From the NCBI GenBank assembly GCA_003344405.1, contig NOWV01000138.1, positions 1 through 64,000 of the forward strand: a DNA stretch of 64,000 bases, read 5' to 3'. The stretch is from Trichoplax sp. H2. Lineage: Eukaryota. A program made the position numbers and the translations under genes. A model generated the notes under the pieces. It was given only the letters and a program-made list of their open reading frames with translations, ran no database searches and was not told where the DNA came from. Shown piece by piece: positions 1 through 64,000 of this stretch (position 1 is the first letter of the stretch; each line of letters opens with the position of its first letter).

Positions 1-816
1 TTAATTTATGCCTTCGCTATTGATAAATTCTATATCGATAACTTATTTCCCCAACTGTTACTTAACCTTTACTAACATAAATAGATTGCATGACTTTGCT
101 ATTGTCTATCGATACGCGATTATTGATTTGTGCTTCAAAGTTTTCTTTGTTTAGGTCCCTCAAACGACATCAACATTTATGATGCACGTTAATTTGCATG
201 AACTTTGCACATGGTCATAATGACTAAATATGTAAGGATTTAATATCGAGTTCTGATATTATTCTGTTATCATAATATTTACAGGATAGAGTATTTTTAG
301 ATCATTTACAACGAATATTTAGCACTTATCTAGCTGCGGTATGTACTTTCCATTTAATAAATGCCTTGATTACGATAAATATATTAAATAACGCGAAATT
401 TATATTTTTTATTCTAATTTATTAGCAAGGATAACAGTTTGATTATTACAAAGTAAATAGTCAGTTCAGTTACAATAAACTTGAGAACTTGTTATTAATT
501 ATGGTACTTTATGGACTATTGAAAACATTGTATGCAAGTAAATTTTAGGTATTGCACAAGATGAAAACTTAAGTTAAGGACTGATTTCATAACTTAAAAG
601 TTGCAGCCAAGGATATTACTACTTGCAGTTTCGCCGTTCTATATCAAATAGGGTATACGGCTTGTATAAGAAATGTAGGAATAGTAACTTTGTTAACGTT
701 AGCGGACACCAAACGATTCAGACCAAATAGTAATGATCTAATCTAATATTACCGATACATGATGCATAGATAGCGAGTATATGTATATATTGCTGGTAAA
801 ATAAAGATTAGATGTA

Positions 817-1776
817 TTACATACTAGAATGGAATAGATTTTTAACTTCAGATATTATTCCAGCCCTGATTTGTTTATCAAATGTCACGTAAAGAAGTGG
901 ATTCAGAAAATGTATCGATAGGACGAGGCCATTTATAAAATAGTCCACTATAAACAAATAAATGTTACCAGATAAAAGGTGAACTAGGGGTTTTTGAGTT
1001 ATTGAAGCTATAACGCTGAATATAAAATAAGGTAAGCTTAGAAGTATATAACATGAGGTTATATAAATCAGAACTTTAATAAATTTTCTTCTCCTTGTAA
1101 AGTCTTCATGGAGCTGCTCTGATGTCCGAATGCCAGGTCGAACATAATTCTTTTGATAGATTGCAATTTTTGCATAAGACATGACAATCGTTGCAGTAGG
1201 CATAGCATATGAAATAAGTAACCAATGCAACAGATATACTCCTGAATCGACGCTCATTTCTGGAAAATCACATGTTGTAGGAAAATCTGGATACGAAGAC
1301 ACATACAATAACATTATTGATGTTACAGATATTGATACCAACCAAATGAGAATCTCAGTTGTAATCAGAAATCTTCGTTTGTGATTTCGGTAAAATGGCG
1401 AGAATGGTCTTACAATAACAAAATAGCGATCCACAGCGATCAATGCTAAATTCGTCATTGAAACCGCGTATGATGTAAATAAAATCGTTATACCAATACG
1501 ACATAGATTGGAACCAGCGACGAAATCTAAATTACCAAAGGTTATCATAATAAACATGATCAAGGCTGTACTTGCCGAGATAGTATCTGATATAACTGAC
1601 ATTCGAATCAAGCGATAGGTAGTCTTTTGGAATATTTTGTTTGTAGATAGCAGTTTGAGTAGAAGTATATTTAATATTAATCCAGTTGCGTGTGTCGGAA
1701 TAAAAATTCCCACAACATAGCGATAAATTTGTCTTATATTCGGTGGAAATAAGTTTGTCAAATTGAAGGTATTCAT
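817..1776 (-). CDS. Intronless rhodopsin-like (class A) GPCR, 319 aa, copy 1
   Basis: Seven hydrophobic segments; TM1 GLILN, TM2 SVISD, TM3 Cys (NLCR) and DRY, ECL2 Cys (TTCD), TM6 LSLP, TM7 NPLLY. Confidence 0.93.
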   Translation of the reverse strand: MNTFNLTNLFPPNIRQIYRYVVGIFIPTHATGLILNILLLKLLSTNKIFQKTTYRLIRMSVISDTISASTALIMFIMITFGNLDFVAGSNLCRIGITILFTSYAVSMTNLALIAVDRYFVIVRPFSPFYRNHKRRFLITTEILIWLVSISVTSIMLLYVSSYPDFPTTCDFPEMSVDSGVYLLHWLLISYAMPTATIVMSYAKIAIYQKNYVRPGIRTSEQLHEDFTRRRKFIKVLIYITSCYILLSLPYFIFSVIASITQKPLVHLLSGNIYLFIVDYFINGLVLSIHFLNPLLYVTFDKQIRAGIISEVKNLFHSSM

Positions 1777-2879
1777 TCTGTCAGTAACGTAAACGATGGA
1801 TTGATAGATAGCTTGTTATATTTGATGACTAGATAACACCTAGTTTACAATTAAATTTTCGAATATAAATTTATAATATATTCAACAAATAGAGAAGAAA
1901 ATTGCACTTAGCGCCTGAACTGATCTTAGAAAATGATGTTGGATAATTGAATACCAAGTGACTTAAACAGAGAAATAGACTTCATACATTTACCTGAACA
2001 ATCATAAACTAAGGAAATTTTAATAGAAATTCAATAGATCTTATCAAATATTGTAATAACTGTGTTTTATTCAAAATTTATAACTGAGCCATGAAATAAT
2101 TACTATATTATCTTAAAATTTAAGAGAAACTTTTGCTTTCACAAAACCTTATACTATTGTAGTGGTTAATTCTTAAGTTTTACATTTATTTAAATTGTGA
2201 TTACATTTACCACATTAGGATGGGATTCGCTTATTGTGACCTATATTTGTTTCTTATTTTATCTATATCACACGTTATATAATTGCAAATTACAAACCCA
2301 ATCGTATAGAGCAACTAATTAGTACATTTCCATTTAAAGGATGATTTTTCTTGTAGATTAATCTTTTTCAAAAGACATGTTATAAAGGAGCTCTACGTCT
2401 AAGCTAACGCCTACAATAGGGAATTAATGATGAGAACTAGATTTTACGACCGATAGGCTAAATATAGAAGCCTTACTTAACAGTCATTCTGGGTAATTTT
2501 TACATTCCTAGAAAGATATGTAATAGTATTAAACTTTGTACTTTAATATTGCATCTTTTTAATGGTCATAGAAACTCAATAACTGAGTGTACAGATAGAA
2601 CTGACAATGAAAATTTCATATACTAATGGTTGATTCATGATCATTTTGATAGCAGTTTTGCTACTATAAGAATTTGAGTTCTATTCCATTTTGTATACTA
2701 GGTATGATAAATATACAGCATATCTCTCATCACAATAATTTGATAATAACCATAAATTAGCATTTTAAAATTTACTAAAGCGGCAAGAGTGAAACATTGA
2801 AAACAAAATATCGCACCTAAAGTGAATAAAAAAACAACTTTGTTTAAGTCAGTAAACTGTTATAGAAAAATCGAAAAGA

Positions 2880-3240
2880 ATCGCAGATAGAGCCGATTTG
2901 CACGCTCTCAACCAATCAAACTATCTAAAGTGCAATGAAATGAAATATGTAGAAATCAAGCGACACAACTTCTAACAAACTTTGATTCTACTTTCTTAGC
3001 ACTCTAGTCGACTTAACGAAACTTTGGCACCAAATAATAATTGGGGAAACAACCGATCAATAATTTATTTATAAAACGTGAGATAGACAGATCAAACAAC
3101 CTTCCAAATACTTAATTCTAAGTATTATAAATCAAGAAATAAAAAAAGACAGAACTGAAACTGTCAACAACCAAACAACTTAACAAAAAGAAAATTGTTT
3201 TTACTTACAACAATTCGACCCAGAAGGCCTTTAAAATTAA
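2880..3240 (+). mobile_element. Possible decayed GIY-YIG endonuclease fragment (Penelope-like element relic)
   Basis: Hand translation gives YLKCNEMKYVEIKRH (cf. Y..C..C..YVGET.R) and later ENCFYLQQFDPEGL*N (cf. E..WI..L....P.GLN); stops are present. Confidence 0.35.
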
Positions 3241-5401
3241 ACAAGTTCATAAAGTCATAGACACTGAAAATTCTTCTTTACCTGAAATTCGTTAATTTGA
3301 GGGAACAATGAAAATTCATCCAAAAAAATTTAACTTCATTTCCATGTCTTCTGTTTCACAGATTAGTCATATAGATTAATATAAAATGTAATTTATTACG
3401 GTAAATTATGAAATGATAGCGATAATGAAAGCACGATCTTGGTAATATGTGCGTCAGAACAGGAAAATGCAATGTGTGCCGTAGTAAGCTAGTAGATTTT
3501 AAATCCTGTAAGCTATTAAATCAAAATCGCCTATGAGCCTTTCATGATAATCTAAAGATACCAATACTCTTATATAATGGTAATATGAAAAACTTTAATT
3601 TAAATCACCCTTAACTGTTTCAGTATCTTCAATTCATGGTTTTTTTAACAGTTTCTTCAACTTTGAATATTATTATCTCTGTAATCGACATTTTGTAATC
3701 AACTCACGTATCAATATTTGCCTAAACTCTTGTAATGAAGTACAATGAATGTTAACCTAATTCTATAGATATTGGAATTGATAACTTGGGCAAAATAATA
3801 GAGTTTCATAATTAAAAGCCAATTCTGGCCATGGTTATGAAATTATCAGTACAAAAGAATTTTAGCCTAAGCATCACAATGTTGTTTAAAATCCAGCCAT
3901 AATTTATGATAATACATCAATATCGGCATTACTTCCTGTATTCTTGATAATAGTCAATAACATTAGGCAACAAATATTATTTACTTTCACTAGGTTTCAT
4001 TTCTATCACAATCTCCTAATATAGATTTGTAAGTATTGACATCTCCTTTTTTACAATTTTCGCTGTAAAACTGAATGTTAGTTAAATTGGAATTATTTTA
4101 TATTGAAATTATTATAGCATTTTACCACGTCTTTGTATAATTATTTATAGGATTTCCTATTGTAAATTTGAAGCGGCATAAATCCATTTTCTGCAATATA
4201 ATTAACTAAAATTAAGTTCAAGCCATAAAAAAGAATACTTTTTCTCAACTAGATCATAATTATGTTCTACAATACGAATCATTTTACTTAAAATATCTCT
4301 GCTCTTTTATTAATATCAACACTGAAAGGTCCTAGAAACCTAACTATATCAAATATAGCTATCAATATAATCAAATTTATGGAGCATCACCGCAATTTTA
4401 TAGAAGCTAAATCTATTACATCTAAAACATAAAAATTAAATAGAATCATAAAGTAGATGAAGGCTTTTTCATATTATTTTTGAGATGTATTATTCCTGTC
4501 GCTAAGCTGTCAGCATATTGCATATTATAGAATATTAAGCTATCATTTTTCAGGCATTAAATTGATTTAATTGCTTTAAAGAATTGTCTTTCTGTTTGTT
4601 ATTCTTGTTAATCAATGCCTTCTCTATTAATGAATTCCACATTGATAACTATTATCCCCTCTCTGTTACATAGCCTTCATTAACATAAATGCATTTCAAG
4701 ATTTTTTCTAATGTTTGTTAGTAAACCATAAATAATTCGTAGCTTAAAATTTTCTTCGGCTAGGTCCCTAAACCTACTTTAATATTTAAGATGTATTTAA
4801 ATTTGCATGAACTGTACACGTAGTCACTGTTGACTAAATAAGCAAATGTTTAACATAAAACAGCTTTTATCGTGCTAACATTATAATTGCTAATGAATAG
4901 TGTTTTCAGATCATTTTTAATAAACATTTAGCACTTATTCTAGCAGCAAGAGATACTTTCCAGTTAATATCTTGCTTACGATATCACATTAAATGATACA
5001 AAATTAATTTTTTTACTCTAATGTATTACCAAGGGTAAGAGTTTGATTATTACATAGTAAATGGTTCATTTATTGTAGATGAAACTTGAGAATTTGTAAC
5101 TAGTTATGATAATTTATGGATTATCCAAAAAATTATTTGCTGACAATTTTTAGGTAATGTGAAACATGATAAAACTTAGGTTAAAGTCTAATTTCAAATT
5201 TTAAAAATTACAGCAAAGAATGTCATTACTTGAAAATCAGGGTGTACGCCTCATATAAGGATAGTTTGCAAATTTTTATAGAAATCGTAATCTTATTAAC
5301 GTAAGCTAACATTGAAACAATTCAGATCAATTAGTAATGACCTCATCTAATAACGAGCTTGTTCATAGATTGCTGATAAAAGAAAGCGAAGATTAGATGT
5401 A

Positions 5402-6361
5402 TTATTTACTACAATGGAATAGATTTTTAAGCTCAGATATTATTCCAGCCCTGATTTGTTTATCAAATACTAAGTAAATAAATGGGTTCATAAAGTGTAA
5501 CGATAACACCAGGCCTACTACAATATAGTTTAATAGAAATAAATAAATATTACCAGGTAAAATTTGCAAGAAAGGTTTCTGATATGCTGAAGATACAATG
5601 CTACATACAAACAAGGGCAAACTTAGAAGTATGTAACAAGACTTTATATAAATGAGCATTTTAATAAATTTTCTTGTCTTTGTAAAGTCTTTATGAAGCT
5701 GTTTTGATGTCCAAAACTCAGGGCGAACGTAATCCTTTTGATAATATGCAATTCTTGCATAAGACAAGAAAATCATTGTAATAGGGATGACGTATGATAT
5801 TATCAACCAACTCATGAAATACATCGATTGATTAAGGTTTAATTCTGTCATATTGCATGCTGTTGGCAATTCTGGATATGGAGACAAATCTATTAACATT
5901 GGTGATTTTGTAGATATCACAACTAACCAAATGAGAACCTCAGTTATAATCAGAAATTTTCGTTTACGATTCCGATAAAATGGTGATAATGGTCTTACAA
6001 TAGCAAAATAGCGATCTACAGCGACCAATGCTAAATTCATCATAGAAATAGCAAATGATGCGAATAAAATCGTTAAGCTGACACGACGTAGATTAAAACC
6101 AGCGACGAAATCCAGTCTACCAAAAGTAATGATAGTAAACATGATTACAGCTGTAATTGCCGAGATAGTATCTGATATAACTGACATTCGGATCAATTGA
6201 TAGGTTGCCTTTTAGAAATTTTTGTAAGCAAATAGTAGCTTGAGTATAAGTATATTTAATATTAATGCAGTAGTATGTGTCGGAATAAAACATGCTGCAG
6301 CATACCGATAAATCTGTCTAAAATGCTCTGGAAATATGCTGGTCCTATTGGAGATATTCAT
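5402..6361 (-). pseudogene. GPCR copy 2, nonsense pseudogene
   Basis: Same 960-bp span as copies 1 and 3 (ATG at 6359-6361). In-frame TAA at 6212-6214 where the paralogues have CAA (FQ). TM3 Cys is changed to Arg (NLRR vs NLCR). Confidence 0.88.
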
Positions 6362-7699
6362 TCTGCCAATGAGGTAAACGATGGCTTAAAATAGCTTGTA
6401 ATATTTGCTAAGTAGATACTTTCTGGTTTAGAATTAAATTTTCGAATGAAAATTAGAATTTATTCACCGAATGGAAGAGGAAAAGTATAACCAGCGTCTG
6501 AAATTATCTTGGAAAATGATACGCGATATAAAGAGCTTTCACTGCTATTTATTACACCACAATACGCGTATTAATTAATCTACCGTGTGACTCAATACCA
6601 TAAATAAATCACTTCAAATACTGCATGACGCATATATAGAGATTAGGCTATTCAATAGTGCCAAGAATGATCAAGAAGATAGAAGTACAGTAACAATCAA
6701 TTATCTTTTATCGTAATTCAACGCAATTTTTTCCGAGTAAATAATTGAAATAACGTTTTTTGATTTATTTATTTATTCAGTAACCCAGATTGTAAAATAG
6801 TACTTAGAATTCGTTATATCGCATACTATTTCCACACTAAATAAGGTATGATAGCAGTTACATCTACAATATTATTTGGGTCCTAGGAGATCAGAAATTT
6901 TAAGAAGCAACTATGCAAAAATACAGCTGTTAATCTGATAATTAATCAATTCTACCTAGTATGAATTATTGCCGTTACACTTGGAATTCGTTAATTTTAA
7001 TGAGTAATAGATATTTATCAACAGATGTTAATTTCATCTATATATTTACTATTTTCAAGGCTAAATTAGCTAAAATCAATTTCGAAAATAATAAAAACCT
7101 GATTTATTATAAGATATCATATAATACAACGACATAGCAGTGATGATGACCTAGAGCTGACTATGAAATTTCGGGCAACTACTCATATTCAGAAATAGCT
7201 TCTTCATATTCGCCTAGCTCGCCCGCCTTACGTAGCACCAATGTTACTATATGATTTCGCAACATCGGGATAGTTGTGAATAGCGATAATTGGATAATTG
7301 AATATTGGGGGACTTCTTAAGCATAGAAGTAGACTTTGCATATTTCTATGGACAATAATAGACTAAAGAACTTGCAATGGAATTGCTTAATACTATTAAC
7401 GATTAAATAATATTAAATAGTATGGCAACTATATTTTATTAAAAAATAATAATTGATCCGAGTCATCATTAAATAAGAAAATGAATTATTATCAAATAAA
7501 ATTTTAAGACTACTCTGTATTACGTTCAAATTTATAGAAAAACCAATATTTGCAGAATTTTCCATTATTAGTAGTATACGTAAACCGTAAGTTACATAAC
7601 AATTTAATTTTTACTTGGTTTGGCGAGAATACCTGTATGTGTTTGTATAATACAATTATGGTAGATAGGACAATTTCTTAATGAACTTTCTGTAATAGC

Positions 7700-8110
7700 C
7701 AACAGCTCAAAGTTACGAACGTATTTCTTTCTTTATTATACGATCTCGCTACACGGGGAAGATTGCAATTAAGAACCAATAATTGCATTTGGCTGATTTT
7801 TGATACCTGGATATTACCATTTTATACTTGCTCTGACGATAAAATGTAAGATCAAGATTGATGATCATACTGTACAGTTTTGCAACATCAGGATGAATAT
7901 GGCCAATAATTGGCAATAGAATTTCTGAGCGATTTCTTATGCATAGAAACCTTTTCTACATGCATGCATCGGCCATAATAGACAGATCCTATATTGTTAT
8001 CTATTGCAGCAATATTAGGATGATTATGGTCTAAAGCGTATCATTCAATTTTAAGGAATTTTTTATACGCAGCTATGGCCTGATTATGCTTGCTTCTATA
8101 TTGACGGAGG
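7700..8110 (-). pseudogene. Decayed TPR-repeat (kinesin light chain/NPHP3-type, TPR_12-like) gene fragment
   Basis: Minus-strand translation: KHNQAIAAYKKFLKIE*YALDHNHPNIAAIDNNIGSVYYG...SMHKKSLR, frameshift, then LPIIGHIHPDVAKLYS...YRQSKYKMVISRYQKS. About three TPR units with a stop and frameshifts. Confidence 0.75.
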
Positions 8111-8994
8111 CAATTATTTGTGAGACACTTTATTACAAAATCGTATACTCCGAACTGTTTCAAGAATCACGCTCTTAGATGTTAAATTGGACTTTACTGA
8201 AATTGCTAATTGTTATTTTGTAAACTTGACTAAGTTATTTTGGTTGTGATTGGATGTCTACTTTAGTTAGCAAATTGAAATGGTCGCAATTATAAACAAT
8301 CAAGTCATACTACAACAGCTATTTCTACTTCCGCATATTTTACCTGAGCTATACGCGTATTACTTCTAAAATACAAAATTGAGTAGAAATTTAAAATTTA
8401 ATCTAAATTACAAATGGAAGCCTTTCGTTATATTATTTTTTTATGCCTTTTATTTCAATCGTTAAACAGCCAACAGTCTGCAATGCGAATTTAGTCTTTG
8501 ATTAAACAAAATTCCTAAGACATAAAATCAACTTAATTACTGGAATAAAGGTTACACAGTTTTTTTTCTGCTTTTGGTAATTTTTAATGCCTATCTCATG
8601 TAGTAAATAGACAGAGAAGAGATTAATTTAATCAATTATAACTTGTTTTTACTTACTTTATTTTATCAATAAAGAAGAATAACGTATTGGTGACCCTGTA
8701 TATGTTGCAGAGCATGAAAATGCTTAAGTTAAGTTTCAAGTTCATAACTTACGAATAAACAATAAAGCGTTTAGTCGAATTTGATTACACTCTCCTGTAT
8801 TAAACAGGGCATAAACCCATTCTTAGCGGATTTCCATTGAAAATTATAATCTTTTAACGTTGGCTAACATTAAAATAGTTAAGGGCAACTAGTAATGATT
8901 TTATCAAGTGCAATCAATTCCGTATTGTATGAACTGCTACATGTAAACAGTGTATTACGAATTAGTGGTAAAATGAACAAATAAGTTAGATGTG

Positions 8995-9954
8995 CTACTT
9001 GCTACAGTGGAATAATCTAGCTAATTTTGATAACATCCCAGCACGTACTCGCTTATCAAACGTCATATAAATAGTTGGGTTTATAACGGGTAACGATGCC
9101 GCGATAGCTATGGCAAGATAAGCCAATATAAACGTAGATGTGTTACCTACTGACATACTAACGACCGATTTCTGATATATTCCAGATACTGTGCAATTTA
9201 GAGCATGAGGCAAAATTATTATTATATAGCATAATGTTATATAAATCAAGACTTTAATAAATTTCCGTCTATTCCTAAAGTCGTTATCGAGCTGTTCGGA
9301 TGTCCGAATACCAGGTCGAACATAGTTCTTTTGAAACGATATAATCTTTGCATAAGAAAAGATAATGGTTACGATAGGAATGGCATATGCTATAATTACC
9401 CAAAGTATCAGGTATATGGATTGATCAAGGTCCATGTGTGGAAAATCACATGATGTAGGCAAGCCAGGGATCGGAGCAAGATAAAGTATGAAAGGAGATG
9501 TGGCAGATATTGATATAAGCCAAACAAGAAATTCCGTAATAATCAGAAATTTTATTTTATGATTTCGATAAAATGGCGAGAATGGTCTTACGATAGAAAA
9601 ATAGCGATCTACGGCAACCAATGCTAAGTTCATGATGGAAATTGCAGTTGATGAAAATGTAGTAGTAGCTAAGACACGACAAAGATTGGAGCTGACGATG
9701 TAATCTAAATTAACAAAGATTGATATAGAAAACATAGTTGCAGTTGCTGTAACAGATATAACATCCGATATTACAAACATTCGAATCAAACGATAGGTAG
9801 AATTTTGGAAGTCATTGTCTGTGAAAAGTAAATTGAGTAAAACTATGTTCAATATTAATCCAATTACAAAAAGAGGAAGAAAACCCAACCAAATATCGTG
9901 ATAAATCTGTACAAAAAGCACTACAAATGAATTAGTAGTATTGGAAATAGCCAT
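8995..9954 (-). CDS. Intronless class A GPCR, 319 aa, copy 3
   Basis: Seven TM segments; NLCR, DRY, ILPH, NPTIY; collinear with copy 1. Confidence 0.93.
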   Translation of the reverse strand: MAISNTTNSFVVLFVQIYHDIWLGFLPLFVIGLILNIVLLNLLFTDNDFQNSTYRLIRMFVISDVISVTATATMFSISIFVNLDYIVSSNLCRVLATTTFSSTAISIMNLALVAVDRYFSIVRPFSPFYRNHKIKFLIITEFLVWLISISATSPFILYLAPIPGLPTSCDFPHMDLDQSIYLILWVIIAYAIPIVTIIFSYAKIISFQKNYVRPGIRTSEQLDNDFRNRRKFIKVLIYITLCYIIIILPHALNCTVSGIYQKSVVSMSVGNTSTFILAYLAIAIAASLPVINPTIYMTFDKRVRAGMLSKLARLFHCSK

Positions 9955-11791
9955 TCCTTTAGTAAGAAAATAATAAATTGATCGATAATTTGTAATATTT
10001 GGTAATTTGATAATATTATGCTTGAAATTAAATTTTAAAATGAAAAATTGGACTGTAACTGTTTAATAGACGAGAAAATGCGTAGCCAACATTAGGAGAT
10101 ATGGCAGCAAATGATGTATAATGAAAATGATATGCACTATTATTAAATTAAGCTGCAATAGGTATACCAATTGTTTTCCTCCATAAATTCAATACCATAA
10201 ACATTTCACAACATTACCTATACTGCATTAAGCTCAGGTGTTTGTTATTTAATGCTGCTTAAAATGACGGAATAGATTGCGGAAAATTATTAACAATCTT
10301 TTATATATATTGAACGCAACTTATTCTTATTCGTCCATTAACAATCAGCATGGCGGTTTATAATTGGTTTACCCTATGAACAGCATAATAGACTATTATC
10401 GAATAGTCCTTAGAATTGATTCTTTCGCTTGCTATCTCAGTACTATATTAAACATAGGGATATTTCCGTAATTCAATTTACTTTTTCATTACCATTTATA
10501 AAATTGAACTTACGTTCCAGTATATTACAAAAATAGATCCTCATAATGACATCCTTTTAATGTAGCGTAGTGATTCGTATGTAATATAGTACTGTGCACT
10601 TACGTAAAATATGATATAAGAAGCCGATTTAGGTTTTACATTCTAAAGCAGACTTCTGGTACAGTAATATGTTATCTACCTAATACTATAAGATTTATCA
10701 TCTACAGTTCACATAAAAAAATTTAAATCAATAAAGTCGTGTTACGAGTATGTGAAATATTAATGAACTTAAATTGACTATTAAACTGAATAAGTGCATA
10801 AGCTTATCATGCCTCATGAAGAATGTTTACATGGCTCTACAGTATCAGATCTTCTATTTAGGCAATTTGGTATGGAGGGATGTTATTATGGTATAAGATA
10901 GTGCAATCATATAGCTCTAATATTCTAATCGTTTTAATTTCATTTTACCTTTCCGTTTACCGATATAAATCCAAGAAATTCTGTAGTAATATCATATTAT
11001 CGCTTGATATCAATGAACGAAATTAGATATATTAGCAATAGTACTGAACCATGATTTATCAGTCCTTATAATATATCATAGCACATTATAATTTAAGTTC
11101 ATTCCGACACAGATACATTCAAAATTTTAGTTTAAGCGAAATAAAGAATAGTTTTGTACTTGTATTACGACCTCACTTTCTCATATTTTATTCAAACACT
11201 TAAAGTTCCAGTACAATATCTAACATTTTCTATTTTTTTGTATTAATAGTAAAAATTGCAACCATAAATGCGTATCCAAACCAATATGACAATGATCAAG
11301 GTCTAGCAGGTGATGGTTAGTAAATTATTCAAGATTATCGATATTTTCAAATAGTACTATCAATCCTCGAATAATTCTTCCATTATAATTAAAGGGAAAT
11401 TGATTAGACTAAATTACTCAATCTCAAATTTCAGAGACTATACTGGATACTCATGATATTCATTACCATCTAAAGGAAAGAAGTTATAAAAGGGAAGCGC
11501 ATCCTCTCCTGTTTTCAGGGATAATTTCAGGTAAACTGTGATCGTTAGATCAGAAGCAAGAAATTAATGGTTAGAGAATAATACGATTATTACAGCCCAT
11601 AATACAACTACTTGATTTAGTCACTGAATTCACTAAATAGTATTACTAGTAGAACGCATATTCGCTATATTTAGTGCACTGTATGCAATTGCACGTTTTA
11701 TTTTACGATATTATTAGCAGAAAAATGATTAGTCATTACCTAATCTTATTTTTTATCGTAAAAATATTCTTTCCATAAATATTTTTTATAG

Positions 11792-13440
11792 GCTATCCTC
11801 GAGTTGTAAAACGTTGCTCATCATGTAATGACCACATTATCACAATATCACAAGTGCTTCAAGTTCAACTTATGATTCCAAGCCAATGTCTAGCTGATGA
11901 TGTAGAAATAGCGCTATCGGTTTATTACATAGATCCTCCATACACTGATAATTTACAGATGAAGAACGACGATGGCTATCTGATTTATGTATCACCAATT
12001 ATTCGCCTTGAACCCGATGGGTATAAATTTTATAGTAATGAATTATTTCATGCAAATTTACATTAGCCGATATTCTTTTCAAGAATTGCGTCAATATTTC
12101 AAAGTCAATAATACTTAAGATCTGCCATTAAAATTAGCTCTACGAAGCCAGTCGGATAAAATTTGGAATATCCAAGATGTACATGATCAAATGATATCGA
12201 TATCACAAACAGACAATATATCTTACGTCAAGATATCAATCTGTCATTTCTCCAATTATTTCATCTTTTTTCGATCTACTATTTCAACTCTACAAAAGTT
12301 TTTGTTTCTAACGTATCAGAAAAGAGTTTGTGTAAAAGCTTCTCTATCAACAATCGATTACTGTCTGAATACAACTTATTTGAAGATTGTTTTACTAATG
12401 AAACATTACGGCAAATTCCTAAGGATTTTAAGTTCACATCGCTTTCAGCAGCCGAGCTCGAAAAGCAAATTATGGAGAATGGTCTATATCAAATCACTTT
12501 TAACGAAGACGGCCTAAATTGTAAAAATAGTAAATTGTTAGAGCAGACTATTAATATCAATTGGAATGTAACACTATGCTATTATCTCCATTACCAATGC
12601 TTTATTATAAGTCCAAATCGTAAGTCAACTGATGTAGCAAATCGAATAGTTACACCTATTGGTGATCAACGTGAATCAAATCCAAAATATTATTCTTGAT
12701 AATGGTAAGTTAATAGTATACGTCAGAAATATGATGATTCATTAAATCTAAGAATAGTCGTATGACTTTAACTTGACTTTCAGAACTAAACATTAAATAT
12801 CTATTTCGATCTTGCATAGACTTCATCAGAGCAAGTTCCTGATGATATTGAGCCAACATCGATTAAAACTGGTCACTATTATCCTTGTAATTCTAGAACG
12901 ATTTCAATGCAATAGGGCATCATTACAAGTTAAGTTTAATTTCTAGATTATCTAATACTAAAATTATGATTGAAGTAATTCACTCTATATTTGATTGTGT
13001 GTGTAGCTCTATTTGATATGATCAGGCTTCTAAGAATAGATATTATGGTGATACTAACATTAGATGATTGCTTACTACTATACTATACAGTGAACGTACC
13101 TTTTCAGAATTGCTGATGACTATATTAGCCAGTTGATTAATTATAGTACAAGATTTATGTGGCTAAACCTACTTTAATCTCGAAGATGCCCAATAGCGAA
13201 AGGCGCTGGACATTAACAGAAAAGTAGGGATTTTTTAAGTAGAATGATTCGGATTATAGAAAATAATGATTTATTTGAGGAAAAGTATTCTATTTTTATG
13301 ACTCAAGTCTGATTGTAGTTAATTATGCCATAAATGGATTTGATGAAATGTATTTAAGAAGTGCAGAGATGAAATCACAAGGGAGGCAGACTTAGCTTTG
13401 CTTTGAGCTCGGAATACTTTACATTTTAGACTAGGTTCTT
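11792..13440 (+). pseudogene. ZU5-domain gene (PIDD/UNC5/ankyrin-like) with disabling lesions; possible death-fold exons at 13090-13440
   Basis: After an acceptor at 11791: VQLMIPSQCL...VSPIIRLEPDGYKF (ZU5-like), TAG at 12064-12066, frameshifts, then W...VKISICHFSNY. ORFs 12191 and 12328 overlap out of frame. The death-fold assignment is tentative. Confidence 0.6.
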
Positions 13441-14299
13441 GTAGTAATTGATTCTTGCGCGATTATTCTTGAAACCTTTATATAAAGCCTTTTAGAAAAT
13501 TCCATTTGATTGCAATGGCGAACAGATGTTTGGCTATCAGACTAAGGCGAGCCTAGAGCCTTACTAATGCAATGCTATTAAGATATAATTCCACATTCAA
13601 GACTTTTAGCCTTTCTTTATTTTATTATCCTACTGATTTAATCGCTGACTTATTGATGGACACAATACTAAATCATCTTCACTTTCATCATTTCCTTGAA
13701 TTGAAATTTTAATCTTATTTTGATACAAATCTAGTACCAGTTGCTGAAATGATTTCAGTACCACAAATACAGTATGCTGTAGATCATCAACATGGAACAG
13801 AATTCATTCGAATTGTAACCACTGATCGAATTTTGCGTCCATTGCAATGACAACATGTTGTAAGCAAAAGTGAAGTTATCCAAATGAAAAGCCAGTTGTA
13901 CAGAGAGATTAGAACATACTTACTTTTCGATATCTTACGTAATTATCGCAATGGGCGTGATTTGGGGTATTTTGTCAATACTAATTATTACAAAGTAACG
14001 AAGTCTATGCGCTCCAAGAATTTAGGAAACTGTTGGAATTAGAAGCTAGAAATGGAAAACTGAATTCAGAATAAAACATTGAACCCTTGGACAGTCTGTC
14101 CGAGTTCTATGTCATCATTCACTACAAGCTGACTGCTGACTGATAGTTTGTATTCGAAATTTCAAAAAATAAAATAACTCAATCATGCAGTAAAAATTAA
14201 AAAAACAGCAGGTGCCAATTACTCAAGGTTGTTGTGATCTATATTGGTGAAATTTTAGCCAAATTCAAAGTAAACACCTGAAAAATTGAAAGATAGAAT

Positions 14300-14680
14300 T
14301 AATGGCTACGCAATGGCGGAACAGTTTTCAACTAGTACAGTGCAGTATTGTAGAGGGCTTGCCACGCCCGTGAAAAAAATGCTCTCCATTTTTGGCTTCA
14401 ATGGGGCATAATTGAGTTATGTCACGTGTCTTTGTCAGACCATTCTTGACGTCTGATTGGCTGATAGACCACTTGGGTTGATGAACCTTCAAACCAACTC
14501 ATGTTATTGTGCGTCACTTGCGGTACAGTGGATACGTACAATGCGCCGCGATCCTGGTACTGAAGAATTCATAGTAAACCAACAACAGACTAGGATAGTA
14601 TGTACGGTAAGGTATCGCTGGTAACGTTGGCAGTGGCTTCTCCGATGGTATTTGCGTCAAGCGCTCAGGAGGGGGTGGTT
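14300..14680. promoter_or_regulatory. Promoter-like, locally GC-richer island
   Basis: CACGTG at 14423-14428, ATTGG (reverse CCAAT) ~14456, TGACGT/TGCGTCA CRE-like sites, ATGGCGG ~14313, possible donor G/GTAAGG ~14606. Confidence 0.45.
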
Positions 14681-14702
14681 GCTTAATTTAATTTAAGCAA
14701 AT

Positions 14703-15063
14703 CTATATGTATACCTACTTATTTATTATAATTATAATTATTGTAGCAAATTTCTATTGCTTACCACTTTCCATTTTGATAACGTGAAGATAACTTCTAC
14801 TCAGATAATCCAAGACAAGTCATTATATTATTCAGTGCAATAGTCCTCTTGGTAAGATCGTTTGCATTTTAGGGATGTTTTTGGTGGCAAACCTATATGT
14901 ATGCCTTCTTATATATTATAATTATAATTATTGTAGCGAATTTCTATTGCTTACCACTTTTCATTTTGATAACGTGAAGATAACTTCTACTCAGATAATC
15001 CAAGACAAGTCATTATATTACTCAGTGCAATAGTCCTCTTGGTAAGATCATTTGCATTTTGGG
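14703..15063. repeat. Near-identical direct repeat, two copies, period ~190 bp
   Basis: ctatatgtat...aacgtgaagataacttctactcagataatccaagacaagtc...ggtaagatc occurs at 14703 and 14892. Confidence 0.95.
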
Positions 15064-15229
15064 GGTTAAGCAACAGTCAATACGGTAAAAGTCAACGCTT
15101 ATTGTGCACTGATTTTCATTTTTCAATCGGGTAATGATTGTTGAAATGTAGAAAATTCCAGCTTAGTAAATGCGTCAAAGTGAAATCGTTGGGATTTTTG
15201 CAACGGTACTACTCAAGCCGTTCGTTCCA

Positions 15230-15935
15230 CTTGGATAAATGATACACGTCTGAAATTGATAATGCTTTGCTTAAAATTTTATTTTGATAATTGTATATAA
15301 TTAAGTATTAAATACACGCGGATAAATGATACAAGTCTTTTAAAAGTTATAATACTTTGCTTAAATTTTACTTTGATATTTATAATGAGTAATAGTTACA
15401 ATACTTTGCTTAAATTTTACTCTGATAATTGCAGATAGTTATTGTACAATGTACATACGCGGGTGAATGATACATATCCAAAACTTACAAAGCTTTGCTT
15501 ACATTTTACATTGATTATTATAATTAGTTTTTGTACGTACGGCAATAAATAGTACACGTATGAAAGTTACAACGCTAAGCTTAAGTTTTAATTTGATAAC
15601 TCTAATTAGTAATACAGTACTGACATTGCTTTGCTTAAATTTTACCCTGATAATTATAATTAGTTATTGTACAATATACCTACGGGGGGGGTGAACGATA
15701 CATATCCAAAAGTTACAAAGCTTTGCTTAAATTTTACTTTGATTATTACAACTAGTCGAGTACACGTTCAAATGAACGGGAACGTTTACTACACAACATA
15801 TTGCACTGAACAAGATTCAGAGCTAGGTTATCAGACTATCTATCAATCCCTTCTCAGTGTGAGATAATATGAGCTGCTTCAGTAAATTTTATTGTATACT
15901 TTGCGTAGATTCTACTTTGATAATTAGTTATTGTA
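15230..15935. repeat. Degenerate minisatellite
   Basis: Recurring ctttgcttaaattttactttgataatt core with gatacatatccaaaagttacaaag variants. Confidence 0.85.
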
Positions 15936-16559
15936 CATCCGGAATTTATTGACCCAGTGTCCTTTTCTATGATTTGGAATATTATTAACGAATACTCCAT
16001 TAATAATTTATTTTATATTTTCACTATCGAAAGATGTATTTAGTATTGCAGCCTCTCATTACGTAAGAATTCTTCCGTCATTATTCAATTAGTAGTTCAC
16101 ATTTACTCTTTCAACTGAACCTACTTTACGGTATCCTCAGTACTAATTCACCAAATGCTTTAATGGTATATTGCTGGACTAATTATTTTTGTGGGTAATA
16201 AGTTGCTAATGGTAAGTATATGAAACTAGTTAGGCTTATTTTCACAATTTTATCGTTTAAGCAGATGGTTATGCACATTTTAAGGTGCAGATTCGATACT
16301 GGTCTAGTATGTAGCACTTCTTTTATATTAGAAACATCAATCAGGCATTTGCTAGCATAGAAAACTGTAAAGATAGCGGTTACGCTAGTTATCAAAGGAG
16401 TGGATTTTAGGTAATCAATGTTCATAACACCTTTTTAACCCAACGCCAAAGAATGTCAAGCACGAAAAATCAAAAAGAATTTTTGTGATTCTTCCGTAAA
16501 ATTTGTTTAATACTTCAATCTAGATTATCCGTAAAAATAAGCAAATTGCATTCTTTTAG

Positions 16560-17460
16560 GGCAATTTTGTCTCCAAATGCTAACCGTGTTACTTCTAGTA
16601 GATTTTAGATCAACGAAATTTTAAATGAATATTGATTATCATTTTAATTTACAAACATTAAAGATTTAGTTTTCTACAACTCCTGGCAGCATGACTGTAA
16701 ATAAATAGCTACTGATTCAAATCTGGCAGCATCGTATGGCAATAGCTGTCTAATTCAAGTATAAAATTGATTCGATTAAATTTCATAAATCTCAGTCAGA
16801 TAATAACCTGCCAATTTTTCGTGGACGTTTGCTAGCTTATATCACTATAAGCTGCTTTAATACAGTAAAACCTTAGTTAAATCGATTACCAATATTTATA
16901 ATCTATAAGCCAGTACTTGCATACTTCCCCTTAATATCTACGTGTTGAATGTTTTAATTCATAATTCTGTCATCTCGCCAGCCTAATTTATTTCAGATTG
17001 ATAAATACATTATCATGATAATTGTTAACGTGTAAGGACCCATTTGGCACTACCATAGCAGGATATTTTATTTATAGGAGTAATTTCAGTCTTTTATACA
17101 AGTACGGCTTTTATTAGATGATTTTTCACTTTTAATGATGATAGAATTCCATGTAACACTATTTTTTATCAATTGGTTCGCAATAGTTGGTTTTAAGATT
17201 ACTGCATTACTAATGCAAAGGATAACTGCGGTTGGAAAACATCATTAAATAAATATTTGAGACAGCAGAAAGCATTTAAATTAGTAACTATAATTGCAAG
17301 AAGCATGCTATTTCAAAGTTAATTATGGCATTTCACTAGTCATAACATTATTTTAATGTACTTGTTTTAATCACAGTAGCAGTTCAACAAAACTTCCGAA
17401 TGGACTATTAGTTTTTCGACGGATTAAAGAAATGAAAAATTGTAGGGAACAGATATAGCC
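16560..17460 (+). pseudogene. Heavily decayed class A GPCR remnant
   Basis: Ordered motif remnants: SNLAAS (~16718, TM2), LLAYITISCFNTVKP (TM3), RQQKAFKLVTIIA (TM6), NGLLVFRRIKE (TM7/H8); many stops. Confidence 0.4.
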
Positions 17461-18019
17461 TTTTACCACTTAGTATCACAGCTTAATTAATCTTTAAAAG
17501 CTTTATTAAAGGTATTAAAAATATTAGATGATTCATAACGATATTATGTGGAAACATCTATTCTCATATTTATGTGTTTGCTAGATAAAGGTGCTTGATA
17601 CTTATAATGTTATAATTGTCGATCGTATCAGGAAGTTAGATAGTAGCTTGATTTAAAATTCGAAACATACATCCAATCCGAAGATCTTAGTTTATTTTCT
17701 GATGAGATATGTGTTTGTTAATTTTATATTCTGTAGCAATTTTAAATATTATAATTGGCCAAATTGGCATTTGACAGAAAACATATTTGCTTTTGAGAAA
17801 TCAATAAGTAGCAAGTGACTGTTCAATTCGCAATAGTAGATAAATCAGATAACCTTTAATGGGTGCTTTCATGGGAAAATCTTGTACAATTAAAAATAAT
17901 CTACTTAACTCTTACTTGATTAATATCATAAATGAATCAAAATTCTAGTATAAAAATTTTGTTAACTCGAATTAATTATTAATAGAATTAAAATAATTTA
18001 TTCATTCATTATCGATTAG

Positions 18020-18900
18020 GCAAGTCACAGATATTATTTCTAACTTATCATCTTACATTAGTTATGTCATAGTTCTACCAGAAGTTCTAGTACCTTATTA
18101 TAGATGTGGAGTGCCGGTTTAATTCAAATCTGATTAGTCGTTCGAATTATCGTTCGATAGCTTTATTTCTTCATGAATTAAGCTATACTGTTTTCTTGGA
18201 TTTTAAAAGGTCTTTACAGTTATTTCTTCATCAAGATTAATGGCAACTGCTAGTACAACGATTGTTAATGATAGCCCTCTACAAGTTTTACCATCTATAG
18301 ACCTTCCCAACCTAATACAACGCAAAGCTACTGATCATATGGTAGGTTTTCTTTTATTACAGGCAGACTGACTAATTACGGAAAAAGCCATTACTTGATT
18401 GTTACGATTCTAGTCAACGTATTTTGTAGATTAGTTTGTTGTTTTCGTAAATTGTTTATTACATTAGATGATAATCGAATGTGAATTAAATATTTTAATG
18501 ATGATATTTAACTCAGTATCAACATTACTTATTATTTCATCTTGATGAGTTGCTATTAATTAAAGTCAATTAATTGATTTAGTGGTGCTGAGCTTCTAGG
18601 TCCTAGTTGGTCATTAATTGATTTATTAAAAATTAAAGTTGTTTACTGTTGGACTCTATAGTGAGTTATATTATAAATTTTCTGTCTTATTTTATACTAA
18701 TGCAAGTAAATTGTAGAACCAGCATACTTTAGCTATACGCCATAAGTGTATTGCAATTGTATATAAGCTCATATAGCGTTTTGTTTACTCAGTTGCTATT
18801 TCTTAGTTTTGCGATAAGGTCTATACTTTTTGTGTACACTTAGAATAAAATTCATTTAGTTAAACCAGCTTCTAGCCACTCATAATACTTGTGAGTCAGT
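18020..18900 (+). pseudogene. Possible second decayed GPCR remnant
   Basis: LLMIALYKF, frameshift, TIYRPSQP resembles LIAVDRYFVIVRPFSP; flanking sequence is hydrophobic. Confidence 0.25.
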
Positions 18901-20212
18901 AGCTAGTCTAACTTTCGGCACTCCTCCTTAGTTAGTAGAAATCTTTAGGTAGCTAGTAAGGTAGTTTAATAAGATCATATACCAGAAGAGTAAATCGTGA
19001 CATTGATATATTACAAAGCATAGCAGATTCAGTGACTAAAGAAAAGTATTCGTAATATTTCTACAATAGCAATGCAATGACGAACCTTTCAATATTGTTG
19101 ATATTGGTGATATAGTCCACAAGATTAAAATGGTAAGCAGATGATAATAAACCCTGGAATATATCATGTGAAACACAGATAACCAAATTGCACATTTCCA
19201 GTTAGAAAGTGTACAACTACGCTTTAGTCTACTATAACAAAAGACATAGCATTAATCCTGAAGTCAATGCTGATATAATGTATTTATAATAACAGTATTT
19301 AACAATGTCTATTGAGATCGAAGCTTTATAGAAGTATTGATATTTCAGTAAAATAACAAGAAATATCTCAATTGTATTTTTTCTATAACTCTATAACTTA
19401 ACAATTATTCTTCATCTTCTTGATTTGGTATTACAATTATAAATGAAATTGCGAGACATAATTTGACATTTCTTTGTTAAATTTTAGTTTGTAACTGTAA
19501 AGACTTGGTAAATAATAATGCTTTCAATATTGTGCAATATATTTTACTAAAAATTCGAATTCGCAATTTCGTTAAAGATTTTTACAATTGTCAAGTATTA
19601 CTTACTATCTAGAGTTAATGTTAACTACGGTATTTAAGGTTTTTACTATTCTCAACTGGCATAGGAGGTAGGGATCGGTACAAGTGGTTAAAGTTAATAT
19701 ACAACTATCTACTAATCACCACACCCTCGATTACTTAAAAAACGGCCATGTTTTATGTTTAGACTGTCCACAGTTGTAATGTACGAGTATTGTGTGCCTA
19801 ACAATTATTATATTGTACGATAGTAGATTAGTAATAAAGTGGAATTAAGAATCGCAATGAGGTTTCCAACTTACTTAAGCGTAATCCTCGTAAAAACGAA
19901 AATTTTGGTAATAACTTTTATTACATGTCACTAAAAATTAGTCACAAGCATTAGGTCATTTTTAGCAAATGTAAGTTGGTAATGAGATCATGCTAACGGT
20001 AATCTGTAACAATAACAGGTTTATAATATATCAAATTCAGCTAATATTGAATTAAAGTACACATGCAATCGTATTAAATGTATAGCAGCTAGGAACTTAG
20101 TCATGTCCGAATTTTTCGTTGCAAAATATATACAATCTAATAAATTATTACATAGCAGATAATGCCGCAATATTTATACCCCGATTACTATTTAAGTTAC
20201 AAACCTTAAACG

Positions 20213-23200
20213 ATGAATAACTCACTTAAGATCTATGGGTGCACGGGTATTTAAGCGTCGTCAAATGAATAACAAATGCTTTAATCCCATCATACATGAT
20301 ACGTTTTCCAACAGTTGAAGTATTTGAGAACTTAAAGAGTCTTTACAAGTGAGAACTTTCAATGGCAGACAAAAGTTAAAGATTTAGTTACACTAACTAA
20401 TCGAATTGTTAACAGTATAAATGATGAAGTGCAGAATTTTGTTGATATAAACAACTTGATAGCAGATAAAAAGGCATTCACTTTTCCTGAGATGATAATG
20501 TAAAGTTACCTTCTTACATTGATATAAATATACATTTATTATTCTTGGCTATAAATCATGCAGTGGCTTTCTCTCCTGCCTCGTGTACATCCTTATTTTG
20601 GTATGTTCACATTTTAAAACTGAATCTATTCAGATTAAATTCACCTTTAAAATTAATGCATGAATTATATATACTTCTAAAAAACATATTGACTTTGCTA
20701 CTTTCATAACCAGCCCTAAAATGTAACGTTGATAGAGGATTTTTAGCCACTTTACTAGCCTTTGGATTTGGTTTTGAAGGTGTCAGTAAGGTCAGCATAA
20801 ATTTTAATTTTTAACAATTTCAGTATAGATAGTAGAATAGAATTAATCGTATCATGTTATAGTAATTATCATAACTATTTTATTAACGGATTAATTAAAT
20901 ATATCATTTTATGAAGGCTGAAATCGATACAGTTTTGAAAATGGGGGCTTCACCTGAAAAGATTATTTTTGCTAATCCATACAAGCCAATTTCTCATATA
21001 AAGTATGTTTTAATAGAGTATCATGTTTAAAGTAGAAATAAGGTAAATCGTTAATAATATGACGATTTTAATAATATCCATAGTATTATTAAAAAGCGAA
21101 TGTACATGGGCTGAGAGTAAATAAATTAATTAGACTACTTAAATAAATTCTGGGTGTTTAAGATACGCTGCTTATCAAAACGTAAATCTGATGACATTCG
21201 ACAACGTCACAGAATTATATAAGATCAAAGAGTTTTATCCAAAAGCAAGGTGAATTATTTAATACCCTCCTATTAGCCTATAGCACTATATCTCGAAATT
21301 AATACTTTTCATATAACGGCTATCAATGTGAATACATTAGGTTACTTTTACGTTTAAAATTTGATGATCCTAGATCGAAGTATGAAGTAAGTTATTATCA
21401 CTTATTTACGCACGTAGCCTAAAAAGATAGTCATGATCGTATAGTAAGTGTTTTCATGTTCCTTACGATACAGTTGGGTAAAAAATACGGCGTTGAAATT
21501 GATGAAGTTACGCATATACTACAGATAGCGCGCGAGTTACAGCTAAATGTCGTTGGAATTAGGTAAGTATATTAGCAGTATTCAATCAACTATATAGACT
21601 TAAATATTCGATTAATAATTTACAGCTATGTAAACGTTTGGTTAACTGTTTTTTTATCAGCATATAAGAATAACGCAAATTACATCTACTTATTGTTATA
21701 TAATAGCGCGTGCATACCTTCATTTATGGGATTAATAGTTGAGATTGTTATGATTACTTCATTTAGTGTCGATATTGCCTTGTCGATTAATTTATTTGAT
21801 CTATCCACTTGAATTTTCGATAGTTATCACGTCGGTGGCGGATATACCGATGCCTGTAATTTTTTGAAAGCTATAGAATTAGCTAAAACTGCCTTTAATT
21901 ATGCGGTATTCATAAATACATTGACGACTAAATTTTATGATAACATAATACTAAACATGTAGTTTAAGTTTATAATAAATGTCGAGTAGATTTTAATTCA
22001 AATACTTAACCCTCGGAATAACAGAAATCGATAGGAATTAATTTTAATGTTTTGGATATTGGTGGTGGATTTCCTGGCCAAGCAAATTCACTTTTTAAGA
22101 AAGTACGAGGATCTAAATTGACTTAGTTAATAGATCAAGAACGAAATTTTAAATATATTTAGTTTTTCAAATATTTTTGTCTAGATTTGTAGCAATATCA
22201 GCAGCGCTTTAGATAAGCATTTCCCAGTTGAAGACAACATTAGCATTATTGCTGAGCCCGGTAAAACTTCCTTTTTTAAATACCGTTTTAATCTCGATTA
22301 TGATCTAATTTAGCAATCAATTTCTATCATAAACACAGAGCCTAAGAATGGCAATTAATTATTAATCTTAGGCTTTATTATCCTCGTTTAATAGGTAGAT
22401 ATTTCGCGGAAACTGCCTTTACGTTAGTTCTTTGCGTAGCTGGCAAACGTGAAATTTATGAAATTGATCAGAAGATTCCAGTTTATAGTAAGATTCATAG
22501 GAATTATTAGGCCTCATGTAATTGTGCTTTCCAATATTGGATATTTACGGTGGAGTTAATGTGTTGTCGCAATTTAATTGATTGACAATTATAAAACGCT
22601 AGATAAAGGATGTATTAAAAAGAAATTTAGAAATGAGGCCTGTAATAAGGTACGGCAGTAATATCCAAGTCTACAATTAATTCTTGAGTGCAGTAGTAAT
22701 GCTTTGTTTTTGAAATTTTATTAAAGAAAAAGTTTGAATATTACGTCAATGACGGGCGTTATGGATCCTTTTCTGAATTTTTAATGAGCTACGGATGTCA
22801 GTATCCTCAAGTTATCGGAAAGAAATCTGAAACGTTATATTCAACTCGTCTTTGGGGACCCACTGTTAGCGGATCGGATTGTATATTTGAGGAATGCTAC
22901 CTTCCTGAAGTAAGAACTTGTTGTAATATTAAAGACGTGACTTATTGATAAAAATTTGAAAGTATTGATGAATTTGTCGACAGTTACAAGCTCAAGCGAT
23001 AGCATGTAATCAGTCTCAAAAACTTTCTGTATCATCCTTAGCTAAATATTGCTGACAATTACGTAATATTTCTATCGTAACACACTGTAGCTCGAAGTAG
23101 GGGATCTAATTTACTTTGAAGGTAAGAAAAAATTATAATCTTATCAGGAAAGAGACAATACCATAACAAATGTTTTATCGACAATCTTGATAGAAATGGG

Positions 23201-23434
23201 AGCCTATACGACAGTTTTAGGTACTAATTTTAATGGACTTACTAGACCTGTTTCATACTATGTCATTGATCAAGGGATGTGGTAAGACCAGCACTTTCGA
23301 AACTTATTAACGTTTTATCATTACCTGGATTTAGAACTTGTGAAAATCCAGCTTATAATTGAATTTTTAACAGGAACGTGGCTAAACATAAATTATTGAC
23401 AAAATTCAAGGCCGTTGATGAATACTCAGCGTAA
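20213..23434 (+). CDS. Ornithine decarboxylase / antizyme-inhibitor family protein (fold III PLP), multi-exon; 5' exons before 20564 are tentative
   Basis: GT-AG exons give WLSLLPRVHPYFALKCN, IIFANPYK, MTFDN, KKYG, SYHVGGG, LDIGGGFPG, IIAEPGRYF, YYVNDGRYGSF, WGPTVSGSD, MGAYT..GTNFNG; TAA at 23432-23434. Confidence 0.92.
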
Positions 23435-24074
23435 ATAGACACATTTAATTAGATAGAATATGAGAGTATGCATATCCACGAAGGAATTATTACTTAAGCA
23501 TATTATTAGATAAATCACAAATTACAAAGCTAAATACTGCAATGATGAGTGTTGAATTTACGCACGTTATTTCATTTATTCTTAGGTATTACGAAGTTAC
23601 AGTACAATAACAAGGCTAAGATGTAATAATTGCTCTAATGATACCTAAAATATGCAGTATTGTAAAAATAAGTCATTATAATTAGGAGATAAATTAGATG
23701 AGTACATAAAATTTAATATCAGTATGTAATCGTTCTGTAACGCCTAATATAGATGCAGAAGATTTTACTCTGTGAAATATCAGAGCCTATATCATAGACC
23801 TAAACATAATTATTGAAGTTCGCGTACCATGATTGCCAGTAGTATTATTACTGGAAGCAAATAAGCACATATTAAAGAATAAAATGATTGATTATTACTG
23901 GCTACTTTCGGAGAATTTATAATCAGCTCACGCTTCAACATTTGTATAAATCCTTATAACGAAGTACAGTGAGTGTTAATCTGATTGATAGATATGGAAT
24001 TGATAAAATTGGTAAATAATAGAATTTTATAATTAAAAGCGGATACAGTCGGTGATTATGAAGTCATATATGAG

Positions 24075-24330
24075 TATTTTGTCCTAAATATCACTAATAT
24101 TCTTCATAATCTAGCCGTAATTTATTACAATACGTCCTTATCGAATATTACTTCCTGTATTTATGATAATAGCTGATAGTGTTAGACAACAAATACCTTT
24201 TATTATCATTAATAATCATTTCCATTTCAATCTTTTATTGTAAATTTGTAAATGTTAACTCCTGCTATTTGTACAATTTGCCGCTGTAAAACTGAATGTT
24301 ACTTACATCGAAATTATTTCGTATTGAATG
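24075..24330. repeat. Dispersed copy homologous to 3860-4110
   Basis: Shared attacttcctgtatt..gataatag and cgctgtaaaactgaatgtta blocks, in the same order and orientation. Confidence 0.8.
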
Positions 24331-25923
24331 TATTATGTTTCATCCGAAATGTGAATTTCTTCCCTTCAGATTTAGTTATTTAACGTGTTACACAGATTTA
24401 ATTCCCATTAGCTTATCTAGACTTTACAGATAGCCTTACCATTTTTACAATATTATTATTGTAATATTAACATTAATATTGCAGTTCCAATTTGAAATCT
24501 CTGAAGTTGACTATATTTCCCGATTCAATTTCATAAATTTATTTTGTTAGCATGAATACAACATGTTTTCCAAACACCTTTTATTTATGTTTACTTTAGT
24601 AAACCAAAACTAAATGCAATCACGAAATGAATCCTACTTAATGCTTTAATGCAAGCACCATCGATTGATTGATCGTACCACTTCAATAGACATTTTCCCT
24701 ATCAACCTACTCTTATAATCTTCTTAACTATGTCTACAGACAAGCTCAGCAGCTGAGATACTCAGATCAATTCTCCAATCAATACTTTAACTGTATTCTG
24801 CAATGGAATACGTTTATTTCAAAGAGTATTAACACCAACATAAGCTTACTTCCTGAACGACTATCTGCTGTTATGCAGTTGCTTCTTTACTGTGCTACAA
24901 CGATATACTACCAAGGTCCAATGAGTTCAACGACTTGACCTAATACGATACCATAAATTACAAACAGATCTTGAAAGCTAAATCTTCACCTTTATTTTTA
25001 CTCATAAAATTGAATCTACGCTAAATTAAGGAGACGAATGTTGTTAATAAAGAGATGACAGAAGAGTAAATTACATCATATCTGGTGGCCATCGTGATAG
25101 AGAATAACTAAAACTCTAAAGTAATCCTGCTCAATTTATCCAACAGATTAAAAGAAAACTAGAAATAGAAGCTAGAAATCAAGGACCGATTTGAAACACT
25201 CAATCTTACGCTATTGTAAAATATTACAAAAACCATCCATGGTAGAGTCTCTCTTGAATAGCCAAAATGCAGAGAATCATGCTACAGTTCCATCTCATCA
25301 AAACGCGATAATCATTAGACAGATAGATGCAATCTTTCCTTGTTTCGGCTACAATTGAGATCTTATCATACTTACCATTGATCGGCAAGTAGTGATCATT
25401 TTGATGTTATAAGATGATGCAATTCTTGACAACGTAAAATTCTATCACGCACTAAATTAGTAAGATTGTACAGTAAAAAGGCAGGATACAAAATAAAGGA
25501 AATTTATTATGCAGACTTTCAATTCAAACTATTTCTTTATCTACGTTGAGCTGCTTTATTATTTTACACACAAGGTATATCGCAAATCTAGAATTTATAA
25601 TCCCAGCAGCAAAATTTACCTGCAATAATTTTTTTCATACTGTTAGAAAGTATTTTGTCCAATGTCGATGTAGGAAAAAACTTTATAGTAAATATTGCAA
25701 AGTTACTATTACAAACTAGATAGTATAAATGATTTAGATTTCTTCGTTCTTTTTTATGCTAATATTGTAGTCTAGCATTGAGATCATTCCGTATAATATG
25801 AACGAATGTGCACCTTTCAATCGAATTCTTTAACCGACAAGCCTTAACAGATCGCATTTTCATCGTCTATCCATCTAGATAAAAGAATTGTATTTACAAG
25901 GTGTATTATAATTATCGGACCAG

Positions 25924-26470
25924 CTATGCATGCTGGGACTTTAAATGTTGCTTAAGATCTGGCATATGCTTGGGACTATATTTGCACTTATGACATTGCA
26001 AAGGTGAAGCAAGAAAAGATTGATATAATTCCTTATTTAAGCTAATGGATTTTTTCCTTTCCAGTTCTTGTATAATATTGGTTGAAAGCAAAAAGAAGGA
26101 TGTCGTAAATGAATTCCAATGTTTTTTAGTCTTTAAACAATCTGAATTGAAATCTTGGCTGATGACATGAACATGCAATGGAGTCATACTTGGTATAGCA
26201 TGATAGCCGATCCTAAATTCCAGCTTGCCTTGATCATCATTTTTCCCTTGAATTCTGTCGATCAGCTCCTGTGCACGTTGGTGTAAATGTTTTACAAGAT
26301 GTAGATGTTGATCAGCTCGTAATTGTTGTATATTGTTAATATCATCCTTAGGCATGATTAAATAATGATGCTTAGCTTTAGGAAATTTATCTTTAATGGT
26401 GACAGTTAGATCATCTTCTTCTACTTTTAAATTAGGATCTCTGATGGAATCTTTCAACGATAGAAAGGCC
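25924..26470 (-). CDS. APTX: Aprataxin (HIT domain plus C2H2 zinc finger), main exon; upstream exon unresolved
   Basis: IKDKFPKAKHHYL, GYHAIPSMTPLHVHVISQDF, LKTKKHWNSF, CHKC...LKQHLKSQH; acceptor AG at 26471-26472. Confidence 0.93.
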
Positions 26471-27389
26471 CTATTAAACATAACACTGCCATACCGATTT
26501 TTTTTAAATCCACGATAAGACATGATCATAAAAGTAAACAACAAGATCGCTCCACTTCAAAGTCGTTTAGCTCGCAAGAAAACTCGTTAAGATTGAAAGT
26601 TAACCTCTGTCTATCCCATAAGCATTCTTCTTGGCTCGATTGCTTCAAGCAGTACCTTTGCCAACGAGATCTTTCACCAACAGCCTGCCATCTTGCAGTT
26701 GCTGCAGTAGCTCAGCTTCTCCTTTGCATGGCATCTCCAAGCTGAGAAGGCTTAACTGGAACAGTTGTACCGTTCACCCATACAATATCTAATGAAGTTT
26801 TCTCATGTTTGGAGCATCTAGTACTCAATTACCACAATTTTGCTGCTTAACTCGTCGTACGGAATACAGGACGTACAGAACGTTTGACCATAGCATACTC
26901 TAGTGTACGATACAGCCTTGCAGCATGATACAGTAATATAGAGTAAAAGTGTAAACATCGACACCACTAAAGTTGCCTGAAATCGACACCTTCTTCTACT
27001 CTTAACGCTAGCATCGAGCTCATCATTTGTCATCGCTTCTCTTCCTGACAGCCGATGGTGGAAAATTTGGGCGTAGAAATGATCATTCTGCTCCATCAAT
27101 AAGTTTTTTATCCAACTTGCAATCATGGTAATACAATATTGATGAGAAAGAGATTGTAATGTACAGTTGGTAGTCACCGATCGTAGATATGCTTGATTGC
27201 AAATGGCTGAAGAATGATTTGGTTCATTTCTGACTACTTTTAGGTTTATGCAGCTCGGCTACATGAGCGCTATACTTGAATGATTTTATTATCTTTCAGA
27301 TAGTGCTGCTCAAAGTTGTGCAAATCGACCTTAAAAAGCTTGAATCAGTAAGATTTACAGTACAAGTAAACCGATACTAGGACGATAGT

Positions 27390-28548
27390 ATGAGATTGCG
27401 ATCGTTATCCCATGCTCTCCGAGTAGGATGGCTAAATTATGGTCATGGATGGCTGTTCTATGGTAACTCTCCATGGATACGATACAATTCTACTACCGGT
27501 CATAAAGTAGCGTGTATAGAAGATCTATCTATTGGTCAATCGGTTGAAATAACAAGATCATTTAGTCATAACGATGTTAAGCTATTTGCTCAGCTAAGTG
27601 GAGACAATAACCCTTTACATCTGGATCCCGACTACGCCAAGAATACTCAATTTGGACGTTGTATTGTACACGGATTGTTAATTAATGGGTACTAGAAACT
27701 CATATGCGTAAGTGATATCATGATAAATTAATGAGCATTTCTATCATGACATAGATTGCTATCAGCTCTACTTGGGACGAAATTACCAGGTTATGGAACG
27801 ATCTATGTATCTCAGGATATAAGATTTCATTCCCCTTGTAAGTAATATGCAGGTAGATCTATAAATGAAAACTGTTATTATCATATTTGGATGCAATGAC
27901 GATGATAGAAGAGAGCAATACTAAGAATGAGTACATATAACAGTAATACCGTACTTCATCTTGCCTAGCTATTTCTATTGTTAATCCGTATTTGGTTTAC
28001 AGTTATTAATGAGTTCATCTTACATTCTACAGTATATATAGATGAAGAAGTCACTGCTCTTGTCCAAATTAGTAACATCCGAAGGTCAACTGTTTATGCA
28101 GCTCTCACGTGTACCGCAAAAGAGAGAAATGAGGTAATTAGTGGCTAAGAAATGAAAGTAGTTTCTTGTAGATCCTATTGCGTCAATGAATGTGAAGATT
28201 TTAGTCGATGATTAGCTAAATACATTAAAATCATTATTCCTGAGTAAGAAAATTGCAATTATTATTTTCATTTCATATAATTATTAATGATAGTTGCCGA
28301 TTCAATAACTTGAAAATATCAATCTCTTTGTATTATAAATTGATAAATCCTGATGAGAGTTGGTCTCTGCTGTCTGATTTTGAGATGTCAAACATGCTTC
28401 TCTTCAATTATTTCAGAATTAAGCTATGATTTGATATTAATGGCTTTAAAATAACTTATAGGTGTTCATAATCAATCTATTACAGGTAGTACTGTCAGGC
28501 CAGGCTATTGTTATGATACCCAAAAGGAACCAAATTCAAAGTGAATAA
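27390..28548 (+). CDS. HTD2: Mitochondrial hydroxyacyl-thioester dehydratase type 2 (MaoC hot-dog fold), 4 exons
   Basis: Arg-containing presequence-like N-terminus; FAQLSGDNNPLHLD..YA..TQFG..IVHGLL; exons ~27390-27688, 27755-27837, 28033-28133, 28486-28548 (SALLGTKLPG). Confidence 0.85.
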
Positions 28549-29599
28549 TTTTAGTGCCAAGAATCGGATAATTATTACAGCAATCCTACGTGCCAACAAA
28601 AGAGTCGAGCGGGATGATTAAGCAAGACTAGTATTTGCATTAATGTTGCTTATTTTCGTATGTAACTATACTAAGTTTCTGCGTGTATCTATGGCAATGG
28701 TATTCAATTTTATGTAAAAAAGAAAGAGTTTATTTATTCGAAATATTGACCAGCTATAATTATTATACTTAGTAAATGAGTAGTTATTTAAATGGATTAT
28801 TTCTTTTTTGTATACTTTAGTTTACAATTTAATTAACTTGACGCTAGAAAAGTATCTTAATGCTAGAATGTAAGTAGATGTAAATTGCAATTCGTATGAT
28901 TGATACAGTAACGTTAACCGTTTCAATATCAGCTACTGTCCATTTATACTTTATTTAGGTTACTTAGTCTGTTATAGTACATATATGCTATCCTATAGTA
29001 GGTTTGAAAAAAATAGGAAGATGTACAAAGATTAATTCCGAATGGTGATCCATGTACACTTTCACATCAAATAACATACGGTAGCTACTCATGGTAATAA
29101 CATTGCCACTTATACTATTATTCTACATTATAGTAGTAATGATTATCTTAGGATAGGAAGAGAAATTAGGATTAAAATGTTGTCACAAATATCTCCTACT
29201 TGTGAGCGATTAAACTTCTCTAGTTACTATTACTCTCGTTGAACACTGGCTATTATGGTCGAGGTTAGAACTACTAGAAGAGTTTTAATGTTATAAAATG
29301 CTTTATTGGTATAAGTCCGGCTTGCAGGCCTGTCTATTACGATCGGAATTTGGAACTGAACAAGCTAGTAAGCTAAGTAATTCTATGGCAACAATATAGA
29401 CGGTGCATTTACATTTAATAATCCGAAACTCAAATAGCAATAGCGAATCGCAATTAACAGGAATGGATAAACAACATTAAAAGCAATTAGAAATATTAAT
29501 TTAGCTTACGGTGTCAGACACCGTAGCAAATGTACATCTGTATTAGCGAATCTATGACTAATGTCCACTGACGATGAAATTAAAAAATTCTGTATGCCT

Positions 29600-30450
29600 T
29601 GACTAAGCAATACCGCTGAACTAATATAATTGAATCAAGAAAAATCCCTATCTTTATCAGCCAGCTACCAAATAGACAATAAGACTTAAATGCATATACA
29701 ATTTATTTCTAGAACGCTGAATTAGAATATTCCTTACATTATCCCACTAAACTATCGAGCTATATTTTCTTTTTACACAAGTGTACCTCACCTGCAGGAT
29801 TGTCGAATAGATATTTATAAAGCTGTAATCTATTTTACGGCTTGAACAGTGCCTAGTGCAATTAAGTTGATGAATTACTTGGGTCCAGTATATACGCATA
29901 TAAAATTCTCCGAGATCAATCGATATATAATGGTCGGCTCTTTAGTATCTTGAATTCTCCAAAATCGATAATATATTTTCAATAAATGCTAGTTTCTCAT
30001 GATAATATATTCTCTAGAATCCGTAATCAGTAAATGCGCCGCATTTGCCATAATATTTGTAATGAATCGATAAGACTATTAATGATTATTTTTGCAGAAA
30101 CTTGACAAAATTTTGCAGTTTCTATGTAATACTAGAATCCGTATTTATAATTCAAAATCAATAATTAAGTGATGAATAGAATGGCGATAGAATGGAAACA
30201 AAACTTATAAAATATAAACCATACACTGGTCGAGATATATCACTAGCAATATTACATATAGCAATTCCACTTATTTTATATAATATATCGATGTAAATGC
30301 TAGATTACGCATAGCACGAAGTCACTGCATCTGATTGCAAGATAGAAAGAATCTTGACCTGTAGATTTAGACTACTATTTGATCCAATATAGACCTACTC
30401 GTATTCATTAATTCACTTTATATATTCGTTATGTACAACAGAAATATGGC
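29600..30450 (-). pseudogene. Decayed paralogue of the 0.8-10 kb GPCR family
   Basis: LLVIYLDQCMVYIL*VLFPFYRHSIHHLIIDFEL*IRILV (~30130-30260) aligns with LALIAVDRYFVIVRPFSPFYRNHKRRFLITTEILIWLV. Confidence 0.4.
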
Positions 30451-31903
30451 GTTAACTGAAAACAAAACTAGTCTAAAAGTTCATCATTCAATGTAAATTT
30501 AGGGAGATGTTTCTTTGAAATTGTGAAGCATATTGTGATTGAATCTATGAATCAGATATTCTTTAATAGTTTTTACACAATTTCTGATTAAAGGCATAAA
30601 CTGACTTTAAAAAATTATTTTTGTTTCCTTTATCAACAGCCATTCATAATGAGTGATTGACAGGATATTGTTGCAATAGATATATATGAGCAAAAAAATT
30701 ATAGCAAAGCATTCAATAACATTAACCAACTTGCCTTTTTAAAGTAATTGTAGCGATATAACTAGTACCATGGCCTAACATTAACCCTAAACTTAGTAAT
30801 ATGGATTGGAAATCTCATCACACCTTTGTACTTTTCTAAAAATCATTTCGGAAGAATGGCTGATTGTATAATAAAGTCAAAGATGCTACTCAAGTACGAC
30901 AAAGTTTAATAATAACTTAGTCATTATCCGCCTCTTTTTTATGGAATTTTTATTTAAAACTATTTCATAGAAGTAATAATCAAGCAAATTGAGTAAATCA
31001 ATAATGATAAAACGATGACAAATAAATCACTTCTGATGATCAATTTCATCCCAAGCGATGAGACTTATTCTATACTATAGTTTTATCATTCCGGATATAT
31101 GTGATGCTATAGGTATATGCTGTTATTTTATTTAAAAGTTATCTGAAATTGATTGCATAATCAAGAAGCATTCACTAGTCGTTCTATCGATAGTATTTAT
31201 AAATCGGAGCCTAACTAATATTGATTCAATTGCGCTCTTTCATTATTATATGCCTTGACTAGTCGATTATTTCCCTAAATTACTTTCAAAGAGGTCATAA
31301 TATAACGCCTAAACTATTCTTTTTAGACTAATTATACACGAAGCTTTTACATATCTTTCTTTATGCTTTTACAATTAGTTTGCATAGAAGCCAACATTGT
31401 TTACTTCAAATGACAAATTAATAGTTTACTCTTCCATTGATGAATTAATATAACATGAACAAAAGAAGCATCTACTGGCTTCTAACAAAAGTTTGCTATT
31501 ACTAGCCATTTCAATGGCGGCGTTAAAGATATGAATATATTATCCGATCGTCATAGCAACAAGTGGCAGTAAAGAGCAGAACTATTTTTTCGTCTTTCTA
31601 TCGGATAGAATTTATGTCTGCAAAGGGATCCAACTATGATGATTGATGAGAATCATTCTTAACTCAGCATGACCAATTACAATAACAAACCATAATTTCG
31701 TCATAGGATAGATGCTCTCGACTAATTAAGAAGAGTCAATTCCTTGGTTAATATATTATTATCGAATTGTTTTAGCACTGAAAAAGAGGTTGGAATTTAT
31801 TCTGTTTTCATACTCTGGACGCAAGTCAACATTTCCATTTAGCCTAAGAAGATTATATACTAGTTACGAAATTAAAGCAGTAAAAAAATTGACTGACTCC
31901 GAA

Positions 31904-34900
31904 ATGGCATCACAATCACCCAATAAAAGTGCAAAGAAACTCCAATTTAAACAGAAAATCCTTTCAACGATCAGCGGGAATAAAAACCAAATTAGTAAAG
32001 CTATCATGGAATCAAACCAACCAGTCTCCGTGGTAAATACGTGTATATTTATAGCATTCCATTTATTCCTGATAGGCAATCCTGTCTAATCAATTTAAAG
32101 TATAACGGATAGTTCCTAACATTAAATTAATATGGTCATGGCAATGTATTTCAATCTTGATTGTAGAGTCTTGTTTTCATCATATTTATCATTTCGGTTT
32201 GGATTACCAATTAGTGTCGGATAGGAATTAATATTTTTTAAAAGCAATTTTTATGCTGTTGATAACAATTATATCTATTTCATATTTCCATATAGTTAAC
32301 TAAAGTAATAATCTGAATTATTCTTCTGAGGAAATGATGAGAAGATATATTCAAATTATATGAGCAGATTAGTACTACATCCTGTTTATCAATGGTGTTC
32401 AGATAATAATTACCGAAAAAAACTGTTAAAATTAAAAAATGAACAGATTGAAAAACGGTTTTACTCTAATCGCCAATAGTATTCCATCGAAGCTTATATT
32501 TAGTTTTATTTAATAAAGGAATAGACTAATTTATCTTCATTAAAAAGAAGTACAATTATATTTAAATCGTTAATAATATCGGTTCCTAGCTCATATTTTT
32601 ATCTTGTTATCTAAAGAAAACAGACTGATTGATCTTCATGAAGAAATGATATCAAGTATCTTTAAATCTTCTTAGTTGATTACCACTGTATCATATTCAC
32701 CAGGGCTGTTTAAAATAACATTTACACCTACAAGCGGATGAAAATGGATAAATTGGAAAATAACTTTATGTACATCTTTCATTTAGCTGGAGTGGAATAG
32801 ATCGTAATTACTCAATAATTTAATCTATTCTTAATATCATTGCTTTTCTTTATTATCTCGCATAGGGCAAACAAACGAGGCCAAACTCTCGCTTAAGGCG
32901 AATTGAAGAAAAGATGAGAGCTGCTGATTTAGAAATTGATTCTGACTCTGATAGCAGTAATGACGGATGGGATACTGATCTTGATGATGTGGGTAAGTTC
33001 CCATCAGAATAATATACCGCTTTAAGTACTATCATCTAGATTATGACGGATTCGAGTTCTAATTAAAAAATGAGATGGTTCGATATCTTCTACATGAAAT
33101 CGAGACAAATCTGTTTCGCTCATCGTTATCCCTATGACATTAAGAAGCTATACAGTACAGTAACATAAGTTCGTTGTATTTTCTGATAACCTTGAAAATT
33201 TATCACAACATAAGGTTAAACTGAGTCCTGCTAGACTCAATTACTGCAGTTATTCATGCTAAGATTCTGATTAATATTACTACATAGTAATGTAAGCTTT
33301 CGAATATATTCGTTTATCAACGAACAAATATGGTACCATCAATGTAATTGATAAAGCCGAAGTCTATTTAATTAGTGACTTCATAAGTGATATTTTTGAC
33401 CGATGGAGTATTCTGATCTATCTATAAGCATCGATATCAACACTTTAATATCAGTACTATGTTATTAATTTATTTAGCTTCAGCATCTGAAGAAGAATAT
33501 GAAGATCCATTAAAAGCAATGTACATCAACGAATGTAAAAAGAAGGGCATGACTCCAGTATCCCACTATGTACGCCACTTTACTGATAAAGGTCTCCATC
33601 TTAGCCATTTAGGCCTGGGATCTCGAGATATCAAAATTATTGCTCAAAGTCTTGTGGTAAATTTCTAATGATTTGCATCCATAGATTGTAATATCTGTCC
33701 TTTAATAAATTGTAAAGGCAGAACGGAATACTTAGATTTCAAATGATATAATTTACGTTATTTTAATGTTTATTCAACAGGAAAATACTGCCACGGTTAA
33801 GCTAGATCTACAGGATAATCGTCTCGAAGGAGAAGGAGCTGTTGCTATCGCCAATATGATGAAAGAAAATACCACAATTAAAGAAATAGTTAGTATCTGA
33901 TTCTGTTATGCGCCAATATTAGTTGTGATTATCAGCTATAAATTCATGATCCGAAAGTTTGGAGTTGTAGTATTAAATATTTCAAACATGCATTGCCAAT
34001 CATCATTGACTCTCTGGCTTATAAATTTATCCTTTATATCATTCGATAGAATTTAGCCGAAAACAGAATTCGAAGTGAAGGAGCCAATGCTGTAGCTGAA
34101 ATGCTTCTTTATAATACAGAGATGCTCTCCCTGAATGTTTCAGGTTTGTTCAATTCCTTTTAAGCATTTCTAGAAGGGTAAAATATCCACCTTAAAAATT
34201 GTCGAATCGGCCAGGACAATTAAAGTGGAATACTCTCGATTTTTTCGCTGCAGGAAACGATTTTGAAGACAACGATGCAGAGATATTATCGGAACCCATT
34301 ATGGTAAAAATTAAAATATTTGCATATCAATATGCATTATACTCTAGCTAAGTATGTTAACTAATGCTAAATTTAAGCAGGAGAAGCCCATTTATGTTTC
34401 TTTTATAATGATTTAATTCCCTTCTACAGATTAATTTCCATCTACAGACACTTAATTTAAGCCATAATAAGTTTTCCATTATTGGCGGCCAATTCTTAGG
34501 GAGTGCAATAGGTAAGAAAATCTATTACCAACATTTTATCATTTCCTTAACAAGTCCATAGAGTCGAGAGAATAAAATTCTTTTTATTTTCGTGATTAAT
34601 ATCTACAGCTCAAAATGATGGAATCGAAGATTTAGATTTAAGTTGGAATCATCTACGGAAAAAAGGTGCACATGCAATCGCAATCGCTTTAAGGGTAAGT
34701 AAAAAGCAAATGAACTTATGCCTCTGCTGTATTAAAGTAGATGATGCTAAGTATTTTTGCTAAATCAGAAAAAATTATTCAACCCTACTAAAGGAAAATG
34801 TTATATTTCCATTACATTTTTTATAGAGTAACGTTAGGTTAAAATATTTAAACTTGTCTTGGAATGGTTTTGCTGATGATGGGGCAGCCATCATGGGTGA

Positions 34901-36340
34901 AACATTAAAATATAATAATACCCTCCTAGAGTTGGATCTCAGGTAACTTTCTTAGCACTAAACTAAATCTATTTATCCTGTAACTGCAATCGTCGTAGTT
35001 TTCAATGATACTTGATGCATAATCAAGCATAAAATATTAATTTCCTCGTAGTAATAATCGTATAGGAGTCAAGGGAGCAAAGGCTTTAGCTCTTGGTTTA
35101 GCAATCAATGACACCATTAGAGTTATAAAAGTAAGTTGATAACTAAGTTATTAGCCTGCTTTCGTCTTATAAAAACGAAATTAATGTAAAAATAATAGGT
35201 ATAGCATCTATTTGATATTTGGCCATTCAACCACACTGCTAATTAATTGTATCTTCTAATTCTATTATATAATAATTTCTTTTCAGATTGGCAAGAATCC
35301 AATTTATGCCGAAGGTTGTTGTTCGATCCTTGAAGCCATAAATCGCAATCCTCGAACGGTTATTGTAGACATAGAAATGCAGGTAAAATAAAGCTGTTCA
35401 GAAAATGTATAATCATATATGTAACTTCAAGTTCTTTCTCTTTATTATTGTTAATACTTCTACAGGATATTCTTATTGATGACGTTTGTGGAAAGATACT
35501 AGAAGAAATAACTAAAAAATTTCCCACGATTAAAATCACTCATGGCGGTTTTTCCAATAACAGCGGTCTTAAAAGTATTAAAGTTGATCCAATGGCTGTT
35601 CTACAAGAATATATCGAAAGCCATAACTTGAGAATTATTGATTTATTTAATCGATTCGATCGTGATAACAGCAGAACTGTGGATAAACGAGAGTTCTTGG
35701 ATGGTATGAAGGTTTGTATTAGCGTTCTCAATTGGATTTCTATCTTTAACATTGCTCAGTAATAAGATATATATAGCCATAATTAATTATTCATCTCTTT
35801 GCAAACTTCCGTTTTGATAGACTTTGGATGTGCCACTGACTAAAGATCAATTGCTAGAGCTGGTTGATAGGCTAGATGCTGATGGTGACGGTCAAATTGC
35901 ATACGGGTATACATTACTTTTATTGACCTTTTATTATACTAAAAAACTAATTGTAACTACTGGTTATATGCCAAAACTGTAGAGAGCTAGTATCATCATC
36001 TCGAGGCATATTGCTTGATAAACGAACGATTAAGAAGAAAAAGCTGGCTGCTGATAAAGAAATTGAAGAATTAGCCAAACAAGCTGATACAACGTCCTTA
36101 AGTCCAGTTATAAGATCTAATTCAACGTCAAGAAAATCGATTGTAGCTGCAATAGCTGAATTACAAGATAAAGGCCTATTAGCGCCTAATGCAAGTATAA
36201 CTCATGGAGCTCACGGGGCTTCTTTGAGTCCTAGAAAATCGATAGCTAAATTGGAAGGCATAAACAAAAGCAAAGCTCTTGCCTCTCCACAACCCAGATC
36301 TATTTCAGTTGTATCAAATAAAAGTAATTATTCCAAATAA
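31904..36340 (+). CDS. LRRC74A: LRRC74-like RI-type leucine-rich-repeat protein with C-terminal EF-hands, ~14 exons
   Basis: DGWDTDLDD motif; Y..ECKK.G.TPVS; LHLSHLGLG; repeats LDLQDN, LNLSHN, LDLSWN, LNLSWNGF; EF loops DRDNSRTVDKRE and DADGDGQIAYGE. Confidence 0.85.
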
Positions 36341-37247
36341 CTTACAGTCCTTTAACCATAAAAATGAGCGTATCCACATTCTGGATAGTCTCAGTGATCT
36401 GATAGTTGAATACAGTAATATATAGTAATTTCTACCATCTCTACAGACTTTATTTCGATCGATATCTATGCATTCAACAGAAAATAACTATGGCAGTATT
36501 TGATACCCTTTTTGCAGAGTCTCACTATGGTACTGAATGATTAATTTATTTATGCAAGTGTTTACATTTTCAGCCTCATTACTTTTACGATTAAAACTAC
36601 TTCAAGGTCAATAAGAAAGCATCCATATTTTATAAAATGTATATACGTAAAGTTAGTACTCTTTTGATATGTAATCAATTATTTCATTTATTAAAAGTAA
36701 TTTGTATACCGTTGATATCAATGCGCACATTTATTGAGGGTTTTATCAAGCAAATGGAATGTTATACTTGATAAAGGTAGCATTCAATCGTGACTTTATC
36801 CTGACTTAAAAATTGTATAATATATAAAGATATTTCTACTTGAATTTAATATGCATTCCGCTTCATCGAAAGGAAACGGTAAGGATGCGCTATTTAACAC
36901 CCTTTTTTAAACTTAATTTACAACCAATACAATAAAAAAATGCAAGATAAAGCAATTTCGAAACGGTTTGTACTCGTGTCTTTAGCACTAGATACACATT
37001 CTTGTTAGCCACTGATAATGGGTGTCTAGTTAAATCAACAAGTCATAGACAATAACTGCCGTAGTCATATATGCGTATATCAACACGACGAAACACTATC
37101 GGCATAAAGTATTTGTTGATGGTTAATTATATTACAAACTAGATCCAGCACTGATCTTTACATTAGCCATAGCCAATACTTTGATGATTACTTATAATAG
37201 GATTGTCGCACTGCGAGGTAATTTCATAACCAATCGATTACTGCCAC

Positions 37248-39325
37248 TTAATCCATGGTAAATATCCTTGAGGCAATATCGTCGATCAACCAGTCAACAC
37301 CATCTAATAACTTTTCACCAGTAACTGCACTACACCATTGAATACTCCAGTGATGGGAATGAATTGTATCTAGTTCTAAAGCCTGATAGAAACAAAATCG
37401 ATAGACTTAACTTGCTTACTCTCTGTATGAGTCAAGTGCAAGATCACATGATTGATATAGGCATTTCTACGAGCTGAAGATGTTTCGTTTGCATACCTTT
37501 CTAATTTCGTTGGATGATAAAGCTCCAGCTAAATCTTGTTTATTAGCAAAAACGAGCAAGGTTGCTCCAGCTAATCTCTAATGATACAATTGAATATGTT
37601 TGTATTATTCATCTAATATCGAGTTCAGTTTTGATTGTATGCAACTACTTGATCATATTGGCAATATACACAAGCGTCTTGCTATCTATCCATTCACATT
37701 ACCTCTTCTCCTAATAGGGCATGTAATTCAGCTTTACAATCTTCAAGTCTTCTGACATCAGCACTATCAACTACCCATACTAATCCATCAGTGCTTTCAA
37801 AATAATTTCTCCAATAAGATCGAATGGATTTTTGTCCTCCAATATCCCATATATTAAGCTTAAAACTATGTAAAGCAAAAGTATACGAACAAATAGTAAG
37901 ATACCTAGTGTAACATTATCTTTATACTTTACAAGATAGCATGACGAATACGTTTGGTAGAAAGTAATCATTTTAAAGAGCAAAGCTTAGTTAGGTCTTG
38001 TAACCTCACCATTGAGCTCTATTAGCTCATGATCAAGTCACGTTGGATTGATTAATATTATTGTTCACGTATTTAACGGATGTTCTTTACACTCTTGAGA
38101 ACTAACTACGATTAGACTTACGAGCGATGTTCTAGAGTCTTAATATTGAAGCCAAGCGTTGGCGATATTGTATTGACATCCTCACCATTAAGCCGTTTCA
38201 AAATAGTTGTCTTGCCAGCATTGTCTAAACCTCTAGGATTGAAATACATTTTGTTAAGGATTATCAAAACAACCGCAACCATCATCCTATTATTTCATTC
38301 TTTTATTGAATACGATGGAAACGACGTATACATAAATTGAAACAGTTAGGCACTTATTCTACTATAAGGTGAAATGTTTGGAGAAAAACTTGGACTGCAG
38401 CAATTGAATAGGTAGTCCATTATTGAAGTAACACCTACATTCAACTATAGTACTGTAGATGATACAGAACATTGATACTCTGTTGCTTTCGATACTGCTA
38501 TAGTGTTTGAAAGTATGCACTTTTGCAGCTCAGCAGTGAAGTCCATTGGTTAATACTGTATATGTATATTACGTATCAAGACAGACGTATGTTCAACCAC
38601 TGTCGACGACAGAATTCCGTTCACCAATACTCAATGATGGTCATTTGAAATTATGGACTTTAGGCATTTAATGTAGTCCACTGTCGAAGGCCAGCGTGTG
38701 TGTAGACGCTGGTATTCTGCTCATTTCGTTACTCGATGACCGTGATTTGAAAATAATATAGACCAAAGCAATAGAATAGATAGTTCACTGTAGAATCTTC
38801 AGTAGCTACACGTATGTTCAATTACATTTATGGCAGTATTCTGTTTATTGCCATGCTGTATATGACAGTAATTTAAAAAAAAATAGACTATAGTAATAGA
38901 AGTAGTTGACTGTTCCATCTTCCATTGATACAAGTACTGTCTGTTCAACGCGAGTAGACAGCAGCATTCTGATCATTTCCACACTATAACAGTGATTTCA
39001 AAATGCCGACGATACTAACTTGATGGATCGTTTACTATGAAATCTTCGATGCATGTATGCTTAACTCCTGTTCAAGGTAGTTTTGTTCATTGCGATACTA
39101 TGGCAGCGATTTGTAAATAGTAATAGTAGTGTCGATCTTAGTCATTGCATCCTCATTGATGGCGTTGTCCATTGCGCAAATAAGACGTATGTTTCATTGC
39201 ATTTTACGATCGTATTCTGTTCATTTCGATACATTATAACAGGTATAAATCAAAGGATACAACATTAAGATTCGCATTTCCTTTTCCTTCTCCTTCATCT
39301 TTTTCAATATAGCAAGTAATCCCAT
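37248..39325 (-). CDS. ARL2: ADP-ribosylation factor-like protein 2, 5 exons
   Basis: [77 protein letters not shown]. Confidence 0.97.
38233..39260 (-). other. U12-type (minor spliceosome) GT-AG intron, ARL2 intron 1
   Basis: Donor GTATCCTTT (39260-39252), branch site TCCTTAAC (38260-38253) about 20 nt from the TAG acceptor; splicing keeps the reading frame. Confidence 0.92.
38350..39240. repeat. Degenerate ~115-120 bp tandem repeat inside ARL2 intron 1
   Basis: Recurring cgtatgttcaa...attctgttcatt...atact...gtgatttgaaa blocks at ~38587, 38811, 38940, 39055 and 39186. Confidence 0.65.
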
Positions 39326-40249
39326 GTTGATTTCGCTAGTCTATTCCTTATCCACTCGTCCGTAAAAGATGGAGTAGTTGACGAATGATAACCGTGGAGA
39401 CGAAAGGGACTGACAGTTGACCTGCCGAGCTACTGGTACTCAGTGTCTCGTACAGTGTACAGTACAGGGTTCGGGTTACAGTATACAGTACTGTACACTG
39501 TACTGTACAGGAAAGGTCTGCAGCGACGAACGTGGCCAACTTTTGGACTACTCTGTCTACTGTCGTAAGTAGCACTAGATACAAGTATGAAATGACTGCT
39601 GACTAGAAGCTGTATACAGCGCAGTATGAAACATTTTTGGAATAGTTTGAGTCCGCGGGCTTTGCCCATGGTTGCTAGATAGAAGAAAAGCAGTTGAATA
39701 TTTAAGAAAAGCTGTTGAATATTTTGGGTCCGCGGGCTTGATAGAAGAAAGTTCGTTTATCCTCTTCATCGATGGGTAATGCAGTACTGAGAAAGTGAAT
39801 ATTTGCGACTATTTGCGACACCAAATAGTCCTTCTACAGGATTCAACTAAACCTCTGCAAGCCTACAACTAACACGTCCATGACGTCATTGACAGAAATC
39901 TTGCTGGCCCGTTATTCTGCGGTCAGAGTCGTTGTACTCAGTAGTTTAAGCCTGTACCTCAGGAATCAGGATCCGACATCAGACGTGTTTACTTTACGAG
40001 TGTACGACAGGATCCGATACATCCAATATTCCAATTTTTGCATCCATTGGTACAAAATTGATCGGCAATGCATGGTTTGAATATGCCAAGGTTCATAACG
40101 ATTGGTCTTTCTGAAGCATTTTACCCATAGTTTTTAGTTAGTTTTTACTATTCAAATATATCGAAGAAAACGGATCACATTCGGTAGTACAGTACATGCA
40201 ATACTGTACACTGTACGGCATGTTTACTAATTCTTCAGATATTTAGATA

Positions 40250-40440
40250 GCAAAGTATACTTATATATACATATATACAAAGTATACTTATATATATATT
40301 CTTATATACTTATATACTTATATATATATACTTATATATACATATATACAAAGTAGACTTATATATATATATACTTATATACTTATATACATATATACAA
40401 AGTAGACTTATATATATATATATACTATACTGTACAGTAT
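40250..40440. repeat. TA-rich micro/minisatellite
   Basis: caaagtatacttatatatacatatata variants. Confidence 0.9.
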
Positions 40441-40595
40441 AGAAATTAGGGAAAATGAATGATATACCATTGCATATTTTTTTAGAAATTATTGCTGTAC
40501 CGTACTGTGCTGTAAAAAAAAAAGGGACTGGTCCCTGATAGTACAATATCAATTTTTCAACTGCTATTTTGGGGGCCAAATCAACTTAATTTTAA

Positions 40596-40932
40596 ATTAT
40601 GTAGAATTAGATTTCAGTTACTTCACTTTACTCAAAAAAAAATCGTAAAAGTGTATCAATCAATAAATAAAAATTTAAAATTCCTATAGTGAAATATGTT
40701 ATCGCTAATTATGTAGAATTGGATTTCACTTGCTTCACTGTACTCAAAAAAATCCTAAAAAGTGTATCCATAAATAAATAAAAATGTAACATTCCTATAG
40801 TGAAATATTTTATCGCTAATCATGTAGAATTGGATTTCACTTACTTCACTGTAGTCAAAAAAATTCTAAAAGTATGTCAATCAATAAATAAAAATGTAAA
40901 ATTCCTATAGTGAAATATTGTATCGCTAATTA
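40596..40932. repeat. Three-copy ~111 bp tandem repeat
   Basis: aattatgtagaattggatttcact...attcctatagtgaaatat.ttatcgct at ~40596, 40708 and 40818. Confidence 0.95.
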
Positions 40933-41599
40933 AGCTTTACTGACTGTCAATGAAAATTTAAAAAATAAAACATTCGCGTGAGTATAGGATTTGGACCGAA
41001 TAAAAAAATGGCGTCCGTAGTAAAAGAAATCATTGGTCGAATTTAGAGCATGCTCTTGTTGATCGACAAAACTTGTAATCGCTAAATGACCCACTTTATA
41101 ACCTGTTCAATATCTCCATGTATCATATAAACAGGATAATAAAGCTCACAAATTTGCACTTTTTTCTGTGGATACTAAATAACAAGTGCTATATTTTTAA
41201 GTTTGAACAGCTTTTAGACTAAGATTTTGGAAGTTCAATTTTCTTCAATTGCACTTTCTGTGGCCAATACTGTCCGTGCAGTAGAGTACTGCACACAATA
41301 TTTGACCATAAAGATACGCACTCCATACCTTTACCAAGGACTTTTATTATCGTACTCGTGATAGATTTACTACACTCTATAGTCGGGTTTCCACGCCTGC
41401 GCAGACCATAGATGGAAGACTGGGCAGATTGCTAGGGTTACTCCAGACTCCAGTATCACTTTGATGGCCTAACCAGCAACTTTCTCCTCCTCCATTCTCA
41501 TGGATTTTTAAATCAATTCTAGCCAATTCTAGGTGCAACGAGTCGGAAAAGAGTAAGAGAAAATTGGCTATAACGTAGAGCAAAGATAAAATCGCCATC

Positions 41600-44500
41600 A
41601 TGGCGTCCATTAAATGCAAGTTAAGCCGTGAATTTACCGTTGGCAAAACTCGTTTATCAAGCCAAGGTTATACAGAATATCAAATTGAATATCAGGTAAA
41701 ATCCACACACCATCAACTCGACAAACGAGAACTCGGATTTGTAATTTGATCAAATTGAGTAGCAGAATGGTGGTGATCATGATAGAGTACATAGTAACCT
41801 TTACTCACTCACCTTCATCATGAATGGATAATCGATACTGCAGATAGAATGCTATAGTAGCCCGTGCTTGACTTGCTGTCCTATCTCAGTCAGCAATGGC
41901 AGTGCAGTGCTGACAAATGAATCGTGCACTAGCTGTGAATGCACCATTTGTCCATTGGCAATCAGGACATCAACAACTTAAGTACTTTCTCATCCAACAA
42001 CTCTCTCAGTCAATCAGTCAACCTAGGATCATGAATCCTATCTCTTGCATGACATAGTATATGAAATGACCTTGTTGATACTGATTATACGTACAATGAT
42101 TGATAACCGAGAGGGTATGATCATCGATACATACTGTAGATCAGTCTTCACAAGTCTTATTACTACTAATGATTAATGATTACTAATATAGAATTGATTC
42201 TGTCGTGATTGCTATTACATTTAGTTACATTTATGCTTTTATACATGTATCCTCATTTCTTTCCTTGACGGTACTGTCGTAACATATATATACACAATGC
42301 AGTACAGTTCCTGTTGGATCTTTGACCACTTTTCGCTCATGAAAACTCTTCTATAGTAAAAGCTATGCATGATATACGTAGAAATAACAAGTAATTCATC
42401 AATCTAGAAAATCGTTTTTGCAACCTCCAATTATGATTAACTTGTCTTGTAAATATCATTTTATATCTAGGTTGAAAATCAGAGTGATGAAGGCCATCTT
42501 ATGCAGGTAATAATTTTATACAATAATTAGAGCTATCAATAATTCGATTGACGTGTATGGTGATAAAGTAGTGGCCTACTTGAAATGAAAATACGGAATT
42601 AAAAATCAGTCATTTTTGCCTACGTAGACAAGACATATAGTGCTTGATAAATTCTTTGTATTAAAACAGTCAATAAACACTCCTTCATTCACCATACTGT
42701 AGCAGTACTGAGCAACAAATGAATGTCACATTAAAAAAATCATCTCTATACCTACATTGTAATGACGTGAAACTAAATTGAATAATTTTATCCTAAATGA
42801 CCAACTCCATTATTTTCTATCGTAGAAGAGTAAATGGTGCCGATTTAGAGAGATTAAAAAGCTACATCACGACTTACAAACTTTGTATACACAAATTGCC
42901 ACCAAAGACTCCGGAAGCTTCCCTAAATTTCCTCGTGGCTCTTATTTTGGTAATACGACAACACAAAATGATACTAGCTTAATAACAATACTACACTATT
43001 GCCTCGGTTACAACAAGGTCTAACATATCTTACAAAATATTATCCAAATCAAATTAGTTAATCTCGAAGAATGGGATAATAACGGAAATTAAAAATTTAA
43101 CAAAGTTTACAACAATAGCTTTCATATTAATCCTCAAGAATTTATTCATTGCAAAAATTAAGATTAAACAAAGTTTATACAGTAGTAATAATATCAACTT
43201 CTCGGTCTATTTTCTTCATAATAGGTCGTTTTGATGAAGAAACGATCAACAGTCGGCTTATAGCAATACGAAACCTTTTGTTATTTTGTAGCAAGATTGA
43301 TTATCTATATGGAAGTGTACATTTTCAACAATTTTTTATGGTAAGATATCAATTGCACTCTGATGTACTAGTTATAGTAACTTTGTTAACCAATTCCTAA
43401 TCCATAATTGAGCAAGTTTTTACAACATATTATGTAATATAGCTCCATAAAGGCGTTGTATACTGTTTTTAATAGTATAATCTATCACACGGTTAATATC
43501 ACAGGAGGATTTTGATAATGAATATACACAAAGTCAAAATATTAGCCCTTCCAGTAGTAGTAGCGATGTTAAACCACTAAATGATGATTCTGATTATCAG
43601 GATGATCATTTAGATGGACATGGTAATAAAAGAGACAGCAAAATGTCGGATATATCCATAGCAAGTACTACTGATAATGATGGTGATGAAGGTCCGTTAG
43701 ACACCTCTCAGCAACGTAATCCCCTAGGTGGTGTTTGGTTACATAAAAGAGATGATGACATAGAAAGCTCAGACGAAGAAAGCAATTCTATTCCCCATGA
43801 AAAGAAACTTACCGACGACTTGAATAGACTCACCATTGATGAAGATTTCTCGCTAATAGATGAAACCGCTATAAAGGTAACCGGTATCCACACCTTAGAC
43901 CAGGAGAAAAATTTAATTGATTTTGGAGCCGACAATGATAAAAAACTTAGCGATTGCATTCAACCAGCGGACAACTCCGTAGATAGTAGTGATATCCAAG
44001 ATGATGTGGATAAAGAAGCAGAAGATATATCTGTAAATGATTTAGTAAATGAATTATTAGCCATCGATGTACCGACTCATCTTAACCATTCCGAAAACTT
44101 ACTACCAAGCGATATGAACACTATTAACGAAAGCCGAGAGAAGCCGATCGACAATGGCGTAGTTGATGAACATTCTGCACAATCAACCCTTTTATTCGAT
44201 CCTTTGGAGATATCTAAGGCCACTGAAGACATCAGTAGTATCCCCAAGGATGATCCTTTTGCGTTATTTTATGATTTGAAGCGTGACAAAAAGCCTAACA
44301 TAAGTGTTGATCCTGTCGATGAGGATGCAAAAGACCCCTTGCCTGAACCAAAAAGAGATACCTTACCAAACTCAGAGACTGTACTAAATTCAACAAATAA
44401 TGGCCAAAGTGAAATCCAAACCGAAAGTCATTCACCAAGTCAATTGGAAGAATCAAGTAAAAAATTTGAGGAAGTAGACTATATATATGACGCAGCAAAA

Positions 44501-47232
44501 TTTATTGTCCAGGCTGTGCGAGAAGAGTCCAATTGTAATTATAGTGAAAGTTTCACCTTATACAAAGAAGGTATAAGATCCTTACTAGCTGGAGTTCAGA
44601 GTAAGTATACAAATTTATGTCAATCTATATATTTTACCAGCGATAATTATTGCATTCGCTACATCGCTAAAAGTGCTCTAAAATCTGTACGTTTCATAAA
44701 TCTTTAGCTGACAGTGACTCTAAACGTCGTGATGGTGTTAAGAGGAAAATTGAATTTTACATTTCTCATATTGAGAAAATGTACATTTCACAGTTAGCTG
44801 GTAGCGAAGGAAAAGATGTAAGTGTTATATTTTGAATTCAGAGTTTATTTTTTTATGAAACTGATTGCTTATTAATTAATGATAGTTGCATGGAAATCAG
44901 GAACTTCCATCATCCGTTCCTACTTGTATGAATTTAAGATTAGAGCTTAAAGATTTTAAAGTTATTGGTGTAATCAATAAGGTAAAGAAAATCTTTGCAG
45001 TGTCTTAATTCTATAACTATGTCTTTAAATACGTATTCATCGCAGTGAATGAGTCATTTATGCGTTAAACAGGTTCTCCTAGCGCAGCATTTTACTACCG
45101 AAGAAGTATTTGTAGTCAAGGTAAGATATAGCAGAAAAGCTGTTTCTTCTTATCAGCAATGAGTTGCTTTATTACTCTCTATGTAGAAATCATCTCACAC
45201 TGCGTCTCAGAAGGACATGCATATGTTCATATTGCTTAGAATTCCTTTATCAGTGGATGTTTTACTTCACAACATTCAGCATACATATTCTATAGGATAT
45301 CACCGCATAACTTGCTGCAAATCCTTTGCAGCTAAAGTCTCTCTTTTACGTACGATTACGTATACGTATATACAGTGTCCTGATCGTATTGTATAAATCA
45401 AGCTTTCAATATAACAGCAGGACACGGCTTTTTTTCTTTCACAGGTTCTCCACAAAGGTCCAAAAATTCATACTAAGAAGGGAAAAAAGCTACTGACACC
45501 AGTGGAGAGAGCGAGAATGAGATCTAATAGTATCATGAAATCGGTAATTGCTACCTACTTAGATTTTATCAACGATTCTTATTACGGCTATTTCGTAATG
45601 TGTATCAAAATAGAAATAGTAATGAACATTGGTTAAAATTTTTATGTTTGAAATGCTACAGATGGGTTGTCCATTTATGGTAAAGTTATATCGCTGGTTT
45701 GAAACAGCTACTAGCTTATTTTTGCTAATTGAACACGTTCCAATGGGATGTCTATATAACTCAATCAGCAATTATTTACGTCTTGAAGAAGAAGAAAGTT
45801 TATGGCGTATTCGTCGGTCTAATAAGGATACTCATAATTTGATTGGTGCTAACCAATGTAAGTTGTATTCATAGGTTTTGACCAAATTTATGATAAAGAT
45901 CTACCTGTGCCGTTGCAATTTTTAAAATAAATATTTTATAAAAGATACTCAAGAAAAGGATCAAGTTTTAGAAACAGTTCATGATGAAGGTCTACCTCAA
46001 ACCTCAGAAATTGAAGATTCTGTAGCGGATGAATCAGAAGAAACAGAAGAGAGTGAAAGAACACGTTCATCGACCGCTACGCGTATATTTGCAATGTTAG
46101 ACAATTTGGAAAGCAATCCCAGAAAGAAATTACCGGAATCCTATATTCAAATTTGGATATCCGAAATTATTTCAGCTCTCTCATATCTGCATTCAATTAA
46201 TATAATTTGGAAGTAAGTAAAACTAGCTCAATACTCATTATCACCTTTATCACAGTGATATTATCTCACCACATAATAAAGAACTCAGTTTGATGCTATA
46301 TTTAAATATCTGTACGTCTTAGGGATTTTGGACCACAAAATATCTTGTTAGACGCGAATGGTAGGCATGATCATATACTTTATTATCAGGACTAGTGTTA
46401 AAATTAATATTTGTCGTATGATCTAACATGCTCGACATATCACTTAACACGGCCATTTAGGTCACGTTAAAATAACATTTTACGGAGAATGGGAAGAAGT
46501 CACTCAAACTATAGCTCCTGAGAATATTAAAAGATTATATTGTGCCCCTGGTACGAAATCTAGTAGATTTTTAACGATTACATACTCTGCTATGCAAATT
46601 TATCAAAAGACTGCTTAATATTTTAGAAATAGGTAGTATTACCCCTCCAACTCCTGCATCAGATTGGTGGAGTGTAGGTGCTATAATGTATGAAATGTTA
46701 ACTGGCCGAGTAAGTCTTCTAATGAAGCTTAAAGTGATGTGATTTCGAGTCTACTATTTGCATATATGTTACATATGCCGAAAATACCATTGATTAATAG
46801 CCGACCCTTTATTGTTCATTTAGAGTTTGTACCATTCATTTCCACGTGGTCTACATACTCATACTGAGATACATCTGCCAGGTCATGTTTCTGCTGATGC
46901 TCAATCCTTGGTAAAAGAGGTGAATAGCGTGATATACTAATATGGTTATTAGAACGTACTGGCCTGTCTACTTAATTTCGAGAAATATCAATTAACTATT
47001 AATTACCTTACGTTATATCCTTCTGCCATTAGCTATTACAAATCAATCCACATCAAAGAATCGGTAAGTTGAATTTTGATTCAGAAAAAATTCAAGGATA
47101 CGTTTTTTGAATCCTTAAAATTTTTGTGTGTCCGCTGAATTTGTCTATCTTTCATAATTGTAAGGTGGTGGACGTAATGGTGCAGAAGAATTGCGATCTC
47201 ATTCATTTTTTAATGGCGTCACTTGGCAGTGA
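41600..47232 (+). CDS. RPS6KC1: RPS6KC1-like protein: PX domain, acidic linker, MIT domain, split pseudokinase
   Basis: GYTEYQI, RFREIKKLH, FPKFP..SYFGRFDEETI (PX); DYIYDAA...YKEGI..LL.GVQ.D...RR (MIT); LKDFKVIGVINKVLL, CPFMVKLYRWFET, WISEI..AL..LH, YCAPE, DWWSVG; TGA at 47230-47232. Confidence 0.9.
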
Positions 47233-48509
47233 CTAACAATGTGATGTTTGAGCATCCGATATTGTAAATAGTAATACTTTGCTTCAAAAAGAACCTATCG
47301 TTTTGGGTAAACAGACTTTTGTACATAGTTGCTTTTCTAAATTGGTTTATGTTTTACATGCATCTAATGTCTGACCCAGTGATACTTCCGAAAATTACGT
47401 GCATCGATGTATGTTATCAACCCTGTTGTAGAATTAAGAATTAATATTCAAGATGCTATAACAAAAGAATATGAAACTACATATTAATTTAAACTCTCGC
47501 ATGAGTATCGGGTACTTTAGCTAACCATAAACTGCCGCATAACAATTGGTACACAAACAGAGTCGACATATAAATTTTATTTCATTTTCATCCATCTGAA
47601 AATATTCGTATTAGCATATGTTAATTATACACAATTTCCATATCATGTTGAAGTTATATCTTGTTGATGTCGTAGTCTACATTGCAGCAAGATTTGTAAT
47701 AACTAAATTGTATATTAACTGAAAGTAATCTTGTTGAACCTGTAGACTTACATTTCCGAAATTATAATTATTAGTCAAGATCTATATTTTCAGCCCAATT
47801 TAAAGAAATATCAGTACGTTTTTTTCAATAGTTTCTGAAGTTGCTTTAAAAAGCGCGCCTTTACTACATATTTTTGAAGACATTAGAGACAGTTGTAGCC
47901 GTCCCTTTCTTTATGTAAATATCTTTGATTTAAAAACTAATGAAATTGATGCTAAACTAGCAAATATGAAATATACTTTTTGTGGGATCATTTCTTAAAA
48001 GCTTCTGTGATCTAAAATTGATTACAAAATCTAACAAGAGTGATAATACCATCATAAAATACAGCTGCTACCTCATGTTGATTTATAGATGTAATGTGAA
48101 TCTGTTTTAACCAAGTTGCAGATACATTGTAGTTACGCGATAAAATTATTATAATTAGAACGAAAAGTTGAAATAGTAAACCTACAATTTGAAATTTGAC
48201 GTATAATAAACTGGATCTGGATTTGATATAAATTGTTTATATTGTGATCTCTATTAATCTTAATATTAAAATCAGCTTTATGCCAGATAAAGGATATTTT
48301 TGCTAAATCAAAATATTCTTCCCTATTCACTCTTATCATGACTATAATTCAAAGAATTTAGAAAAGAATTTACAATCTATTATTTGCGATCACGCAGTAG
48401 TAAGACCTGTATTACAGTTGATCTAAATACGTTGCATTGCTTTCACAACATTTTACAGTACTTTATTAAGTATTACATCGATGTTTGTCTTCTTAGCAAG
48501 TTCCTGCCA

Positions 48510-51500
48510 TTAAGACATGCCAAATCCTTCACTCCCTTCATTGATAGCAATAAGTAAACTATGTTGCATGTCATCTAGTGAGTCGTATATCGGTAAACAT
48601 AATTCGTTGAAGCTAAAAGTAGTAAATTATACATATTAATTAGTAATAGAGGCTGATCTATGTGTAAAGTAGGATAATTAATCCGTAATTCGAAGTTGCT
48701 CATAATTTTACCATGTATGAGCGGTGGGTAATGTTCCAGTAACCATAGCATTGACAATTTGAAATTTAGGAGATAATTCAGAGAATCCCTCAGGTGGAAG
48801 TTGTGAACATCCTGTGACAAACTGTAGTAACCTTGCCATTTCTTGTTGAGTAAAATTGGCAATGATGCTCCAAAACCAAGATAAAATCTATCATTTAAAC
48901 ACAAGTATACATAAATAGTTGCAAAAGGTGTTGAAGAGATTTCATGAGCTACTCTACTTCCGTGAATCATGTAATCAGAACTATGGTAATAAATATATAC
49001 CTTTTCAAACTCAGATGTTCTACCGATGACAGCATGATTTAGCTTCAAATCGTTAATATCATATTCGCAAGTACCACATATTAAGAGCTATCGAAATGTT
49101 TGTAATATGCAAAGACGAATCGATTAACATGTTATTTACATGTGCGTATACTACATATTAAGAATTAAAGCAATGGAAATGATATCCAAGATAAAATTGT
49201 TAATATTGAAAACAAGGAACGGACTATATACAGTTGTGATTCAGTAACTAACTAAAATACGTTACTTCACCTCTAATTCATTTTCATCAAAAATACTGAG
49301 AAGAGAATCAGGTATCAAATCATTTAGGCCTGTTACAAATAGAATTTTAGAGATTAACGATAAAATTTCTTGAAATGTTCCAAATTGCTTCTAGCGGAAT
49401 TCTATTGCCCTCAATTTTATTCAGCTATTACAAGTAGTTGAAATAACCTTTCAAGAAAGCGTTCTTTTCTTCTTGTATTTCTTTACACAGCCTTTGCTGA
49501 GCTAGTAGATCCAAGTATTCAATCTTATTATCATTGTTAACGACACAATTCTTGCCATTGGGCTTTAATTCAATAATCTTTTAAAATTAAATAATATCCA
49601 GAAGAGACACCATTACATATTTATTTATACTAGTTCAATCTCTTCTGCAATAGTTTTTTAACAATCAGTGATAATTTTTTGATACTAATGTATCTAGACT
49701 ACATTGGAAAATGACATGAGTAACATTTTACTACATAAGTGGCCTAAATTATCGTTAATAGCATATCTGATGGCACACGATATCATTACTTTATCGAAAT
49801 GCACCTAGATTAGTAACATATTATCATCTCAGCAATAACATCAAAAGACATGTAATAGATATCTTTTTTATATGACTTTTACGAGACGTATGCTAGCTTT
49901 GCGATGACCGTAACATTTCATATTCAAGACTACCTTTCTAGATTGCTAGTAGTTAACGGCAAGTGACTATATTTGGCTAATAATTTTTTAAGGCATAATA
50001 ACGCAACTTACCTTTTCTAATTTTCCATCCGAGCTGTAAATTTCTTCAGCAAAGACCAGTGATAAGTCGGCTATATCGTTGCTAAGAATGTACTGAATCT
50101 TGTTGGTAAAAAATTCTGGATCGTCATTTTCAAAATGCTAAGCATTAAAGACACCGAAGAAAGGAGAATAACGTTAGCATTAGTTATTCTACCATATTTG
50201 ATCTTTGTTAAATTTGCAATCTAAAGTACTTTTTGAAAGTGGCACATTCGCATTAAAATTTTATATTTAAGTATACGCGTAATCCGCTAGACACAACAAT
50301 AAAAATTAATCTCTTTCTGCAATCTTTGATTTCATTTAATTTAATATTACACCGTAAGGATGAAAATAGATATTTAATCAATAAATAGCCGATTGGAGCA
50401 TAGCCGTGAATACTTGGAGATAGAAATCAAAATAAAATTTAGAAATTACCTTATAATGTACACGAAGTCCTAATATTTGGGCCAAAAATGAACGGGCAAA
50501 GCAAGCTCGAATATAGCAGTTTGAATCTCGAGTAATTGCAGACTCAAGTAAACATTTACCAACAATTTTACCAGCAAATTCGAAATATTTAATTTTAGCG
50601 AATTCTGGAGGACGAGCGTTGTTAGGACGAACCTAGAATGAATATCACCCATGAGTTATCAACGGATTTAGGTCAATCACTACTTAAAAAGATATGCATA
50701 AAAAAACGAGAGATTAAAAATGATCCTATATTTAGATTGAGTGGAACTTCATCAATAACGAGAGCTTATCGGCTTATTACTATGATTATTCAGTTCTAAT
50801 CTAAGTTGCTAACGTATTATGATCTACTGATGACAGTATTTTAGGGATTAGCTAGAAATAAGGGAAGCTTTTGGAAATAAAACCTACCAGAGCTTGATTA
50901 TCATCTCGAAAGCCAACGAATAATTGATTAGATGGTGCAAATAGAGCTCGACTCAATACATGAAACCATTCTCGCAATACTCCACCTAGGTCTTCAGCTG
51001 TGATAGCACCATAAAACGAAAAGAAGCATGTATTAACTATAAATTCTCATGAAATAGACGTGTACATATCCTAAGTTAAACGTCATGAATATTGCTTTCG
51101 TTTTCATTTACAATTTCTGATAGCTAGCAAATCATTCAGTTTAAAATAATTGATTTACAAAACTGCAAATGATTGCATAATTTTAGCTAGAAAGATTTAC
51201 CTTGTTCACCCTGAAATTTAATTTGAAATGGGCGACACCAATCGGATGCGGAAGCATTCTTCAGTTGTTTCATGCTCTAGAATTAAAGCAAATTTTATTC
51301 ATAATTTATTATTATTTGAATATTTAAAATGTGCGGTCAAAGAGGGTAATCAGCTATTAATTGGTGTATAATAATTCTGTTCATCAGTCTACTTTTTCAT
51401 TTACTTTGATATAAGTGTAAGCAAAATTAAAAATACCGTACGTGTTATAATGTTGGTTATTTAATACAACTTAAAGACAATTATCTTGCTTAACGTTTTT

Positions 51501-54500
51501 AATTTCCTTTTCACTTGACTTAGATGATAGAATAGTTAACTTACATCTCTCAAGGCATGTTGGCGTGAAATGGATACAGCATATTTACTTTGAGATCGCT
51601 TGATGTTTAAAGCCGCTAATTCTTGTTGGAAATAGGACATTTTCATGGCAAATGTGTCGCCACCCACTGAGAGAAAATGTCATAAAGTAGACAAGCGTAA
51701 AAATTTTCGAAAAAACAACAAAAACGTTTATTATTGAAAGATTATAAATGACCCCTTACTTTATATTATTCAACCAAACTTACTAAACATTCTCTAAGAA
51801 ATTTATAGACCGTAAATGAAATGATCATGAATAAAATGGTATGCAAGCAATACTACAGATTTATTCAGTAGGACTGAAGAAGCTCTTTGCAGAATAAAGG
51901 ATAGTCTACTGTAAATACCTATGCAAGCAACTAATGCCTTTACTCAATCAGATAAAACTGAATATATCTACCGTATTAATACTTAAGGTTAAGATAAACA
52001 AAGACGGTAAACTTTCATTTCTAAAATATAAAACACTACTATCGCCTTGAATAGGCGTACAAGCAAGCAATGATTATTTATATTGTTCATCACTCTATGT
52101 GCGTGTATATTTCGTTACTGAAAAGACTCTTTAAGAATCCATCACGCTGTAACTTCTATTATCTCTCAATCAGTCAGGACTGAATATATCCAATCATGCT
52201 TTGGATAAAACAAGCTGATAGACTTTTATTTCAATTGAATAACAATTCTGTGGCTGCCTTACCAAATTTTCTATTCAAGAAAGTTGCATATGTTGCCAGG
52301 AAGAGATACTTTTCCTTACACACAACGGATAACGGAGCTTGAATACCATCATCAATGACCAAAGTCTCTTCTTGTATGGATGGATCTTCTTGCAGAGTCA
52401 ACTATTTACCGAAATATAAAATACAAGTAGTTATCTTATACCACGGCTCATTTAACACAATATTTGGATTTTTATCGGAAGGTTCCATTAATAATAGGTG
52501 ACTGAGAATTAGAAATAACTTCTATCTAGTTCTAACCTTTGTTGAAGGCAATACGCGAAATGAACACACGTTATTGGAGAAAACTTTAAGGTAATATTCT
52601 CGGACCTTAATTTGCTAGAAGAAAGGGAAAAAGTAAAATGTAGATTCATTTCCTTACCAAATTTTAATATTTTAATTTGCAGTAATCTATGTTAACTTGT
52701 ATTTATTTCGATAGATAATAAAGATAGATTACAATGCAGCTTGATAGATAAAGTATTGTTAAAATGTAGATAAAATACAAATGAAATACAAGCTAGTTAG
52801 CTTTGTGCATTTTTACACGATGAAATAGTTGTCTATAAACTTACTCTGGCTGAAATACTGCAGTGGACTTTCTTCGGCTTCTTGCTAAAATCAAGGTAGC
52901 TGTTTTCCTTGCTCGCTAGTTTTGCTTCAAAGGTAACATTCATCTTTTTTCTTCCAATTTCCTTATGTAATTTGGCGCCATCAACATCTGTAATACAGGA
53001 GGAAAAGGTTAAAATTTTGCTTCCTCTTTGATAAAGCTGAATGTGATGAATTACGCCTGTGAATGAGGTTATCAAGTAATTCGAACTAAAATAGCCAAAG
53101 GGTAAATTTTAAAGTTGCTTTATAAAATTGAATCCCGTTCATGGGCTTGAATGGAATGCATTACATCCATGATTGCGGTTATGGAATAATACCACATTAG
53201 TATAGAACATTTTATGCTAATGGAGGCTAACGATAAAATTAAAGATACTTTATAAACTTGCATTTCTACAATACCCATCTTCCAAGATGACTTATTAAGG
53301 TGCGATAGCCGATTATTCATGAAATAAATGATTTTACGGCACATACACTTCTAAAGATAAACTGTTATTATTCCACCCATCTTATGGCCTTGAATTATTC
53401 CTTAATATTAGCGACTTAGTTCATGCTGTCTCCACGGTATCCAAAATAATTTGGTAAACTAAAGATGAGTAAATCGGTTTAGGGTAAATTTCTATCTGTA
53501 TAATACGTGCAGGAGGATATCACACTAGTGCTGCCGATCTATCATTCTGAGGTAGAAATTTTGGATACTATGAGAAATTTTCATCGTGAAAGTAGAATAT
53601 TCGTGCAACTTTACGCTCGAAAATAGACGTAATTTACTTTACAATGGATAAGTTTTCTCTTCTACGGGTATTTAGAAATTTCGTAAGAATCCATAATGGC
53701 CTATTCTATTTACTATAAGAATTTTATCACCAGTATATCTCGTCATCTTTGTACTTACTACTTAAAACAACTAGAGTAAAATCGCCATTCTTTAAGATTA
53801 CGGAATCATATAGAAGCTGAGCTTTATAGGCACCCTCTTCTCCAATGACTTTCATTTCCAATTTTTGCTCACTCAAGGCTAACTCGGTGTTAGTTAGAGC
53901 AGAAGGATTCCCAATCTATTCCATAAATGAAATTGAAAAGGGGATTTAGCTTATGGAAATGAATTGATATTACGGTATCAAAACAAACCATATTGCTATA
54001 AATTAGTAGTGACAGTTACAAGTTGCAATATTATAGAAGCAATGCCACAGTATTTTGTTACCACTAATGCTATATTCTATTTCGAAGGAACTTTAACGAT
54101 ATAAGGTACTGTAGTCTAATAAAGCAAGAGTGCTTCCTTACCTTCGTAAGCTTCAGATCAAATCGATTTTCCATTGTTTTACAATAATTTCCAAATTTAT
54201 CTCTGCAGTCAAGTTGCAAGGAATGCACAACATCACGAGTTACAACAATAATGGAGCTAGCAATGCCAATCGTCGATTGCTGAGGATCAGCAGGCCCTAA
54301 ACAAGATGATTCAAAGTTAGAAACAATAATCCAATTATTTGTTCAATATTTGGATAGATACTTTATGCATTCGATCTCCACTCTTTAGGATGCTATTAAG
54401 GTAAGATAGAAGTCCCAGAGGAATGCTATTTCATTATTAGATTCATGTTACCTGCTAGAAATTCCTTTTGAAATGGACTATTGGAAATTTCATTTCCATC

Positions 54501-57350
54501 TACGCGAATATGGATTTTATATTTTCCTGCTTGATGCAATGTAAAGGAAATATTGACGATATGCGGCAGTAATCGGTTTTCGTTGATATCAGAAACGATG
54601 CCAATAGGATTTCCAAGTGGATTCAACATTTCTACTTCTAGGTTAGTTTGTGGTGTGATTGGACAGGCTTGGCCTACCAAAGATACTTGCTATTAAGGTT
54701 AAAAAATGGAATTAGCATGAGGTCTATGTTGATACTATCTAAAGAATAAATGAGATTGTAACATATAGTATCATTTTGCTTTAGCTCGATCTTTAAGAGG
54801 AGAAGAAAGAAATTTAGAATAACTCGTTGATTATATTATCATGCTGTTACTGATTTGGTACCTACCGATATAGAAAATTTCAAAGTGCCACCAACGACTT
54901 TTGGATCTTTCCACTGCCATGTGACATTGAAATGATTTGCAAATTTACTACGAATATTTTTTATTGCTTTGATTGGATTTAGCTTGGATACTTGTTTAGC
55001 CACATCATTGACAGTACCAACGTTATGATTTCGAAATAATAGTGCTTCAACATAGACACCAACATAAATAATGGAATCTGCTACAAGTTTTAGATTGCGA
55101 GTGCAAATAATACGCCAGCGAAATAAAAGCGATATACCAAGAATAATAATTGTATATTGGAGGACTAAAGCAAAAAATAAAATTAAGATTAATCAATTAA
55201 ATATAATGATGGTTATATTAGCTTGTGATAACGTGATCTTCAAAACAGTAAATCAAGATCTACAGTTTCTTGCAAATTTCACTTTATTATAGAAGTTAGT
55301 TTCGTCTAACTACCAAGGACTATCTGACTATCTGACAATCTACTTATTACAGCAAAATTCACGATTTATATACGATTAGTTACAGAATGCTTTTACTGTA
55401 ACAAATCTTATCTTGCCCATTAAGTCGCAAGATCAGATCTAAATTTATATATGTATAGCTATACTATAAAGGAGCAAGCAAGCCGAAGTAAAAACACGTC
55501 TTTACTTATTTGCTATTAACCTGAAGTTTATCATTACCACATAGAGAGCTAAGAACAATTTAGTTAAGACAGCTGCTCGCTTTGACAAACTTCTTATGCG
55601 AATGCAATAGATTGACTTTTCAGATGATTACTTAAAATGGCCTATAATATCCGTACTCGTCTTATTAAAGCAAATGTTCATCTTGAGTTATTCACTAGAA
55701 TATAATCCATGCATTATAATTAAATGATGAAGAAGTAAAAGTAGGGGAAAAGAACAAGGTAGATAGCTGATTAAATTATTTCATTCTTACTTAGTGATGG
55801 TTCATGGTATTAGCTTGTAAAGAAGCTACATTGTGCGTCATGATTGCACGATAGAGAAGTTGGAAGCAGAGGAAAGAGCAAGGTAGGTTGTTGATTGAAT
55901 CATTCTGTTTTTACTTAGTGACGGTTCATGCCACAAGTGTGTAAATGGGCTAAATTGTACATCATGATTGCAAGATGGAAAACTGGAAGCTGGGGAAAAG
56001 GACAAGGTATGTAGCTGATTGAGTTATTCCATTCTTAGTAATGGTTAATGGCACTAGCGTGTAAAAGGAGCTGATCTGTGCATCATGATTGCATAATGGA
56101 GAACTGGAAGCAGGGGAAAAGGACAAGGTAGGTAGCTGATTGAGTCATTCTATTCTTAGTGATGGTTCATGGCACTAGCTTATGAAGGAGCTAATGTATA
56201 CATCCTGATTGCATAATGGAAAACTAATGGTAGAGATAAATGACAAGGTAGATAGCTAATATAATTATTGCGCATTTAGTAATGGCGCTAGCCTGTAAGG
56301 GAGCTTACTAATAGTAGCCATCCTAAGTTTTGAGTTTTAAATATGAATTTAAGTTGATATTACTCGTCACATTTAATTTTACAGTTTTCAATAAGATTAA
56401 ATCAAATTATCGTTCATTTTACCTGGATAAGCAATAGAAAGAGCGTAAATGACGATCGGGCCATTCCATATAGAACTTGCCATTTCTTCAATTTCCTCTA
56501 CCAGAGATTGAATGGCTAATTTTAACTTTGCATTTTCTTGTCCGGTAACATCATGAGAGGTTAATTCGTTCAACTTTGCTTCGCTTAATTGGATCACTTT
56601 GCGGACATTATCCACTCCCATATCGAATAATTTGATAGCATAATTTTGCAGACTATAACGTTTTAGCCAATTGACAAATTTCAATCGTTCTCGTAATCTG
56701 ATCACTGCTGCATTGATGCGATCAATCTTAGAATGATCTAGTTGGCTAAATGCAATATATTGGTGTAGTCGATCGAGATCAAGATTAGCACAAGCATCCA
56801 AGGATACGATTCCTAAGGTAAAAAAGTCAGCATATTCCCATTTTGATACTTATTATAGAATGAATATCGGTCAAGTAAAGAGTGATCTAGATTAAATTGG
56901 TGACTTTAATAGAATAGGAATATCTTTTACTGAGCTGAGAGGTTAATACTATTTAAAATATCCGATATTAGTGAATAGATAATCCTATCCAGTAACGTGA
57001 ACCTCTTATTCAGTTCCATAAAGCAATAATGAAAATTTAAATGTACTAATAAAGCCTATTGGAATATGGAATGGATAGGGTCTTGATCGGTTGGTCTATT
57101 AGATTACCTTCCTATTCAACTACTCTTCTATGCAGTATAGTGTAAGCAATCTACGTTAACCTCTTAGCTTACCTTCCATCCAAAAAGCATCTTCAAAATC
57201 GGATAATCCGTTCTCGCTAAGCCATAACGAGATGGATTGAAACTTTTCGCTGTTGATGTGATATCTCCAGTATGAAATTAGACCGATCATAGCCAAAATC
57301 AGCGTGCAGATGGTGTAAAATACCTTCCTCGCTTGATTAATACTTGCCAT
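48510..57350 (-). CDS. AREL1: AREL1-like filamin-repeat HECT E3 ubiquitin ligase with an extended N-terminus
   Basis: Filamin repeat (FTLHQAGKYKIHI..DG.EI..SPFQK.F); IKFQGEQAEDLGGVLREWF, ARFTRS, DDPEF, LLSIFDENELE, LLQFVTGCSQLP, PTAHTC/FN (catalytic Cys split by an intron), EGSEGFGMS*. Confidence 0.92.
55735..56305. repeat. About five copies of a ~118 bp tandem repeat in an AREL1 intron
   Basis: ggaaaaggacaaggtag.tagctgattga...cttagtgatggttcatgg...catgattgca repeated. Confidence 0.92.
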
Positions 57351-59039
57351 GCCTGAGAATGTCCTACAACTATATAGAAATGAATGCAGTCAATCAGTGC
57401 ATACTAGAGATTACTTTACGGTCTATTTCTTTACTAGTCTACTTTTCTTCATTGCATTTTGGAATCCAATAAATCAAGATTCCTTTTCAATTAATACTAG
57501 CATTACTTTGCAGTATGATGAATTAGCAATCAGTCTACTTTTCTTCACTGTATTTTTAAATCGAACGAATCAGAGTTTCTTTCAATTATAAATTAAAGCG
57601 ATGCTACTAAGCCATCACTAGCAATTTGATAACGTCTGTAAAAAAGAAAGTAACCGGCATACATAGAGTGGAAGCACTTATCAAGGCCATCCGTAATCAT
57701 CAATGCTCATTGATAACCTCCCTCTATGGGCTACCAAAAAAAAACTAACCGATTTATGGTGATTCGAGATTTTGTAGCATAGATACGGTATTAAAACACT
57801 CAGTAGCGGTGATAGTACTAGCAGATTTTATAAATGGGATGCTACAATTTTCTCCTCGTTACAAATTCCGATTTGTAGTAGGATGCCATCATCAGGGATG
57901 ATAAAAATGCTGATTCTATCTGTTCTAAAGACAGCAACCGATATTCGGTGGTAGCATTTGAAAATTGAATCCAATGCGATACTCAAATAATTAGTAGAGC
58001 GATCATATCATCAACAATTAGCATTCATGTCGTGGTGTTGCAATAGAGAAATAGATGCCAAAATCTTTCAAAATAATTGACAAGAAAATCTTTGTAGTCG
58101 CAGGCATTTAATTTTAATGAGCCTAAAGATGTAACTCTTCATTCCATACTAAATCTGTTCAAGAACGGTATATTCTATTCTAAAAGGGAGAGAAAGATAC
58201 TTGAAGGAAAAATTGGGATAGTCTACTGTATTCCTAGCGAGTGATCTGAACTCCATAACAAATCCATCGTAGTTATTTTGCCATTATAGATGCAGCCTTT
58301 GCGATATCAACAACCATCTCACTTTATCTGTTCAAAAGATGAGAACGGAAATACGTTAGAAGCATCTGCAGGCTCTGTAAAATAGTATGCTAAAGGACTC
58401 CATCAATGATGATTATAATAGCCATAACTAGCAATCTCACTTTATCTGATCAGCATCAAGTCAAGATTGTCTGTTAGATCCTGTAGAGGCCATTATGGCA
58501 GAAAAATTGTCAACTATAAATGTAACATTCATTAGCACATTTTTCTACCAAAATTAGGATAGATGACCATAGAAGCTTAGTATGCCAATACACTATTCTT
58601 CCTGATCAATGTAAGGCAAGGGATATTATACTCATTATCGCCATTGCCTTTGGAAATGGAATGTCTCTTTTTTCTTGTCTTCATGGGTCGATGATATTGA
58701 ACTAAAACCAGGTAGAGTTTATTATATATGGGCAGGATTGGAGTAATGCTCTAGTCAATGCATTTACGTTTATTACTGGGGATAAATTTTGAATCCTTTA
58801 GCTTTTATGAAAACGTTAAGAAGTGGACTGGATTTTTTCTTTTAGTAATTCTTGATTGGATTCGTATGTCGACATGGTGGATCATACCCAAGATGGACAG
58901 GTTAGCCTATCTGTTTGCAGCTATTCTGATATTACGGTTGAGGAAGACAAAAATTAGGGACTGCACTCAAGAGAAAATCTTACAACAAACGTGTCGATCA
59001 ACTTGCTCATTAAGAGTTTCAAGGATTTCTTAGCATGAT

Positions 59040-60640
59040 GGAACGCATTTAAAAGCCATTCTAGCAAGAAAGTATCCTCAATGCAGAAAATATAAAATGA
59101 TGGTATTCAAACTTTGACGGTATCGTTCAAGGTAAAAATAGTATTTGAAAACCCACTTATTTATGCTTTTCTTTTGCATTATTTTAGCCAGTTGTGCGGC
59201 AGTTATAAGCCATCAAAGTATAAAATCGAATGTCTTTAATCCAATGGAAACTGCTTTATCGGTTTAGGGATCATTTCTTCCATAACAACTGGAAAGATAA
59301 TAACCTAATCGATTGCATTCGAACGCTTACTTTCCCATACTTTCCTCGGTCCCATTTTTACGATCGCGAAGAATCATTAAAAGTACTCGCTTATGTATCG
59401 TTATACTAATACACTAAGTCCGAACTGTAGCAAAATATCATGTCTGATAATTATAATTATAATAGGTAAGTTATAAGTTATAATAATCATAGATTACAAA
59501 TTATCAACATGTTATTGAAATACTTGTCTGTGTTGTATCTAGCAATTGAGTAAATTTCAATATCTGGATAAGTCGACGTTGCTATGGTACAAAACGATTC
59601 GTTACTATTCTAGCTCGAAAAGGAAAGTCTTAAGACCTCTTCAGCATTGCTCCACACGATCATTCAAATACTCTGCTAATATATCTTCAGCTCAACCTTC
59701 AAAAAAATCAATGAATAAGCCAAGCGCGAGCTGCAATTTATGAAAAGTATTACTAGTCAACCTCAAGATCCACCACAATTTATTGGTAGCACTGGTACGG
59801 CAGTAATTAGCCATCAAAGTCCAAGATTCAATGCCTTCAGTCAAGTAGAATTTACTTTATCGCTTTAGGGATCATTTCTTCAAAGTAATCTTAAAGCGAT
59901 TTATAAACTAAGAATTGTTAATTCCATATGAAAGCCCACTTTCCAATGAGGATTATTGCCACTTGTGTGACACAAATAAGCCATCAAAGTCCAGAATTGA
60001 AACCTTCATTCAAGTGGGAATAGCTTTTTTGGCTTAATATATCAAAATCAACTACACTAAAAGCCATATATAAATAATGCAACACCATCACTTGCATTTG
60101 AAAGCCCATTTTCCCTTGCTTTCCTCTGTCTCATATCTACCACTTATACATCAATGACAAGCTATTAAAGTGTAAAATCCAATGTTTTCCATGCTTGGAA
60201 GTTATTTTACGATTCAGAGATCAATTCTTAAAAGTATACTAAAAACTATTCCAGAAAAAAACTGAAAAGATAATTATTGATTGCATTTGAAAGCCCATTT
60301 TCCAATGCTTTGCTCAGCCCCATTTTTGCTACTTATGCCACACGAATATACCGTTGAATGTCTTCTTGAATGTCTTCAATCAAGTGGAAATGAGCAAATT
60401 ACTTTATCGAATTGCTTTATTGCTTTATTGCCTTATTTATTGCTTTATTTATTGCTTTATGACTGCAAAAGAAATCATGGATTCCATGTCAAAGCTCACT
60501 TTCTCATGCTTTCTTCAGTTCCATCTCGGCTAATTTGCGGCACTAATAAGCCATCAAAGCGCATTTGTACAGGATTGAAAGGCCTCCAATCTAATGGAAA
60601 TTGCTTTATCGGTTTTGTGATCAATTCTTTAAAATAAATT
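59040..60640. repeat. Degenerate ~170-200 bp tandem repeat
   Basis: gcatttgaaagcccattttcc...aagccatcaaagt...gctttatcg...gatcatttct at ~59141, 59315, 59923, 60093, 60283 and 60483. Confidence 0.8.
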
Positions 60641-61064
60641 AATAGCTATTCAAAAAAAACTGTCATGATAATTGGTTCCCATTGCCAATGAATTGAATTG
60701 TTAAGGACTCCATGAAAAGGAGATGATGGGTTGGCTGTCGGCTTCAAAGACAAGTTGCTAACGCTTTATAAAGCCAGTAATAACATCAATGGCGGACTCA
60801 ATTAAAGTTTTCAAATTAGAATCAATTAAAGTTTTTAAATTAGAATGAGCACTATACAAGACAACTGTCGCACTTATTGCTTAGCTTTTTATGTCAAAGT
60901 ACGCTTGATAAATGTAGTATCATGATGAAAAGGCATGTTTTCATCTTGGTCAGAGAGATGGATAGGGGCAGAGCCAATGTTTATCATGTCTATGTAGCCT
61001 ACACCAGGGTTATTAGCCAAAACTCAAGTTCATTTAGGAAATAAACTTGATATAGTTATAATTG

Positions 61065-61610
61065 CATAGCATGAATACGGTAAGATTTGGGGTATGGTAG
61101 TCGATTTGAATACAATGTCGTTGATTTGTTTATCTTTGCTTACATAAAAAATAACCAGCGGAACTCAAAGTTAATTTAAAAAATAATTCACCCTATATGA
61201 GAAATACGAGCAATGTATGGAGAGAAATCCATGTCTCTTTTTGGGTAGTGTTTTTCTTGTCGATGGTTGATTTGAAGAGATTAGAACCGACTAATTTAAC
61301 CTTACTGGCACACATTTATTAGTGGGAACTCAAATCTGATTTTAGAAATGATCAACTTGATTCATAGTCCATTGATAGGATAGACAAATATATAGCTTAT
61401 GGATTGAATTTTTTTATGGTAGCCATTTTAATACGCTCTCCTTCACGCATTTATCCTTGTTGACACCCCCCCCCCCAGGAAAAATTAAAAAAACGCTTGG
61501 AAGAAATGTTCATTTTAGAGATGATTGAAATAACTCTACCAATACCCTTTTGGTAGGACATGCACCGGACTTTCGGCTTTGGTCTCTCAAGGATAGAGGT
61601 CTATGTCTAT
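61065..61610 (+). pseudogene. Possible decayed Rho/Ras-like small GTPase exons
   Basis: SRFEYNVVDLFIFAY (beta4-like), W..EEIR...LLVGT, frameshift, KSDFRND (G4-like), and a second TLLVGHAPDFR. Confidence 0.35.
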
Positions 61611-64000
61611 TCAATATTATGGATCGTATTTTGCTATGCCATCATAGCTTTCAAAACACGAACGTTATGGCTAACACAAAATAACTAATCAGCAGAAACG
61701 ACACTCTAATTTGGATATTGATCAGTGCCCTCTATTTTGTAGGATAGATAAACGTGTCTATTTGTAGCCGTTAGCAGAGTAAACTATACATTATAATTCA
61801 AAGAATTGGAGTAATTGAAGGACATTTAGGCGGCCATAAGTATTCTCTAAAGATAGTATTATGTCATCGTAGCTTGTCCTATACTAGAACTCGCGCTATC
61901 ATTCTTGCTAACAGATATACCCCCCCCCAAAAAAAAAAAATAATAATCTGCGTAAAACTAGAGTTGGCTTTAAACCTTGATTATAATTATTATTCTATTT
62001 GTAGGATAGACATATATGTAAATCAATAACATCCATCAAGTTAAGTTAGCGATTGCTAATTGATACACACTAATGAGAAATAGTGACCACCAATCGTACC
62101 TTTCATGTGGCAGCAGCTTTTAACGCACTAAAACTCACGTTCTCATCAGTGCATGCATAAAAAATGATCAACTCAAATCAAAGTGAAATTTTACAAAAGG
62201 AAAACTGCGTAAATGCCCCATTTAGAGGACACGCCTCAGGAATAGAACTTATCATACTAATCCATTTCAGTATACTCTAACTCATGCTCTCATTTTTGTT
62301 GACCGGCGAAATAATCAAGGGAAATTCAAAATTTCTATTCCAAATCAACTTTAGTAGTAGTGACAATATGGAGGAAATGCTTGCAGGATAGACGTAAGTA
62401 GAAAAGTATGAAAGGGGGCTTTATTTTCGTCATTGGATAGGATGAATGATAGACCCTTTGACTAAAATGGCAGGTTAAACTAAATCAGCATTAAATTATG
62501 CATGGTATGGCAAGACTCGACTTGATCAATTTGGCAGTAAAAGCAGTACATTAAGAGAAATTATTCTACTTCACGAGTACATGGCTGCTTTTCACTGTAT
62601 AGTAATTCAGCTTTTATACCAATACTATCGGATTCAATCACAACCTAATGATGCCGTTACAAGAGCAAAACAACTTACCGTTATCCCTAACGAATAGCTG
62701 GCAATGGAAAAGGCTGTCAGCCTTGAATATCAATGTTGGCTGAAATAGTCGAAATGAGCACAGGCCAACTTTTTTTTCAGTGCAATAAGCAGATGATCAA
62801 TGGCCGCTTAACTACCTTCTATGATCTTTTATTATAAGTTGTATGTCGGAATAATATGCAACTCTTCATGGTGTTTTCTTTACTTGATTACGCTTCCTTT
62901 TCTTATCCCTGTCCTTACTCGCTATTAAATCAATATCGCCGTTGTTATGCAAATAATTTATTCAATAGCTTGATTACAGGACAATTCTGATCCATGTTCG
63001 CCTTTTATCGTACAATATTTAAATCAAGTCTCTCGAATACAGTAGAATTCGGCAGAAATGTAAACTAGATACAATAACAACTTGCATTGATGATTATTTC
63101 TGCATCGATTAGAAGGCAAAATACCGCTATTGATATAGTAGCACTGACCAACAGTATGCCGACTTTAATTTGTAGTCCTTTCAATCGTTTAGAAGGTGTT
63201 GTTAGACAGTAGACTGCAATAAGAAAAATATATTGATCAGGGTTGAAGGAATTTCCTGTCTTTCTTCTTTATTGAATGGATGTTTTAGTTTGTTTTTCGG
63301 TGTTTTCCTTTTCTACTGTGTCGATATTGTCCAATCTCTGGGTATTGATTGATCTTACCTTTCCTGTATTCTTTACATCGCCCAGAAGCAAGACGACTTT
63401 CTTTTTGCTATCTCGAAAGGATAATATTAGATCGATTTGATGTATTATTTAATCACGGTATAGCATAAATCAATCAATCCCTTCATTCCTTATTAGGATT
63501 ACATCTATCCTGTCTAGGCTATAACAGATTGTTGTTTGTTGTTGCCTCTTTTCATCCTTGCTAAGATTGAATTCCTTCAAATAACAATGTTTACGCTTGT
63601 TGCATGGAGATCTCGATTTCTTTGGTACTCTACTTCAGGATCGTTTAACTACCGTTCAAAATAGGAGCATAAGCTAAAATTAAATGCGTTATAGGTATTG
63701 ATTCCTACTACTGAAAAGATGATTTCTATCTAGCACTACCTCAATAGGAGTATAGGATTGAACTATCAAAAGAACTAGATTGTCCGTCCTCTTACAATTT
63801 CCAAATTAGCGATTACAATTTTATGCAAGGCTAATAACTGCATTTTGATGATTTGAATAAACAATTATGTAATACGTAAATCATTGCAAACTAGAGAATA
63901 GGAACATACATTATTAAGGGTTATAGTTTTATGATGGATCAAGTTTTAACTATTCCTTTAATAGCGTAGTTGGGATAAATTACGATAACAACAAAGGTCC

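Follow-up and report, generated by a model that had tools for sequence, protein, structure and literature searches.

The window analysed here, a stretch of 64,000 nucleotides from the Trichoplax sp. H2 genome, carries on its forward (+) strand a gene of the ornithine decarboxylase (ODC) family in which Val-Ser takes the place of Cys360-Asp361. Spliced alignment yielded a reading frame of 441 amino acids in 17 coding exons, running from the ATG at 18240 to the TAA that ends at 23434, and all 16 introns are of the GT-AG type. The frame was intact, as the original prediction, which was made from the sequence alone, had proposed. The gene start at 20564 that it had assumed was wrong, as two coding exons (18240-18341 and 19070-19132) and a leader exon, whose last position is 14851, lie upstream of it. 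Four sequencing runs were compared with the window, all as contigs: X6 is recorded as RNA, X8 and X9 are RNA by guess, yet spliced, and X4, in which there were no joints, may be DNA. Fifteen of the 16 introns match joints listed in transcript contigs, the 16th is backed by a loose end, and an X9 contig of 2927 letters represents the complete spliced form of the gene. TRIADDRAFT_19621 of Trichoplax adhaerens, which falls into the same protein cluster as RDD39368.1 of Trichoplax sp. H2, matches the exon with the Val-Ser motif at 100% identity. The protein modelled here corresponds to RDD39368.1 from Met17 onwards.

The 5' leader exon (14791-14851, 5' end not fixed) was placed by X8 and X9 contigs, whose loose ends ahead of 18209, 50-60 letters long, map here and stop at a GT donor. 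Once spliced, the leader has no stop in frame, and its translation would be hydrophobic. As it contains no ATG, and as the stretch upstream of the ATG at 18240 diverges from the closest paralogue about as much as the introns do (judged by eye), we did not treat the leader region as coding. A mitochondrial or signal peptide was likewise rejected: in the database, the paralogue is modelled with an extended N-terminus whose ATG has no conserved counterpart in the window. Translation probably starts at ATG 18240, within the exon at 18210-18341 (coding part 18240-18341), which is backed by the joint 18340-19069 and by homology to the N-termini of paralogues. Coding exons 2 (19070-19132) and 3 (20564-20600) were defined by spliced alignment and transcript contigs.

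Residues were numbered through alignment to mouse ODC and to the canonical placozoan ODC. Coding exon 4 (20714-20790) retains Lys69 (20719-20721) and carries D88E, C89G, and A90V (20776-20784). The antizyme-binding element begins in exon 5 (20917-21002), which keeps Ala111 and Lys115 and has the exchange C114Y, and its remainder is encoded by exon 6 (21163-21249), where Ala124, Glu138, Leu139, and Lys141 are kept and positions 125 and 140 are both Tyr. Arg154 is kept in exon 7 (21341-21386), together with the exchanges C164Y and R165E, Lys169 and Gly171 in exon 8 (21474-21562), and His197 in exon 9 (21824-21905), which also carries S200G (21837-21839). Exons 10 (22025-22102), 11 (22185-22260), and 12 (22395-22487) keep the phosphate loop Gly235-237, Glu274, and the residues Gly276, Arg277, Tyr278, and Lys294, respectively, and exon 13 (22603-22649) encodes a variable loop in which model confidence is low. 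Exon 14 (22727-22909) keeps Tyr323 and Asp364 and has the exchanges V322R, N327S, C328E, Y331M, D332S, H333Y, C360V (22865-22867), and D361S (22868-22870). It is followed by exon 15 (23091-23121), exon 16 (23194-23281; Gly387, Tyr389, and Phe397 kept), and the final coding exon (23374-23434) with the stop codon at 23432-23434. The 3' untranslated region (23435-24500) is given at its minimum length, since the 2927-letter X9 contig spans 23373 to beyond 24500 and does not give the true end.

The motifs on which the original prediction had been built were all found at these positions, that is, the conserved ALKCN (Lys at 20719-20721), DIGGGFPG, and EPGRYF as well as the altered FEGVSK (Glu at 20776), HVGGG (Gly at 21837), SEFLMSY (22772-22792), and WGPTVSGSD, in which GTT (22865-22867) and AGC (22868-22870) encode the Val-Ser pair. 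Records of X6, X8, and X9 span these two codons without any other letter, giving GTT AGC instead of TGT GAT. As these contigs come from three studies and agree with the T. adhaerens orthologue, whose protein likewise has Val-Ser, a sequencing error or editing at this site was rejected. Among 264 fetched proteins, 27 of which gave no motif hit, the Cys360 position in the 238 motif hits was Cys in 227 cases, Val in 4, and another residue in 7, and all four Val proteins belong to this Trichoplax lineage. At 101 family-conserved columns, the window protein has 16 changes; by known ODC numbering, about 10 of these presumably line the active site.

The protein belongs to the eukaryotic ODC-like family of fold-type III with a barrel and a sheet domain. 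Both Pfam domains, PF02784 and PF00278, were matched with E values of 4.6e-69 and 6.4e-17, respectively. As the single-sequence fold reached a pLDDT of only 39.7, an alignment-based model was used in its place, which had a mean pLDDT of 87.6 and a TM score of 0.90 to human ODC, the top Foldseek match of the model. The best sequence matches were also ODCs, above AZIN1 (337 vs 253 bits). In comparison to eukaryotic ODC (mouse 7odc, human 1d7k), the window protein is thus alike in both domains, in the fold, and in 15 of the 20 key ODC residues listed in PMC5518511, and it differs in the other five (D88E, S200G, D332S, C360V, and D361S). The cofactor contacts Lys69, Arg154, His197, Gly235-237, Glu274, Arg277, and Tyr389 are all kept, with D88E and S200G as the changed ones; Ala111, Gly276, and Tyr278 are also kept, as are the interface residues Lys169, Asp364, Asp134, Lys294, Tyr323, and Phe397. 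In contrast, the substrate pocket has been rebuilt (C164Y, V322R, N327S, C328E, Y331M, and H333Y). According to passages of PMC5518511, product formation is under the control of Cys360, and the substrate is held by Asp332 and Asp361. With the product-controlling residue and both of the acids for the substrate amine replaced, the protein is unlikely to work as a normal ODC, and we infer from these replacements that ODC activity has been lost.

The window gene is a member of an expanded family, which the original prediction had missed. At least 11 ODC-family loci exist in the Trichoplax sp. H2 genome, their exons spread over many contigs; we modelled 11 near-complete loci and excluded four partial ones. 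All 20 key residues are present at C464, C229a, and C479, and C464 is the canonical ODC (RDD43310.1), which shares the exon pattern of the window gene, is 48% identical to it, and is separated from it by about one substitution per site. Most of the paralogues have a remodelled pocket. Databases at present label all of them ornithine decarboxylase. In a midpoint-rooted tree of 51 rows, the window gene forms a clade with C719, C212a-b, and C148a-d (support 99/97), which is sister to C464 (98/98 together), with C229a and C479 apart. The placement within this placozoan clade differs from that expected of a vertebrate AZIN1 or AZIN2 orthologue, in a tree that contains no verified AZIN rows. Within the divergent clade, Asp361 is absent in 8/8 and Asp332 in 7/8 members, but Cys360 is kept in 6/8; it is therefore probable that ornithine binding disappeared before the Cys, whose loss would fall on the stem shared by the window gene and C719. 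Locus C148d has Lys69 exchanged for Gln (K69Q) with Cys360 intact, and C212b carries an in-frame stop. No orthologue from another placozoan genus was present among the best 120 and the best 150 matches.

The closest paralogue, C719, is 81% identical and has the same pocket, but it is broken in this assembly: a short direct repeat flanks a 463-base insertion in one of its exons, one base has been deleted, and the exchange G276D is present. Between the window gene and C719, dS is 0.36 and dN is 0.10, giving a dN/dS of 0.28 (bootstrap 95% 0.20-0.38), a value that averages both branches and was obtained from 404 of the 441 codons after the misaligned first coding exon had been dropped. The introns differ by 0.30. 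When the differences were polarised, the two branches received 36 vs 30, with 9 ties; as they were not piled on one branch, both copies must have been constrained most of the time. With an intact frame, splicing in transcript contigs, and a dN/dS far from 1, a young pseudogene, which the original prediction had named as a possible refutation, was rejected. The two genes have all 18 listed derived pocket residues in common, or 18/19 when C114Y is counted, which occurs only in the window gene. This sharing points to a conserved new pocket, which is suggestive only, because the sites were picked after the alignment had been seen. Apart from one difference at the start of the latter model, the window protein and the T. 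adhaerens protein differ by two amino acids.

Published placozoan expression modules add a cell-type context. In supplement 3 of PMC10580291, the T. adhaerens orthologue TriadG19621 is assigned to a module annotated as peptidergic lambda (score 0.967), and TrispH2_009026 of H2 to that of a putatively secretory cell type listed as unknown (score 0.672). From its orthogroup partnership with TriadG19621, we infer that TrispH2_009026 is the window gene; the orthogroup as published consists of the two Trichoplax genes only. The cell type thus differs between the two Trichoplax species, and that of the TrispH2_009026 module is reported to be absent from T. adhaerens. Supplement 4 of PMC10580291 records an antizyme for Trichoplax sp. 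H2 (TrispH2_001016), whose presence in the genome the original prediction had considered relevant, in an orthogroup spanning all four placozoans sampled; our own searches did not locate it. A Pfam search gave no candidates, with controls equally empty, and a vertebrate-type query gave no matches; no antizyme was found in 50 loci scanned out of 64 matches to a frameshift-site pattern, nor in the 17 scanned out of 24 matches to two motif patterns, and none of these four results says anything about absence. In the supplements of PMC10580291, antizyme and the canonical ODC belong to modules other than that of the window gene, which says little if both are broadly expressed.

As the copy is expressed, conserved, and devoid of the catalytic Cys, and as it marks a secretory cell type, it is probably a regulator like AZIN2 or the maker of another small molecule. 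We favour the former and assign a probability of roughly 45% to the view that the gene is a non-catalytic ODC duplicate that acts as a regulator in a secretory cell type, most likely by sequestering antizyme. In such a scenario, a placozoan ODC duplicate would have stopped making putrescine and would bind and sequester antizyme, as mammalian AZIN2 does, which would shield the canonical ODC. Five of 20 key residues are replaced in the window protein, including Cys360 by Val as in AZIN2, for which passages of PMC4786150 bear out the Val that the original prediction had given and describe abundance in secretory cells. Five residues of the antizyme-binding element are conserved in AZIN2 according to passages of PMC6313458 and PMC4066113, and in our alignment, all five (Lys115, Ala124, Glu138, Leu139, and Lys141) appear at the matching positions of the window protein. 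The kept dimer interface is compatible with a regulator, because the same sources describe AZIN2 as a monomer despite ODC-like interface residues. They further report that changes at 327 (to Ala) and 331 (to Ser) raise the antizyme affinity of AZIN1, and these two positions are altered here by N327S and Y331M. Finally, a common ancestor has been suggested for AZIN2 and leucine decarboxylase (PMC6313458, PMC4066113), and the window gene, too, is grouped with pocket-remodelled paralogues in the tree.

Several observations speak against a regulator. The kept antizyme-binding residues do not discriminate, because ordinary ODCs keep them too. The high affinity of AZIN1 is attributed in PMC5518511 to two lysines, 125 and 140, both of which are Tyr in the window protein, and Lys125 is present in the canonical placozoan ODC. 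The AZIN1 changes at the cofactor contacts Ala111, Arg154, Arg277, and Tyr389 are absent, and all four being ODC-like would fit a protein that still holds the cofactor. The 18/19 derived pocket residues in common with C719 are more than would be required if the pocket were no longer in use, and the separate modules of antizyme and the canonical ODC also count on this side. In addition, the authors of PMC5574924 argue, in the passages on the planarian Cys360Val protein ODC5, that it is not an antizyme inhibitor.

The kept cofactor site could instead belong to a new PLP enzyme, a cofactor-loaded homodimer acting on a non-ornithine substrate in a pocket formed by Glu328, Arg322, Tyr164, Met331, Ser332, and Ser361, which we regard as a tentative yet serious alternative. 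Without Cys360, decarboxylation would be slow or diverted to an aldehyde, resulting in a cell-type-specific small molecule. The cofactor residues (Lys69, Ala111, Arg154, His197, Gly235-237, Glu274, Gly276, Arg277, Tyr278, and Tyr389, with the conservative D88E) were held while about one substitution per site accumulated after the split from the canonical gene, the changes at family-conserved columns presumably include those about 10 at the active site, C719 has 18/19 of the derived pocket residues as well, and the pattern of Asp361 loss with Cys360 retention in the divergent clade looks like a substrate radiation. However, the Cys is near-universal in the fetched relatives (227/238 motif hits), and we know of no active enzyme of the ODC family without it. 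In work attributed to Jackson et al. in 2000, trypanosome ODC with Cys360 mutated reportedly lost most activity and drifted to transamination. The shared pocket, too, consists of sites that were picked post hoc and are slow positions anyway, so that its conservation has no clean null. As a precedent, mouse Gm853 is an ODC paralogue turned leucine decarboxylase, but it keeps 20/20 key residues according to PMC5518511. Dopa decarboxylase becomes an oxidative deaminase once the protonating residue is lost, as described in passages of PMC7497351. In its boldest form, which we consider improbable, the Cys was given up for new chemistry: with the cofactor held, a new amino acid would be bound via Glu328 and Arg322, and an aldehyde or novel amine would be released from one peptide-secreting cell type, as part of a cell-type-specific paralogue radiation that supplies messengers in a nerveless animal.

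A role as half-site partner, in which a heterodimer with the canonical ODC or a paralogue would have one working and one dead site and thereby tune ODC without antizyme, seems unlikely. The barrel of the window protein would bring the cofactor to the working site, the six interface residues named above are kept, C148d has the complementary defect (K69Q with Cys360 intact), and a similar complementary pair has been proposed for planarian ODC5 and ODC6 in passages of PMC5574924. However, the published expression module of the gene lists no other ODC-family gene in either Trichoplax, and neither AZIN2 nor Gm853 forms heterodimers with ODC. Less probable still is a weak but otherwise ordinary ornithine or lysine decarboxylase. 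ODCs are the best matches by sequence and fold, and the Entamoeba ODC is active despite several pocket changes, but passages of PMC3543441 describe this enzyme as retaining the Cys, whereas the window protein has lost the Cys along with both substrate acids and a full 20/20 ODC is present at C464. A decaying duplicate without function would fit the high turnover of the family, evident from the broken C719 and the in-frame stop of C212b, and the published orthogroup with only two Trichoplax genes, but this least probable reading is largely refuted already by the intact and fully spliced frame, the low dN/dS, the near-identity to the T. adhaerens protein, and the tight expression module.

If the regulator binds antizyme as we favour, the Cys360Val route to a secretory-cell antizyme inhibitor would have been taken independently in placozoans and mammals, and a three-part circuit of ODC, antizyme, and inhibitor would operate in an animal without neurons. 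If the protein instead has enzymatic activity, it would represent an active family member that manages without the near-universal Cys, and secretory cells of placozoans would owe a new small molecule to it. In both cases, the genome offers a compact test set with one canonical ODC, several Cys-keeping paralogues without the substrate acids, the window gene without the Cys, and one paralogue without the Lys.

A title and abstract search combining Trichoplax or Placozoa with ODC or antizyme, with most subscription journals outside its reach, found no paper on this gene, and passages of PMC6411801, PMC1874602, PMC12013895, and bioRxiv 10.1101/2025.04.18.649542 contained nothing on it; Ivanov et al. 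(2010) may list it. As cited in PMC5574924, that study reports a repeated origin of inactive ODC homologues and their expansion in several invertebrates. Because of this, and because Cys360Val is known from AZIN2 and from planarian ODC5 (PMC5574924), the claim of a new polyamine-control component had overstated the novelty.

Among the known systems, AZIN2 (ODCp) is like the window protein in Cys360Val, the ODC-like interface, the five antizyme-binding residues, and expression in secretory cells. It differs in its independent origin, as passages of PMC2811004 date AZIN1 and AZIN2 to vertebrates and place the rise of AZIN2 just before the mammalian radiation, whereas the window gene is nested among placozoan paralogues and lacks Lys125. 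AZIN1 (3btn, 4zgz) also combines an ODC fold with the absence of ODC chemistry, which is predicted for the window protein, and is changed at 327 and 331. However, in AZIN1, Cys360 and Asp361 are mostly retained, and contacts to the cofactor and within the dimer are lost, as far as passages of PMC6313458, PMC4066113, and PMC3543441 describe it, and the window protein, which also lacks Lys125 and Lys140, has the reverse pattern. Mouse leucine decarboxylase (Gm853, ODCrp) is likewise an ODC paralogue without ornithine activity and with narrow expression; unlike the window protein with 15/20, it has kept all 20 key residues including the Cys. Gm853 proved to be an enzyme, a point on the side against a regulator. 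Planarian ODC5 (Dugesia, Schmidtea) is another invertebrate Cys360Val paralogue with restricted expression in an expanded family that includes one canonical ODC, but it belongs to a separate lineage, and its knock-down phenotype was judged independent of putrescine and antizyme in passages of PMC5574924. In comparison to these systems, the window gene, which is real, expressed, and under selection, appears to be a new, independently evolved member of the known kind of inactive ODC homologue.

Six ODC paralogues stand in tandem in the Trichoplax sp. H2 genome (G000), at C148:203000-231000 and C212:156000-167000 (L014-L016, L020, L027). Residue comparison of these six showed that Cys360 is present, that Asp361 is gone, and that Asp332 is mostly gone. 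Judged by these residues, the six Cys360-keeping paralogues are better candidates for decarboxylases with new substrates than the window gene, which carries Val-Ser for Cys360-Asp361. According to the supplements of the placozoan cell atlas, genes belonging to the C148-type orthogroup are markers of cell modules in further placozoan species, with a score of 0.987 in one (PMC10580291).

A second ODC group (G000:C229:140000-149300, C479, C711, C691, C888, and C998), long-branched in the tree and repeated in part on small contigs, carries all 20 of the 20 key residues and an altered specificity helix. An intronless diaminopimelate decarboxylase gene (lysA) on the minus strand of the 416-kb contig C663 (G000:C663:72757-73968; L013:3758-4969) scored above the NCBIfam cut-off. 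Transfer of the Trichoplax lysA from bacteria has already been reported.

The nearest paralogue of the window gene, C719 (G000:C719:391309-395825; L018), is broken by a 463-base insertion in an exon, with a short direct repeat, and by a one-base deletion, and it also carries G276D. It is annotated as ornithine decarboxylase despite the broken frame, and part of it is repeated on contig C749. The paralogue C212b (G000:C212:163864-164046; L027), with an in-frame TAA and with Asp88 and Glu274 missing, is probably another dead copy.

In the window, a 178-base tandem duplication (14697-15064), whose copies are 95% alike, takes in the leader exon and its donor, and seven degenerate short-repeat copies (15233-15926) follow it in the first intron. 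The spliced leader (14791-14851 and 18210-18239) keeps the coding frame open and, when translated, gives a hydrophobic run without an ATG. If this were translated, a membrane anchor would be added to the window-gene protein, by way of a non-AUG start or an upstream exon. The neighbors are three intronless minus-strand frames judged by eye to be seven-helix-receptor-like (817-10062) and an aprataxin-like gene with HIT and zinc-finger domains (25924-26556).

At the cofactor-lysine site of C148d (G000:C148:228254-228330; L016), residue comparison revealed Gln in place of the lysine, with Cys360 retained, a defect complementary to that of the window gene.
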